From: Thermoplasmata archaeon
GTDB taxonomy: Archaea > Thermoplasmatota > E2 > JACPAO01 > JAHFTW01
Assembly: GCA_034667725.1 (NCBI GenBank)
Contig: JAXDQS010000004.1
Coordinates: forward strand, 43,878-107,877
Direction: 5' to 3'
Length of the DNA: 64,000 nucleotides
Part shown: piece by piece, positions 1-64,000 of the stretch
Numbering within the stretch: position 1 is the first letter of the stretch
Layout: each line of letters begins with the position of its first letter
The notes under the pieces: generated by a model
What the model was told of the DNA's origin: nothing
Databases searched by the model: none
The model's input: the letters and a program-made list of their open reading frames with translations, nothing else
Program-made: the position numbers and the translations under genes

Positions 1-2
1 TC

Positions 3-674
3 ACGGCGATCTTGCTGGCGTCGTTCCTGATCCGCACGCCGGCGCTCAAGGTGGTGGGCGGCCTCTACCTGCTGTTCCTGGGCGTCCGGCATTTCTACCA
101 GCTGGCCCGACACCGCGCCGCCGGCCACAAGGAGCACAAGGTGAGCCCCGGCTGGCTGGTGCGGCTCGGCGTCCCGGCGCTGGTGGCGGTCATCATCCAG
201 ATCGAGGTCATCGACCTGGCGTTCGCGGTGGACCAGGTGGTGGTGGCGGTCGCGTTCACCGACGAGATCCTGCTCATCGTCATCGCCAGCATGCTGGGCA
301 TCCTGTTCTTGCGCCTGGCCGCCGCCGTCGTGGCCCGCGTCATGGACTGGCTGCCCCTGCTGGAGCACATGGCCTACGTCGCCGTGACCTACGTCGGCGT
401 GAAGCTCATCCTGCTGCACCCGTGGTTCGTCACCAACGCCCAGGTGGTCGGCCGCGACGTGGTGGGCGGCGCCTGCCGCGTCCCGTTCATCCCGGTCCAG
501 CACCAGGTCGCGCCCGGCGGCCTGCCCGGCTGCGAGATTCCGACCCCGCTCTCGGTCACGGTGACCTTGGCCCTGTTCGGCGTCCCGATCCTCCTCAAGC
601 TGCTGTTCGGCATCCCGCGCTCGACCCAGACGCCGCCCCCCGAGATGGTGCCGCCGCCTCCCCGGCAACCTTGA
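3..674 (+). CDS. TerC-family integral membrane protein (5' truncated by window edge)
   Basis: Open from the window start; GGLYLL and IEVIDLAFAVDQVVVAVA match the TerC D-x-x-F-x-x-D motif; paralogous to the next gene. Confidence 0.8.
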   Translation, partial: TAILLASFLIRTPALKVVGGLYLLFLGVRHFYQLARHRAAGHKEHKVSPGWLVRLGVPALVAVIIQIEVIDLAFAVDQVVVAVAFTDEILLIVIASMLGILFLRLAAAVVARVMDWLPLLEHMAYVAVTYVGVKLILLHPWFVTNAQVVGRDVVGGACRVPFIPVQHQVAPGGLPGCEIPTPLSVTVTLALFGVPILLKLLFGIPRSTQTPPPEMVPPPPRQP

Positions 675-698
675 AGCCGTGGGTCCGGTCGGCGCTGC

Positions 699-1568
699 GT
701 GGACCTGCTGGGCGACCTCGCCATCGTGCTGACCCTGGTGCTGCTGGAGGCAGTCCTCAGCTTCGACAACGCAGCCATCCTCACCGTCCTGTCGCGCCGG
801 CTGCATGACCTCGACGAGCGCCGCCGGGCCCTCAACATCGGCCTCCTCATCGCGTACGGGCTGCGGGTCGCCGCCATCCTGGCCGCCGTCGTGCTGGTGC
901 AGCAGCCGCTGTTCTTGGTGCTGGGCGGCCTCTACCTCGTCGTCTTGGGCATCAAGCACTTCGTGGCGTTGGCCCGCAAGGGCGACGAGCACTTGGCGGC
1001 CGAGCACAAGCCCATCCTGGCCCGCATCGGCCTCGGCGCGTTCGCCGCCGTCGTGCTGGAGATCGGCGTCATCGACCTGGTGTTCGCGCTCGACCAGGTG
1101 GTCGCCGCCGTCGGCTTCGTCCGCGGCCACGAGCACGCCACCATCCTCATCATCATCGCCGCCAGCCTCGGCCTCCTGAGTCTCCGCCTGCTTGCCCCGT
1201 TCATCGGGCGCCTCATGGACTGGCTGCCGCTGTTGGAGCACATGGCGTTCGTCGCCGTGGCCTTCGTCGGCGGCCTGATGCTGCTGGAGCACACCTCGCT
1301 TGCCGGCGGCCTCCAGCTCGTGGCCAGCCCCGAGGCCCCCGGCGCCCCGGCCGTCCTGTTCCACATGGAGAAGACGGTCAAGATCGGCGTCACCTTGGCG
1401 CTGTTCGCGGTGCCGGTGTTCATCAAGCTGGCGTTCAAGGTGCCGCGCAGCCACCCGGGCGTCCACGCCGCCGTCGAGACGGACTTCGCGGCCAAGGCGC
1501 CGCACCGGGGCGAAGAGGTCGCCCAAGGCGACCCAAAGCACCCGGGCGAGACCCTCAAGCCTCGTTGA
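699..1568 (+). CDS. TerC-family integral membrane protein
   Basis: LVLLEAVLSFDNAAIL (TerC LSxDN motif), IDLVFALDQVVAAV, multiple TM helices; GTG start. Confidence 0.85.
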   Translation: MDLLGDLAIVLTLVLLEAVLSFDNAAILTVLSRRLHDLDERRRALNIGLLIAYGLRVAAILAAVVLVQQPLFLVLGGLYLVVLGIKHFVALARKGDEHLAAEHKPILARIGLGAFAAVVLEIGVIDLVFALDQVVAAVGFVRGHEHATILIIIAASLGLLSLRLLAPFIGRLMDWLPLLEHMAFVAVAFVGGLMLLEHTSLAGGLQLVASPEAPGAPAVLFHMEKTVKIGVTLALFAVPVFIKLAFKVPRSHPGVHAAVETDFAAKAPHRGEEVAQGDPKHPGETLKPR

Positions 1569-1610
1569 CCGACGCGCAAAGGCCATCTGCTGCCCCTGGT
1601 TTTTCTGGCC

Positions 1611-1931
1611 GTGGCCTACGACGAAGGGCTCGCCCAGCGCATCCGCGACCTCATGCCCGGCGCCAAGGAGAAGGCGATGTTCGGCGGCGTGGCGTGGATG
1701 GACCGCGGCAACCTGGTCGTCGGCGTCCTGGGCGAGGAGATGGTGGCCCGCGTCGGGAAGGACGACACCGAGGCGGCGCTGGCCCAGGAGGGCGTGCGGC
1801 CGTTCGCGTTCACCGGCCGCGCCATGGCCGGCTGGGTCTTGGTCGCGCCGGAGGCCATCGCCGAGGACGACGACCTGGCGCTCTGGGTCGCCCGCTGCCA
1901 CCGCTTCACCGACACGCTCCCCTCGAAGTGA
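1611..1931 (+). CDS. TfoX/Sxy N-terminal domain protein
   Basis: MAYDEGLAQRIR...KAMFGG...GRAMAGWVLV...LPSK is typical of the family. Confidence 0.85.
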   Translation: MAYDEGLAQRIRDLMPGAKEKAMFGGVAWMDRGNLVVGVLGEEMVARVGKDDTEAALAQEGVRPFAFTGRAMAGWVLVAPEAIAEDDDLALWVARCHRFTDTLPSK

Positions 1932-1934
1932 CCC

Positions 1935-2378
1935 ATGGCCGACGAACCTCCCAAGCCCTTGCAGCGCGAACTCCTGGTGTGCCTGCTGCTGCACTTGGTG
2001 GCGATGGCGGTCGGCGCCGCCTGGACGTTCTTGGGCTGCAAGGACAACTGCGGCGAAGGCACGCGGATGTGGACGCTGATCGGCGGCGTCACCATCTTCG
2101 CCGTCGCGGCCACCGCCGCCGCGTCCGAGCTGGCCCGCTCGCTGGCGGGCACCGGCGACGGCTGGCTGCGGTGGGCGGGGCTCTCGATGCTCACGGCCGC
2201 CCTCACGGCGGCGGCGCTCGGGTTCCTCGCCCGGCCGCCGGTGCCGATGGTGCACGCGCCGCTGGAGCGCGGGCTCGCCATCATCCTGCTGGCCGCCGCC
2301 TCCAACGCGCTGCTGTCGCTGGTGGGGGCGGGCGTCGTGCGCTGGGCGCGCAAGCGGGGCGAGCCTCAGGCGCCGTAG
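1935..2378 (+). CDS. Hypothetical membrane protein (about 4 TM)
   Basis: Hydrophobic segments; ATG 3 nt after the upstream stop. Confidence 0.6.
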   Translation: MADEPPKPLQRELLVCLLLHLVAMAVGAAWTFLGCKDNCGEGTRMWTLIGGVTIFAVAATAAASELARSLAGTGDGWLRWAGLSMLTAALTAAALGFLARPPVPMVHAPLERGLAIILLAAASNALLSLVGAGVVRWARKRGEPQAP

Positions 2379-3337
2379 CGCCGCAGCAGGCCGCCGTATG
2401 CGTCGACCCGGCGGTCGCGGAAGAAGGGCCAGCCGCGCCGGGCCCGCTCGATCTCCTCGAGGTCGCACTCGACCACCAGGACCTCCTCCTGCTCGCCGGC
2501 CTCGGCGGCCACGACGCCCATGGGCTTGGCGACGAACGAGTGGCCCCAGAACTGCAGGTCCTCCTCGCGGCCGACGCGGTTGACGGCGACGACGAAGCAG
2601 CCGTTGGCGACGGCGTGGGCGCGTTGGATGGTGTGCCAGGCCTGGTGCTGGGTGTCCTTGTACTCCATCTCGCCGAGCCAGGTGCCGATCGCCGTCGGGT
2701 AGAACAGGATGTCCGCGCCCTGCATCGCGGTGAGGCGGGCGGCCTCGGGATACCACTGGTCCCAGCACACGAGGACGCCGATGCGGCCGAACCTGGTGTC
2801 GAACGCCTTGAAGGGGCCGCCGGGCGCGTCGGCGTCGCCGGGCGTGAAGTAGAACTTCTCGTAGAACCGCGGGTCGTCGGGGATGTGCATCTTGCGGTAG
2901 CTGCCCAAGAGCGTGCCGTCCGCGTCGAGCACGACGGCGGTGTTGTGGTAGATGCCCCGGGCGCGTTTCTCGAACAGGCTGCCGATGATGACGATGCCGT
3001 GCTCCTTGGCCTTGCGGGCGAGGGCTTGGGTCGTCGGGCCCGGGATGGGCTCCGCGAGGTCGAAGAACGCCGCGTCCTCCTCCTGGCAGAAATAGGGCCC
3101 GAGGAACAGCTCCTGGGTGCACACGATCTGGGCGCCCTTGCGGGCGGCGGCGTCGATGAGCTTCAGGGTGCGCGCCAGGTTGTCCTTCGGGTCCGGGCTG
3201 GCGTGGGTCTGCACGACGCCGACCGTCACGGTGTGGGTGTGCGAGGTGTGCGCCAGCGCCTCGGACGCGCCGCGGGCCCCTGCCGGCTCGGCGGCGGGCG
3301 CGTGCAGCTTGGGCTTCGGCGTCCGCTTCGCGGGCAT
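2366..3337 (-). CDS. Carbon-nitrogen hydrolase, N-carbamoylputrescine amidase (AguB/CPA)-like
   Basis: Glu-Lys-Cys triad motifs QELF, YRKMHIPDDP.FYEKFYF.PGD, CWDQWYPE; start trimmed to MPAKR. Confidence 0.88.
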   Translation of the reverse strand: MPAKRTPKPKLHAPAAEPAGARGASEALAHTSHTHTVTVGVVQTHASPDPKDNLARTLKLIDAAARKGAQIVCTQELFLGPYFCQEEDAAFFDLAEPIPGPTTQALARKAKEHGIVIIGSLFEKRARGIYHNTAVVLDADGTLLGSYRKMHIPDDPRFYEKFYFTPGDADAPGGPFKAFDTRFGRIGVLVCWDQWYPEAARLTAMQGADILFYPTAIGTWLGEMEYKDTQHQAWHTIQRAHAVANGCFVVAVNRVGREEDLQFWGHSFVAKPMGVVAAEAGEQEEVLVVECDLEEIERARRGWPFFRDRRVDAYGGLLRRYGA

Positions 3338-3362
3338 CACCGCGGCCACTGGATGGCGGGCT

Positions 3363-4217
3363 TCAGGGTTTTGGTGCCTCGGCAGGGCGCGGCCCCGTCT
3401 CGATGGGACGATTGGCGGCAGGGAAGCTCCACTCCGACCACGAGCCGGGGTAGAGCGCCGGCGGCGGCAGGCCGGCCAGCTCCATCGCGAGCACGTTGTG
3501 GGTGGAGGTGACGCCCGAGCCGCAATAGACCGCCACCTTCTGGCCGGTCGCCTCGGCGAAGCGGGCCCGCAGGGCGTCGCCGCCGAGGAAGCGCTGGTCG
3601 GGCCCGACGTTGCCGGCGAACGGCACGTTGACGGCGCCCGGGATGTGGCCGGCGCGCTTGTCGACGGGCTCCACGATGCCGGCGTAGCGCTCCGGCGCGC
3701 GGGCGTCCACCAGCGTGATGCCGCCCGCCTCCAGCTCCGGCGCCTCGATGACCGGCATGTGGCCGGGCTTGCCGGCGAACGCGGCGGGCTTGCGCGGCTT
3801 CTCGTGGCCGTTGGCCAGCGGCAGCCGCAACGCCTTCCAGCGCGTGAGGCCGCCGTCGAGCACGGCGACGTTGGCGTGGCCGTAGTGGCGCAGCAGCCAC
3901 CACAGGCGGCTGGCCCATTGGCCGGCGGCGTCGTCGTAGGCGACGACGAGGGTCGTGGGCGTGATGCCGTTCTGGCCGCACCAGCGCGCGAACGCGCCGG
4001 GCAGCGGCAGCGGGTGGCGGCCGCGGTGGCCGTCGCCGATGGGGCCCGACAGGTCGCGCTCGACGTGGGCGTAGTAGGCGCCGGGGACGTGGCCCTTGGC
4101 GTACTCGCGGACGCCCTTCTCCTTGTCCGCGAGGTCGAAGCGGCAGTCGACCACCAGCAGGTCCGGCCCGCCCAGGCGCTCTTGGAGGGCTTCGCACGCA
4201 AGGAGCGGGCTGGTCAC
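3363..4217 (-). CDS. Tandem rhodanese sulfurtransferase (SseA/MST type)
   Basis: GHVPGA, GRHPLP, GHIPGA, active loop CGSGVT, YPGSWSEW. Confidence 0.9.
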   Translation of the reverse strand: MTSPLLACEALQERLGGPDLLVVDCRFDLADKEKGVREYAKGHVPGAYYAHVERDLSGPIGDGHRGRHPLPLPGAFARWCGQNGITPTTLVVAYDDAAGQWASRLWWLLRHYGHANVAVLDGGLTRWKALRLPLANGHEKPRKPAAFAGKPGHMPVIEAPELEAGGITLVDARAPERYAGIVEPVDKRAGHIPGAVNVPFAGNVGPDQRFLGGDALRARFAEATGQKVAVYCGSGVTSTHNVLAMELAGLPPPALYPGSWSEWSFPAANRPIETGPRPAEAPKP

Positions 4218-4260
4218 GGGTGGCCGATGGCCGCCGGGCTGAAAGGCTGTTCCGCCCTGC

Positions 4261-5070
4261 TCAGGCGGGCGGGCCGACGTTCGCGGTGAGCGTTTCCTTC
4301 TGCACGTCGTCCGACTCCCAGGTGTAGGTGCCGGGGATCTTCAGGATGAACGCGCCGGAGCTGGCCAGGCGGGCCACGACGATGTCGCCGACCTTGCTGC
4401 CGACGGGGCCGTTCTTGAGCGTGTAGGCGTGGTCGAGCACGTCGTCGTTCTTGACCTCCAGCGCGTCGCCGGCCACCAGGTCCACGGTGTTCTTGTCGAG
4501 CCCGCCGCCCGCGAAGTCGCCGGCGGCGTGGGTCACGATCTCGAGGGTGCCGGTGGTGGCGATGTCGGACACCTTGATGGGGACCTCGGCGCTCCAGTAC
4601 TCCTTCTCGGGAAGCCCGTCGGCGTAGATGCGGGCATAGGCGCGCAGGTAGAACGTGCCCGGGGTCGTGAGGGTGAACGTCCCGTTGAAGGGGCCGGCGG
4701 CGGGGAGGTTCTGGTGCTCCTTGACGGCCAGCTCCATGACGCCGTAGTCCTCCATCTTCTTGACCTGGTCCAGCGGCGTGGGGTGGTGCGCCAGGCGGAC
4801 GCTGTTGTACATCGAGTGGCCGCCGGGGTAGCTGCCGTTGCTGACCGTCCAGGACACCTTTGCTTCAAGGTAGACGGTCGCGTTGTAGGACACGGCCCCC
4901 AGGGACACGGAGGGCGCCACCGGCTGCGGGCACAGGCTGGCCGGGTCCGCCGGCGCGTCGTCCGAAAGGGTCAGGATGGTGCCGTCCGGGCAGGCGAAGG
5001 TGTCATCCTGGGAGCCGGAGCAGCCGGCCAGGAGCAGGAGGGCCATGGCGACGGGGGCACCGAAGCGCAT
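4261..5070 (-). CDS. Hypothetical lipoprotein with beta-rich, possibly cupredoxin-like C-terminus
   Basis: LLLLAGC lipobox; Thr/Val-rich beta pattern; no full Cu ligand set. Confidence 0.65.
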   Translation of the reverse strand: MRFGAPVAMALLLLAGCSGSQDDTFACPDGTILTLSDDAPADPASLCPQPVAPSVSLGAVSYNATVYLEAKVSWTVSNGSYPGGHSMYNSVRLAHHPTPLDQVKKMEDYGVMELAVKEHQNLPAAGPFNGTFTLTTPGTFYLRAYARIYADGLPEKEYWSAEVPIKVSDIATTGTLEIVTHAAGDFAGGGLDKNTVDLVAGDALEVKNDDVLDHAYTLKNGPVGSKVGDIVVARLASSGAFILKIPGTYTWESDDVQKETLTANVGPPA

Positions 5071-5124
5071 CAGGGCGACGGACGCGGCCCAGGCAAAAGG
5101 CGTTCTGGATGGTGAGCTGGCCCC

Positions 5125-5430
5125 TCAGGGGTTCGGGACCGGGACGCACTGGCGGTCCTGCGGGGAGTCCAGGACGATGTAGTAGACGCAGACGCGGTCG
5201 AACTCGGTGCCGACGCAGGCGAAGGCGTACACGAAGCCGGTGGCCTGGTCCTGGACGAGGGCGTAGGGGCCGACGTTGCAGGGGTCGCTGTCGAAGACGC
5301 CGTCGGGGCCGTCGTTGCAGTCGACGGCGACCGGGTTGGGGCGCTCGATGCAGGCGGCGGTGGCGTTCGGCACGGCGGCGAGGGCGGCGACGGAGGCAAG
5401 CAGGGCGGCGGTCAGCAAGGCGCGGTTCAT
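5125..5430 (-). CDS. Small secreted protein with 6 Cys
   Basis: Signal peptide MNRALLTAALLASVAALAAVPNATA; six Cys in the roughly 75-aa mature part. Confidence 0.65.
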   Translation of the reverse strand: MNRALLTAALLASVAALAAVPNATAACIERPNPVAVDCNDGPDGVFDSDPCNVGPYALVQDQATGFVYAFACVGTEFDRVCVYYIVLDSPQDRQCVPVPNP

Positions 5431-5565
5431 GGGTTCATCCTGGGGCAAGCCCCGCCAAGGAACAGGGTGGAGGCCAGAAGGGGCTTCCGGGCAGATGCTC
5501 GAAAGCACCTTGGGACCCCAGCCCTCGCATCAACGCTTATCCCGGCCGTCCTCGTCGGCGCCTCC

Positions 5566-6435
5566 GTGCAGACCGTGGCCGCCCCAGGCAGCGCGCGTGA
5601 GCCCCTCACCATCGCCCAGCTCGAGGAGAAGGCGCGGCTCCTGCGCATCGAGGTCCTGAAGATGACCTACGGCGCCGGCTCCGGCCACCCCGGCGGGTCG
5701 TTCTCGATGGCGGAGTTCCTGGTGGCGCTCTACTACAACAAAATGATGGTCGAGCCCCAGAACCCGAAGGACCCCGACCGCGACATCTTCATCCTCTCCA
5801 AGGGCCACTGCGCGCCCGGCCTGTACGCCGTGCTGGGCGACCTGGGCTTCTTCCCCAAGGCCGAGTTCACCAAGCTCCGCAAGTTCGGCGGCCTGCTGCA
5901 AGGCCACGCCGACCGCAAGATCCCCGGCATCGAGATGAGCACCGGCAGCCTCGGCATGGGCCTGGGGTACGGCAACGGCTGCGCCATCGTCAAGCGCATC
6001 GACAACAAGAAGGGCCGCGTCTACGTGATCCTCGGCGACGGCGAGCTGCAGGAGGGCAACATCTGGGAGTCCGCGCTCACCTCCAGCCACCGCAAGCTCG
6101 ACAACGTCTGCGTCATCGTGGACGCCAACAAGATCCAGATCGACGGCTGGACCAAGGACGTCAAGGACGTCGGCGACATCAAGGCCAAGTTCGACGCCTT
6201 CGGCTTCTGGACCCGCAACGTCCCCGGCCACGACTTCCGCTCCATCCTCCAGGCGCTCGACGAGGCCGAGACCGTCGTCGGCCAGCCCCAATGCCTCGTC
6301 ATGGACACCCAGAAGGGCCACGGCGTCACCTTCATGGTCGGCAAGCCCGAGTTCCACGGCCGCGCCCTCACCAAGGACGAGATGGTCCGCGCCATGGCGG
6401 AGCTGGGCGAGACCTGGGCCAACGGAGGTGCCTGA
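5566..6435 (+). CDS. Transketolase, N-terminal (TPP-binding) subunit
   Basis: SGHPGGS, LSKGH, STGSLG, GDGELQEG...N TPP motif; GTG start about 27 nt after a CTTAT box. Confidence 0.92.
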   Translation: MQTVAAPGSAREPLTIAQLEEKARLLRIEVLKMTYGAGSGHPGGSFSMAEFLVALYYNKMMVEPQNPKDPDRDIFILSKGHCAPGLYAVLGDLGFFPKAEFTKLRKFGGLLQGHADRKIPGIEMSTGSLGMGLGYGNGCAIVKRIDNKKGRVYVILGDGELQEGNIWESALTSSHRKLDNVCVIVDANKIQIDGWTKDVKDVGDIKAKFDAFGFWTRNVPGHDFRSILQALDEAETVVGQPQCLVMDTQKGHGVTFMVGKPEFHGRALTKDEMVRAMAELGETWANGGA

Positions 6436-7469
6436 TGTCCTCCCCCGCCCCCGCCGCCCCCGACCGCTGGCGCCCCGGCGACAAGGTCAGCATCCGCGAC
6501 GGCTACGGCCGCGGGCTGCAGGAGATCGGGCGCACCCACGCCGACATCGTCGCGCTGGACGCCGACCTGGCCGAATCGACGCGCAGCCACTGGTTCGCCA
6601 AGGAGTTCCCGCACCGCTTCTACCAGATGGGCATCAGCGAGCAGGACATGGTCGTCACCGCCGCCGGCATGGCGCACATGGGCAAGGTGCCGTTCGCCTC
6701 CTCGTTCGCCATCTTCCTCCAACGCGGCTGGGAGCAGATCCGCAATTGCGTCGGCCGCCAGAACCTGAACGTCAAGTTCTGCGGCAGCCACGGCGGCCTC
6801 ATGACCGGCCAGGACGGCAGCTCCGCCCACGCCCTCGAGGACGTCGGCGTCATGCGCACCCTGCCGCACATGGGCGTCGTGGCCCCCTGCGACGCCGTCG
6901 AGGCCAAGTCCGCCGTGCTCGCCATGTACCTGCGCCCCGGCCCGGCCTACATGCGCAGCACCCGCGCCGCCGTGCCCGTGCTGTTCCCCGAGGACCACGA
7001 GTTCAAGTGGGGCAAGGGCCACGTGCTGGCCGACGGCGACGACGCCACCATCATCGCCAACGGCCCCCAGGTCAACGAGGGCCTCATGGCCGCCAAGGCG
7101 CTCAAGGAGAAGGGCCTGAGCGTCCGCGTCATCTCGATGGCGTCCATCAAGCCCATCGACCGCACCCTGATCGCCAAGGCCGGCCGCGAGACCGGCTTCG
7201 TCGTGTCCGCCGAGGACCACTTCATCCACAACGGCCTCGGCTCCGCGGTCGCGGAGTGCCTCGCCGGCGAAGGGGTCGCGGCCAAGCTGTGGCGCGTCGG
7301 CGTCCAGGACGGCTTCACCCAGTCCGGCGACCCGAAGGACCTCTACCGCTACTATGGCGTGGACGCGCAGGCCATCGGCGAGACCGTCGTCCGCCTGCGC
7401 GACGGGTCGTTGCGGGCGCCGTTGGCGCCGCACGACCTCGTCGGGGCGGCGAGCGTTCGCCTCGCCTGA
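6435..7469 (+). CDS. Transketolase, C-terminal subunit
   Basis: DADLAEST, GISEQDM, GQDGSSAH, EDH...GLGS; TGATG overlap with the N-terminal subunit. Confidence 0.92.
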   Translation: MSSPAPAAPDRWRPGDKVSIRDGYGRGLQEIGRTHADIVALDADLAESTRSHWFAKEFPHRFYQMGISEQDMVVTAAGMAHMGKVPFASSFAIFLQRGWEQIRNCVGRQNLNVKFCGSHGGLMTGQDGSSAHALEDVGVMRTLPHMGVVAPCDAVEAKSAVLAMYLRPGPAYMRSTRAAVPVLFPEDHEFKWGKGHVLADGDDATIIANGPQVNEGLMAAKALKEKGLSVRVISMASIKPIDRTLIAKAGRETGFVVSAEDHFIHNGLGSAVAECLAGEGVAAKLWRVGVQDGFTQSGDPKDLYRYYGVDAQAIGETVVRLRDGSLRAPLAPHDLVGAASVRLA

Positions 7470-7513
7470 ACCACGGATTCCACGGATCGCACGGAACGAT
7501 TGGAATCCGTGGT
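7470..7513. repeat. Palindromic CACGGATTN-unit repeat element (intergenic copy)
   Basis: ACCACGGATTC-CACGGATCG-CACGGA...GAATCCGTGGT between convergent genes; same units at 42425, 44960 and 53080. Confidence 0.8.
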
Positions 7514-7524
7514 CCCAATAGGCG

Positions 7525-8118
7525 TCAAGCCTTGTTGGGTTCCCAGAGGGTCTCGGCGCCGCCTTGCGCCTTCGCCGCCCACCGCGACCACACGAACAGC
7601 GCATCCGACAGGCGGTTGAGGTAGCGCACCTCGCGCTCCAGGCCGCCGGCCTCGCGCTGGAGGGTCACGGCGACCCGTTCGGCGCGGCGGCACACCGTGC
7701 GGGCGACGTGCAGCATGGCGTCGAGCCGGGTCCCGCCGGGCAGGACGAACGAGCGCAGCGCGGGCAGCTCGGCGGTGCGGGCGTCGATCTCTGCCTCCAG
7801 CCAGGCGACGTCGGCGTCGGTGGTGCGCGGCTGGCGCGGCCCGAGGTCGGCCGGCAGGGTGGCGAGGCAGGAGCCGAGGTTGAACAGCTGGTGCTCGATT
7901 CGCAGCAGCGTGGGGGCGAGCGCGGAAGTGGCGGCGTCGAGATGGCTGCGGACCATGCCGACCCAGGCGTTGAGCTCGTCCACGGTGCCGTAGGCCTCGA
8001 TGCGCAGGTCGTCCTTCGGCACGCGCTGGCCGCCGACCAAGCCGGTGGCGCCGGCGTCACCCGTGCGGGTGTAGATGCGCGACAGCCCGACGCGGGGCTC
8101 CTGGAAGGGGTCGGCCAC
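7525..8118 (-). CDS. ATP:cob(I)alamin adenosyltransferase, PduO type
   Basis: IYTRTGDAG, AYGTVDELN, FVLPGG, ARTVCRRAER, YLNRLSD. Confidence 0.93.
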   Translation of the reverse strand: MADPFQEPRVGLSRIYTRTGDAGATGLVGGQRVPKDDLRIEAYGTVDELNAWVGMVRSHLDAATSALAPTLLRIEHQLFNLGSCLATLPADLGPRQPRTTDADVAWLEAEIDARTAELPALRSFVLPGGTRLDAMLHVARTVCRRAERVAVTLQREAGGLEREVRYLNRLSDALFVWSRWAAKAQGGAETLWEPNKA

Positions 8119-8133
8119 GGGGTTGGAGGGCGG

Positions 8134-8517
8134 TCAGGCCATAAGGGCAAGCCGGCACCGCTGCACGTCCCGCATCCGCTCCAGGGTGGCGTGCAGCGCC
8201 TGGATGCGGGCGGGAGGCCCGGCGACGATGAGGACGTCCATGCAGGTCTCCTGCTCGCAGTGGGTGTGCATCAGGGACAGGACGACGTCGTGGAAGGCGT
8301 GGCGGACTTCGCTGATGCGCGCCTCGGTGCCGTGCGGGTAGAGGATGGTGATGGAGCCGTGGAGGTGGCGGCCGGTGGCGGGGGCGTGGTGGCTGCCGAG
8401 GCGGTCGCGGGCGGCGGCGCGCAGGAACTCGCTGCGGCCCTTGTAGTCCCCCGTGGCGATGGCGCGGTCCATCTCCTCCAGGAGGTCTTCGGGGAGGCTG
8501 ACGCTGACAACGGCCAT
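8134..8517 (-). CDS. nikR: NikR-family ribbon-helix-helix metalloregulator
   Basis: VVSVSLP..LL..MD...RSEFLR RHH domain; H...HTH...C ligand pattern. Confidence 0.8.
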   Translation of the reverse strand: MAVVSVSLPEDLLEEMDRAIATGDYKGRSEFLRAAARDRLGSHHAPATGRHLHGSITILYPHGTEARISEVRHAFHDVVLSLMHTHCEQETCMDVLIVAGPPARIQALHATLERMRDVQRCRLALMA

Positions 8518-8539
8518 TGTGAGGCCCAGCCCGCCCGCA

Positions 8540-8567
8540 TTCATAATTCCTGGCAAGAAGCTATGAA
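8540..8567. promoter_or_regulatory. Candidate operator palindrome TTCATA-N16-TATGAA in the divergent promoter
   Basis: Perfect 6-bp inverted repeat with a 16-nt spacer between nikR-like and the ABC operon. Confidence 0.5.
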
Positions 8568-8589
8568 GGATGGGCGGTGGGGCGGTGGC

Positions 8590-9471
8590 ATGCGCTGGGT
8601 TGCCCCCCTGTCCTGCCTGGTCCTGCTGTTGGCGGGATGCGCCAGCACCACCCCCGAGAACACCGTGGCCGCCGCCAACTACCCGGTGCAGTACCTGGCC
8701 GAGCGCATCGCGGGCGACCTGGTCCCCGTGCGCATCCTGACGCCCCCCGGCGTCGACCTGCACGAGTTCGAGCCCACCCTCCGCGAGATCCAGATCCTGC
8801 GTGAGAGCCGCGTGCTGGTGCTGCACGGCCTCGGCGTCGAGCCCTGGGTGGACCACGCCCTGGAGAGCCTGGGCAGCGCCGCGCCGCCGGTCATCCGGGC
8901 CGCGACCCTGCCGGCGGGCGAGTCGTTCCTGGAGCTGGAGGAGGACGGCGAGGTCGGCCGCGACCCGCACACCTGGCTCGACCCGCTGGCTTACATTGCC
9001 GAGGCCAAGGTCGTGCGCGACGGCCTGATGGAGGCGTTCCCCGAGCACGCCGCCGCCTTCGCCGAGCGTGCCGCGGTCCTCGTGGCCGACCTGGAGGCGC
9101 TGCACGCCGCCATGGCCGCCGGCCTCGCCCAGTGCGAGATCCGCACCGTCGTCACCAACCACGACGCCTACTCCTACTTCGCGCGCCGGTACGGCCTGGA
9201 GATCGTCAGCCTGCACGGCCTCGAGCCGGGCTCCCAGCCGGACCCCCAGTCGGTGCGCGACGTCATCGAGACCATCCGCGCCACGGACACGACGGTGCTG
9301 TTCGTCGAGGACGAGACCGACCCCGCCGCCGTGGCCTCCATCGTCGCGGAGACCCACATCGCCACCGGCGTGCTGCACGTGGCCGAGTCCCGCCACCCCA
9401 CGCTCGACTACCTCGCCCTCCAGCGCGAGAACCTGGCCGCCTTGTCCGCGGCGCTCAGGTGCTCCGCTTGA
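8590..9471 (+). CDS. Metal ABC transporter substrate-binding lipoprotein (ZnuA/TroA family)
   Basis: LAGC lipobox, DLHEFEP, DPHTWLDP, HDAYSYF. Confidence 0.9.
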   Translation: MRWVAPLSCLVLLLAGCASTTPENTVAAANYPVQYLAERIAGDLVPVRILTPPGVDLHEFEPTLREIQILRESRVLVLHGLGVEPWVDHALESLGSAAPPVIRAATLPAGESFLELEEDGEVGRDPHTWLDPLAYIAEAKVVRDGLMEAFPEHAAAFAERAAVLVADLEALHAAMAAGLAQCEIRTVVTNHDAYSYFARRYGLEIVSLHGLEPGSQPDPQSVRDVIETIRATDTTVLFVEDETDPAAVASIVAETHIATGVLHVAESRHPTLDYLALQRENLAALSAALRCSA

Positions 9472-10187
9472 CCTTGGCTATCGACGTCCGGGACGTGTGC
9501 GTCAACCTCGCCGGCCGCGAAATCCTGCACGACGTCAACCTCCAGGTGCCGGCCGGCCAGCTGGTCGGCGTCCTGGGCCCGAACGGCGGCGGCAAGACCA
9601 CGCTCCTGCGCGTCCTGGTGGGCTTGCAGGCCACGGACTGCGGCGAGGTCCGCATCCTAGGTGAGACACCGCGGGGCGCGCGCGGCCGCGTCGCCTACGT
9701 TCCGCAGAACGTGGCGCACGTCGAGGCGCGGTTCCCGGCCAACGTCCACGAGGTCGTCATGATGGCGCGCACCGGCAAGCGCGGCCTTTTGGCCCGCCCG
9801 GACGCGGCCGACCGCCAGGCCGTCGAGCAGGCCTTGGCGGAGGTGGGCGCGTGGGAGCTGCGCGACCGCGCCATCGGCCGCTTGTCCGGCGGCCAGCGCC
9901 AACGCGTGTTCCTGGCCCGCGCGCTTGCGCAGGAGCCGGAGCTGCTGCTCTTGGACGAGCCCTTGACCGGCGTGGACCGGGACGCGCGCGCCGACTTCCT
10001 GGGGATGCTGCGCCACCTGCACCGCGACCACCGCCTGACCGTGCTGATGGTGAGCCACGACGCCTCCGGGATGCGCCTGCTGGCCGACCGGTTCGTCGCC
10101 ATCGAGACCCGCAAGGTGTTCGACGGCCCGCCCGCCGCCTTCGAGGAGGCCGGCCACATCACCGAGCACCGGGGGCCGCACGCATGA
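9468..10187 (+). CDS. Metal ABC transporter ATPase (ZnuC-like)
   Basis: GPNGGGKTT, LSGGQRQR, LLLDEP, VSHD; TTG start overlaps the upstream TGA. Confidence 0.9.
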   Translation: MTLAIDVRDVCVNLAGREILHDVNLQVPAGQLVGVLGPNGGGKTTLLRVLVGLQATDCGEVRILGETPRGARGRVAYVPQNVAHVEARFPANVHEVVMMARTGKRGLLARPDAADRQAVEQALAEVGAWELRDRAIGRLSGGQRQRVFLARALAQEPELLLLDEPLTGVDRDARADFLGMLRHLHRDHRLTVLMVSHDASGMRLLADRFVAIETRKVFDGPPAAFEEAGHITEHRGPHA

Positions 10188-10984
10188 CGTTCGAGCTGTT
10201 CCTGCAGGACCCTTACTTCCAGCGCATCCTGCTGACGGCCTTGGTGGTGGCCGCGACCGCCGCAGCGCTCGGCATCCACTTGGTGCTGCGCGGCCTCAGC
10301 CTGTTCGGGGACGGCGTGGCGCACATCTCGTTCGCGGGGGTCGCCTTGGGCTTCGCGCTGGGCGTGCTGCCGTTGGCCAGCGCCATGGTGCTGAGCTGCG
10401 TCGGGGCGCTCGCGATCCAGGAGCTGCGGCGCCGGCAGCTGACGAAGGGCGACACCGCCATCGGCGTCATCTTCACCGCCAGCCTGGCGCTCGGCGTCGT
10501 GCTGCTGTCGCTGGGCGCCGGCCCGGGCGTCAGCCTAGACTCCTACCTGTTCGGCAACCTGCTGCTGGTGGGGGAGCAGGACTTCTGGATCGTGGTGGCC
10601 GTCGCCGTCGTGGTGCTGGCGACCTTGGCGCTGCTGCATCGGGCGCTGTTCGCCTTGACCTTCGACGCCCAGGGGGCCGAGGTGCAGGGCCTGCCGGCGC
10701 GCGGCCTGGAGACGGTCCTGACCCTGCTGACGGCGGCCGCCATCGTGGTGGCCAGCCGGGTCGTGGGCGTGCTGCTGGTGTCGAGCCTGCTGGTGGTGCC
10801 GGCGGCCGCCGCGCTGCAATGGGCGCGGGGGTTCCGTCAGGCGATGGCGATCGCCATGGCGCTGGCGGTCGCGGTGACGGTCCTCGGCTTGGCGGTCTCG
10901 GCGGAGTTCGCGCTGCCGAGCGGGGCCACCATCGCGCTGGTCAGCAGCGCCTCGTTCGTGGTCGCGCTGGCGACCCGGCGCTGA
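10184..10984 (+). CDS. Metal ABC transporter permease (ZnuB-like)
   Basis: GDGVAHISFAGVA, YLFGN, VGVLLVSSLLVVPA; ATGA overlap. Confidence 0.9.
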   Translation: MTFELFLQDPYFQRILLTALVVAATAAALGIHLVLRGLSLFGDGVAHISFAGVALGFALGVLPLASAMVLSCVGALAIQELRRRQLTKGDTAIGVIFTASLALGVVLLSLGAGPGVSLDSYLFGNLLLVGEQDFWIVVAVAVVVLATLALLHRALFALTFDAQGAEVQGLPARGLETVLTLLTAAAIVVASRVVGVLLVSSLLVVPAAAALQWARGFRQAMAIAMALAVAVTVLGLAVSAEFALPSGATIALVSSASFVVALATRR

Positions 10985-11023
10985 AAGGCAAGCCTCAAAG
11001 CCGCATCCCATGAATGGCCCTTC

Positions 11024-11353
11024 ATGGAAAGCGCCGCGCTGCTCCGGATGATCAGCGAGGGCACCCGCCACTCCCTGTTGCAGGAGCTTCGGTCGGGCGA
11101 GCGCACCGTGTCCGAGCTGGTGTCGTCGCTGGGCGGCGAGCAGAGCAACCTCAGCCACCACCTCGCGGTCTTGCGTGACGCAGGGCTGGTGGCGTGCCGG
11201 CGGGAGGGGCGCAACCAGCGCTACCGGCTGGCGGACGTGGAGGTGGCGCGGCTGCTGGAGCAGGTGGAGCAGTTGGCGGCGCGGCTCGACCAGGTGGCCT
11301 ACAGCGTTTCCCTGGGGCTCCCGGCTGGCCAGGCGTTCCATGGCTATGGGTGA
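11024..11353 (+). CDS. ArsR/SmtB-family transcriptional regulator
   Basis: TVSELV...QSNLSHHLAVLRDAGLV...EGR..YRL. Confidence 0.88.
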   Translation: MESAALLRMISEGTRHSLLQELRSGERTVSELVSSLGGEQSNLSHHLAVLRDAGLVACRREGRNQRYRLADVEVARLLEQVEQLAARLDQVAYSVSLGLPAGQAFHGYG

Positions 11354-11362
11354 AGCCCGCTC

Positions 11363-11386
11363 CTATCAATATTCTATATAGACTAC
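11363..11386 (+). promoter_or_regulatory. AT-rich TATA/operator region upstream of the PhoU regulator
   Basis: CTATCAATATTCTATATAG island in GC-rich DNA; CTAT repeated at 11-bp spacing. Confidence 0.5.
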
Positions 11387-11425
11387 AGCCGCATCCGACT
11401 TCCTGTGCCCGCCCGCTCCCCCAAC

Positions 11426-12433
11426 ATGGAACTGAGGAAGCTGCAGGTCACCGGCGGCTCCACGCACGTCGTCAGCCTCCCCAAGAAGTGGATCGACCGC
11501 AACCGGCTCGGCCGCAGCGACACCGTCGCCATCCACGAGGAGCCCGACGGCTCGCTCCTCTTGATTCCCCACAGCGAGGCCAAGGCCGAGACCCGCAGCC
11601 TCACCGTGGACCTGCCCGACGGCGTCCAGGCCGAGGAGGTCGTCCGCCGCCTGGTGGGCGCCTACCTCGCCGGCGCCGACGAGATCCAGGTCCGCATGGC
11701 CAGCCGCATGGACCCGAAAATCCGCCAAGTGGTCCGCGACACCAGCCGCAGCCTGGTCGGCGTCGAAGTCCTGGAGGAAGGCGCCCAGACCATGGTGCTG
11801 CAGGACCTCGTCGGGGTCGCCGACATGGACCTCCGCAAGACCCTCACCCGGATGCAGCGCATCGCCCGCCTGATGTACGACGACGCCCTCAAGGCCTTCG
11901 AGGCCCGCGACATCGCGCTGGCCGGCGACGTCCGGCGCCGCGACGACGAGCTGGACCGCCTGCTGTGGATGGTCTCCAAGCAGATGCACGCCCTCCTGGA
12001 GCAGCCGCGCATCGCCGCCCGCCTCAACGTCCGCCCCGCCGAGGCACTGAACCTGTTCCTCGCCGCCCGCTCCCTGGAGCGCATGGGCGACCACGCCGCC
12101 AAGGTATGCGCCAACATCGGCGCCCTCGAAGGCCAGAAAGTCACCCCCGCCGTCATGGCCGCGTTCACCCAGCACGCCCAGCACGTCCGCACCATTTGGG
12201 ACGACGCCTTCAGCTCCCTCAAGCGCCCCGACTTCGTGCAAGCCTCCCGGGCCGCCGACGCCGGCGAGGCCGCCGGCACCTGGCGCGGCGAGGTCTCCAC
12301 CCTCATCAAGGGGCTCGCCCCCGAGGCCGTCGCCCCCCTGACCTTGATCGCGGACTCCTTGGACCGCACCCGCGGCTACGCCATCGACCTGGCGGAGACC
12401 GCGATGAACCAGACCTATCAGCAGATGGTGTGA
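11426..12433 (+). CDS. Archaeal phosphate-uptake regulator (AbrB N-terminus + PhoU repeats)
   Basis: RKLQVTGGSTHVVSLPKKW; DDELDR; LERMGDHA. Confidence 0.88.
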   Translation: MELRKLQVTGGSTHVVSLPKKWIDRNRLGRSDTVAIHEEPDGSLLLIPHSEAKAETRSLTVDLPDGVQAEEVVRRLVGAYLAGADEIQVRMASRMDPKIRQVVRDTSRSLVGVEVLEEGAQTMVLQDLVGVADMDLRKTLTRMQRIARLMYDDALKAFEARDIALAGDVRRRDDELDRLLWMVSKQMHALLEQPRIAARLNVRPAEALNLFLAARSLERMGDHAAKVCANIGALEGQKVTPAVMAAFTQHAQHVRTIWDDAFSSLKRPDFVQASRAADAGEAAGTWRGEVSTLIKGLAPEAVAPLTLIADSLDRTRGYAIDLAETAMNQTYQQMV

Positions 12434-12465
12434 GGAAACCCTCGGGCGCAGCGAGGAGGGTTTCC
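12434..12465. terminator. Hairpin immediately after the stop codon
   Basis: GGAAACCCTC...GAGGGTTTCC perfect 10-bp stem. Confidence 0.45.
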
Positions 12466-12570
12466 GAGACGGTTGAGGCCCACGCCGCACCGGCGCGCGT
12501 GGGACGCCTCAACCTGTAGCCCCGGTCCCAGGACCGAACGTTTTTCCGAAGGCCACCCTGGGCGCATCCC

Positions 12571-13170
12571 GTGGTCCGGACCACCATCTCGGAGGCCGTC
12601 TGCCCGGCGTGCAACGGCCAAGGCCTGGAATACACCGCCGAGCAGGTGGACCTGCCCTACATGGGGAACTCGCTCGAGACGCTGCTGCGCTGCGAGGCCT
12701 GCGGCTACCGGCACGCCGACTTCGTCCTCACCGAGCACCGCGAGCCGACCCGCTACATCTACGACGTGCGGCGCGCCGAGGACATGTCGGTGCGCGTCGT
12801 GCGCAGCGGCTCCGGCACCATCCGCATCCCGGAACTGGGCATCAGCATCGAGCCCGGTGTTGCCTCGGAGGCGTTCGTGTCGAACATCGAGGGCATCCTG
12901 GTGCGGGTCGAGCGCGTGCTGGACCAGCTCGGCCGCGACGCCGAGGAGGAGTCCATGCGCACCCGCGTCATGGACTTGCAGGACACCTTGGGCGCGCTGC
13001 GCGTCGGCACCGGACCCCCCGTCACGGTCATCCTGGAGGACCCGTTCGGCAACTCCGCCATCCTCGGGGAGGGCGCCCGCCACGAGCGCATCCCCCCCGA
13101 GGAGGCCGACCAGTTGAAGGTCGGGATGCTGGTCTACGACCCGGACGGCAAGCTCATCCGGGACGAGTAG
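12571..13170 (+). CDS. ZPR1 zinc-finger domain protein
   Basis: CPAC...CEACGYRH; IRIPELG..IEPG; SNIEG; LEDPFGNS. Confidence 0.92.
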   Translation: MVRTTISEAVCPACNGQGLEYTAEQVDLPYMGNSLETLLRCEACGYRHADFVLTEHREPTRYIYDVRRAEDMSVRVVRSGSGTIRIPELGISIEPGVASEAFVSNIEGILVRVERVLDQLGRDAEEESMRTRVMDLQDTLGALRVGTGPPVTVILEDPFGNSAILGEGARHERIPPEEADQLKVGMLVYDPDGKLIRDE

Positions 13171-13175
13171 CCCGG

Positions 13176-14132
13176 TCAGGTGGACTTCAGCACGCCGAGC
13201 GTCGGCTCGTAGACCAAGCCCTTGTCCATGAGGCGGTTGAGCGCCTCCTCGACCGACTCGGGCGTGATGCCGCCGGTGGACGCCGCGGCCAGGATGTCGT
13301 CCCAGCGCGCGCCCTTCTGCCCTTCGAGCTTCTGGACCGACGCGAACACCGCGTTGTCCAGCGCCTCCTCGGCGGCCCCCTTCTGGGGGTCCGCCTTCGG
13401 GGCGGGCGTGGGCGGCTTCCAGGCGGGCGTCGGCTCGGGCTCGGCGTCGTCCATGCGCGGCGGCGCCTGCTCGGCGCGGGCCTCGACGCGGTGGACGGGC
13501 ACGGAGCCGCCGCGCAGGTGCTCCAGCGCGGTGCGGACGGCGATGCCGTAGCGGCCGTCGTCGGCCAGGCCGTAGTGCTGCTGCGCGAGCGCCGCGCCCT
13601 CGGCAAGCGGGCGCGGGATGCCCTGCGCCGCAAGCGCGTCGGGGGTCGCGCCGCCGCGGGCCGCCTTGAACGCCTGCAGGCGCTCCTGGGTGCGGCGGGC
13701 GGTGTCGAGGATCCACTGGTCGCGGGTCTGCTCGTCGACGACGGCGATGGTCTCGGGGCGGATCGACACGAACACCGAGCCGGGCTCGGGCTCGTAGGTG
13801 CGCGCCTTGCCGGTGATGGCGACGAACTGCGGCGGCTGGAGCTGCGAGATGGCCTGCGCCGCCTCGGGCTGGTAGTTGCCGGCGTACACGGTGAAGACGC
13901 CGGTGGGGTCGCTGACGCGGGCACGCCAGACCTCGCCGGACTCGCCGACGGGCTCGACGTCGGTGCAGACGCCGACGACGTGGATGCGGTTCACCTTGGC
14001 GCCGAGCGGGGTCACGAGGAAGCTCGGGTCCTTCTCGCCGGCGCCGGGGATCTGGACGCGGCTGGCGTTGAACTCCTGGGCGAAGGCGCGGTGGGCGACC
14101 TCGCGCTGGATGCGGCGGGGGGCTTCGTCCAT
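13176..14132 (-). CDS. RPA-associated protein / RPA32-like (OB fold + C-terminal winged helix)
   Basis: REVAHRAFAQEF, TPLGAKVNRI, DPTGVF.VYAG.YQP, GLVYEP; coupled to RPA. Confidence 0.85.
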   Translation of the reverse strand: MDEAPRRIQREVAHRAFAQEFNASRVQIPGAGEKDPSFLVTPLGAKVNRIHVVGVCTDVEPVGESGEVWRARVSDPTGVFTVYAGNYQPEAAQAISQLQPPQFVAITGKARTYEPEPGSVFVSIRPETIAVVDEQTRDQWILDTARRTQERLQAFKAARGGATPDALAAQGIPRPLAEGAALAQQHYGLADDGRYGIAVRTALEHLRGGSVPVHRVEARAEQAPPRMDDAEPEPTPAWKPPTPAPKADPQKGAAEEALDNAVFASVQKLEGQKGARWDDILAAASTGGITPESVEEALNRLMDKGLVYEPTLGVLKST

Positions 14133-15451
14133 CAGGCCACCTCCAGCAGGGCGGCGGCCGCGGCCTTGGCGTCCTCGGCGTGGCGGGCCATCGACTGGAC
14201 GATGTAGGTGACGCCGTACTCGTCGCTCAGGGCGTTGCCGCGCACCGCGAACACGCGGCCGGTGAGCTTGGCCTTGAGCACCTCGAAGGCGAGGTCAGGG
14301 CGCAGCGTCTCCTTCTGGACCTCCTCCAGCGTCTTGCCCAAGAGCTGCTCGGTGACGGCGCGGCCGGCCACCAGGTTGACGGCGCCGGTGCCGTCGTCCA
14401 GGATGGCCTTGAGGCGGACGTCGGGGACGCCCGCGACCTGGTTGTGGATGCGGCACATGCCGGCGGCCAGGACGCGGGTGCAGCCGGCGGTGGAGCAGCG
14501 CTGGACGAGGCCGGAGCCGGGCCGGACCTCCAGGAGCGTGCCGACGACGTGCAGGTCGGAGCCGCCGTTGCGGGCCAGGACCTCGCGGATCGGCAGGGTG
14601 GGGCGCTTGGCCAGGAGCTCGGCCGGCGGCACCTCGGTGGCGGCGGGGCTGATGCGGGCGTCCGTGTCGAAGTTGAGCTGGGCGACCCCGCGGTAGGCGC
14701 GGATGTAGCCGCCCTCGATGGTGACGGCCTGGCCGGCAGCAAGGCCCGGGTCGGCCCAGGCGGTGAACTCGATGCGGCCGGAGGCGTCGGCGAGGGCGCC
14801 GCTCCAGACCGTCTTCTGGGTGCCTTGGACGGTGAGCTGGCGCGGCTGGATGTCGAGGATGCGGGCGGTGACGCGGATGCCGCGGACGCCGTCCTTCAGG
14901 TCGGCGATGGGCATGTCGCGGAACGTGACCGGCGTCTGGGGGAGGTCGGCCTCGTCGAGCTTGGCGACCTTGGTGCGGTCGCCGAAGTTGACCTGGACCT
15001 GGCCGTTGAACGCCTTGGTGTAGGCGCCCTCGACCTGGAGCACGTCGCCCTTCTGGAGGCCTTCGAGCGGGCGCCAGGAGGTGTAGGGGGCGGTGCCGGT
15101 CTCGTCGCCCAGGAGGCCCCAGACGATGTCCTTGGTCTCGCCGCGGGCGGTGACCGCCTTGGTGCTGACCGACAGGAGGCGGACCTTCAGGTTCACGAAG
15201 GGGCTGGCGGGCGGCAGGCTGGCAAGCGGGACGCGCTCCTGCGACACGGGGGCGGCGGCGCGGGCGGCGGCGGGCTGGACGCCGTGGTGCCGCTCGATGG
15301 TGCGGACGGCCTGGTCGATCGGGACGCCGTACTCCAGGTACTTGGCCAGCTCGTCGCGCAGGTCCTGCTCGTCCACCTCGGCGCCGAGCTTCGTTCCGAG
15401 GGTCTTCTTGAGCGCCGCCAAGTAGGGCGCCAGGTCTGGGGTGGTTTGCAT
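14132..15451 (-). CDS. Replication protein A (multi-OB-fold ssDNA-binding protein with Zn finger)
   Basis: Repeated GDETG / DASG / DDGTG OB motifs; C-x4-C...CRIH Zn finger. Confidence 0.88.
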   Translation of the reverse strand: MQTTPDLAPYLAALKKTLGTKLGAEVDEQDLRDELAKYLEYGVPIDQAVRTIERHHGVQPAAARAAAPVSQERVPLASLPPASPFVNLKVRLLSVSTKAVTARGETKDIVWGLLGDETGTAPYTSWRPLEGLQKGDVLQVEGAYTKAFNGQVQVNFGDRTKVAKLDEADLPQTPVTFRDMPIADLKDGVRGIRVTARILDIQPRQLTVQGTQKTVWSGALADASGRIEFTAWADPGLAAGQAVTIEGGYIRAYRGVAQLNFDTDARISPAATEVPPAELLAKRPTLPIREVLARNGGSDLHVVGTLLEVRPGSGLVQRCSTAGCTRVLAAGMCRIHNQVAGVPDVRLKAILDDGTGAVNLVAGRAVTEQLLGKTLEEVQKETLRPDLAFEVLKAKLTGRVFAVRGNALSDEYGVTYIVQSMARHAEDAKAAAAALLEVA

Positions 15452-15622
15452 GGTTCTGCCTCAAAGCGGCCGGTGGTTGGCGTGGCCGCGGTCGGTGGAT
15501 GCGAAGGCCTGGCTTGGTTGGCGGCGTCCAAGCCTGCGCGTGTCCAATTCACTCCATGGGGTCTTCCGGTATGAAGCCCCCGCTGGCAGGGCGAGTGAAA
15601 CCGTTGGAGCCGGTGGAGCGGC

Positions 15623-16132
15623 CTAGCGGCTGCGCCGCAGGGCAAGGGCCGCGACGGCCAGGCCCGCCACCAGGAGGGGCAGGGCCACGCCGGGGGCCCG
15701 GCCCTTCGACGACGAGGACAAGGTGTCGTCGTCCAGGCCGGCCTCGTGGTCGACCGTGTCGCCTTGCAGCACGCGGAACACCATCGTGTCGCCCGAGGGG
15801 CTGTCGCGCACCAGGTGGTCGCCGACGTGCGCGGCCATGAGCTGGAACGGCTGCGAGGCCTTGTCCTCGCCGGAGGCGACGGTGATGCTCACCCCGAAGT
15901 CGGCCAGCGTCACGGTGTGCGAGCGCTCGTCGAGCGGGTTGGAGACCGAGACCACGTACCAGTCGCCGACGGTGGCGTTGACGTCGCGCCCGTCCACGAA
16001 GCCCGCCTCGTCCACGAAGGCCGGGATGGAGCACGGGTGGGCGGACTCGCAGCCGTCGTCCTGGGCGGCGGCGGGCAGGGCAAGCACGGCGAAGACGAAA
16101 ACCGAAGCGAGGACGGGAAGCTGGACGCGCAT
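15623..16132 (-). CDS. Secreted protein with C-terminal PGF-CTERM-like anchor
   Basis: Signal peptide; ends APG + hydrophobic helix + RRSR. Confidence 0.7.
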   Translation of the reverse strand: MRVQLPVLASVFVFAVLALPAAAQDDGCESAHPCSIPAFVDEAGFVDGRDVNATVGDWYVVSVSNPLDERSHTVTLADFGVSITVASGEDKASQPFQLMAAHVGDHLVRDSPSGDTMVFRVLQGDTVDHEAGLDDDTLSSSSKGRAPGVALPLLVAGLAVAALALRRSR

Positions 16133-16175
16133 GGGGTCACCGGGAACCAGGGGAGGAAGGGAAAGAGGTCACGGT

Positions 16176-16961
16176 CTAGCGCGGCGGGCGCCCGCCCGAC
16201 GGCCGGCCTGTCTCGGAGGGACGGCCGCCGTGGTCGGGGCGGCCCTCGGGGTGGTCCGGCGCGGGGCGCACCGGCTCCTCCGCGTAGTGCGCCTCGATGC
16301 GGGCAACATGGGCCGTCATCTCGTCGAGATGGGCCAGGATGCGGGCCTCGAGCGACTCCAGCCGGTCGAGCTGGGCCTCCAGGCGAGCCAGGCGCTCGGC
16401 GCTGGTGCCGTTGGCCTCCATCTGGGCCGTGAGGTCCGCGACGCGGGCGTCGATGCGCTCCAGCAGCATGACCATGCTCTCCATCATGCGGACCTCGGCG
16501 TGGACGCGGCGGGCCGCGCGCATGTCGGGCGCGTGCGGGTCGCCGGGCCCGTGGCGGCAGCCCTCGCCCAGCCGGAGGCCGGGGCGGTGGGTACCGTTGC
16601 CGGTGCCGTTGGCGGGCGCGGCGGCCGGGCGGTGCGGGCACGGCGGCGGCGGGCAGGGCATCGGGCGGCCGACGGGGGCGTGGGTCCGGTTGCCGGTGGG
16701 GTTGCCGGCCAGCGGGCGGCCGGGGTGGGGACCGCAGGGCAGCACGCAGGGCCGCACCGGGGGCACGCGGGTCGTCCTGTTGGCCGACCGCGGGGGCGGC
16801 GGCGGGCAGTGGTGGGGCGGCGGGCACGGGCGGGCCGTGGCGTTGTCCGAGGGGGACGGGCAGGCCGGGGACGGCGACGAGGCCTGGGCCCCGATGCTGG
16901 GCACAGCCGCGAAGGCGGCGCCGAGGACCAGGACGAGGGTCAGCACGAGGGTGGTGCGCAT
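16176..16961 (-). CDS. Secreted Pro/Cys-rich protein with coiled-coil C-terminus
   Basis: MRTTLVLTLVLVLGAAFAA signal; PCPPP repeats; many N-x-T sequons; heptad region. Confidence 0.65.
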   Translation of the reverse strand: MRTTLVLTLVLVLGAAFAAVPSIGAQASSPSPACPSPSDNATARPCPPPHHCPPPPPRSANRTTRVPPVRPCVLPCGPHPGRPLAGNPTGNRTHAPVGRPMPCPPPPCPHRPAAAPANGTGNGTHRPGLRLGEGCRHGPGDPHAPDMRAARRVHAEVRMMESMVMLLERIDARVADLTAQMEANGTSAERLARLEAQLDRLESLEARILAHLDEMTAHVARIEAHYAEEPVRPAPDHPEGRPDHGGRPSETGRPSGGRPPR

Positions 16962-17097
16962 GGAATGTCCTCCAGGACAGCACGCCAGGCAGCGCGGCGG
17001 TAGATAAAGCGCCCCGCACAAGCCTCGAACGTTCCCGAACAAAAGCGAAGGAAGGAGGGAGAAGGAGGGAGGAAAAGGATGGAGAGGGAGCCTGCGC

Positions 17098-17652
17098 CTA
17101 GGTGGAGGTCGCGGACTCGGTGGCCGAACTGGACGAGGCGGCGTCGCCGCGGGCCGCGCGGCGCTCCTCGACGTGGTCGCGGACCTCTTCCCACTTCGCC
17201 TTGAGCTTCTCCAGCTTCTCCTGGAGCTTGGCGATGCGCTCCTCGACGTGGGCGGCGCGGTCCTCGAGCTTCTCGATGCGGTCCTGAATCTTCTCGGCGG
17301 TCTCGTTGCCGGTGAAGTTGCCGGCGGCCAGCTTGGCCTCCAGGCGGTCGATGCGCTGCTCGATGCGCTCCAGGAGACGCTCATGGGCCTCGATGGCGCG
17401 CACAAGGGCGTGGGCCTCGCGACGCGCCTTGATGGCCTTCTTGGCCATCTCGCACCGCTTCTCCAACGTCGTGTTGTCGTCGGCGCCGGCGCACTTCTCG
17501 CGCGCCTTCTCGCGGGCCTCCAGGGCCTTCTCGCGGCGCTCGTCCGCGCGGTCGCCGCCCTTGCCGTCGCCAGGCTTCGCGTTCACGGTGGCCAGGCCGG
17601 CCGCGGCAAGCAGGGCGACCGCGGCGATGGCCAGGATGGGTTTGATGTTCAT
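17098..17652 (-). CDS. Secreted coiled-coil protein
   Basis: Signal peptide; E/K/R heptads; TTATAT box upstream near 17697-17702. Confidence 0.72.
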   Translation of the reverse strand: MNIKPILAIAAVALLAAAGLATVNAKPGDGKGGDRADERREKALEAREKAREKCAGADDNTTLEKRCEMAKKAIKARREAHALVRAIEAHERLLERIEQRIDRLEAKLAAGNFTGNETAEKIQDRIEKLEDRAAHVEERIAKLQEKLEKLKAKWEEVRDHVEERRAARGDAASSSSATESATST

Positions 17653-17746
17653 GCGGGGTGGTCCTCCAAGGACAGCCCCTGCTGGCCACTCAGAGAATAT
17701 AAGGCGCGCCGCACAAGCCTTGAACGATGACGCCCGAGGGCGGCCT

Positions 17747-18154
17747 TCAGGCCTTCTTCTGGTCCGTCAGGTTGGCGAAGTGGTCGCCGACGGGCTTGCT
17801 GCCGGCCTTGGCGACCTTCAGGTTGACCTGGACGATCTCGTTGGAGACGCGGTTGCCGCGCACCGACTGGCGCTTGCGCTTGCCAGGGTAGTCCGTCGGG
17901 TGGTAGCCGATGCCCTCGGTCAGCAGGAGGCGGCGGCGCACGGTGCCCTCGAAGTCGCCGCGCATGGGGAAGCCGGCCTTGTCGGAGCCGCCGGTGATCT
18001 GGAGCTTGTAGCCCGGCAGGTTGGCGTTGATGCCGTCCACCTGGTCGCCGATCTTCTTGCCGAGGAAGTTCTGGGCGTGGTGGCCGGTCACTTCGAAGTT
18101 GAAGGACTTGCCAGTGGCGGGGTCGTTGATGACGAGCTTGAAGGTCGTGGCCAT
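17747..18154 (-). CDS. rps6e: 30S ribosomal protein S6e
   Basis: FKLVINDP, GKKIGD, GYKLQITGGSDKAGFPMR, RKRQSVRGN, QVNLK; GGTGA SD upstream. Confidence 0.96.
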   Translation of the reverse strand: MATTFKLVINDPATGKSFNFEVTGHHAQNFLGKKIGDQVDGINANLPGYKLQITGGSDKAGFPMRGDFEGTVRRRLLLTEGIGYHPTDYPGKRKRQSVRGNRVSNEIVQVNLKVAKAGSKPVGDHFANLTDQKKA

Positions 18155-18239
18155 GGGGTTCACCTGTCCCGGGTATCCCGAGGCGTTGCGGCCTCAGTGC
18201 ACCATGGGGCGTCCGGGACAGGTTCGCGACAGGGGAGGC

Positions 18240-18247
18240 GTATAAAT
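18240..18247 (-). promoter_or_regulatory. TATA box of rps6e
   Basis: ATTTATAC on the minus strand upstream of the rps6e leader. Confidence 0.6.
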
Positions 18248-18272
18248 CCGTGATGGCGAGGGGCCGGCCACC

Positions 18273-18422
18273 CTACTCCTGGAACGACGTGCACGCGCAG
18301 CCCTTGACCTTGCAGGCGCCTTCGCCCCAGCGGCCACGTCGGCCGGGCCCGATGAAGTGGCCTTCCCGGCCTTGCCCCGTCTTGGGGTGGCCGCAGCCGG
18401 GACGCCGGCAATGCTCTGGCAC
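18273..18422 (-). CDS. 49-aa Cys/His-rich putative zinc-binding small protein (absent from ORF track)
   Basis: Hand translation from GTG: MPEHCRRPGCGHPKTGQGREGHFIGPGRRGRWGEGACKVKGCACTSFQE*. Confidence 0.65.
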   Translation of the reverse strand: MPEHCRRPGCGHPKTGQGREGHFIGPGRRGRWGEGACKVKGCACTSFQE

Positions 18423-18571
18423 CGGCCTTCGGCTCAACCCCGCCGGCAGAAAAGAGGGGAAAGGGGCCTTTCCTGTGAATCAGGTGCAGGCCGGGCCCCG
18501 CCGGCCCCGCCTGGCGATGCCAGCTTGGCGTGCGGGGGCCGGCGGCGGGCCGGAGGGAGGCCGCGGCGAGG

Positions 18572-19225
18572 CTACCGGGTCACTTCCATGCCGCGAATCT
18601 CCTCCATGAGCTCGGGCTTGCGCTCTTGCGCGCGCAGCGCGAGCTCCTCCAGCCGCGGGATGCCAAGCACGCGCTTGGCCTGCGGGAACATCTCCTTTTC
18701 CTCCTCCTCGGCGTGGTGCTCGATCTGCTCCTTGAGGACCATGGCTTGGCCGAGGAACTCCTCGGTGGCGACGTCGCCGCCGCGCATCTTCTCGAGGAGA
18801 TGCTCGACGCTGGCGTGCTCCTCGCGCGCCTCGTAGAACAGGACGCGGCCCTTCTCGGTGCCGACGGCTTGCTTGAAGGCGGGGTAGAACACCTCCTCCT
18901 CCAGCTTGGCGTGCACCATGACCTCGGTGTAGATCTCCTGGAACAGCTCCTCGCGGCCGTAGCCTTCGGCGTTCTCCAGGCGCTTCAGGAGCTTGCGGAC
19001 CTTCTCGTGGTCCTGGAACAGCATCCCCAGGATGCCGGGGTAGGTGGACGAGCCGGTGCGCTTGATGCCGCGGCCGCCGGTGCGGCCGGCGACCTTGCGG
19101 ATGCCGGCGGTCTTGCGGCCGGCGGTGGCGCCGCGGCGGACGGGGGCCTTGCGGCCGATGGTCTTGCGGCCCACGGCCTTGCGGCTGGCGGTGCGGGTGG
19201 TCTTGCGGGAGTTGCGTGCAGGCAT
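18572..19225 (-). CDS. Hemerythrin-like (HHE) domain protein with basic N-terminal repeat
   Basis: DHEKV, HAKLEEEVFYP, EEH, HHAEEEEKEMFP. Confidence 0.85.
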   Translation of the reverse strand: MPARNSRKTTRTASRKAVGRKTIGRKAPVRRGATAGRKTAGIRKVAGRTGGRGIKRTGSSTYPGILGMLFQDHEKVRKLLKRLENAEGYGREELFQEIYTEVMVHAKLEEEVFYPAFKQAVGTEKGRVLFYEAREEHASVEHLLEKMRGGDVATEEFLGQAMVLKEQIEHHAEEEEKEMFPQAKRVLGIPRLEELALRAQERKPELMEEIRGMEVTR

Positions 19226-19289
19226 GGCGGGTGACCCGGGCGCCTACAACGGCGTGGGCGCAAGAACCGCCGCCGTCGCGGCAACCGGG

Positions 19290-20363
19290 CTAGGGGAGGC
19301 GGCGGCGCAGCGCGGCCAGGGCCAGCAGGGCGCCGACGGCGGGGAGCACCAGCACGGCGGGCGCGTCCTTCTCGGTCTCGGCGGCGGGGCGGGTGCGCAG
19401 GTCGCCGCGCGGCAGGCCGCTGCTGCTGGCGTCGTCGAGGGCGTCGAGGACGACCTGGGCCGCGGTGCCGCTGGTCTTGGGCTTGGAGCCCGTGGTGCTG
19501 CTGCTGGAGGAGTTGGGCGTGGGGAACCAGTTGTTGCCGCTGGAGCTGGTGCTGGTGCCCGAGCCGTCCTCGCCGTCGTCGAGGTCCGAGCCCGTCGTGC
19601 CGTCCGAGGAGGTGCCGGTGGTGCCCGCGCCGCTGGAGGTGCTGGACTTGGTCCCGCTGGTGGAGCTGGAGGACGAGCCGGTGGTGGAGGAGCCCGACGT
19701 GCTGGAGGCGCTCGTGGTGGTGGACGAGGAGCTGGAGGTGGTCGAGCCGGAGGGGGGCAGGTGGAAGGTCAGCACCATGGTGGCGGCGCCGGAGCCGTCC
19801 TCGCTGAAGGTGATGCGGTCCTTGGAGGAGGACACGGTGGCGCCGGGCGGGAAGCCCGCGGTGCCGTCGATGATCCAGCCGGCGGGGGCGCGCAGCACCT
19901 GGACGGCGCTGTTGGGCTCGGGGTCCGCGTTCGGGACGTACAGCTTGTGCTCGGAGGCCGAGGCGGCCGGCGGGAAGGTGAGGGTGCGGGTGAGCGTGAG
20001 GTCGATGGGCGAGGTGGCGCCGACGAGGCCGGCCAGGCCGGTGAGGACCGTGACCGTCATGGTGCCGCTGGTGGCGCTGACGTTGTCGACGCGGGGCTCG
20101 GTGGCGCCGACGCCGCTGCCGTAGCTCTCAATGAGGCCCTTGAACCAGGTCTCCTCGGTCGTCGACACGGTGCCGTCGTTGTCGGTGTCCACGGCGTCGC
20201 GCAGGTCGTGGGCGTCGGAGTTGGTGTAGCGGCCGGCCACGGCGTACTCGAGGTGCTCGAGGTCGCTGAACTTCAGGTCGCGGGAGACGGGCACGACGTC
20301 GGCGTTGAGCGCCGGCGCCAACAGGGTGGCGGCAAGCAGGAGCGCAGCGGACAGGCGAAGCAT
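19290..20363 (-). CDS. Secreted surface protein with Ser/Thr-rich stalk and C-terminal anchor
   Basis: Signal peptide; DTDNDGTVSTTE Ca-loop; poly-S/T; APA + TM + RRR. Confidence 0.75.
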   Translation of the reverse strand: MLRLSAALLLAATLLAPALNADVVPVSRDLKFSDLEHLEYAVAGRYTNSDAHDLRDAVDTDNDGTVSTTEETWFKGLIESYGSGVGATEPRVDNVSATSGTMTVTVLTGLAGLVGATSPIDLTLTRTLTFPPAASASEHKLYVPNADPEPNSAVQVLRAPAGWIIDGTAGFPPGATVSSSKDRITFSEDGSGAATMVLTFHLPPSGSTTSSSSSTTTSASSTSGSSTTGSSSSSTSGTKSSTSSGAGTTGTSSDGTTGSDLDDGEDGSGTSTSSSGNNWFPTPNSSSSSTTGSKPKTSGTAAQVVLDALDDASSSGLPRGDLRTRPAAETEKDAPAVLVLPAVGALLALAALRRRLP

Positions 20364-20431
20364 GGCCTACGGCCAGTCCCGGAGGGGGACTTGAAGCTTG
20401 GCAGGGGCCGGGTGTTGCGTTGCCAGTTCGG

Positions 20432-21037
20432 CTAGACGTGGGCCCGGGGCGGGACGCCGACGGCCAGGCGCTCCTCGACGCACTCGGCCACTTCCTGCCA
20501 ATCCTTGACGCGCACCGGGTTGGTGTGCGCCGGGACGTCCCGGTTGTACGGGTGGTCCATCAGGATGGCGAAGGTGCCGTCGGCGGCGGCCATCAGCACG
20601 TTGTGCGGCGCGTCGTCCACCAGGATGTCCCAGCCGACCTTCAGGCGCTGCTCCATCACGAGGTTGTCGTGCGGGATGCCGTGGGTCGCAAGGAAGTGCC
20701 GGGTGGCGGCCTCGGCGTGCAGGCCGCGGGCGGTCACCACGTCGACCTGGTGGCCTTCCGCCTGCCACTTGGCCATGACGCCGGCGGCCAGGCGGTCGCG
20801 CGGCGGCTCGCTGTGCAGCAGGGGGTCGGTCTCGATGTCGCGCATCAGACCGTACACCTTGCTCGGCGGCAGGTCCGCCTCCTGGACTGCCTTGTAGCGG
20901 TAGAAGTCCCAGTGGCGGAAGCCTTCCGCGTTCAGGTCGATGCCGTATCGGTCCCGGAATCCACGCAGGATGTAGGGGACATGGTCAAAGAGGACGCCGT
21001 CGAAATCGACGGCGATCCGGAGTCGTTGTGTCTGCAT
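20432..21037 (-). CDS. HAD-superfamily 5'(3')-deoxyribonucleotidase-like protein
   Basis: VDFDGVL, VTAR, LVDD, PYNR, RVKDW. Confidence 0.82.
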   Translation of the reverse strand: MQTQRLRIAVDFDGVLFDHVPYILRGFRDRYGIDLNAEGFRHWDFYRYKAVQEADLPPSKVYGLMRDIETDPLLHSEPPRDRLAAGVMAKWQAEGHQVDVVTARGLHAEAATRHFLATHGIPHDNLVMEQRLKVGWDILVDDAPHNVLMAAADGTFAILMDHPYNRDVPAHTNPVRVKDWQEVAECVEERLAVGVPPRAHV

Positions 21038-21181
21038 TTGCCCTAGGCATTGGTCGCGCAGGTGGGATAACCCCTTGCGCAGGAAGTCGCTATTGTCGAA
21101 CCGCGGCCTACAGACTTTCCGGATCGGGCCGATGCCTACGCGTTTTTGCAGGTGCCGCTGCGGGCTTGCCCACTGAAGCCT

Positions 21182-21613
21182 TCAGCGGCTCGGAATCTGC
21201 TCTTTGACCTTCCGCCCGGTGTCGAACGCCTTGCCCAGCCGCTCCTCCAGGTACTTGGCGCAGAACGCCTCCAGCTCGGCCGGCAGGGTGTGCTCCATGT
21301 CGCAGGCCGCCTCGTGCGCCTTCTGGTGGTCCATGCCGCAGGCCTCCTGCAGGAACGCCTGCATGATGCGGTGCTTCTCCAGCTGCCGCCGCCCGACCGT
21401 GCGCCCCGACTCCGTGAGCGTCACGCCCTTGTACGGCTCGTACTCGACCAGGCCCGCCTTCTCGAGCTTCTGGATCATGTCCGTGACCGACGGCGGCGCG
21501 ACCTTGAGGTGGCCGGCGATCTCGCCCGTGCGCGCGGCCTTGCCTTCCTCCTCCAGCCGGTAGATGGTCTCCAGATACTCCTGCATCTGCTCGGAGACTG
21601 GTTTCGCGGTCAT
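21182..21613 (-). CDS. DtxR/MntR-family metal-dependent regulator
   Basis: EYLETIY, VAPPSVTDM, YKGVTLT, KHR, ACDMEH. Confidence 0.9.
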   Translation of the reverse strand: MTAKPVSEQMQEYLETIYRLEEEGKAARTGEIAGHLKVAPPSVTDMIQKLEKAGLVEYEPYKGVTLTESGRTVGRRQLEKHRIMQAFLQEACGMDHQKAHEAACDMEHTLPAELEAFCAKYLEERLGKAFDTGRKVKEQIPSR

Positions 21614-21699
21614 GGGAGGCTCCGTCGCGGGGCTGGAGCGAAGCGGAAGCCAGGCCGCGGGACCGCCTTCTTCACGGCGCGCCCAACCCCGCCACGGAC

Positions 21700-22236
21700 C
21701 TAAGCCCGCCGGTCCAGGAGACGGAACAGCACAAGGTCCTGCAACCCAGGGCCAAGGTTCGGCATCGCCTTGTGGCGCGGCAGCAGCCGGTCGCGCACGA
21801 AGCCGCACGCCGCCAGCACCCGCATCGAGGCGTCGTTGCCCAGCGCCACCAGCGCCACGACCGGACGCGCCGGCAGCGCGGCCAGCGCCGCCAGGATGGC
21901 CGACACGGCCTCGCGGGCGTACCCCTGCCCCCACGCGTCGCGCGCCAGCAGGTAGCCGACCTCCCAGCCGAGCGCCGTCGAGCGCACGCCCGCGGCCCCC
22001 AGCAGGCGCCCCGCCCGGTCCTCCACCAGCCAAGGGCAGTCGGTGCCCTCCTGCCAGCCGGCCTCCGCCAGCCGGACGAACGCCGCGGCGTCGTCCAGGC
22101 TGCGGTGCGTCGGCCAGGAGAGGAACCGCGTCACCTCGGGGTCGGAGCCGTAGCGCGCGAAGATGGCGGCCGCGTCGGCGGGAAGCGGCCGGCGCAGGCG
22201 AAGACGCGGGGTCGCCAGCGCTTCCGGGACGGTCAT
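21700..22236 (-). CDS. GNAT (RimJ/RimL-type) N-acetyltransferase
   Basis: TPRLRLR, EVGY, WGQGYA, NDASMRVL..CGF. Confidence 0.88.
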   Translation of the reverse strand: MTVPEALATPRLRLRRPLPADAAAIFARYGSDPEVTRFLSWPTHRSLDDAAAFVRLAEAGWQEGTDCPWLVEDRAGRLLGAAGVRSTALGWEVGYLLARDAWGQGYAREAVSAILAALAALPARPVVALVALGNDASMRVLAACGFVRDRLLPRHKAMPNLGPGLQDLVLFRLLDRRA

Positions 22237-23342
22237 GGCGTCGGCGGGTACTCGATCCCAGGCAGCAGCTGGCGCCTGAGGTGGTCGCGCTGCATGTGGG
22301 TGGTCTCCCCGACGAACTGCAAGGCCCGGACGTCGCGCGCGAACCGCTCGGTGCCGCCCTCGCGCATGAAGCCGGTGCCGCCCTGGATCCGGATGGCCTG
22401 CCGCGTCATGGGCACCGCCATCTCGGCCGCGAACGCCTTGGCGCGGGCGGTCCAGACGCTGGCGTCGGGCGCGTCCATCCGGGCGGCCGCGGCCAGCACC
22501 AGCGACCGCGCCGCTGCCAGCTGGATGTCCATCTGGGTGAGGCCGTCGGAGACCGCCTGGTAGGTGCCGATGGGCGCGCCGAACTGGGTGCGGGTCTCGG
22601 CGAACCGGGCCGCCGCGGACAGCGCGCCGCCAACACAGCCGCACAGCGCCGCCGCCGCGCCGAGCTGGAACCAGAGGCGGGCCTGCGCGACCCGTTGCGT
22701 GCCCTCGCCGGGCGCCCCCAGGACCGCGTCGTCCCCCAGCCGCACCGCGGTCAGGTAGACCGTGCGGATGCCGGCGGCGCGCAGGCCCAAGAGCGGTTCG
22801 TTGGCGCTCAGGCTCACGCCCTCCGTCGCGGCCGGCACCGCGTACAGGGTCGGCCCGCCCGGCGCCTGCGCCAGCAGCAGGAACCACTTGGCGGCCGCCG
22901 CGTTCAGGGCCCAGACCTTCTGGCCCGTGACCTTGGTGCCGTGGCCATCGCCGTTCGGGACGGCGGCGGTGCCCGGCTGCAGCAGGTCGGAGCCGCCCGC
23001 CTCCTCGGTCACGAGGACGGCCGCCAGCTCGCCGCCCGCCAGCCGGGACGCGAACGGCGTGCCTTGGGCGGCGGCGACGGCGGCGTTGTGCGCGACCAGC
23101 GACGCGGCGACGTTGGCGTCCACTTGCGCCAGCTCGTCGATGGCAAGCGCGAACGCGGTGGCGCCGGGGCCGCCGGCGTCGGCGCAGGAGCCCAGGCCGA
23201 GGCCGAGGGCTTCCTGGATGGCCTCCACGGGGAAGCGGTCGTGCCGGTCCGCCTCGGCGGCCGCGTCGAGGCCATGGCGGGCGGCGAACTCGCGCACGGT
23301 GGCCTGGATGAGCGCCTCGTCCTCGGACAGCACGTAGGGCAC
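22233..23342 (-). CDS. Acyl-CoA dehydrogenase family protein (divergent)
   Basis: TEEAGGSD, GQKVW, RTQFGAPI, IQGGTGF, RFARD; canonical catalytic Glu motif altered. Confidence 0.85.
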   Translation of the reverse strand: MPYVLSEDEALIQATVREFAARHGLDAAAEADRHDRFPVEAIQEALGLGLGSCADAGGPGATAFALAIDELAQVDANVAASLVAHNAAVAAAQGTPFASRLAGGELAAVLVTEEAGGSDLLQPGTAAVPNGDGHGTKVTGQKVWALNAAAAKWFLLLAQAPGGPTLYAVPAATEGVSLSANEPLLGLRAAGIRTVYLTAVRLGDDAVLGAPGEGTQRVAQARLWFQLGAAAALCGCVGGALSAAARFAETRTQFGAPIGTYQAVSDGLTQMDIQLAAARSLVLAAAARMDAPDASVWTARAKAFAAEMAVPMTRQAIRIQGGTGFMREGGTERFARDVRALQFVGETTHMQRDHLRRQLLPGIEYPPTP

Positions 23343-23399
23343 GCGAGGTCATCGGCGCGCGTCAGATAGCCGTATCTGCCCGTTCCCGTTCCGTGCGGC

Positions 23400-23783
23400 A
23401 TGGACGACGCCGCGTGGAAGGCGAAGCTGACGCCGGAGCAGTACGAGGTGGCGCGGTGCAGCGCGACCGAGCGGCCGTTCTCGGGGAAGTACTGGAACCA
23501 CAAGGGCGTCGGGATGTACAAGTGCGTGTGCTGCGGGACGCCGCTGTTCAAGTCGGACACCAAGTTCGACTCCGGCACCGGCTGGCCCAGCTTCTGGGCG
23601 GCCGTGGACCGCAGCAAGGTGCGTGAGGTGGAGGACCGCGAGTACGGGATGGTGCGGACGGAGGTGCGGTGCGCGACCTGCGACGCCCACCTCGGGCACT
23701 TGTTCGACGACGGCCCCGACCCGTCGGGCGAGCGCTACTGCATCAACTCCGCCAGCCTGGAGTTCGACGGCAAGGGCAAGTAG
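23400..23783 (+). CDS. msrB: Peptide-methionine (R)-S-oxide reductase
   Basis: [37 protein letters not shown]. Confidence 0.96.
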
Positions 23784-23784
23784 C

Positions 23785-24186
23785 ATGGCCGCCCCCGCCG
23801 CGACCGAGGTCATCCAAGCCACCTTGGCGCCCGCCTTCCTCATCTCGGGCACCTCGGTGTTCCTCAACTTCGCCCAGAACCGCCTGTTCCGCGTCATGGA
23901 CCGCGCCCGCGACCCCGGCGCCAGCGCCGAGGCGGGCGGCCGCGCCAAGCTGCTGCACCGCGCCCGGATGCTGCGCAACGCCATCGCCATGGGCGTGCTG
24001 ACCGTGGCGTTCACAGTGACGAGCGCCATCCTGGTCATGGGCGGCCAGATGTTCGGGTCGCCGGGCCTTGTGGACTCGGCGCCCTACACTTTTGCGCTGG
24101 CGCTGCTGTCGTTCTTCACGGCGCTGCTGTTCGTGTTCGCGGACACGGTGGCGTCGGTGCGCAGCGTCGAGCGGCCACCCGGTTGA
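23785..24186 (+). CDS. DUF2721-like membrane protein
   Basis: IQATLAPAFLISG...NRL.RVMDRAR, three TM helices. Confidence 0.7.
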   Translation: MAAPAATEVIQATLAPAFLISGTSVFLNFAQNRLFRVMDRARDPGASAEAGGRAKLLHRARMLRNAIAMGVLTVAFTVTSAILVMGGQMFGSPGLVDSAPYTFALALLSFFTALLFVFADTVASVRSVERPPG

Positions 24187-24225
24187 AGGACCGCGTTTTG
24201 CCACGCTCCAGCAACCTTAAGCAGA

Positions 24226-24615
24226 ATGGATACCATAGGGTATCTGATGGCATGGGACGAGGGGTCGCCCATCGAACCAATCCCCGAGGACTGGGAGTAT
24301 CAGGTGGCGATCCGCCTCCTGGACCAGGACCCTCCCTTTGACCGGGAGCTCGTGGAGGCCCTCGTGGGCGGCCGCAAGCGCAACGCCGAGCTCAAGGTCC
24401 TGCTCCAGGGCCGCAACGTCAACGTCCTGACCAAGGCCTTGAAGCGGCTGCGCGAGGAGGGCGTCATCCAGTCGGGCCTCACCCAAGACCTCCGGGAACG
24501 GACGTACGCCCTCACGAAACTGGGGGCGCTGGTGGTGTTCCGCCTGCATGAGATGATCCCCTACCACCGCAGCGAAGCCGCCGTCAAGCGCGGCCGCTCG
24601 GCGGCTTCGGCATGA
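24226..24615 (+). CDS. HxlR-like winged-helix protein
   Basis: ELK...VLTKALKRLREEGVI...YALTKLG; CTTAAG box upstream. Confidence 0.7.
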   Translation: MDTIGYLMAWDEGSPIEPIPEDWEYQVAIRLLDQDPPFDRELVEALVGGRKRNAELKVLLQGRNVNVLTKALKRLREEGVIQSGLTQDLRERTYALTKLGALVVFRLHEMIPYHRSEAAVKRGRSAASA

Positions 24616-25067
24616 CGTGGTGGCACAGCCACCCAAACGCCGCCGAGATCGTGCGCAAGCATTGGCGCCAGGCCGAGCTTTGCATCGTGGCCCTGCAGGA
24701 GCCGTGCATCGCCATCGGCAACGACGAACTGCGGAACATCGAGCGCGTCATCCGCGTCGCTGGGGTGGACGACCTTCGGCGCTGGACGCCCCGCAAATCC
24801 TGGTTCGTGGCGGTCATGCTGTGCCCCGGCGACCAGACGGAGGCCTTGGGGGCGACGGTCCTTGAGCTTGGCCTCGATCCGCGCCGGTTCCACTTCTACC
24901 TGCACGCCGCGACGCCGGTCTCGAGCTTGGCCGGCTGGGCCGCCCTGGGCCTTCCGCTCGATGCGGTCGACCAGGACGTCTCGGACTGGAAGGAATTGCA
25001 CAAGCTCCTGGGCGTCCACTTCAACATCCAGATCGTCGACGACGCGACGAGTCCTGCCAAGCCGTGA
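24612..25067 (+). CDS. Hypothetical protein
   Basis: ATGA overlap with the wHTH gene; protein-like composition. Confidence 0.55.
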   Translation: MTWWHSHPNAAEIVRKHWRQAELCIVALQEPCIAIGNDELRNIERVIRVAGVDDLRRWTPRKSWFVAVMLCPGDQTEALGATVLELGLDPRRFHFYLHAATPVSSLAGWAALGLPLDAVDQDVSDWKELHKLLGVHFNIQIVDDATSPAKP

Positions 25068-25079
25068 ACGTCGGCGCCG

Positions 25080-26843
25080 TCAGGCGAGGAAGACCTGCAC
25101 CTTGACCTGGTTCCGGCCCGCGCCCGCCGTCCACGCCAGCGTGACCTGGCGGCTGCCGCGCGGCGGCACCTCGATGCGCTCCTCGGCCACCGTCTTGGTG
25201 TCGAGCTGGAGCACGACGCGCAGCTGCGCCGGCACCGAGCCGTCGTTGTGGATGGTCGCGGTGGTGGCCACCTGGGATCCGGGCCGGGGGCTGGGCGGGC
25301 TGTGGCGGACGTCGGCGAGCTGGATGTCGCGGGCGCTTGCGTAGACCGCCGACTTCGCGGTGGGCTGGGCCTTGACCTCGACCTTGGCGCGGCCGCGGTG
25401 GCTCGACATCGGCGTGCCGTCCTCGCCCAGCGGGACGACGTTGAACTCGACGGTCTGGCGGTCCTTCTCGGTGGCGTCCGCGGGGACCTGGATGCGCAGC
25501 GTGCCTTCCATCGGGCCGTCGTCGGCCGGCATGGCAAGGTCCACCGACTCCTCGAGGCCGCGGCGGCTGCCGCCCATCGAGAGTGCCGCCAGGAAGCCGG
25601 CGCCGTCCGCGTGCAGCACGCCGCGGGCGCTTGCGACCTTGCGCTTGCGGGGCGACACCTCGACCCGGAACTCGGCGGAGCCGCCGGGCGTCACGACGGC
25701 GCGCTTCGGGCTCACGGTCACGGCGACGTAGGGCGTGCGCACCAGGAACAGCGCGAGGAACACGACGGCGACGGCCAGCAGCAGGAAGAACAGCAGCAGC
25801 GCGAGCTCTGCGTACTCGCCCAAGGCGTCGTCGAGGTGGACCGCCTCCGCGAGCGGCGTCAGGAACGCGAGGGCCGGGGGGACCGGCGTGCGCTGCTTGG
25901 CCGGGGGCGGCGGGACGGCGGTGAGCTCGATGGACAAGTCCACTTGGCTGGTGCCGCCGCGGGCGGAGGTCGCGACCACGGGGATGGTGAGGTCGCGCGG
26001 GGCGGGCCCCGTCAGCTGCACGGTCACAGTCACGGGCGCGACCTGGCCCGCCGTCAAGGCGATGGATTGCGGATTGACGCGCAGGTCGGACACGCCGGCC
26101 GGCTTGGGCGGCAGCGCGATCGCGACCACGTCGGGGTCGGTGCCGACGTTGGACACCAGCAGGTCGAAGGTGAGGGTGGCGTTGGCGCTCGCCGTCGTCG
26201 CCGACGCGCCCGTGATGCCGGTCGTGCCGGCGGCGTCGCGCAGCGTGCCGCCTTGGGCCAGCAGCCGCACGCCGGCCTGGATGGGCGGGCGCGGCACCGT
26301 GAACGACGCGGCGCCGGCGTCGGGCGCGCGGTCGAGGGCGCTGGAGTCGTCCTGCGTGACCGGGTCGGGGGCGCTGCCCTCCGACGTGTCCGCTGCGGTG
26401 AGGGTCACGTTGCCGAGCTGGTCGCCGCCGACCGCGTCGATCGACGCCATCGGGACCAGCAGGTGCAGCAGGTTGCCGTCGAGCGTGAGGTTGACGCCGG
26501 GCGCGCCGGTGACGCCGCTGGTGGCGATGGTCAGGGTGAAGGGCGTGCCGCGGGCGGTGCTGTTGGCGTAGCTGGTCGCGCCGCGGTCCACGGTGAAGCG
26601 CAACGTCAGCCGTTCGGTGGCGGTGACCGGGGCGCTGGTGGTGATGGCGAGGTCGAGCACGCTGCCGGCGAGGTCCGCGGTGACGGCGGTGAGGTCCACC
26701 TGATCGAACGGGATGTCGTCCGCGAGCGGGCCGGCGGTGACCACCTGGTCGCCGGACGGGTCCGACAGCACGGCCACCGGGGCTGCGCTGGCCACGCTCG
26801 CGAACGCGACGGCGACCAGCGACAGGAGGGGGAGGAGACGCAT
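25080..26843 (-). CDS. Membrane protein with Ig-like/CARDB domains
   Basis: Signal peptide, beta-rich domains, central TM, C-terminal P.P.PG...TIHNDG...VTLAW. Confidence 0.72.
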   Translation of the reverse strand: MRLLPLLSLVAVAFASVASAAPVAVLSDPSGDQVVTAGPLADDIPFDQVDLTAVTADLAGSVLDLAITTSAPVTATERLTLRFTVDRGATSYANSTARGTPFTLTIATSGVTGAPGVNLTLDGNLLHLLVPMASIDAVGGDQLGNVTLTAADTSEGSAPDPVTQDDSSALDRAPDAGAASFTVPRPPIQAGVRLLAQGGTLRDAAGTTGITGASATTASANATLTFDLLVSNVGTDPDVVAIALPPKPAGVSDLRVNPQSIALTAGQVAPVTVTVQLTGPAPRDLTIPVVATSARGGTSQVDLSIELTAVPPPPAKQRTPVPPALAFLTPLAEAVHLDDALGEYAELALLLFFLLLAVAVVFLALFLVRTPYVAVTVSPKRAVVTPGGSAEFRVEVSPRKRKVASARGVLHADGAGFLAALSMGGSRRGLEESVDLAMPADDGPMEGTLRIQVPADATEKDRQTVEFNVVPLGEDGTPMSSHRGRAKVEVKAQPTAKSAVYASARDIQLADVRHSPPSPRPGSQVATTATIHNDGSVPAQLRVVLQLDTKTVAEERIEVPPRGSRQVTLAWTAGAGRNQVKVQVFLA

Positions 26844-26908
26844 CCCAGGTGCCCGGAGGGAGGCCCAAGATATAAAAACATGAAAAGGGGGTGCACACCC
26901 TGACACCC

Positions 26909-27187
26909 ATGGTCGACGCCGAGCTCACCAAGCGCCTTGTCCGCATCCTCAACGAGCTCGAGGAGCGCTTCGCCCAGGGCACCATCAGCCTGCGCGAGAT
27001 GACCGCCATCGTGGAGAAGGAGAAGATCGCCCACCTCGACGGCTACCTCCGCCGCGCCGGCGCCCTCGACTACCAGTCCCCGAAGCGGTTCTTCCAGGCG
27101 GGCCCCGACCTGAAGTCGGTGCGCGAGGCCCTCAAGAAGGGCAAGGTCCCCCGCGGCCTCGAAGGCCTGCTGGGCGCCGCGTCCTAG
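26909..27187 (+). CDS. Hypothetical protein
   Basis: GATATAAAAA TATA box near 26869-26878; typical GC3 bias. Confidence 0.65.
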   Translation: MVDAELTKRLVRILNELEERFAQGTISLREMTAIVEKEKIAHLDGYLRRAGALDYQSPKRFFQAGPDLKSVREALKKGKVPRGLEGLLGAAS

Positions 27188-27606
27188 GCGGCCGGCCAAC
27201 GGTAAGGCATCTCGGGCCCTTCGGTCCAGCCGAACCGGCCGTACCAGAGCGGGTCCTTGCGGAGCAGGTTGCTCCGGTGCGACGCATGGAACGCCGGGTC
27301 GCCGAGCCACGCCGGCCTGTCGCGCGCCGCCGCCGGGTCCAGCAGCGCCTCGAACAACGGCAGCCGCGTGTCCAGGTAGCCGCGCCGAATCCACTCCTTG
27401 CACACGGCGATGCCGTACTCGGCCAAGGCGTTCTCGTGGCCGCGCCACATCCGCAGCGCCGGATGGTTTCGCCAGCCTTTCGGCTCGTGGACGCCGCGCA
27501 GGATGCGCAGCAGGTGGAGCGCCTCCAGCCGCTGCTTGCCGAGCCGCTGCCGGTCCAGGACCTGGGCGCTTTGGCGGAAGTCCGGGTAAGGCAGGAAGGT
27601 CTGCAC
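27184..27606 (-). CDS. MSMEG_6728 / pyrimidine-dimer DNA glycosylase-like protein
   Basis: QTFLPYPDF...LDRQRLGKQRLE...WRNHPA.RMWRG...SHRSNLLRKDP. Confidence 0.85.
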   Translation of the reverse strand: MQTFLPYPDFRQSAQVLDRQRLGKQRLEALHLLRILRGVHEPKGWRNHPALRMWRGHENALAEYGIAVCKEWIRRGYLDTRLPLFEALLDPAAARDRPAWLGDPAFHASHRSNLLRKDPLWYGRFGWTEGPEMPYRWPAA

Positions 27607-27619
27607 GGCCCGCGCCCGC

Positions 27620-28114
27620 CTACTTCTGCGGGTCGCGGCTGGCACGGATGATGTCGGCCACCCGGCGGGCGCGCTCCATCTTCTCCTTCTCCTCGTCGGT
27701 CTCCGCCACGACGCCAGGCACCGGGATGGGCTTGTTGTTGCGGTCGAGCGCGACGAACGTCATGTAGCAGCTCGCGGTGTGGCGCACCTCCCCCGTGGTG
27801 GGGCTCTCGGCCTCGACCCGGATGCCCACAAGCATGCTGGTGCGGCCGACGTGGCGGACGGTGGCCTTGATGACCAGGATGTCCCCGATGTAGACCGGCT
27901 CGCGGAAGTCCATGCGCTCCAGCGACACCGTGACGACCTTGGGCACGCGGGCATGGCGCCAGGCGGCGACCGCGGCCGCCTCATCGATGTACTTCAGGAT
28001 GGCGCCGCCATGCACGTTGCCGTAGACGTTGGCCTCGTCCGGCGTCATCAGCTTCGACATGGTGGTGGCGGACTGGCGCATCGGCACCGGCGGGATGCCA
28101 GACGGCTTGGGCAT
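27620..28114 (-). CDS. Hotdog-fold acyl-CoA thioesterase (YciA-like)
   Basis: ANVYGNVHGG.ILKYID, F.EPV.IGD, VGRTSM, TFVALD. Confidence 0.9.
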   Translation of the reverse strand: MPKPSGIPPVPMRQSATTMSKLMTPDEANVYGNVHGGAILKYIDEAAAVAAWRHARVPKVVTVSLERMDFREPVYIGDILVIKATVRHVGRTSMLVGIRVEAESPTTGEVRHTASCYMTFVALDRNNKPIPVPGVVAETDEEKEKMERARRVADIIRASRDPQK

Positions 28115-28343
28115 GCCTGCGCGCATCAAGTCAAGGGATTTCAGGGCGAAGGTCCGCGGGCCGGTCCCCTTGCCGGCGGCAAGCCCCGCGGAACACGCCG
28201 GTTTCCCCGATGGAGCGGGCCCGCGGCGAGGTGGGCGCCAAGCTTGTCCACGGACAACGCACGGATTGTTTCCGTCCTGCTGCAGTCGTTTCCAGCTTTC
28301 TCCAGCAACGGTCAAGTAGCGACTTCCGGCCAAGACGCCCTGC

Positions 28344-29132
28344 ATGGCAGCCCCGCAAACCCAAAGAACCGTGCGCAGCCGCGCCCCATGGCTCGCCGGC
28401 CTCGGCCTAGCAGGCGTGGTGCAGTTCGTCGTCGCCCTCGTCATGCTGCACATGGCGAACTTCCCCCGCCAGCCGTGGCACATGAGCCAGTTCGCCAACA
28501 TGCAGCTCAACTGGATGTGGGTCATGGGCCTGTTCGGCTTCATCGTCGGCGCCGCCGCCATCACCGTCGCCATCGTCCCCTACCTGTCCGGCTCGCGCGC
28601 CTCCCGCATCGGGCTCTGCCTCCTCGGCCTGGCCGCCGTCGGCGGCGTCATGCTGGCCGTGTTCCCCACCGACCCGACGCCGCACCGCCACACCCTCGTC
28701 GGGACCATCCACAACGAGGTCGCGCCGCCCACGTTCGCGAGCCTCAGCCTGGCCATCGTGATGATGGGCCCCGCGTTCCGCTCCAACCCCGCCTGGCGCC
28801 CGCTCGGCGCCGTCAGCATCGTGCTCGGAGGCCTCGCCGGCCTCGCCGCCCTCGGCTACGTCTGGGCCGACATGAACGAGCAGCCGGTCGTCGCCGTGCT
28901 GCAGCGCATCATGGTGGGCCTGGTGATCGCCTGGTTCATGCTGCTCGGCCTGCGCCTGCTGGCGGTCCGCCGCATGGAGCGCCGCGAGGCCGAGGAGCGC
29001 GAGCTGCGCGCCGCCCAGGCGCGGCTGGCCCGCCGCCGGGCCCGCGAAGCGGCCCGGGCGGCCAAGCGCGCGTCGGCTTCGCTGTCGCGCCCACAAGCCT
29101 TAACCGCCTCCGTTCCGCAGTCCCGGACATGA
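28344..29132 (+). CDS. DUF998-like membrane protein
   Basis: HMSQFA, FPTD...H, QR in the last TM. Confidence 0.7.
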   Translation: MAAPQTQRTVRSRAPWLAGLGLAGVVQFVVALVMLHMANFPRQPWHMSQFANMQLNWMWVMGLFGFIVGAAAITVAIVPYLSGSRASRIGLCLLGLAAVGGVMLAVFPTDPTPHRHTLVGTIHNEVAPPTFASLSLAIVMMGPAFRSNPAWRPLGAVSIVLGGLAGLAALGYVWADMNEQPVVAVLQRIMVGLVIAWFMLLGLRLLAVRRMERREAEERELRAAQARLARRRAREAARAAKRASASLSRPQALTASVPQSRT

Positions 29133-29656
29133 AGGCCGCGGCCACTTTGGCGCTGCTGTTGTTGGCGGGCTGCGCCTCGGCGCCGGCCTCCGACGAGGCC
29201 CCTCCGCTCTACACCTTCGCGCGCCGCGTCGGCGACGACGGGCGCGACCCGGTCCCGTGCGAGGCGTTCGGCGGCCACACCGTGCTGGTCGGCGTCGGCA
29301 CCACCCTGGCGGCCCAACCCCACCGCGGCGTCGCCCCCTTCGACGCGGTGGCGCAACTGGTGGTGCCGGCCAACACCTCGGCGCTGGTGCTCGACCTCTG
29401 GTGGGACCAGGGCGCCGCCGCCGGCCTGCGCTCGCACGTGCAGGGCCCGGGCACCGACCTCATGAGCGACGTGCAGGCGGCCGCGACCGAGGAGGCCCCG
29501 CTGCGGCTGCGCATCGACAGCCCCGCCCCCGGCCCCTGGACCTGGCGCGCCCTGGCCGACCCGGCCGCCGTCGGCGTCGTCGTCCACTTCCAGGAGGGGC
29601 TGTACCGCCTCACTCCTGAGCAGAGCGGGTTCGGCTGCAACAAGGCCGGCGCCTGA
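29129..29656 (+). CDS. Hypothetical lipoprotein
   Basis: MKAAATLALLLLAGC lipobox; PAPGPW beta motif. Confidence 0.65.
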   Translation: MKAAATLALLLLAGCASAPASDEAPPLYTFARRVGDDGRDPVPCEAFGGHTVLVGVGTTLAAQPHRGVAPFDAVAQLVVPANTSALVLDLWWDQGAAAGLRSHVQGPGTDLMSDVQAAATEEAPLRLRIDSPAPGPWTWRALADPAAVGVVVHFQEGLYRLTPEQSGFGCNKAGA

Positions 29657-29697
29657 AGTCGCAAAGCCTACAAGCCCGCGCCCCCCATCGGAAGCCC

Positions 29698-30372
29698 GTG
29701 GCTCCCCAGGCCCTGCCCCGCGGCGACCGAGCCGTCCGCTTCGCCCTGGCAGGCTTGCTGCTGTTCCTCGCCGCCCAGGCCGTGCTGCACTTTGCCTTCT
29801 GGGGCGACAACCCGCGGCACATCAGCAGCTACGTCTATTGGGGCCCCTGGGCCGAGGCGCTGTGGAACGTCGGCGTCTTCGGCCTGTCCGGCGGATTGCT
29901 GGCGCTCGCCGTCGCCGTCCGCCTCCGCCTCCCCGCCAGCCAGAACGGCAACCTGGCCGTCGTGTACCTCGCCGGCGCCGCCATCACGGTCGCCGCCCTC
30001 GCGGTGTTCCCCACCGACAAGACCCACCTGCCCTCGACGCCGTCCGGCTACCTGCACGACGCCGCCGCCCTCACCTCGGTCGTGTGCCTGTGCGCCGCGA
30101 TGCTGCTCCTGGTCGAGTGCGGCCGCGTGGACAGCCGCTGGCAGGCCATCGCCGGCAGCTCCACCACCATCCCGATCGTCGCCACCGTGTTCAGCTTCGG
30201 CTGGGCCATCATGGACGTGACGCCGTTCGAGCAGACCTCCGAGTTCCTGCAGCGCGTCCTTGCCGCCTACCTCATCGGCTGGTTCGTGCTGGTGGCGTGG
30301 CGGCTGCGCGCCCAGCACCTGCCCGCCGAGGACGCGCCCGCCGCCGACGCCGTCAACCAGCCCGCGCGCTGA
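29698..30372 (+). CDS. DUF998-like membrane protein (paralog)
   Basis: HISSY, FPTD...GYLH, LQR. Confidence 0.7.
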   Translation: MAPQALPRGDRAVRFALAGLLLFLAAQAVLHFAFWGDNPRHISSYVYWGPWAEALWNVGVFGLSGGLLALAVAVRLRLPASQNGNLAVVYLAGAAITVAALAVFPTDKTHLPSTPSGYLHDAAALTSVVCLCAAMLLLVECGRVDSRWQAIAGSSTTIPIVATVFSFGWAIMDVTPFEQTSEFLQRVLAAYLIGWFVLVAWRLRAQHLPAEDAPAADAVNQPAR

Positions 30373-31477
30373 CCGTGCGCACCTTGGCCAGCACCGCCCA
30401 CCCCGCGCCGGCGCACAGCACGCCCACCGCCGCCACCGCCCACATCGGATGCCCCTGCGCGGCCGCCCAGCCCGCCACCGGCCCCGCGGCACCCGTGCCC
30501 GCGTAAGCCAGCACCGCCTGCAGCCCATGGCCCCGCCCGCCGCTGCGGCCCGCCTGCCGGCTCACCTGGCTCGGCAGCGCCGCCGACAAGGTCGCGTGCG
30601 CCGCGAAGAACAGCAGCCCGCCGCCGGCCACCGCCCACGCGGCGTCGAAGCCCACGAAGGCCGCCGCCCCGACCGCCAGCAGGCCCAGCGCCGCCGCCGT
30701 GGCGGCGGGCGCCTGGCCGCTGCGGTCGATGGCGCGGCTGGCCCCCGCCATGAGCACGAACGCGCCCACCAGGACGGCGGCGAGCGCGCCGTGGCCGAGC
30801 GGCACGCCGGCCAGGAAGAACACCACCGTCGTGAGCGCGAAGTTGGTGGCGAGCCCAGCGGCCCCGAGCGCCAGCACCGGCGCCGACAGCGCGCCGCTGG
30901 CCGGCGGCAGCGGGCGCGGCGGGGGCCAGCGCAGCAGCACCACTGGCAGCAAGGCCGCGACGCCGAGGGCCGCGGTGGCGACGAACAGGCCCGGGATGCC
31001 CCAGACGGGCTCGAGCTGCGAGCCGACCACGAGGCCGAGCAGGAAGCCGACGCCCGCGGGGACGCCGACAATGGCCATCGCCGTCGTGCGGCGCTCCTCC
31101 GGCACGGTCTCGCCGACGGCGGCCAACGCGGCGCTTGCGACCCCGCCGAGCCCTTGCAACAGCCGCGCGGCGATCAGGCTCCCGATGTCCTGCGCGGCGG
31201 CGGCCCATAGCGAGCCCGCGATGAACAGCAGGCTGCCGAGCACGAGCACCGGCTTGCGGCCGACGCGGTCGGACAAGATGCCCATGGGCAGTTGCGCGAG
31301 GGCGAGGGTGATGCCGTAAGCCGAGAGGGCGGTGCCCACCAGGACGGGGTCGGGCGTGAACTGGCCCGCATGGCGCGTGAACCCCGACAAGACCAGCGAG
31401 AAGCCGAAGACCCGCGTGAACACGATGCCGGCCGCCCCGCCCACGAGGCCCAGCTCGCCCCGCGTGAACCCCGGCAT
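30353..31477 (-). CDS. MFS transporter (YajR-like)
   Basis: GILSDRVGRKP motif A, ARLLQGLG, about 12 TM. Confidence 0.88.
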   Translation of the reverse strand: MPGFTRGELGLVGGAAGIVFTRVFGFSLVLSGFTRHAGQFTPDPVLVGTALSAYGITLALAQLPMGILSDRVGRKPVLVLGSLLFIAGSLWAAAAQDIGSLIAARLLQGLGGVASAALAAVGETVPEERRTTAMAIVGVPAGVGFLLGLVVGSQLEPVWGIPGLFVATAALGVAALLPVVLLRWPPPRPLPPASGALSAPVLALGAAGLATNFALTTVVFFLAGVPLGHGALAAVLVGAFVLMAGASRAIDRSGQAPAATAAALGLLAVGAAAFVGFDAAWAVAGGGLLFFAAHATLSAALPSQVSRQAGRSGGRGHGLQAVLAYAGTGAAGPVAGWAAAQGHPMWAVAAVGVLCAGAGWAVLAKVRTVSARAG

Positions 31478-31576
31478 CGCGGCGGCGAGGCGGGGACGGG
31501 GACTTGGAGGTTGCCTGCCCGCCAGCCGTCGTCAAAACCCAGAACTACCGCGGCCTCCGTCAGGGCCTTGGTCCAA

Positions 31577-31702
31577 ATGCCGACGCCCAACGACCCGCGC
31601 AGCAACGCCAAGAACCCCACCAGCCCAGAAAACAAGGCCGCGCGCGACAACCGCGCGAACCAGATCAACCCCAACAACCAAGCCACCAAGGGCAAGAAGT
31701 GA
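31577..31702 (+). CDS. 41-aa Asn/Pro-rich small protein
   Basis: MPTPNDPRSNAKNPTSPENKAARDNRANQINPNNQATKGKK; internal D-x-R-x-N-x-x-NP duplication; AAC/AAG codon bias. Confidence 0.6.
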   Translation: MPTPNDPRSNAKNPTSPENKAARDNRANQINPNNQATKGKK

Positions 31703-31733
31703 GGGCTTCGCCTAGCGCGTGGCTGGGCATTGG

Positions 31734-31754
31734 AGGCGGGAGATACCGGATTCG
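31734..31754 (-). repeat. 21-bp duplication of tRNA-Lys 3' end (att-like)
   Basis: AGGCGGGAGATACCGGATTCG identical to 31907-31927. Confidence 0.85.
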
Positions 31755-31909
31755 GCGAGGGGCCGCCCGAGCCTGCGAAGGGCGGTCCCGATGCGCTTCC
31801 TGCCGGCCGAGCGCCAGCGCGGCCGGGCGCAGCAAGCCACGAACCGGACTGCACGCTTCGACCGCCCCTCAGCGGGCGCTCTGCGCCTCGCTGGGGGCGC
31901 GTCTGCAGG

Positions 31910-31985
31910 CGGGAGATACCGGATTCGAACCGGTGAATGGCGGATTAAGAGTCCGCTGCCTTGGACCTGTCTCGGCTAATCTCCC
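31910..31985 (-). tRNA. tRNA-Lys (anticodon CTT)
   Basis: GGGAGAT/ATCTCCC acceptor, GCGGA-CTCTTAA-TCCGC anticodon arm, ACCGG-TTCGAAT-CCGGT T arm, G73; no encoded CCA, no intron. Confidence 0.9.
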
Positions 31986-32038
31986 AGGGCCGATGGCCGC
32001 CGACAAGGGTTTCGTAGATAAGGGAAACGGTGAAGGGC

Positions 32039-32950
32039 TCACTCCAGGCGCGCCCGCAGCCGGCCCAGTCCCAAGAGGACGATGCAGGCCAGGCCGATGC
32101 CGACCGCGAGGGCAGGGCGTGCGCGCAGGCCGTCCGGTCCGCCGGCCGTGGCCGGGGTGAACAAGGGGGCGATGGTGTGGCCGCTGTAGTCGCACCTGGG
32201 ATTGGTGGGGTTGACGCGGAAGCAGAAGCTGACGGAGTCTTGGGCGCAGCCTTGGACGCGGAACTCGACTTCGGCGCCGGCGACGCGAGCCATGGCGTGG
32301 ACGTGGGGGCCGCGGCCGCGGAACGTGGGGCTGGTGAAGTCGCTGAAGCTGCCGCCAGTCCGGATGTAGCCTTCGAGGTGGCTGGTGCTGCATGTGGGGC
32401 CGCGCCACCGGAGGATGGCGGAGGTCGGCGTGATGTTGGCGACGAAGACCTCGTAGCCTTCGGGCGCGGTGAGGAAGGACACGGTGTTGGGGGAGCTGGA
32501 GGGTCGCGCCGTGGTGGTGTCGGGGGCTGGGCAGGCGGGGTCGAGCGGCAGGGTCTCGAAGCACAGGTCGGCCGAGGGGGCGATTCCCCAGGGGCCGCCG
32601 CAGGAGCCGTCGGTGCCTTGCACGGAAGCGATGAAGCGGTGGCCCGGCGCCAGGGCGGTGAGGTTTGCCTCGAAGGCGCGGATGCCGGCTTGCGCGGGCG
32701 TGCGGGCCCAGCCGTCGCCGGCGCCTTGGGTGGCGTCCTGGTAGGCGACCCAGGTGGTGGCCGCGCAGTTGGCGACGGTCCACCGCAGGGTGGCGTTGGT
32801 GCGCCCGACGGCGGCGATTTGGACGTCCACGATCCGCGCGGGCGCCGGGTCGGAGGGGCCGCTCGTCGTGGTCGTGGTGGGGCTGGGGGAGTGCGCGCCG
32901 GCCGCGGGCAGGACGAGGAGGGCGAGCAGGAGGAGGATGGCCGTGCGCAC
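32039..32950 (-). CDS. Secreted/anchored protein with two fibronectin type III-like repeats
   Basis: Signal peptide; TNATLRW and TSAILRW repeats; paired Cys; C-terminal TM + basic tail. Confidence 0.68.
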   Translation of the reverse strand: MRTAILLLLALLVLPAAGAHSPSPTTTTTSGPSDPAPARIVDVQIAAVGRTNATLRWTVANCAATTWVAYQDATQGAGDGWARTPAQAGIRAFEANLTALAPGHRFIASVQGTDGSCGGPWGIAPSADLCFETLPLDPACPAPDTTTARPSSSPNTVSFLTAPEGYEVFVANITPTSAILRWRGPTCSTSHLEGYIRTGGSFSDFTSPTFRGRGPHVHAMARVAGAEVEFRVQGCAQDSVSFCFRVNPTNPRCDYSGHTIAPLFTPATAGGPDGLRARPALAVGIGLACIVLLGLGRLRARLE

Positions 32951-33009
32951 GACTCGGACACCCTGCGGGCCAAGTTCAGGGTTTGCAGGCCGTTGGGCGC
33001 TGGCCGAAC

Positions 33010-33777
33010 CTATTCCTCGGAGTCGCCAGCGGCTTCCTTCTTGGCCGCGGGCGCGTCGTCGGCGTCCTCGTCCTTGGGCGCGTCTTTGGGGTCGGTGGCG
33101 CCGGAGCCGTGCTCGGCGCGCAGCTTCTCCATGGCGTCCTCGTCGTCGAACTTGCTGAGGTAGTCGGGCTCGACGGCCTCGGTGACGTAGACCGACTTGC
33201 CGGCGCGGAAGATGAAGTTGCCCGCCTCGCTGGCGGCCTTGACGTCGACCTCCAGCAGGATGGGGTCCGGGTTGTGGACGCGGCCGGCGCTGTACGCCTT
33301 GTCCGGCGTGGCGCTGAGGTGGATCATGTTGCGGTCGGAGGGGCGCAGGCCGGTCTCCAGCACCAGGTCGAGCTCCTCCTCGCTGACGGGGAAGTAGAGC
33401 TTGTCCACCTGGGCCTCGGGCAGGTCGTCGAGGTTGACGTTGACCGAGTGGGCGTAGGTCGCGCGGATCATGCCGCCGTCGATTTGGTAGCGGCCCTTCT
33501 CGTCGGTCTCGACCAGCGCCTGGATGTGCTCGGGGCGCAGCCAGCGGGCGTAGTTGGGGCGGGAGTTCCGGATGGCGCCGACGAACTCGTTGAGGTCGAC
33601 CCAGCCGCGGCCGTCCATCGTCAGGCCGAAGCGCTCCGGGAAGTGGCGCAGGATGCCGGCCATCATGCGGCCGACGCGGTCGATCTCGAAGTCCTTCATG
33701 ACGAAGCGGCCGGGGGTGTCGCAGAGCGGGCAGTTCTCTCCGCGGTAGTATCCATGGGTGCGGCATTGGGCGAGCAT
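33010..33777 (-). CDS. kptA: RNA 2'-phosphotransferase Tpt1/KptA with N-terminal Zn finger
   Basis: CRTHG...CPLC; ILRHFP; KGRY; IRATYAHS; IHLS. Confidence 0.9.
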   Translation of the reverse strand: MLAQCRTHGYYRGENCPLCDTPGRFVMKDFEIDRVGRMMAGILRHFPERFGLTMDGRGWVDLNEFVGAIRNSRPNYARWLRPEHIQALVETDEKGRYQIDGGMIRATYAHSVNVNLDDLPEAQVDKLYFPVSEEELDLVLETGLRPSDRNMIHLSATPDKAYSAGRVHNPDPILLEVDVKAASEAGNFIFRAGKSVYVTEAVEPDYLSKFDDEDAMEKLRAEHGSGATDPKDAPKDEDADDAPAAKKEAAGDSEE

Positions 33778-33782
33778 GGCAG

Positions 33783-33854
33783 AGGGGAGAGAGGGATTCG
33801 AACCCCCGTAAACGGGATCTGCAGTCCCGCGCATAGCCGCTTTGCTATCTCCCC
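33783..33854 (-). tRNA. tRNA-Cys (anticodon GCA)
   Basis: GGGGAGA/TCTCCCC acceptor, CGGGA-CTGCAGA-TCCCG, GGGGG-TTCGAAT-CCCTC, U73. Confidence 0.92.
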
Positions 33855-33920
33855 GGTCGGACGCCGGTGGCGGGGGCTTGGGAAAGCCCCATCACGGCCG
33901 CGCCGACCCCAGGGGCGTTC

Positions 33921-34475
33921 TTAAACTTGGCCAGCGGCCGGGGGGAGCTTCCCCTTCTTCGGCGACAACGCCTTCGCCTGCCCGGCGGCCGGCAACCCCA
34001 GCGGCGCCCCGGGTTGGGCGGGGTTCTCCTCGACCTTCTTCTTGACCTCGCGGGCGGCGGCGGCCATGGCGGGGGCGGCCTCCTTCGCGCGGGTGGCCTG
34101 CTCGCGCTCGTCGTAGAGCTGCTCGACCACCTCCCAGACGGTGCGGATGTGCGGGATGGTGATGCTGCCGCCGACGACCAGGGCGACGTTGAGGGCGTCC
34201 AGCAGCTCGGCCTTCTTCCAGCCGACCTCGACGCAGCGGTCGCAGTGGTAGGCGATGCAGTCATTGCAGCGCAGCACCGTGGAGGCGACCAGGCCAAGCA
34301 GCTCCTTGGTCTTCTCGTCCAGGCCGCCGGTGGCCGTCAGGTCGCGGTAGGCCGCCGAGTCGAGGGCGAAGAACCGCTTGAGGTCGCGGTGGTCTTCCTT
34401 CAGCAGGTTGTCCGTCTTGCGGCGGCGGGAGGCGCGGAACTCGTGCAGGTCCATCCGGTCGGGCTGCTCGGACAC
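33921..34475 (-). CDS. Carboxymuconolactone decarboxylase/AhpD-family protein
   Basis: LDEKTKELLGL...RCNDCIAYH...VGGSI. Confidence 0.85.
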   Translation of the reverse strand: MSEQPDRMDLHEFRASRRRKTDNLLKEDHRDLKRFFALDSAAYRDLTATGGLDEKTKELLGLVASTVLRCNDCIAYHCDRCVEVGWKKAELLDALNVALVVGGSITIPHIRTVWEVVEQLYDEREQATRAKEAAPAMAAAAREVKKKVEENPAQPGAPLGLPAAGQAKALSPKKGKLPPAAGQV

Positions 34476-34537
34476 GGCCCTGCGAGGACGGGGGGCGGAC
34501 TTGGGCCTTTGCCCGTCCCACCTTGTGGACAGGTCGG

Positions 34538-34990
<453 letters not shown>

Positions 34991-35073
34991 GGCCGGGGGC
35001 AGCCGGGCGCCCGCCATCAAGGTTCAGGTCGGCGCGGCAGCAGCTTCAAGCTGGCGCCCGCCTGGCGGCGCGC

Positions 35074-35487
35074 GTGCAGGTGCGGGCCGAGGAGCTGCGG
35101 GAGCGTTTCGTGTGCGTCGTCCCCCACGCCGGCACGCTGGCGGAGGTGGACAAGACCCGCCGCCCGCTTTACCGCCACATGGTGGTGCAGGAGCTGGTGG
35201 GCGGGCCGAGCATCCTGCGGTTTTGGCCCGATGGCCGGCTGGACGCGCTGGTGCAGACGCACGCGGGCTTCGACGGCGACGAGGTGTGCACGGTCGAGCG
35301 GCTGGCGCCCGGCCCCTACGCGGTGCTGGACTACGAGGGCCCCGAGGAAGGGCTGGCCGAGGCGCGCGAGCGCATCCTGGCCTGGGTGAAGGCGAAGGGC
35401 CACCCGGCGCGGCCGCTGTTGCAGGTCCACCTCATGGACGCGATGGACGGCATCGTCGAGCAGCAGTTCCAGGTTCCCCTGGCTTGA
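35074..35487 (+). CDS. GyrI-like small-molecule binding domain protein
   Basis: LAPGPYAV..YEGP.E.L....I..W...G pattern. Confidence 0.7.
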   Translation: MQVRAEELRERFVCVVPHAGTLAEVDKTRRPLYRHMVVQELVGGPSILRFWPDGRLDALVQTHAGFDGDEVCTVERLAPGPYAVLDYEGPEEGLAEARERILAWVKAKGHPARPLLQVHLMDAMDGIVEQQFQVPLA

Positions 35488-35540
35488 CCCCTGGGCGCCG
35501 CCAAGAAAAGCCATATGGACGAGGCGGCCGGTCCCGAGTC

Positions 35541-36059
35541 GTGTTGCGCCCAGGCGATGCGGCCCCCGACTTCGTCCTGAAGGACGCCGACGGCAACGAC
35601 GTCCGCCTGTCGTCGTTCGCGGGCCATCCCATCCTGCTGTTCTTCTACCCGCGGGACAACACCGCCGGCTGCACGCTGGAGGCGAAGAAGCTGCGCGACG
35701 CGGCGGGGGGGTTCGCGCGCCACGGCGCCCACGTGGTCGGGGTCAGCATGGACTCGCCGGAGACCCATTGCGCCTTCCGCGACAAGCACGACCTGCCGTT
35801 CACGCTGCTGTCCGACGCCGAGGGCCGGGTGCATGACCTGTACTCGGCGTGGCGCACCCACCTCTTGGGCAGGCGCCCGATCGGGGTCCGGCGCTGCAGC
35901 TTCCTCATCGACGGCGACGGCATCATCCGGGTCGTCTACAAGCACGTCCGGCCGCTCTCGCACGCCCGCCAGGTCCTGAAGGACCTGGAGCGGCTGGAGG
36001 CGCAGGAGTCGTGGGGCAAGCCGACGACGCCCGGCATCAAGGAGCTGCTGCGGCGCTAG
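35541..36059 (+). CDS. BCP-type peroxiredoxin (second, 1-Cys motif)
   Basis: GDAAPDF, FYPRDNTAGCTLEA, LPFTLLSD. Confidence 0.88.
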   Translation: MLRPGDAAPDFVLKDADGNDVRLSSFAGHPILLFFYPRDNTAGCTLEAKKLRDAAGGFARHGAHVVGVSMDSPETHCAFRDKHDLPFTLLSDAEGRVHDLYSAWRTHLLGRRPIGVRRCSFLIDGDGIIRVVYKHVRPLSHARQVLKDLERLEAQESWGKPTTPGIKELLRR

Positions 36060-36553
36060 GCAGGCGGGGCGGGCGTCACTTCGACCAGCACCGTGCTGGC
36101 CTCGACGGCCGACCCTTCGCTGACGTGGACGCGCGCGACCGTGCCCGCGATGGGCGACTTGAGGTCGTTCTGCATCTTCATCGCCTCCAGGACCAAGAGC
36201 ACGTCGCCCTCGGCCACGACCTGGCCTTCCTTGACCTTGACCTCGACGATCTTGCCGGGCATGGGGGGCTTGATGCGGCCGTCGTTCTTGCGGCCGGCGG
36301 CGTTCTTCCGGACCAGCTCGGGGCGGGCGCGGCGGACCTCCAGGTCCAGCAGGTGGGGGCCCTCGAACACCTGGCCGTTGCGGACGATGAACTCGAACGC
36401 CTTGCCCTCGACCGTGACCTTGTAGTGGCCCTTCGCGAGGGTCTCGACCTTGGGCGCGAACGGCTCGCCCTCGACCACGAACTTGGGGCCTTCGGCGTGC
36501 TCCTCGACGGTGACGTGGTGCAGGCGGCTGCCCAACTGGAACGAGTAGCGCAT
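36056..36553 (-). CDS. accB: Biotin carboxyl carrier protein
   Basis: PMPGKI...LEAMKMQN biotinylation motif; 1-bp overlap with the upstream stop. Confidence 0.92.
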   Translation of the reverse strand: MRYSFQLGSRLHHVTVEEHAEGPKFVVEGEPFAPKVETLAKGHYKVTVEGKAFEFIVRNGQVFEGPHLLDLEVRRARPELVRKNAAGRKNDGRIKPPMPGKIVEVKVKEGQVVAEGDVLLVLEAMKMQNDLKSPIAGTVARVHVSEGSAVEASTVLVEVTPAPPA

Positions 36554-38136
36554 CAGAGCAGCCCCCCGATGGCCTCGCGGCGGCCTTTCTGGCCCCAGGG
36601 GGACAGGCGGCGGCGCCCGAACTCGTCGACGCCGACGTTGGTGGCGGCGCTCTGCTTGAACTGGTATGCCTTCTGCACCAGCGAGTCGATGCCGCCGGGC
36701 TCCTGCGCCAGGGCGGCGGCGAGGGCGGCGAGCTTGACCTTGGTCTCCTTCGTGACGGCCTCCTCGACGCCCATGAGGCGGTCGAGGATGCGGCGCTCGT
36801 CGAGGAACTTCGTGGTCATGTCGCCGGCGCAGAACGCCTCGTCCTCGAAGATGACCTGGTGCAGCTCGCGGTTGGTGACGAGGTTGCCGAGGTCGTACTC
36901 GGCAAGGGCGCGGCGCATCTTGCGGATGGCCTCGGGCCGGTCGGCGCCGTAGCAGATGAGCTTGGCGACCATCGAGTCGTAGGTCGAGGGCACCTGGAAG
37001 CCGGAGTAGAGGTAGGTGTCCACGCGGACGCCGTTGCCGTTGGGCGGGACGTGGCGCGCGATCAGCCCAGGCGTCGGCATGAACTTGTTGCGCGGGTCCT
37101 CGGCGTTGATGCGGCACTCGATGGCCCAGCCGCGGCGGCGGGCATCGACCCACTTCTGGTCGTAGCCGAGCGGCTCGCCGGCGGCGATGCGAATCTGCTC
37201 GCGCACCAGGTCGATGCCGTAGACCTGCTCGGTGACGGGATGTTCGACTTGGAGGCGGGTGTTGACCTCGTTGAAGTAGAACTTGCCCTCCTCGTAGAGG
37301 AACTCCGCGGTGCCGGCGTTCCAGTAGCCGACGTCCTTGGCCAACTGGCACACCGACGCGCCGACGCGGGCGCGGTCCTCGTCCTTGACGATGGGGCTGG
37401 GGGCCTCCTCGATGAGCTTCTGGTGGCGGCGCTGGACGCTGCATTCGCGCTCGCCGAAGTGGACGACGTTGCCGTGCTCGTCGGCGAGGAACTGGATCTC
37501 GATGTGGCGGGGGCGCGTGATGAACTTCTCGATGAACACCTCGCCGCGCCCGAAGGCGGCCTTGGCCTGGCGTTGGGTGGCCGCGAGCGCGCCGGCAAGC
37601 TCGGACTCCGACTGGACGACCTGCATCCCCATGCCGCCGCCGCCGAACGCCGCCTTGATGATGACGGGGTAGCCGGTGAGCTTGACGACCTCACGCGCCT
37701 CGTCGAGGGTGGCGACGAACTCGTCCTTGCCGGGCACGACGGGCACCTTGGCCCTGCGCGCCGCGACCTTGCTCGCCACCTTGTCGCCCAGGACGTCGAT
37801 TGGCTTCGGGGGCGGGCCGATGAACTTGACGCCGGCCTTCGCAAGCGCGGTGGCGAACTCGCTGCGCTCCGACAGGAAGCCGTAGCCAGGGTGGACCGCG
37901 TCGGCGCCGACCTTCTGGGCCAGCTCCACGATAGCGGGGATGTTGAGGTAGTTCGTGGACGACGCCTCGTTGCCCAGGAGGTAGGACTCGTCGGCGAAGC
38001 GGACGTGCGGCGCCTTGGCGTCCTGCGGGCTGTGGATGGCCACGGTCTGGATGCCCAGCTCGCGGGCGGTGCGCATGACGCGCAGGGCAATCTCGCCACG
38101 GTTGGCGACCAGGATCTTGCGGAACAGGGGCTTCAT
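36553..38136 (-). CDS. accC: Biotin carboxylase
   Basis: ANRGEIA, HPGYGFLSE, GGGGMG, ERECSVQRRHQK, EVNTRLQVEH, ECRINAED. Confidence 0.95.
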   Translation of the reverse strand: MKPLFRKILVANRGEIALRVMRTARELGIQTVAIHSPQDAKAPHVRFADESYLLGNEASSTNYLNIPAIVELAQKVGADAVHPGYGFLSERSEFATALAKAGVKFIGPPPKPIDVLGDKVASKVAARRAKVPVVPGKDEFVATLDEAREVVKLTGYPVIIKAAFGGGGMGMQVVQSESELAGALAATQRQAKAAFGRGEVFIEKFITRPRHIEIQFLADEHGNVVHFGERECSVQRRHQKLIEEAPSPIVKDEDRARVGASVCQLAKDVGYWNAGTAEFLYEEGKFYFNEVNTRLQVEHPVTEQVYGIDLVREQIRIAAGEPLGYDQKWVDARRRGWAIECRINAEDPRNKFMPTPGLIARHVPPNGNGVRVDTYLYSGFQVPSTYDSMVAKLICYGADRPEAIRKMRRALAEYDLGNLVTNRELHQVIFEDEAFCAGDMTTKFLDERRILDRLMGVEEAVTKETKVKLAALAAALAQEPGGIDSLVQKAYQFKQSAATNVGVDEFGRRRLSPWGQKGRREAIGGLL

Positions 38137-39011
38137 GCGGGTTCCTCGGTGGCGAGCTCCCTGCCCGAGGGCAGGAAGGAGACGGAGGCGAGGACGGCGA
38201 GGCCGGCCTTGAGGACATCGAAGGGCAGGAACACGGTGCTGCCGAGGGCGAACGCCTTCGACCAGGACCATCCCAGCGTGAGCTTCAGCACCGGGACGCC
38301 GCACAAGTGGATGATGGCGACGGCCCCCAGCAGGACCAGGTAGAGGTTCAGCGCCTCGGAGCCGGCCGCGCGGCGGGACAGCAGCCAGCCGACCACGGGC
38401 GCGCACACCAGGAACAGCCCACCGAACAGCCAGGCATAGTCCAGGGTCGCGTCGTAGGCGTCGCCGCTGCCGGCGCCCGCGAACGAGCCGCCGCCCGCCA
38501 AGAAGAAGGTGCTGCCCACGACGCCCAGCAGCAGGACCAAGAGGCCGAAGCCGACGGCGCGGGTCCAGCGGGCGTCGAGCCCGCGCTGGCGGCGGCGCAT
38601 GTAGGCCCCGACGAACGCGGCCGCCGCGAAGAAGCCGACGAGGTAGCCTGCGGTGTAGCCGGTCTGACGCACAACGTCGGGCACCAGCACGCGCCAGCGG
38701 TCGGCGTGCCAGAGCGCGTCGGGGTTGAACGCGTCGGCGCTCGGCGCGAACACGTGCAGCCCCGCGAGTCCGGCCGCGAGGTAGAGACCCATCGACACCA
38801 TCGCCCAGCGGCCGCCGAGCATGACGCCGGCGAGCGCTACGCCCAGCACTTGGAAGGTGAACGGCACCGGCGTCCACGGCAGCGGCAGCGACACCTGCGC
38901 CAAGAGCGCGGTGAGGCCCGTGAAGGCGGCCGCGAAGCCGGCCTTGGCCATCCAGCCGAGCTCGTGCGCCTGGCGGTACGCCCGCAGCCGCGCGACCCGG
39001 ACGTCCGTCAC
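38133..39011 (-). CDS. bioY: BioY biotin transporter (long form)
   Basis: LPWTPVPFTFQ, YL..GL.GL.VFA, YTAGYLVGF, FLPFDVLK. Confidence 0.88.
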   Translation of the reverse strand: MTDVRVARLRAYRQAHELGWMAKAGFAAAFTGLTALLAQVSLPLPWTPVPFTFQVLGVALAGVMLGGRWAMVSMGLYLAAGLAGLHVFAPSADAFNPDALWHADRWRVLVPDVVRQTGYTAGYLVGFFAAAAFVGAYMRRRQRGLDARWTRAVGFGLLVLLLGVVGSTFFLAGGGSFAGAGSGDAYDATLDYAWLFGGLFLVCAPVVGWLLSRRAAGSEALNLYLVLLGAVAIIHLCGVPVLKLTLGWSWSKAFALGSTVFLPFDVLKAGLAVLASVSFLPSGRELATEEPA

Positions 39012-39012
39012 C

Positions 39013-47940
<8,928 letters not shown>

Positions 47941-48107
47941 GGGGACGACGCTCCAGGACCCCGGGTGGGGGCCCCGGCATTGGGTGGCATTCCCGGGGTA
48001 GGGGTCCACCAGATGAAACCTCTGCTTCCGGCCCTGTGGCGTGCTGTGCCAGGCCCTGCCGGCCACGCGGCCTGTGGGACCCGCCTTTCTTTAACCCAAC
48101 AGAAGGG

Positions 48108-48593
48108 ATGGCGCCTATCCGCTTCGACCAGCACCCCAACGCCTTGCTCGTGCACCATCTCTACGACGCGCTCGCCCGCCGCGACGGCGACGCCATGGCC
48201 GCCTGCTACACGCCCGACGCCGCCTTCTCGGACCCGGTCTTCCCCGACCTGCACGGCGCCGAGGTCGGGGCGATGTGGCGGATGCTCACCGCCCGCGGCG
48301 GCAGCATCACGGTCGAGGTCCGCGAAGTGGTCGCCAGCGCCACGGACGGCACCGCGACCTGGGAGGCGCGCTACCTGTTCGGCGCCACCGGCCGCAAGGT
48401 CCGCAACGTGGGCAACGCGGTGTTCACCTTCCGCGACGGCCGGATCGCGACGCACGTCGACACCTGGTCGTTCTCGGCGTGGGCGGCGCAGGCGCTCGGG
48501 CTGCGCGGGCGGCTGCTGGGCAAGACCGCGTTCCTGCGCCGGAAGGTGCGAAGGCAGGCGAGGCGAGGGTTGGAGAAGCTCCTCCCAGGATGA
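48108..48593 (+). CDS. SnoaL/NTF2-like protein
   Basis: LYDA...DGDAMAACY.PDA.FSDPVF..L.G....MW, W.A.Y.F..TGR.V.N, F.DGRI..H.D. Confidence 0.88.
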   Translation: MAPIRFDQHPNALLVHHLYDALARRDGDAMAACYTPDAAFSDPVFPDLHGAEVGAMWRMLTARGGSITVEVREVVASATDGTATWEARYLFGATGRKVRNVGNAVFTFRDGRIATHVDTWSFSAWAAQALGLRGRLLGKTAFLRRKVRRQARRGLEKLLPG

Positions 48594-48600
48594 TCAGCCA

Positions 48601-50223
48601 CTACAGTGGCGTCAGCCCATGCTTCTTCTGCGGCCGCTGCTCACGCTTGTTGATCAAAGGCCACAGCGCCTGGATCAACCGGGGCCGGGTCTCGCTCGGC
48701 TCGATGACGTCGTCGATCCAGCCCCGCTCCGCCGCGACGTAGGGGTTGGCGAACTTCTCCTGGTATTCGGCCTGGAACCTGGCGGCGAGCTCCTTGGCCT
48801 TGGCGGGGTCCTCCTCGAGGAGCTTCTGCATGTCGCGCTTGTAGAGGATGTTGACCGCGCCCTCGGCGCCCATGACGGCGATCTCGGCGGCGGGCCAGGC
48901 GAAGTTGACGTCGCTGCCGACGTGCTTCGAGGACATGACGATGTAGGCGCCGCCGTAGGACTTGCGGGTGATGACCGCGAGCTTGGGGACCGTGGCCTCG
49001 CAGTAGGCGTACAGCAGCTTGGCGCCGTTGCGGATGATGCCGCCGTGCTCCTGGCCGAGGCCGGGCAGGAAGCCGGGCACGTCGACGAACGAGATGATGG
49101 GGAAGTTGAACGAGTCGCAGAACCGGATCCACTTGGCGGCCTTGATGCTGGCCTCGATGTCGAGGGCGCCGGCGAGGACGCTGGGCTGGTTGGCGACGAT
49201 GCCGACGGGGTAGCCGTCGAGGCGGGCAAGGCCGATCACGACGTTGGTGGCCCACTTGGACTGCAGCTCCTCCCAGGTGCCCTTGTCCATGATGCGGGTG
49301 ATGATGTCGCGGATGTCGTAGGGCTTGTTCGGGTTGGGCGGGACGATGGTGTCCAGTTCCAGGTCCATGCGGAAGCGGTCGTCGGTCGGCTTGACGACGG
49401 GCAGCTCGGAGAGGTTGTTGCTCGGGAGGTAGGTGAGCAGGCTGCGGATCTTGCGGATGGCGTCGTCCTCGTCGAGGCCCGAGAAGCTCGCGACCCCGGA
49501 CTTGACGGTGTGCACCGAGGCGCCGCCCAGCTCCTCCTGGCTGGCCTCCTCGCCGGTGACGGTCTTGACGACGTCGGGGCCCGTCACGAACATATGGGAC
49601 GAGTCCTCGACCATCACGACGAAGTCCGTGAGCGCCGGGGAGTACACCGCGCCGCCGGCGGACGGGCCGACGATGACGGAGATCTGCGGGATGACGCCGC
49701 TGGCCTGGACGTTGCGGAAGAAGATGTCGCCGTAGCCCGCGAGGGACGCGACCCCCTCCTGGATGCGGGCGCCGCCGGAGTCGTTGAAGCCGATGATGGG
49801 CGCGCCGTTGCGGATCGCCATCTCCTGGACCTTGCAGATCTTCCTGGCCGTCTGCTCGCCCAGGGAGCCGCCGAGCACCGTGAAGTCCTGGCTGTAGATG
49901 TAGACCACGCGGCCGTTGACGTAGCCGTAGCCGGTCACGACGCCGTCGCCGTCGAAGCGCGACTTGTCCATCCCGAAGTGGGTGGCCTGGGTGCGGACGA
50001 AGGGATCGAGCTCGACGAACGTGCCCGGGTCGCACAGCAGGTCGATGCGCTCGCGGGCGGTGTACTTGCCCTTGTCGTGCTGGGCCTGGATGCGGGCCGT
50101 GCCGCCGCCCAGCATCGCCTTGGCCTTGCGGTCGCGCAGGCGGGCGATGGGGTCGAGCGGCTCGGTGGCGGCGAGGCCGTTCTTGGGCTTCGCGGCCTCC
50201 TTGGGCACGGCGGTCGGGCTCAT
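48601..50223 (-). CDS. Acyl-CoA carboxylase carboxyltransferase subunit (PccB type)
   Basis: GKYTARER, QDFTVLGGSLG, DSGGARIQEG, DVPGFLPG, RKSYGGAY, KKHG..PL; TTTACATA box about 25 nt upstream. Confidence 0.95.
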   Translation of the reverse strand: MSPTAVPKEAAKPKNGLAATEPLDPIARLRDRKAKAMLGGGTARIQAQHDKGKYTARERIDLLCDPGTFVELDPFVRTQATHFGMDKSRFDGDGVVTGYGYVNGRVVYIYSQDFTVLGGSLGEQTARKICKVQEMAIRNGAPIIGFNDSGGARIQEGVASLAGYGDIFFRNVQASGVIPQISVIVGPSAGGAVYSPALTDFVVMVEDSSHMFVTGPDVVKTVTGEEASQEELGGASVHTVKSGVASFSGLDEDDAIRKIRSLLTYLPSNNLSELPVVKPTDDRFRMDLELDTIVPPNPNKPYDIRDIITRIMDKGTWEELQSKWATNVVIGLARLDGYPVGIVANQPSVLAGALDIEASIKAAKWIRFCDSFNFPIISFVDVPGFLPGLGQEHGGIIRNGAKLLYAYCEATVPKLAVITRKSYGGAYIVMSSKHVGSDVNFAWPAAEIAVMGAEGAVNILYKRDMQKLLEEDPAKAKELAARFQAEYQEKFANPYVAAERGWIDDVIEPSETRPRLIQALWPLINKREQRPQKKHGLTPL

Positions 50224-50311
50224 GGCGTCGCGGGCCACGCCCACCCTATGTAAAGGCTTGTCCGGATGTGCCATTGTGCCCGGCACACCGGGCCATTGCG
50301 AACCTGTGCGG

Positions 50312-50746
50312 TCACATCATCATGTCGTGCGGTTGGACGACGATGGTGCCGGTCATGCTCGGGTGGACCTTGCAGTGGTAGGCGACAGTGCCCTCCTTCG
50401 CGAAGCCCTGCTCGATGACGTCGCCGTCCGCCATGCAGACCGGCGCCACGCCGACGGGGGCCGCGCAGTTGGGGTGCGAGTCGTAGCTGCCGTCGTCGTA
50501 GGTCACGGTGTGGCCGGTGGTGCCGTCGTTGTGGGTCCAGCGCACCTTGTCGCCCACGTGGATCATGGTCGTCTGGTTGACGAAGGCATTGCCCTCGAGG
50601 CTGACGTCATGCGTCATCGCCATGTGCATCATGCCGCCCGTGTCCGACGACGAGGAGGTCGTCATGGTGGAGGAGCCGTCGGTGTCGGAGGAGGAGCAGC
50701 CCGCAAGGGCGAGCATCAGCGTGGCAGCGGCCAGGAGGAGGCGCAT
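50312..50746 (-). CDS. Plastocyanin/halocyanin-like blue copper lipoprotein
   Basis: LAGC lipobox; HTVT...YHCKVHPSMTG type-1 Cu ligands. Confidence 0.88.
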   Translation of the reverse strand: MRLLLAAATLMLALAGCSSSDTDGSSTMTTSSSSDTGGMMHMAMTHDVSLEGNAFVNQTTMIHVGDKVRWTHNDGTTGHTVTYDDGSYDSHPNCAAPVGVAPVCMADGDVIEQGFAKEGTVAYHCKVHPSMTGTIVVQPHDMMM

Positions 50747-50794
50747 GCGCTCGACGAGCCGGCGGCGGGTATGGCGTTTGTGGTGGGGCCATGG

Positions 50795-52018
50795 CTACTC
50801 GAGCAGCCAAGTGTAGCCTTGCAGGAGGGTCGCGGCGCCCAAGGCCCAGGCCCGCCACGGCCGGACGCCGGGCGCGGCCAGCGCCAGCCACAGCAGCGGG
50901 AGCTGGGCCGCCGCGACGTAGCGCAGCGGGTCCCGCCAGAGTGGCGAGAAGCCGTCGGCCCCGTCCTCCACGACATGGAAGACCGCCGCGAACAGGAAGC
51001 CCAGGAAGACCATCAGGCCGGCGGCCAGCAGCAGCCCGCTCACGGCCTCGTCCCGCCAGCGCGCCGCTTGCGTGCGCAGCGGGCCCCAGAACGCCACCAG
51101 GGTCGGCATCACGCCCCAAAGGATCATGGGCAACCGCAGGGCGGCGCCTTCCAGCAGCCGCGCCGGGCGCGCGACCGCCTCGGAGAACGCGTGCGAGTTG
51201 TAGGCGCTCGTCTGCCAGGCGGTGAGCAGGCTGGCCGCCGACCCGTCCCCGTAAAGGCGCAGGTTCCGGAAAGCCCAGAAGGCAAACAGGCCCCCGAAGA
51301 CGGCGATGGCGCCCAAGTACCACCGGTTCGTGAGGACGGCCCGGCCCCTGTGCAGCAGCCGCCACGCCAGCCCGCCCAGCCCGGCCGCCAGGAAGAACCA
51401 GCCCATGGACGCCTTCGACAGGTAGCCGAGGCCCGCGAACAGGCCAGCCCACAGGATGTAGCGTTCGTCCTCCAGGCTGCGCAGGATGGCCCACAAGGTC
51501 AGGCAGAACGTGAGGAACACCAGCGGTTCGGCGTAGCCCGACTGCGCTGCCTTCTGAAGCGACCAGTCGGCCGCCGCCCACGCCGCCACCAGGAGGCCGG
51601 CGCTGTGCCCCAGCAAGTCCCGGGTCGTCCAGTAGGCGACGCCGAGGGCCAGCACGCCCAGCAGGAAGACGCTGGCCTGCAAGGCGAACGTGGAGGGGCC
51701 GAGGACCTGGATGGCCCCCGCCTCGAGCAGCGGCAGCAGAGGGCTGAAGTGGTGGCTCGGGCCCAGCCCCGTGAACGCGAGCGAGCCGCACTGTTCGAGG
51801 AGCGCCGGGTTCGTGTGCGTGAAGCCCTTGCCGGCGGCCACCGACTGGGCCAGGTCCCAATAGGCCGTGCCGTCGCAGCCTCCCAGCAGGGCTTCATGGG
51901 TGTGGAGGAAGACGGCATCGAACCGCCACGCGACGCCCGCCAGCACCGCCAGCAGCAGCCCGATCCGGAGCGGCCGCGGGAACACTGGTTCCTGGAAGCC
52001 GAGCCGGGGCGCGCCCAC
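50795..52018 (-). CDS. GT-C membrane glycosyltransferase (PMT/ArnT-like)
   Basis: D...Y.DLA.S.A.G.G, PLLP, AEPL, GL.YLSK; many TM; start uncertain. Confidence 0.75.
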   Translation of the reverse strand: MGAPRLGFQEPVFPRPLRIGLLLAVLAGVAWRFDAVFLHTHEALLGGCDGTAYWDLAQSVAAGKGFTHTNPALLEQCGSLAFTGLGPSHHFSPLLPLLEAGAIQVLGPSTFALQASVFLLGVLALGVAYWTTRDLLGHSAGLLVAAWAAADWSLQKAAQSGYAEPLVFLTFCLTLWAILRSLEDERYILWAGLFAGLGYLSKASMGWFFLAAGLGGLAWRLLHRGRAVLTNRWYLGAIAVFGGLFAFWAFRNLRLYGDGSAASLLTAWQTSAYNSHAFSEAVARPARLLEGAALRLPMILWGVMPTLVAFWGPLRTQAARWRDEAVSGLLLAAGLMVFLGFLFAAVFHVVEDGADGFSPLWRDPLRYVAAAQLPLLWLALAAPGVRPWRAWALGAATLLQGYTWLLE

Positions 52019-52056
52019 GCCGCATCTACGGGAGGCTCCGCGATAGGTTTTCCGCC

Positions 52057-52605
52057 CTACAGCATCCCGAGCTTGAGCTTCGCCGCCTCGGACATCATGG
52101 TGTAGGGGTTCCAGACCGGGAACAGCACCACCTGGGCGTCCACCGACGTGATGCCCGGGATCGCGCGCAGCGCCGCCTCGACGTCGCGCACCAGCACGTC
52201 GCCCATGCCGCAGCCCGGGCTCGTGAGGCCCATGCGGACCTCGGCGTGGAAGCCGCCGTCCTTCGGCGTCACCTTGCATGAGTGGACGAGGCCGAGGTCG
52301 ATGATGTCCACCGGGATCTCGGGGTCGTAGACGCCCTTGAGCTGCTCGCGCGCAAGCTGCTGGAGCGCCGCCGCGTCCTGCGGCACGTCCTGCCCCGCCG
52401 GCAGCACGCCGACCACCGGCTGGCCGATGGCGTCGCCGTCCTTGCCCGCGATGCGGAACTTGCCGCCGCCCTTCTCCGCCTGGACGGTGTAGCTGAACCC
52501 GAGCGCCTGGGTGAGCTTCACCATCGTGCCGGCGGCGAGCGGGGCGGGCTTGCCGTCGGGGATGCTGACGGCCTCGACGGGGCGCTTGAGCGGGACGTAG
52601 CTCAT
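52057..52605 (-). CDS. sufT: Fe-S assembly protein SufT (DUF59 with N-terminal extension)
   Basis: VYDPEIPVDIIDLGLV, LTSPGCGMG, MSEAAKL.LG. Confidence 0.88.
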   Translation of the reverse strand: MSYVPLKRPVEAVSIPDGKPAPLAAGTMVKLTQALGFSYTVQAEKGGGKFRIAGKDGDAIGQPVVGVLPAGQDVPQDAAALQQLAREQLKGVYDPEIPVDIIDLGLVHSCKVTPKDGGFHAEVRMGLTSPGCGMGDVLVRDVEAALRAIPGITSVDAQVVLFPVWNPYTMMSEAAKLKLGML

Positions 52606-53057
52606 TCCGTCGTCACCCGCTCTTGCCGTCCATGCAGCGCCGCGTGGAGCGTGTGCCAGCATAAGGTCGCGCATTTCACCCGCGCCGGGAACTCGCCAAC
52701 ACCTGCGAACACGCGCAGCTTGCCCAGCTCGGCGTCGGTCGGCGTGGGTCCGTCACGGACGATCAAGCGATGGAACATTTCGTAGACGCGCTCCACGTCA
52801 GCCTTGGTCTTGCCCTTGACGGCCTCCGTCATCAGGCTCGCGCTCGAGGTGCTGATGGCGCAGCCGGAGCCTTGGAACGAGGCGTCGGCCACCTTGTCGC
52901 CGTCGAACCGCAGGAACAGCGTCAGCCGGTCGCCGCACAACGGGTTGAAGCCTTCCTGCTTGGCGTCGGCGGGGTCCATGGCGCGGAAGTTGCGGGGCCG
53001 GCGGTTGTGATCCAGGATGACTTCCTGGTAGAGTTCGCGCATGTCGCTGTCGCTCAT
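52602..53057 (-). CDS. sufU: SUF-system SufU/NifU-family protein
   Basis: LYQEVILDH, NPLCGD, GSGCAIS, ARVKCATL.WH. Confidence 0.93.
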   Translation of the reverse strand: MSDSDMRELYQEVILDHNRRPRNFRAMDPADAKQEGFNPLCGDRLTLFLRFDGDKVADASFQGSGCAISTSSASLMTEAVKGKTKADVERVYEMFHRLIVRDGPTPTDAELGKLRVFAGVGEFPARVKCATLCWHTLHAALHGRQERVTTE

Positions 53058-53079
53058 GCCTGCGCCTCCTCTCCAGGAG

Positions 53080-53138
53080 CCACGGACTTCACGGATTGCA
53101 CGGACCCGATGTTCCGTGAAATCCGTGCGATCCGTGGT
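53080..53138. repeat. Palindromic CACGGATTN element (between sufS and sufU)
   Basis: CCACGGACTT-CACGGATTG-CACGGA / TCCGTG-AAATCCGTG-CGATCCGTGG. Confidence 0.85.
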
Positions 53139-53151
53139 TGAGGCGTGAGCG

Positions 53152-54369
53152 TCAAGCGAACAGCCTCACGACCTTCTGGAGGCTGGCGGCCAGCAGGTCC
53201 ACTTCCTCCTTGGTGTTGTAGGCGGCGAAGCTGGCGCGGTTGGTGGCCGGCAGGCCGTAGCGCTCCATGACGGGCTGGGCGCAGTGGTGGCCGGTGCGGA
53301 TGGCGATGCCGTCGCGGTCCACCAGCGAGCCGACGTCGTGCGGGTGGATGCCTTCGAGCGCGAAGCTGACGACGGCCGACTTGTGGGCGGCGGTGCCGAT
53401 GATGCGCAGGCCGGGAATCTCGCCCAACGCCTTGTTCGCGTGCTCGACCAGCGTGTGCTCGTGGGCGGCGATGTTCTCGACGCCCAGCTCCGCGATGAAC
53501 TGGACGGCGGTGCCGAGCCCGATGCCGCCGGCGATGTGCGGCGTGCCCGCCTCGAACTTGTGCGGCACGTCGTTGTAGGTGGTGCCATGGGTCAGCGAGA
53601 CGGAGCGAATCATGTCGCCGCCGCCTTGCCATGGCGGCATGGCCTCCAGGTGCTCGCGCTTGCCGTGGAGGAAGCCGACGCCTGTCGGGCCGTACATCTT
53701 GTGGCCGCTGGCGGCGTAGAAGTCGGCGCCCAGCTTGTGCAGGTCGAGCCGCAGGTGGCCGACCGCCTGCGCGCCGTCGACCAGGACCGGGACGCCTTTG
53801 GCATGGGCGGCCTCGACGATGTCCGCGACCGGGTTCACGGTGCCGAGGGCGTTGGAGGCGTGGACGACCGACATGAACTTGGTGCGGGGGCCGAGCAGCT
53901 TGGGGAACGCCGCCATGTCCAGCTCGCCCGTGTCCGTGATGGGGACGTAGCGCAGCTTGGCGCCGGTGGCCTCGCACACCATCTGCCAGGGGACGATGTT
54001 GCTGTGGTGCTCCATCTCGGTGATCAGCACCTCGTCGCCGGCCTTGAGGCGGGGGCGGACGAAGCTCTGCGCGACCAGGTTGATGGCCTCGGTGGTGCCG
54101 CGCAGCAGGACGGTCTCCTCGCCTTTGGCGCCGACGTGGCGGGCGAGGGCCTTGCGGGCGTCCTCGTACTGCTTGGTGGCCCGCTCGGACAGGAGGTGGA
54201 CGCCGCGGTGGATGTTCGCGTTGTCGTGCTCGTAGTAGTGGCGCAGGGCCTCGATGACGACGCGCGGCTTCTGGGTCGTGGCGGCGTTGTCGAGGTAGAC
54301 CAGCGGCTTGCCGTGGATGGGCTCGGCCAGGATGGGGAACTCGCGGCGGACCTTCTGGACGTCGAGCAT
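53152..54369 (-). CDS. sufS: Cysteine desulfurase
   Basis: YLDNAATTQKP, SGHKMYGPTG, RTGHHCAQP. Confidence 0.95.
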   Translation of the reverse strand: MLDVQKVRREFPILAEPIHGKPLVYLDNAATTQKPRVVIEALRHYYEHDNANIHRGVHLLSERATKQYEDARKALARHVGAKGEETVLLRGTTEAINLVAQSFVRPRLKAGDEVLITEMEHHSNIVPWQMVCEATGAKLRYVPITDTGELDMAAFPKLLGPRTKFMSVVHASNALGTVNPVADIVEAAHAKGVPVLVDGAQAVGHLRLDLHKLGADFYAASGHKMYGPTGVGFLHGKREHLEAMPPWQGGGDMIRSVSLTHGTTYNDVPHKFEAGTPHIAGGIGLGTAVQFIAELGVENIAAHEHTLVEHANKALGEIPGLRIIGTAAHKSAVVSFALEGIHPHDVGSLVDRDGIAIRTGHHCAQPVMERYGLPATNRASFAAYNTKEEVDLLAASLQKVVRLFA

Positions 54370-55708
54370 CAGGCCATCCCCTGCACGCGGCGGCAGGCGA
54401 ACCATTGCGCCAACAGGCCGTCCAGGAGCGTGCGCAGGCGGGGCGGCGCCTTCTCCAGCACCTCGGCGGCGAACGCCTGCGTCAGCATGAGGCGGGCGTG
54501 CTCCTCGTCGATGCCGCGGCTGCGGAGGAAGAACGTCGCGTCCTTGGAGAGCTGGCCGATGGTGCTGCCGTGGCTGCATTTGACGTCGTCGGCGTGGATC
54601 TCCAGCTGCGGCGTCGTGTCCACGAGCGCGCGGGTGGACAGCAGCAGGTTGCGGTTGGTCTGGTCGGCGTTGGTCTTCTGCGCGTCGGCGCGGACCTTGA
54701 CGTTGCCGAGGAACACGCCGCGGGCGGCGCCGTCGAGGACGCCCTTGTACACCTGGTGGCTGGTGGTGTGGTGGACGGCGTGGTCGATGTAGGTCGGGCA
54801 GTCGACGTGCTGGTTGCCGGTGCCGAGGAACAGGCCGTCGAGGTGGATCTCGGCGCCCGGCGCGCCCAGGATGGCGTGCGCCTCGTTGCGGGACAGCGCG
54901 GCGCCGACCGAGAACAGGAAGTCGCGCACGACGGCGTCGCGGTCCTGGCGGATCGCCAAGTGGCCGACGTGGAAGCCGTGCGGGTTCTCGCGCTGCAGGC
55001 GCACGTGCGACACGTGCGCGCCCGGGCCGGCCACCAGTTCCGTCACGGCGGTCGTGAGGCTCGGGTCGCCGCTCGGCAGGCCGACGAACGACTGCACGAC
55101 CGTGAGTTGCGCGCCGGCGCCTGCGACCACAAGGTGGCGCACGTGGCTGGCGGCCGGGCTGCGCGGCTCGGTGCTGAGGTGCAGCAGGTGGACGGGGGAC
55201 TCGGCGAGCGTGCCGGGTGATGCGACCACCACGCCGCCGTCCTGGAGGAACGCGGTGTTGAGCGCGACGAACGGCGCGTCGTTGTCGGCGTGGCGGGCCA
55301 AGTGGTGCTCCAGCGCGTCGCTGGGGCGCGCGAGGCTTGCGGCCAGGCTCTGGACCGTGAGCCCGCGCGGCAGGTCGCCGAGGAGGCTGAGGCCCGACAC
55401 GAAGTGGCCATCCACGAACACCAGCTCGTGGCTACCCGCGATGCGGTAGGGCGCGATCTCGGGCTCGGCCACGGCGCGGGCCGGGCCCGGCAGCGGCCGG
55501 AAGTGCTGGAGCGTGATGGGCCGCACCGAGGTGTGCTTCCACGCCTCCAGCCGGGTCGTGGGGAAGCCGCCCGCCTCGAACTGCGCGATGGCGGCGGCGC
55601 GCGCCTCGCGCACGAACTCGGGGCCGCGGCGGGCCCAGTTGCCGGCCTTGAACTCGGCGACGTAGGGTGCGTGCGCCGGTGGGTTCGTCACCGTCGCCTG
55701 CCGGGCCG

Positions 55709-55712
<4 letters not shown>
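54369..55712 (-). CDS. sufD: Fe-S cluster assembly protein SufD
   Basis: FPT.R.E.WK.T, PQLEIHADDVKCSHG, LRSRGI. Confidence 0.93.
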
Positions 55713-56449
<737 letters not shown>

Positions 56450-56451
56450 CT

Positions 56452-57906
<1,455 letters not shown>

Positions 57907-57995
57907 GGATGTGCTGTCCTGGAAGGCCTCAGGGGGATACCGGTTCCCCTCGGGGCCGTCCGGAGGGCGTTGCCGCCTTCGGTTTCCCCACGGCC

Positions 57996-58342
57996 TTAGC
58001 TTTTAAGGCTTGACGGGCGCGGGCAGAGGAGCGCCGCCGCCGAGCGGCTCCAGCCCCAGGCGGCGGCGCCCGTGACGGCCCCGATGGCCGCGAAGAACCA
58101 CGGGGCCCGTCCCGTCGAAGGCCCACAGCAGCGCGACCCGACCGCAGGGCAACACCGGCCGCCCCCGCCGTCGCGCCGGCCAGGAAGGGGGCGCGGCTGC
58201 CGGCGGCGATGATGGCCAACTGGGACCCGGCGAGAATTGCGGCGGGGACGCCGAGGGCGGGCCAGACCTTGCCACGGGCCGTCCAGGCCAGCCAAAGGGC
58301 GAGGGCGGGGCCGTCGCCGAGCAGCCGTTCGTAGGGCGACAC
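57996..58342 (-). pseudogene. Possible frameshifted small membrane-protein gene
   Basis: Hydrophobic segments appear consecutively in three different frames (MSPYERLL..GVAL / RVALLWAFDG / PWFFAAIGAVTGAAAWGW). Confidence 0.35.
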
Positions 58343-58384
58343 GTTGCCCGGAGCGTCATCCCGGTGGGTTGCAATGGAGATTTG

Positions 58385-59467
58385 CTACTGCGTCCCTTGG
58401 ATGTCCTTGACGTTCTTCAGGACGGTCTGGACCGCCAATTCCTGCAGCCGCTTCATCGCCGGGTCGACGCGGTAGTGCAGCACGTCGCGGCCGGTCACCA
58501 GGCCGTGGATGCGCTTCTTGTTGAACGCCATTGCCTGCTCGGGGACGATCTCGGACAGCAGGCCGGCCGCGTCGATCAAGCCCAGCAAGGTAATGGTGCG
58601 GCCGTCCGGGTTGCCGCCGCCCGCCAGCGTGCGGACCAGGCGGTTCTCCAGCTTCGCCTTGATCTCCTCGTCGACCAGGATCAGTTCGCTGCGCGGGAAC
58701 AGGCCGAGGTGGCGCCAGGCCCGCTCGCGCACGATGCCGCGCTGCTCCAGGTTCTTGACCCAGGGCTTGATGCGCTTGGAGAGGCCGCGGGCGAGGTGGC
58801 CCATGGCGCTCTGGGTGCTCAACTGCTGGACGCGCCGGACCTCCTCCGCGAACGCGTCGAGGTGGCGGTTGTTGGTCGGCTCGTTGGCGACCACGAAGCG
58901 GTCGCGCTGGACCCGCAGGCGGCCGCGCAGCGCCAGCTCCAGCAGCAGGGCGCCGACGATGGCGCCGCCTTGGCTGCCGGCGCGCGGCTTGTACATGCGG
59001 TCGTCCCAGCCCTCGCGCCAGGCGACCAGGAGGAACTGCTCGGGGAGGCTGAAGCCGCCGGCCTCGCCGGGGCTCGGCATCTCGACGCCGAGCGGGGTCG
59101 CCGCGCGGGGGGCGTCGTCCGCTTCGGCGGCCTCGGCCTCGTCGGCCTTGACGGAGTCAGGGGCAGGGATGGGAAGGACGTCGTCAAGGTCGTCCTCGTC
59201 GGCCATCTTGACCAGGAACTCGTCCTCCTCGGCGGGCAGGACGTGGTCGGGCTGCTCGGGCGCGGGCTCGTCCGGCGCCGGCGGCTGGGGGACCACGACG
59301 GCCTCGGCCTGCGGGACCGGGGCGGGCATCCCCGCCTCGACGTCGAGGTCGAAGTCCTTGCGCTTGGCGGGCTTGCGGCGCGGCGGGGCGGCCTTGGGCT
59401 TGGCCTTCGCCTTGGGGGCCTTCTTCGCGGTCTTGGGGGCCTTGCCGGCTGCCTTCTTCGTCGCCAT
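58385..59467 (-). CDS. GPP34/GOLPH3-Vps74 family protein with Lys/Ala-rich and acidic N-terminal extension
   Basis: SLPEQFLLVA...GALLLELALRGRL...LEQRGIV...LGLFP...RT..LLGL..AAGL. Confidence 0.75.
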   Translation of the reverse strand: MATKKAAGKAPKTAKKAPKAKAKPKAAPPRRKPAKRKDFDLDVEAGMPAPVPQAEAVVVPQPPAPDEPAPEQPDHVLPAEEDEFLVKMADEDDLDDVLPIPAPDSVKADEAEAAEADDAPRAATPLGVEMPSPGEAGGFSLPEQFLLVAWREGWDDRMYKPRAGSQGGAIVGALLLELALRGRLRVQRDRFVVANEPTNNRHLDAFAEEVRRVQQLSTQSAMGHLARGLSKRIKPWVKNLEQRGIVRERAWRHLGLFPRSELILVDEEIKAKLENRLVRTLAGGGNPDGRTITLLGLIDAAGLLSEIVPEQAMAFNKKRIHGLVTGRDVLHYRVDPAMKRLQELAVQTVLKNVKDIQGTQ

Positions 59468-59470
59468 GCC

Positions 59471-60187
59471 TCACCTGCGCATCGGCACGAGTTCCATGAC
59501 ACGGATGAGGTCTTCGACCCGATCCAGCGCGTGGTCCGCCTCGGACGGGACGGGGGCGCCTGGCTTGCCGTAGCGGGCCCAGGCGGTGCGCATCCCGGCG
59601 GCCTTCGCGCCGGACAGGTCGCGCTCGGGCCAGTCGCCGACCATCAGGATCTCGTGCGGCGGCAGGCCGAACAGGTCGATGGCGCTGCGGAACGGCTTCG
59701 GGTCGGGCTTGAGCACGCCGGAGTCGGTGAAGGTCAGGATGAACTCGAAGAAGTCCACCAGGCCGGCGGCGTCGAGGCGCTGGTAGCCCTTGAAGCGCGG
59801 CGCGTCGGTGAGGACCCCCATGCGGATGCCGTTGCGGGCCAAGGTCACGAGGGTGCGGCGGACGCCCGGGTAGGGCTCGGTGTGCAGCAGCTTGGCGCGG
59901 ATGTAGGCGTTGACGGCGGCGGCGGTGATGCGGTCCACGGCGTGCTGGCTGAGGGCGAGCTTCTGGCGGTGGTGCTTCCGCAGGAACGTCTCGAACACCT
60001 TGTCGCCCTCCAGGTCCACCATGTAGTCGGCGAACAGCAGGTCGCCCGCCTCGGTGGCGGCGAAGCCGAAGTCGGCGCCGGCGGCGAGCATGGCGTGGGC
60101 GGCGGCGTCGCTGGCGGTGCGCTTCATCCGCAGGAAGTCGACGAGGGTGTTGTCCAGGTCGAACAGGACGGCCTTGGGCGACGCCAC
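59471..60187 (-). CDS. HAD-superfamily hydrolase (subfamily IA)
   Basis: FDLDNTL, LTD, KPDP, VGD...DL.GA..AGM. Confidence 0.9.
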   Translation of the reverse strand: MASPKAVLFDLDNTLVDFLRMKRTASDAAAHAMLAAGADFGFAATEAGDLLFADYMVDLEGDKVFETFLRKHHRQKLALSQHAVDRITAAAVNAYIRAKLLHTEPYPGVRRTLVTLARNGIRMGVLTDAPRFKGYQRLDAAGLVDFFEFILTFTDSGVLKPDPKPFRSAIDLFGLPPHEILMVGDWPERDLSGAKAAGMRTAWARYGKPGAPVPSEADHALDRVEDLIRVMELVPMRR

Positions 60188-60224
60188 GGGCCGGCCATCG
60201 GCGGCACCCACTTCAAGCCGTCCG

Positions 60225-60581
60225 TCAGTAGGAGGCGCGCGGCCGGCTCGTGCCCATCTGCCACACCAGCGCGGCCACCATCATGAGGAAGCCGTGCAGC
60301 ACCAGCAGCGAGACGCCGAAGACCAGCACCACCACCATGGCGCCGAGCGCGCCGCCCCATGCCAGCATCTGGCGCCCGAACGCGATGCCGACGGCTCCCG
60401 CGAGCAGGAAGCCGAGCGCGAGCACGGTCTGCCAAGTGAGCTGGCTGGCGCACGAGCGGGCGTCGCCTGCGGCGTCGCTGGCCGTGTCCGCGCTCCAGTC
60501 GCAATCCACCGCGGTGAGGTAGAGGGCATGGCCGAAGGCGCCGACGGCAAGGATGGTCGCAAGGGCCGCAAGAAGCCTCAT
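60225..60581 (-). CDS. Hypothetical membrane protein
   Basis: MRLLAALATIL...; 3-4 hydrophobic helices. Confidence 0.55.
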   Translation of the reverse strand: MRLLAALATILAVGAFGHALYLTAVDCDWSADTASDAAGDARSCASQLTWQTVLALGFLLAGAVGIAFGRQMLAWGGALGAMVVVLVFGVSLLVLHGFLMMVAALVWQMGTSRPRASY

Positions 60582-60687
60582 GGTCGCGACTGTCTCGGGC
60601 TGCCGCCATAGGCTTTTGCCTCGGCGCCTCCGGAACGGGCCGCCCCTACCGCCCGCCAAAAAAGGCCTGGCCGAAACAGGAAGGGGG

Positions 60688-61056
60688 GTGCCGCCCTCTA
60701 GCAGGCGCGGCCGGCGCGTGCTGGTCGTGGACGACAACCCCGATACCCGGGCCTCCCTCAAGGAAGTCCTCCAGATGGAGGGGCACGAGGTCGTGGCCGC
60801 CGCCGACGGCGCCTCGGCCGTCGCGGCGGCCGTGAAGGCGCGGCCCGACGTGGTGCTGTGCGACATCGGGCTGCCGGACTTCGACGGCTACGAGGTCGCG
60901 CGCCGGCTGCGCCGGGTGCTGCGCGAGGCGACGCTGATCGCGCTCTCCGGCTACGACCAGGAGGCCGACCGCGCCCGCTCCAAGGCCGCCGGCTTCCAGC
61001 ACCACCTGGCCAAGCCGCCGGAGCTCGCCGAGCTGCTGCGCCTGGTCGCCTCCTAG
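60688..61056 (+). CDS. Single-domain response regulator (REC)
   Basis: VLVVDD, CDIGLPDFDG, LSG, KP. Confidence 0.88.
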   Translation: MPPSSRRGRRVLVVDDNPDTRASLKEVLQMEGHEVVAAADGASAVAAAVKARPDVVLCDIGLPDFDGYEVARRLRRVLREATLIALSGYDQEADRARSKAAGFQHHLAKPPELAELLRLVAS

Positions 61057-61127
61057 CGCCCTAGGGTCAACGACCGCCACCACCACGCTTTTCTATTTCC
61101 ATCCGTCCGGTTGCACCGTTCCCAGAA

Positions 61128-63866
61128 ATGACGGCCAATGAGCAAACATCTCCGGAGCCCTCGCCGGAGCGCACCCTGTTCAAGCGCAAGAAGCTCGACC
61201 CCTTGCGCGGGCACCCCATCGCAGACCCCTTCGACGTCCAAGGCCACCTGGGCAAGGCCCAGTTCGCGGACCTCCCGATGCACGCGCTCAACCTGCGCGC
61301 GCACCGCCTGCGCGCCATGCGGCACGAGGGCATCACCACCATCAGCCAGCTCCGGCGCAAGATCAAGATCCTGCCGCACCAGGTCAAGGCCGCCATCAAG
61401 GTCCTGAACCAGCTGCAGGGCCGCGCCATCCTGGCCGACGAGGTGGGCCTCGGCAAGACCATCGAGGCGGGCATCGTGATGAAGGAACTGATCTCGCGCG
61501 GCAAGGCCCGCTCGGTGCTGATCCTGACCCCCGCGTCCTTGGCGGGCCAGTGGCAGGGCGAGCTGTGGGACAAGTTCGGCGAGCGCTTCGTCAAGCACGA
61601 CGACATGGACTTCCAGGGCTTCGGCAAGCACGACAAGATCGTCGCGTCGATCGACACCGCCAAGTCGGCGGCCCACTACCCCGACATCATCGCCCGCGAG
61701 TGGGACCTGGTCATCGTGGACGAGGCGCACTACCTCAAGAACAAGAAGACCCAGCGCTACTCGCTCGCGGACGACATCACGGCGCGCCACGCCCTGATGC
61801 TGACGGCGACCCCCATCCAGAACAACCTCATCGAGCTCTACAACCTGATCAACCTGATCAAGCCGGGCCTGCTGGGCACGATGCAGAACTTCGAGGAGGA
61901 GTACATCGGCGACGCCCAAGGCCGCGTCCTGCTGCACGCCCAGCGGCTCCAGACCCTGCTCCAGCAGGTGCTCATCCGCAACCGCCGCCACGAGACCGGC
62001 CTCAAGTTCCCCGAGCGCAAGGTCGAGACCCACCGCATCAAGGCCTCGAAGGGCGAGTACGACCTGCACAAGGCGGTGTCCGACTTCATCCGCACCTACA
62101 AGATGTTCTTCGAGTCGCACCTGGCGCTGATGGTGCTGGAGCGCGAGGTCGCCTCGTCCGCGCCCGCCTTGTCGAAGACGCTGGAGAACATGGCCGCCAA
62201 GGTCCACGACCCCGAGGTCGCCGCCGCCATGGCCAACCTCAAGTCGCAGGCGGACGCCATCAAGCGCAACTCGAAGGTCAACCTGATCCTGGACATCGCG
62301 AAGAACACCAAGGAGAAGATGATCGTCTTCACCCAGTTCCGCGAGACCCAGGAGCTGCTGTCGCGGCGCCTCCAGCAGGAGGGCGTCTCGAACGTCAAGT
62401 TCCACGGCCAGCTCACCCCCGGCCGCCGCCGCAAGGCGCTGGAGGAGTTCCGCGAGGACATCCAGGTGCTGGTGGCCACCGACTCCGGCTCCGAGGGCCT
62501 GAACCTCCAGTTCGCGCACATCCTCGTCAACTACGACCTGCCCTGGAACCCGATGCGCGTCGAGCAGCGCATCGGCCGCATCCACCGCATCGGCCAGGAG
62601 CACAACAACGTCGTCATCCTCAACCTCGCCGTCGCCGACACCATCGAGGACTACGTGCTCCAGGTGCTGTACGAGAAGATCAAGCTGTTCGAGGTCGCGA
62701 TCGGCGAGATGGACCTCATCCTGTCCGACATCGACGAGACCGGCGGCCTGGAGAAGCGCATCCTCGACATCATCCTCGAGACCAAGACCGACCGTGAGGT
62801 CAAGGAGTCGCTCGACCGCGTCGGGCGCGAGGTGCGCCGCTCGAAGGACACCGCCGAGGGCATCAAGCAGCTGGACGCCTCGGTGTTCCAGCAGTTCGAC
62901 CTCTCGACCGCCAAGGACGACGTCAAGATCGAGGACTCGATGGACCTGGAGGCCGAGGTGCAGCGCTTCGTGTCCGCCTTCATCGACGCCACCGCGGCCG
63001 AGGCCGAGGAGTCCAAGGACCACGTCACCACGGTCAAGCTGCCGCGCACGTTCTGGAAGAAGCTCGGCGGCGTCCACAGCTACACCACCGACCCCGAGAC
63101 CTTCGAGGAGAAGGACGGCGAAGTGGAGCTCCTGAGCCTCGGCTCGAAGTTCGTGCAGGGCGTCATGGGGCTGTTGCAGGAGGAGTGCGCCGTCGGCGTG
63201 GTGCGCACCGCCGAGGTGGACGAACCCGTCACCTCGCTCTACTACCGCTACTTCATCGAGACCATCCGCAGCGAGCTGGAGGCCTTCATCACGGTCAAGG
63301 TCCAGGACGACGGCACCATCGTCGAGGTCGTCGAGGACCTCCAGGAGCCCCCCGAAGGCGAGCCCGTCGCCAGCCCCGCCCACGCCGGCCAGAAGTGGGA
63401 CGAGATCGCCGACAAGGCCCGCTTCGAGGTCGGCAACCTGCTGGTGCCCATCCTCCAGGCCAAGCGCGAGGAGGCGCAGGAGGAGGTCCGCCGCACCGAG
63501 AAGCGCCTCGAGGAGTACTACGAGCGCCTCAAGGAGGAGATCCGCCAGGAGGAGGCCAAGATCCGCCACAAGATGGGGCAAATCCGCAACCGCCTCTGGT
63601 TCACCGAGAACGGCATCCGCGAGCGCAAGCTGGAGGAGCAGTTCCAGGCCTTGGAGGCGCAGCTCCACGATGCCACCTTCAAGAACAACCGCCGGGTCGA
63701 GGAGCTCGACAAGGACCTCAAGGACCGCCTGGCCCGCGAGGCCGAGAAGAACGAGCCCCGCCTTGTGGTGGAGCTCATCGGCGCCACCCGCCTGGTCCCC
63801 GCCGACGTGCGGGCCGCCGCCGCTGCCGCCGTCAAGGTGAAGGAAGCCGTCGGCGTCGCGGCCTAG
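61128..63866 (+). CDS. SNF2-family helicase/ATPase (YqhH/RapA-like) with long C-terminal extension
   Basis: PHQ, ADEVGLGKT, DEAH, LTATPIQN, SEGLNLQ, YDLPWNP..VEQRIGRIHRIGQ. Confidence 0.92.
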   Translation: MTANEQTSPEPSPERTLFKRKKLDPLRGHPIADPFDVQGHLGKAQFADLPMHALNLRAHRLRAMRHEGITTISQLRRKIKILPHQVKAAIKVLNQLQGRAILADEVGLGKTIEAGIVMKELISRGKARSVLILTPASLAGQWQGELWDKFGERFVKHDDMDFQGFGKHDKIVASIDTAKSAAHYPDIIAREWDLVIVDEAHYLKNKKTQRYSLADDITARHALMLTATPIQNNLIELYNLINLIKPGLLGTMQNFEEEYIGDAQGRVLLHAQRLQTLLQQVLIRNRRHETGLKFPERKVETHRIKASKGEYDLHKAVSDFIRTYKMFFESHLALMVLEREVASSAPALSKTLENMAAKVHDPEVAAAMANLKSQADAIKRNSKVNLILDIAKNTKEKMIVFTQFRETQELLSRRLQQEGVSNVKFHGQLTPGRRRKALEEFREDIQVLVATDSGSEGLNLQFAHILVNYDLPWNPMRVEQRIGRIHRIGQEHNNVVILNLAVADTIEDYVLQVLYEKIKLFEVAIGEMDLILSDIDETGGLEKRILDIILETKTDREVKESLDRVGREVRRSKDTAEGIKQLDASVFQQFDLSTAKDDVKIEDSMDLEAEVQRFVSAFIDATAAEAEESKDHVTTVKLPRTFWKKLGGVHSYTTDPETFEEKDGEVELLSLGSKFVQGVMGLLQEECAVGVVRTAEVDEPVTSLYYRYFIETIRSELEAFITVKVQDDGTIVEVVEDLQEPPEGEPVASPAHAGQKWDEIADKARFEVGNLLVPILQAKREEAQEEVRRTEKRLEEYYERLKEEIRQEEAKIRHKMGQIRNRLWFTENGIRERKLEEQFQALEAQLHDATFKNNRRVEELDKDLKDRLAREAEKNEPRLVVELIGATRLVPADVRAAAAAAVKVKEAVGVAA

Positions 63867-64000
63867 CGTCTTACGCAGAAGTCGTCTGGCGTTTGGCTGC
63901 CTGGAGCCGAACGCCGGCGGCGCGGCCGGCCCTTGCCGTGCCTCCAGCACGCCTGCGGGCCGGCCACTTGCCGGCGCCACGCTCCAGATTGCCAAACGGA

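Follow-up and report, generated by a model that had tools for sequence, protein, structure and literature searches.

A Type R-like megasynthase of Thermoplasmata as a candidate ACP-dependent fatty-acyl synthase in Archaea

Archaea seem to be without FAS I, and nearly all of them have no ACP (bioRxiv 10.1101/2024.07.05.601840). The window analyzed here, a stretch of 64,000 nucleotides from a 90%-complete Thermoplasmata genome assembled from a soil metagenome, encodes a single protein of 2975 amino acids that carries three ACPs among the domains of a polyketide/fatty-acid megasynthase. Does this gene belong to the archaeon, and what might its product make?

The open reading frame starts with ATG and runs without stops or Ns. 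Pfam calls place in it, in order, a KS, an acyltransferase (AT), a second KS, three ACPs, a KR, a PKS-type dehydratase (DH) and a C-terminal ACPS/PPTase, which bears out the domain string of the initial annotation, KS-AT-KS-ACP3-KR-DH-PPTase (Table 1); no enoyl reductase (ER) domain was found by Pfam in the 2975 residues. The catalytic residues are intact throughout and conserved, and the AT motifs suggest malonyl specificity. KS2 is nearest to FabF by sequence and by fold, and its triad is invariant across 40 homologs, the named Type R genus Elusimicrobium among them; a role as chain-length factor was therefore ruled out. The DH pair, also invariant, is His/Glu rather than His/Asp, and the four PPTase residues are invariant in fused archaeal and free-standing bacterial partners alike. 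The flanking genes appear to provide a dedicated acyl-CoA carboxylase, whose specificity may be for acetyl- or propionyl-CoA. Nearly all relatives have the CT gene upstream of the synthase, and BioY is present in the clusters of some. A SnoaL-like gene between CT and synthase is probably no member of the pathway, being on the opposite strand and not found in related loci. The cluster holds neither an enoyl reductase nor a release enzyme, so that its description as self-contained was an overstatement; it also lacks a FabH-type starter enzyme, and no thioesterase was found in it or in the conserved neighborhood.

Table 1. Features of the window (positions in the 64,000-nucleotide stretch).
Feature	Position	Strand	Remarks
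ZPR1	12571-13170		same contig as synthase
RPA	14132-15451		same contig
S6e	17747-18154		NF003294, above cut-off; same contig
KptA	33010-33777		same contig
Biotin carboxyl carrier protein (BCCP)	36056-36553	-	
Biotin carboxylase subunit (BC)	36553-38136	-	
BioY biotin transporter	38133-39011	-	abuts synthase stop
Type R-like iterative megasynthase, KS1-AT-KS2-ACP x3-KR-DH-PPTase	39013-47940	-	2975 aa; ORF and Pfam
Fused PPTase	39061-39585	-	D2868, E2870, K2909, E2910
DH, PKS-type double hot dog	39751-40605	-	H2476, E2648
KR catalytic domain	40852-41520	-	Rossmann motif at aa 2143; Y2331
Three tandem ACPs	42181-43098	-	Thr at canonical phosphopantetheine Ser
KS2, FabF-like fold with helical insert	43261-44778	-	C1273, H1421, H1461
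AT	45196-46143	-	GHS motif (S702) and AAFH motif, malonyl type
KS1, PfaA/type I-like	46471-47910 (borders approximate)	-	C231, H365, H408
SnoaL-like gene	48108-48593	+	between CT and synthase
Acyl-CoA carboxylase carboxyltransferase subunit (CT)	48601-50223	-	PccB/MmdA-like
Palindromic repeat, genome-resident	42426-42485	.	in frame in ACP2-ACP3 linker; copies at 42426, 42461
Palindromic repeat	about 44961		AT-KS2 linker
Palindromic repeat	7471, 53080, 53113		between genes

The initial annotation had taken the cluster for a native part of an archaeal chromosome, and the observations that it cited hold: all four archaeal markers (S6e, ZPR1, RPA and KptA) were located on the synthase contig, the codon adaptation of the synthase resembles that of its host (CAI 0.771, the 42nd percentile, against a genome median of 0.783; GC3 0.958), and a palindromic repeat with 46 matches genome-wide, and none in shuffled sequence, occurs both in synthase linkers and at intergenic sites. 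The GC content across the cluster is flat (0.68-0.74). Zero-mismatch contigs of one soil run, which may be the source sample itself and for which contigs were the only data used, give an even depth of 9.4 to 14 over 32.0-51.9 kb and bridge three junctions, namely the BCCP flank, BC/BioY/synthase and the start of the synthase, with no single piece spanning the whole region. The comparative evidence is stronger than had been claimed. The synthase occurs in 29 of 30 sampled genomes of the source order, against 0/10 from the other orders of its class, in the conserved order CT-synthase-(BioY)-BC-BCCP; the orthologs in these relatives are 53 to 79% identical to it over the KS1 region and have the same neighbors, and its gene tree matches taxonomy within the order, in which it is near-fixed and apparently vertically inherited. 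An assembly chimera or contaminating bacterial DNA, a concern that the metagenomic origin of the genome and the want of a read-derived contig across the region might raise, is thus refuted by synteny in independent assemblies, and the codon usage, the resident repeat, the depth and the exclusively archaeal nearest neighbors in the tree leave it next to no probability.

A search for the same architecture and synteny in other archaea detected the synthase in 102 of 301 Thermoplasmatota, including all 47 sampled Poseidoniaceae, and in Heimdall Asgards; full-architecture homologs are also found in Elusimicrobium and Chloroflexota (E = 0). A single archaeal clade was not rejected (p-AU 0.6) in a quick LG+G4 search in which 14 unlabeled fused-PPTase rows were counted as archaeal and MGIIa and SW_10_69_26 form long branches. 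As the tree is unrooted and its deep nodes are unresolved, we claim no donor or direction of transfer.

The architecture, which the initial annotation regarded as uncharacterized, is not new, and we consider the protein, on its sequence, a variant Type R secondary lipid synthase with the PPTase fused to it. Shulse & Allen 2011 (PMC3098273) catalogued Type R in Koribacter, Solibacter, Elusimicrobium and Roseiflexus, with no mention of archaea or threonine. No Type R synthase has a known product, and in this sense the enzyme is indeed uncharacterized. Type R is likewise a single PfaA homolog, KS-MAT-(KS-like)-ACP3-6-KR, accompanied by a PPTase and in many cases by ACC genes; the domain order here fits KS-MAT-(CLF/KS)-ACP3-6-KR with three ACPs and an intact KS in the CLF slot. 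Homology was judged on the Elusimicrobium and Chloroflexota homologs rather than on the five 2011 reference proteins: identity to the Elusimicrobium posterum protein is ~43% over 2008 aligned residues, and the C-terminal PPTase can be aligned to the PPTases that Elusimicrobium and Oscillochloris encode as separate downstream genes. What sets it apart from Type R is the archaeal host, the PPTase fused into the chain, the intact FabF-like KS in the 'CLF' place, the C-terminal DH, the complete three-subunit carboxylase with BioY, and the FabI-like partner described below; a further difference, of host context rather than of the enzyme, is that Type R is secondary to a host FAS II, of which nothing was found in the archaeal host.

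The KS-MAT, tandem ACPs and KR are shared with PfaA/PUFA (Types A and B) and Hgl synthases, and the best NCBIfam match is TIGR02813 (945.5 bits, below the cut-off of 1010). Unlike a PUFA synthase, the cluster has no PfaB, PfaC (KS-CLF-DH2) or PfaD, and its ACPs are of the Thr type; no PF07977 match, and hence no FabA-type dehydratase/isomerase, was found in the source genome. Fungal FAS self-primes. If our preferred explanation holds, the synthase would resemble the type I FAS of animals, fungi and mycobacteria in being iterative, ACP-bound and fully reducing, with no ancestry implied, while differing in domain order, in its two KS domains, in an ER supplied in trans and in lacking a TE or MPT. 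It does not unite all type I FAS activities in one chain; the fused Heimdall and SW_10_69_26 forms, judged by sequence, do. The Sulfolobus fatty-acid synthase complex also works de novo in an archaeon, but is ACP-independent and CoA-based, with ketothiolase/DUF35 (bioRxiv 10.1101/2024.07.05.601840), whereas the synthase here is ACP-based.

That the carriers are ACPs was recognized at first reading; that they are of a Thr type was missed. Threonine (aa 1645, 1767 and 1883; codons ACC, ACG and ACC at 43008, 42642 and 42294) aligns in all three with the Ser of the PigH ACP, and none has the canonical Ser where helix II begins. We counted 578 Thr motifs in 120 homologs, and a further 86 homologs have 232 Thr and 10 Ser at the attachment site. 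Three Heimdall-type homologs have Ser there, which would be expected were the hydroxyl the essential feature. A literature search that left most subscription papers outside found nothing on point on Thr phosphopantetheinylation or on a Type R or type I FAS in archaea. In E. coli, AcpS reportedly fails to prime ACP that carries the S36T mutation. Such a non-canonical residue, together with the missing FabH-type enzyme, would suit an elongase or remodeling enzyme that extends scavenged acyl-CoAs, or whose Thr ACPs stay unprimed while catalysis proceeds on CoA thioesters; in one family, 14 genomes retain GpsA but have no synthase, and Poseidoniales are described as fatty-acid degraders (PMC6461757). 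We regard this as improbable, given a PPTase with invariant catalytic residues fused or adjacent, the Ser in Heimdall-type homologs and multiple ACP copies in all full-length homologs.

The missing reduction step appears to be provided elsewhere. A FabI-like gene lies on another contig (C3:650432-651325), its product scoring below all curated FabI cut-offs, and such genes occur in 79 of the 301 Thermoplasmatota, all 79 among the 102 synthase-bearing genomes and in 0/199 synthase-free ones; these counts reflect a few lineage-level events rather than independent samples. In one family, the 9 genomes (of 23) with the gene are exactly those with the synthase. In three other Thermoplasmatota families, and in a homolog that groups with Asgard sequences, the FabI-like gene is the immediate neighbor of the synthase gene. 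Elsewhere, in the fused Heimdall and SW_10_69_26 forms, a FabK/PfaD-type reductase is part of the synthase chain, and at two bacterial loci, of which one is in Oscillochloris, an acyl-CoA-dehydrogenase-family gene precedes the synthase. These would be three apparently separate solutions to the same step. Enediyne PksE, with a single KS, a single ACP and a thioesterase cassette next to it, is laid out as KS-AT-ACP-KR-DH-PPTase. The synthase shares with it KS-AT...ACP-KR-DH, the C-terminal PPTase and the want of an internal ER, and a conjugated pigment, the polyene option of the initial annotation, could be made in this way; the two KS domains and three tandem ACPs are not PksE features, no thioesterase accompanies the gene, and most lineages have a reductase that is co-inherited with the synthase, adjacent to it or fused, which favors saturated acyl chains and leaves the polyene only a slim chance.

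Where might such chains go? Strong GpsA matches are found in 29/30 genomes of the order against 0/10 in other orders, and PF01553 (PlsC family) in 30/30 against 1/10. The source genome has GpsA above the cut-off, two PF01553 proteins and two desaturases, and desaturases occur in 5/5 synthase-bearing genomes tested. The order also keeps the full ether-lipid pathway (G1PDH, GGGPS, DGGGPS, GGR and CarS), so that acyl lipids would come in addition to archaeol; CarS is reported to favor its archaeal substrate over phosphatidic acid (PMC9385802). A search of the source genome, at 90% completeness, turned up no stand-alone ACP, FabF or FabZ, making the synthase its only ACP system; FabZ was not found in three relatives either, one of which (G017) has a second large KS. 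The source genome yielded no PlsY, no clear CdsA match and no 520-aa GPAT-like acyltransferase of the kind that many relatives have; one acyltransferase with a weak DAGAT match lies beside a lipase. The WS/DGAT storage-lipid enzyme had no match in five genomes, but the control was equally silent. GpsA and FabI matches are both absent from 19 synthase-bearing genomes in two families, and GpsA is present in 18 synthase-free genomes.

In bacteria the synthase looks like a specialist enzyme beside FAS II parts. The 5 synthase-bearing genomes among 121 of the Oscillochloris phylum all keep stand-alone AcpP, Oscillochloris has two FabF-like genes, and E. posterum has ACP and FabZ; the notion that Type R replaces FAS II in bacteria is unsupported by these roughly six genomes. 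A specialist lipid synthase is conceivable in the archaeon too. Its product could be an unusual chain (very-long, methyl-branched, hydroxylated or head-to-head) that goes into some minor lipid of the envelope, a store or an anchor, or the enzyme could supply a type III PKS with starters (alkylresorcinol, pyrone); in either case the connection to glycerol esters would be slight. Besides the bacterial genomes, the PfaA/PKS-type KS1, KR and DH, a PccB/MmdA-like CT that could supply methylmalonyl-CoA, and the picture given by CdsA and the DAGAT-like protein are consistent with it, as is the type III PKS, present in the source genus, whose 17 matches among the 301 genomes all fall in synthase-bearing ones. 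No type III PKS was found in the other 85 of the 102, all 47 Poseidoniaceae included, and it was rejected as a general reason for retaining the synthase. With a malonyl-type AT motif, and GpsA, acyltransferases and desaturases accompanying the synthase across the source order, we judge the specialist role unlikely, if worth serious attention.

We favor, with moderate confidence, an archaeal fatty-acyl synthase that depends on ACP and is encoded at three loci. BC, BCCP, CT and BioY would supply malonyl-CoA, and the fused PPTase would prime its own three ACPs, most likely on Thr. The AT would load malonyl units for iterative elongation by KS1 and the FabF-like KS2, which probably cover different chain-length ranges; KR would reduce, DH would dehydrate, and the FabI-like reductase would act in trans to close each cycle, so that long saturated acyl chains result. 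These would enter an acyl-lipid metabolism of GpsA, two PlsC-family acyltransferases, two desaturases and, in the source genus, the type III PKS. The claim that the archaeon makes a malonyl-derived chain accordingly stands as to the ACPs and the carboxylase, and the product and any membrane use are predictions. De novo synthesis of reduced acyl chains is likely; that they end up in glycerol esters is close to evenly balanced, leaning slightly against. Against bulk membrane lipid speak the FAS II parts of the bacterial genomes tested and the source genome's lack of PlsY, a clear CdsA and a clear GPAT.

ACP fatty-acid genes were reportedly noted by Iverson et al. in 2012 in the first MGII genome. 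Mixed membranes have been proposed for Marine Group II and Asgard archaea from GpsA and PlsC-type genes, with no acyl-chain source named in the available text (PMC6461757, PMC6431249, PMC9385802), and the synthase is a candidate for that source. An ACP-based synthase in a third of sampled Thermoplasmatota, the abundant marine Poseidoniaceae included, contrasts with the 2024 preprint (bioRxiv 10.1101/2024.07.05.601840). Two biochemical questions follow, namely whether phosphopantetheine is carried on threonine and what a FabF-like second KS does in a type I chain. The bearing on the lipid divide that the initial annotation foresaw is supported: Poseidoniales are without G1PDH, whereas the source order keeps it together with acyl genes, and having a complete ether-lipid and most of an ester-lipid gene set, this order is a clean test case that makes the 'lipid divide' testable. 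At its furthest, and only tentatively, the source order, and probably also Poseidoniales and Heimdall Asgards, may make fatty acids de novo on a self-priming, Thr-linked type I synthase and attach them as esters to glycerol phosphate, so that they form a substantial share of the membrane beside archaeol. Such a membrane would be a naturally occurring ether/ester mixture in Archaea, supplied by an ACP pathway which is perhaps old in the domain.

The source genome (2.32 Mb, 71% GC, 90%-complete) carries the synthase on contig C4 as a single open frame, and Pfam assigns the domain order KS, AT, second KS, three ACPs, KR, PKS-type DH and a C-terminal PPTase. Downstream of the synthase lie BioY, then biotin carboxylase (BC), then BCCP; the stop of each gene abuts or overlaps the start of the next. 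Because additional carboxylase subunits are encoded elsewhere in the genome, the carboxylase set of the cluster looks dedicated. The same contig encodes archaeal S6e, ZPR1, RPA and KptA, confirming the linkage to archaeal markers described in the initial annotation, and those homologues that bear names belong to Thermoplasmatota. An apparent suf Fe-S assembly operon, recognized by sequence motifs, sits directly upstream of the cluster and is syntenic in relatives.

Coordinates of the synthase cluster and of other features of the source genome and its relatives
Feature	Position	Strand	Remark
Synthase	window 39013-47940	minus	open frame, 2975 aa
Carboxyltransferase	window 48601-50223		upstream of synthase
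suf operon	window 52057-57906		
tRNA-Lys(CTT)	window 31908-31985		
tRNA-Cys(GCA)	window 33782-33854		
Dethiobiotin-synthase-like gene	C4, ~18 kb before window position 1		by motif
Palindromic repeat family	window 7471, 42426, 42461, 44961, 53080, 53113; weaker ~43135		9-bp unit
FabI-like enoyl reductase	C3:650432-651325 (L060:1396-2289)	minus	59%-identical orthologue of synthase-adjoining gene
Ether-lipid cluster	C3:238155-242398 and C3:248213-249271 (L053)		ferredoxin, GGR, DGGGPS, GGGPS, MvaD-like decarboxylase; G1PDH nearby
Desaturase-family genes	C3:395142-396032; ~C3:147103-147735		one 6 kb from PlsC-like gene
Lipase-like hydrolase and acyltransferase	C10:447412-448709 (L052)		convergent; PF01553, weak DAGAT match
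Type III PKS	C1:171120-172163		
GPAT/PlsB-like acyltransferase	L086:2258-3817; L087, L088, L091		~520 aa; many genomes of the order
Second large ketosynthase gene	relative G017, C1:342012-343394		unrelated

An assembly chimera can be dismissed with near certainty. GC is flat across the cluster, and codon adaptation of the synthase is ordinary (CAI 0.771, 42nd percentile). A palindromic repeat, matched 46 times in the genome and never in shuffles, lies in frame within two synthase linkers; a similar repeat of higher abundance (18-mers, up to 50 copies) is found genome-wide. Contigs of a soil run identical to the window cover 32-52 kb at a depth of 9.4-14 and span three of its junctions. The strongest case for native origin is comparative: KS1 orthologues occur in 29/30 genomes of the same order versus 0/10 from other orders of the class, and the gene order suf genes, carboxyltransferase, synthase, (BioY), BC, BCCP is conserved in independent assemblies. 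In the KS1-AT-KS2 tree, the sequences of the order group with those of one sister family in a branch that is wholly archaeal (support 99), and the internal topology of this branch tracks taxonomy. The initial argument against a chimera, made from codon usage and the repeat, is thus borne out.

The enzymatic domains keep their catalytic residues, namely C231/H365/H408 in KS1, S702 in AT (along with a malonyl-type motif), C1273/H1421/H1461 in KS2, Y2331 in KR, H2476/E2648 in DH and D2868/E2870/K2909/E2910 in the PPTase. KS1, KR and DH resemble PfaA/PKS types, unlike KS2, for which free-standing FabF is the nearest match by sequence (E 4e-27) and FabF proteins are the top hits by fold (model pLDDT 88.6). 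Each of the three ACPs has Thr at the expected phosphopantetheine Ser position, as do 578 carrier motifs across 120 homologues. Since a conserved PPTase is fused to, or adjoins, the synthase homologues, priming on Thr would be the simplest reading; an elongase, or a protein with unprimed carriers, we consider improbable. Three Heimdall-type proteins (P0131, P0132 and P0133) have Ser instead and provide natural controls for PPTase specificity.

The synthase chain contains no ER domain. The FabI-like gene is unlinked to the synthase in the source genome but adjacent to it in four other archaeal lineages; it follows immediately in one archaeal locus and directly precedes the synthase in three other families. 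Among 301 Thermoplasmatota, 102 encode the synthase and 79 the FabI-like reductase, all 79 being synthase carriers (0/199 non-carriers), although these counts represent a handful of lineage events. The 23 carriers that lack the FabI-like gene include SW_10_69_26, whose synthase has a fused FabK/PfaD-type domain, a family with a free FabK/PfaD-type reductase elsewhere in the two members tested, and one family with no clear ER. Heimdall synthase forms (~3580 aa) also have a fused FabK/PfaD-type domain. In the forms P0153 (L067:10001-20746) and P0208 a FabK/PfaD-type reductase is fused at the N-terminus, placing all cycle activities in one chain. In two bacterial loci an acyl-CoA-dehydrogenase-family gene is placed before the synthase. 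Recurrent adjacency and fusion across lineages point to a pathway in which enoyl intermediates are reduced; a polyene product appears quite improbable.

The architecture is that of the Type R secondary lipid synthase (Shulse and Allen 2011), reported from bacteria only and with an uncharacterized product (PMC3098273); the synthase was rightly called uncharacterized, but its architecture was already known. The archaeal system differs in its host, in which no FAS II was found, in the fused PPTase, in the presence of a DH and an intact second KS, and in having a FabI-like reductase in trans and Thr carriers. PUFA synthase, PksE and classical FAS I were rejected, as the synthase lacks their defining features. 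The known archaeal fatty-acid route is ACP-independent (bioRxiv 10.1101/2024.07.05.601840). Mixed-membrane proposals for Poseidoniales and Asgards are based on GpsA and PlsC (PMC6461757, PMC6431249, PMC9385802), and surveys of BGCs list type I PKSs for marine archaea with no function named. All 47 sampled Poseidoniaceae genomes are positive; their synthase (L069:5070-13895) keeps the KS2 triad and lacks the C-terminal PPTase domain. Homologues also occur in Heimdallarchaeota, Kariarchaeaceae and one Thorarchaeota bin, and a topology test is compatible with a single archaeal clade, which is not rejected (p-AU 0.6).

Possible destinations of the acyl chains were sought among lipid genes. Within the order, strong GpsA matches (29/30 versus 0/10 outside) and PlsC-family acyltransferases (30/30 versus 1/10) mirror the synthase, and desaturases occur in 5/5 carriers tested. 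Phylum-wide, GpsA accompanies 82/102 synthase carriers and is present in 18 non-carriers; acyltransferases were present in four of four carriers and in one non-carrier tested. The ether-lipid pathway (G1PDH family, GGGPS, DGGGPS, GGR, CarS) is retained. Searches of the source genome found no stand-alone ACP, FabF or FabZ, no PlsY, no clear CdsA match and no GPAT-like enzyme of the kind common in relatives, including at the assembled syntenic site. CarS reportedly disfavors phosphatidic acid as a substrate (PMC9385802), so any phosphatidic acid might be routed to neutral lipids or glycolipids. The convergent hydrolase and acyltransferase are a possible remodelling or neutral-lipid pair. The type III PKS, found in 17/301 Thermoplasmatota, all Type R carriers, is a possible second sink limited to those genomes.

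Were the family to substitute for a conventional FAS, bacteria that encode it would be expected to have no FAS II. However, in a set of 121 genomes from the Oscillochloris phylum, AcpP is kept in 5/5 carriers, one of which has two FabF-like genes, and Elusimicrobium posterum retains ACP and FabZ. A replacement role is therefore not supported in the bacteria tested. There the enzyme probably serves as a specialist synthase, and a specialist product may likewise be made in archaea, a reading that these retained FAS II parts favor and that we hold as possible but doubtful. We somewhat favor the view that the archaeal enzyme would be an ACP-dependent, fully reducing acyl-chain synthase. The initial interpretation of a self-contained cluster bearing on the lipid divide stands in part: the ACP pathway is native to archaea and has its own carboxylase set, the putative enoyl reductase lies outside the cluster on contig C3, and an acyl product is predicted. 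A native, lineage-wide ACP pathway contradicts the standing generalization on archaea, and with an order-wide synthase whose product and membrane role are predicted, the lipid-divide question becomes directly testable.
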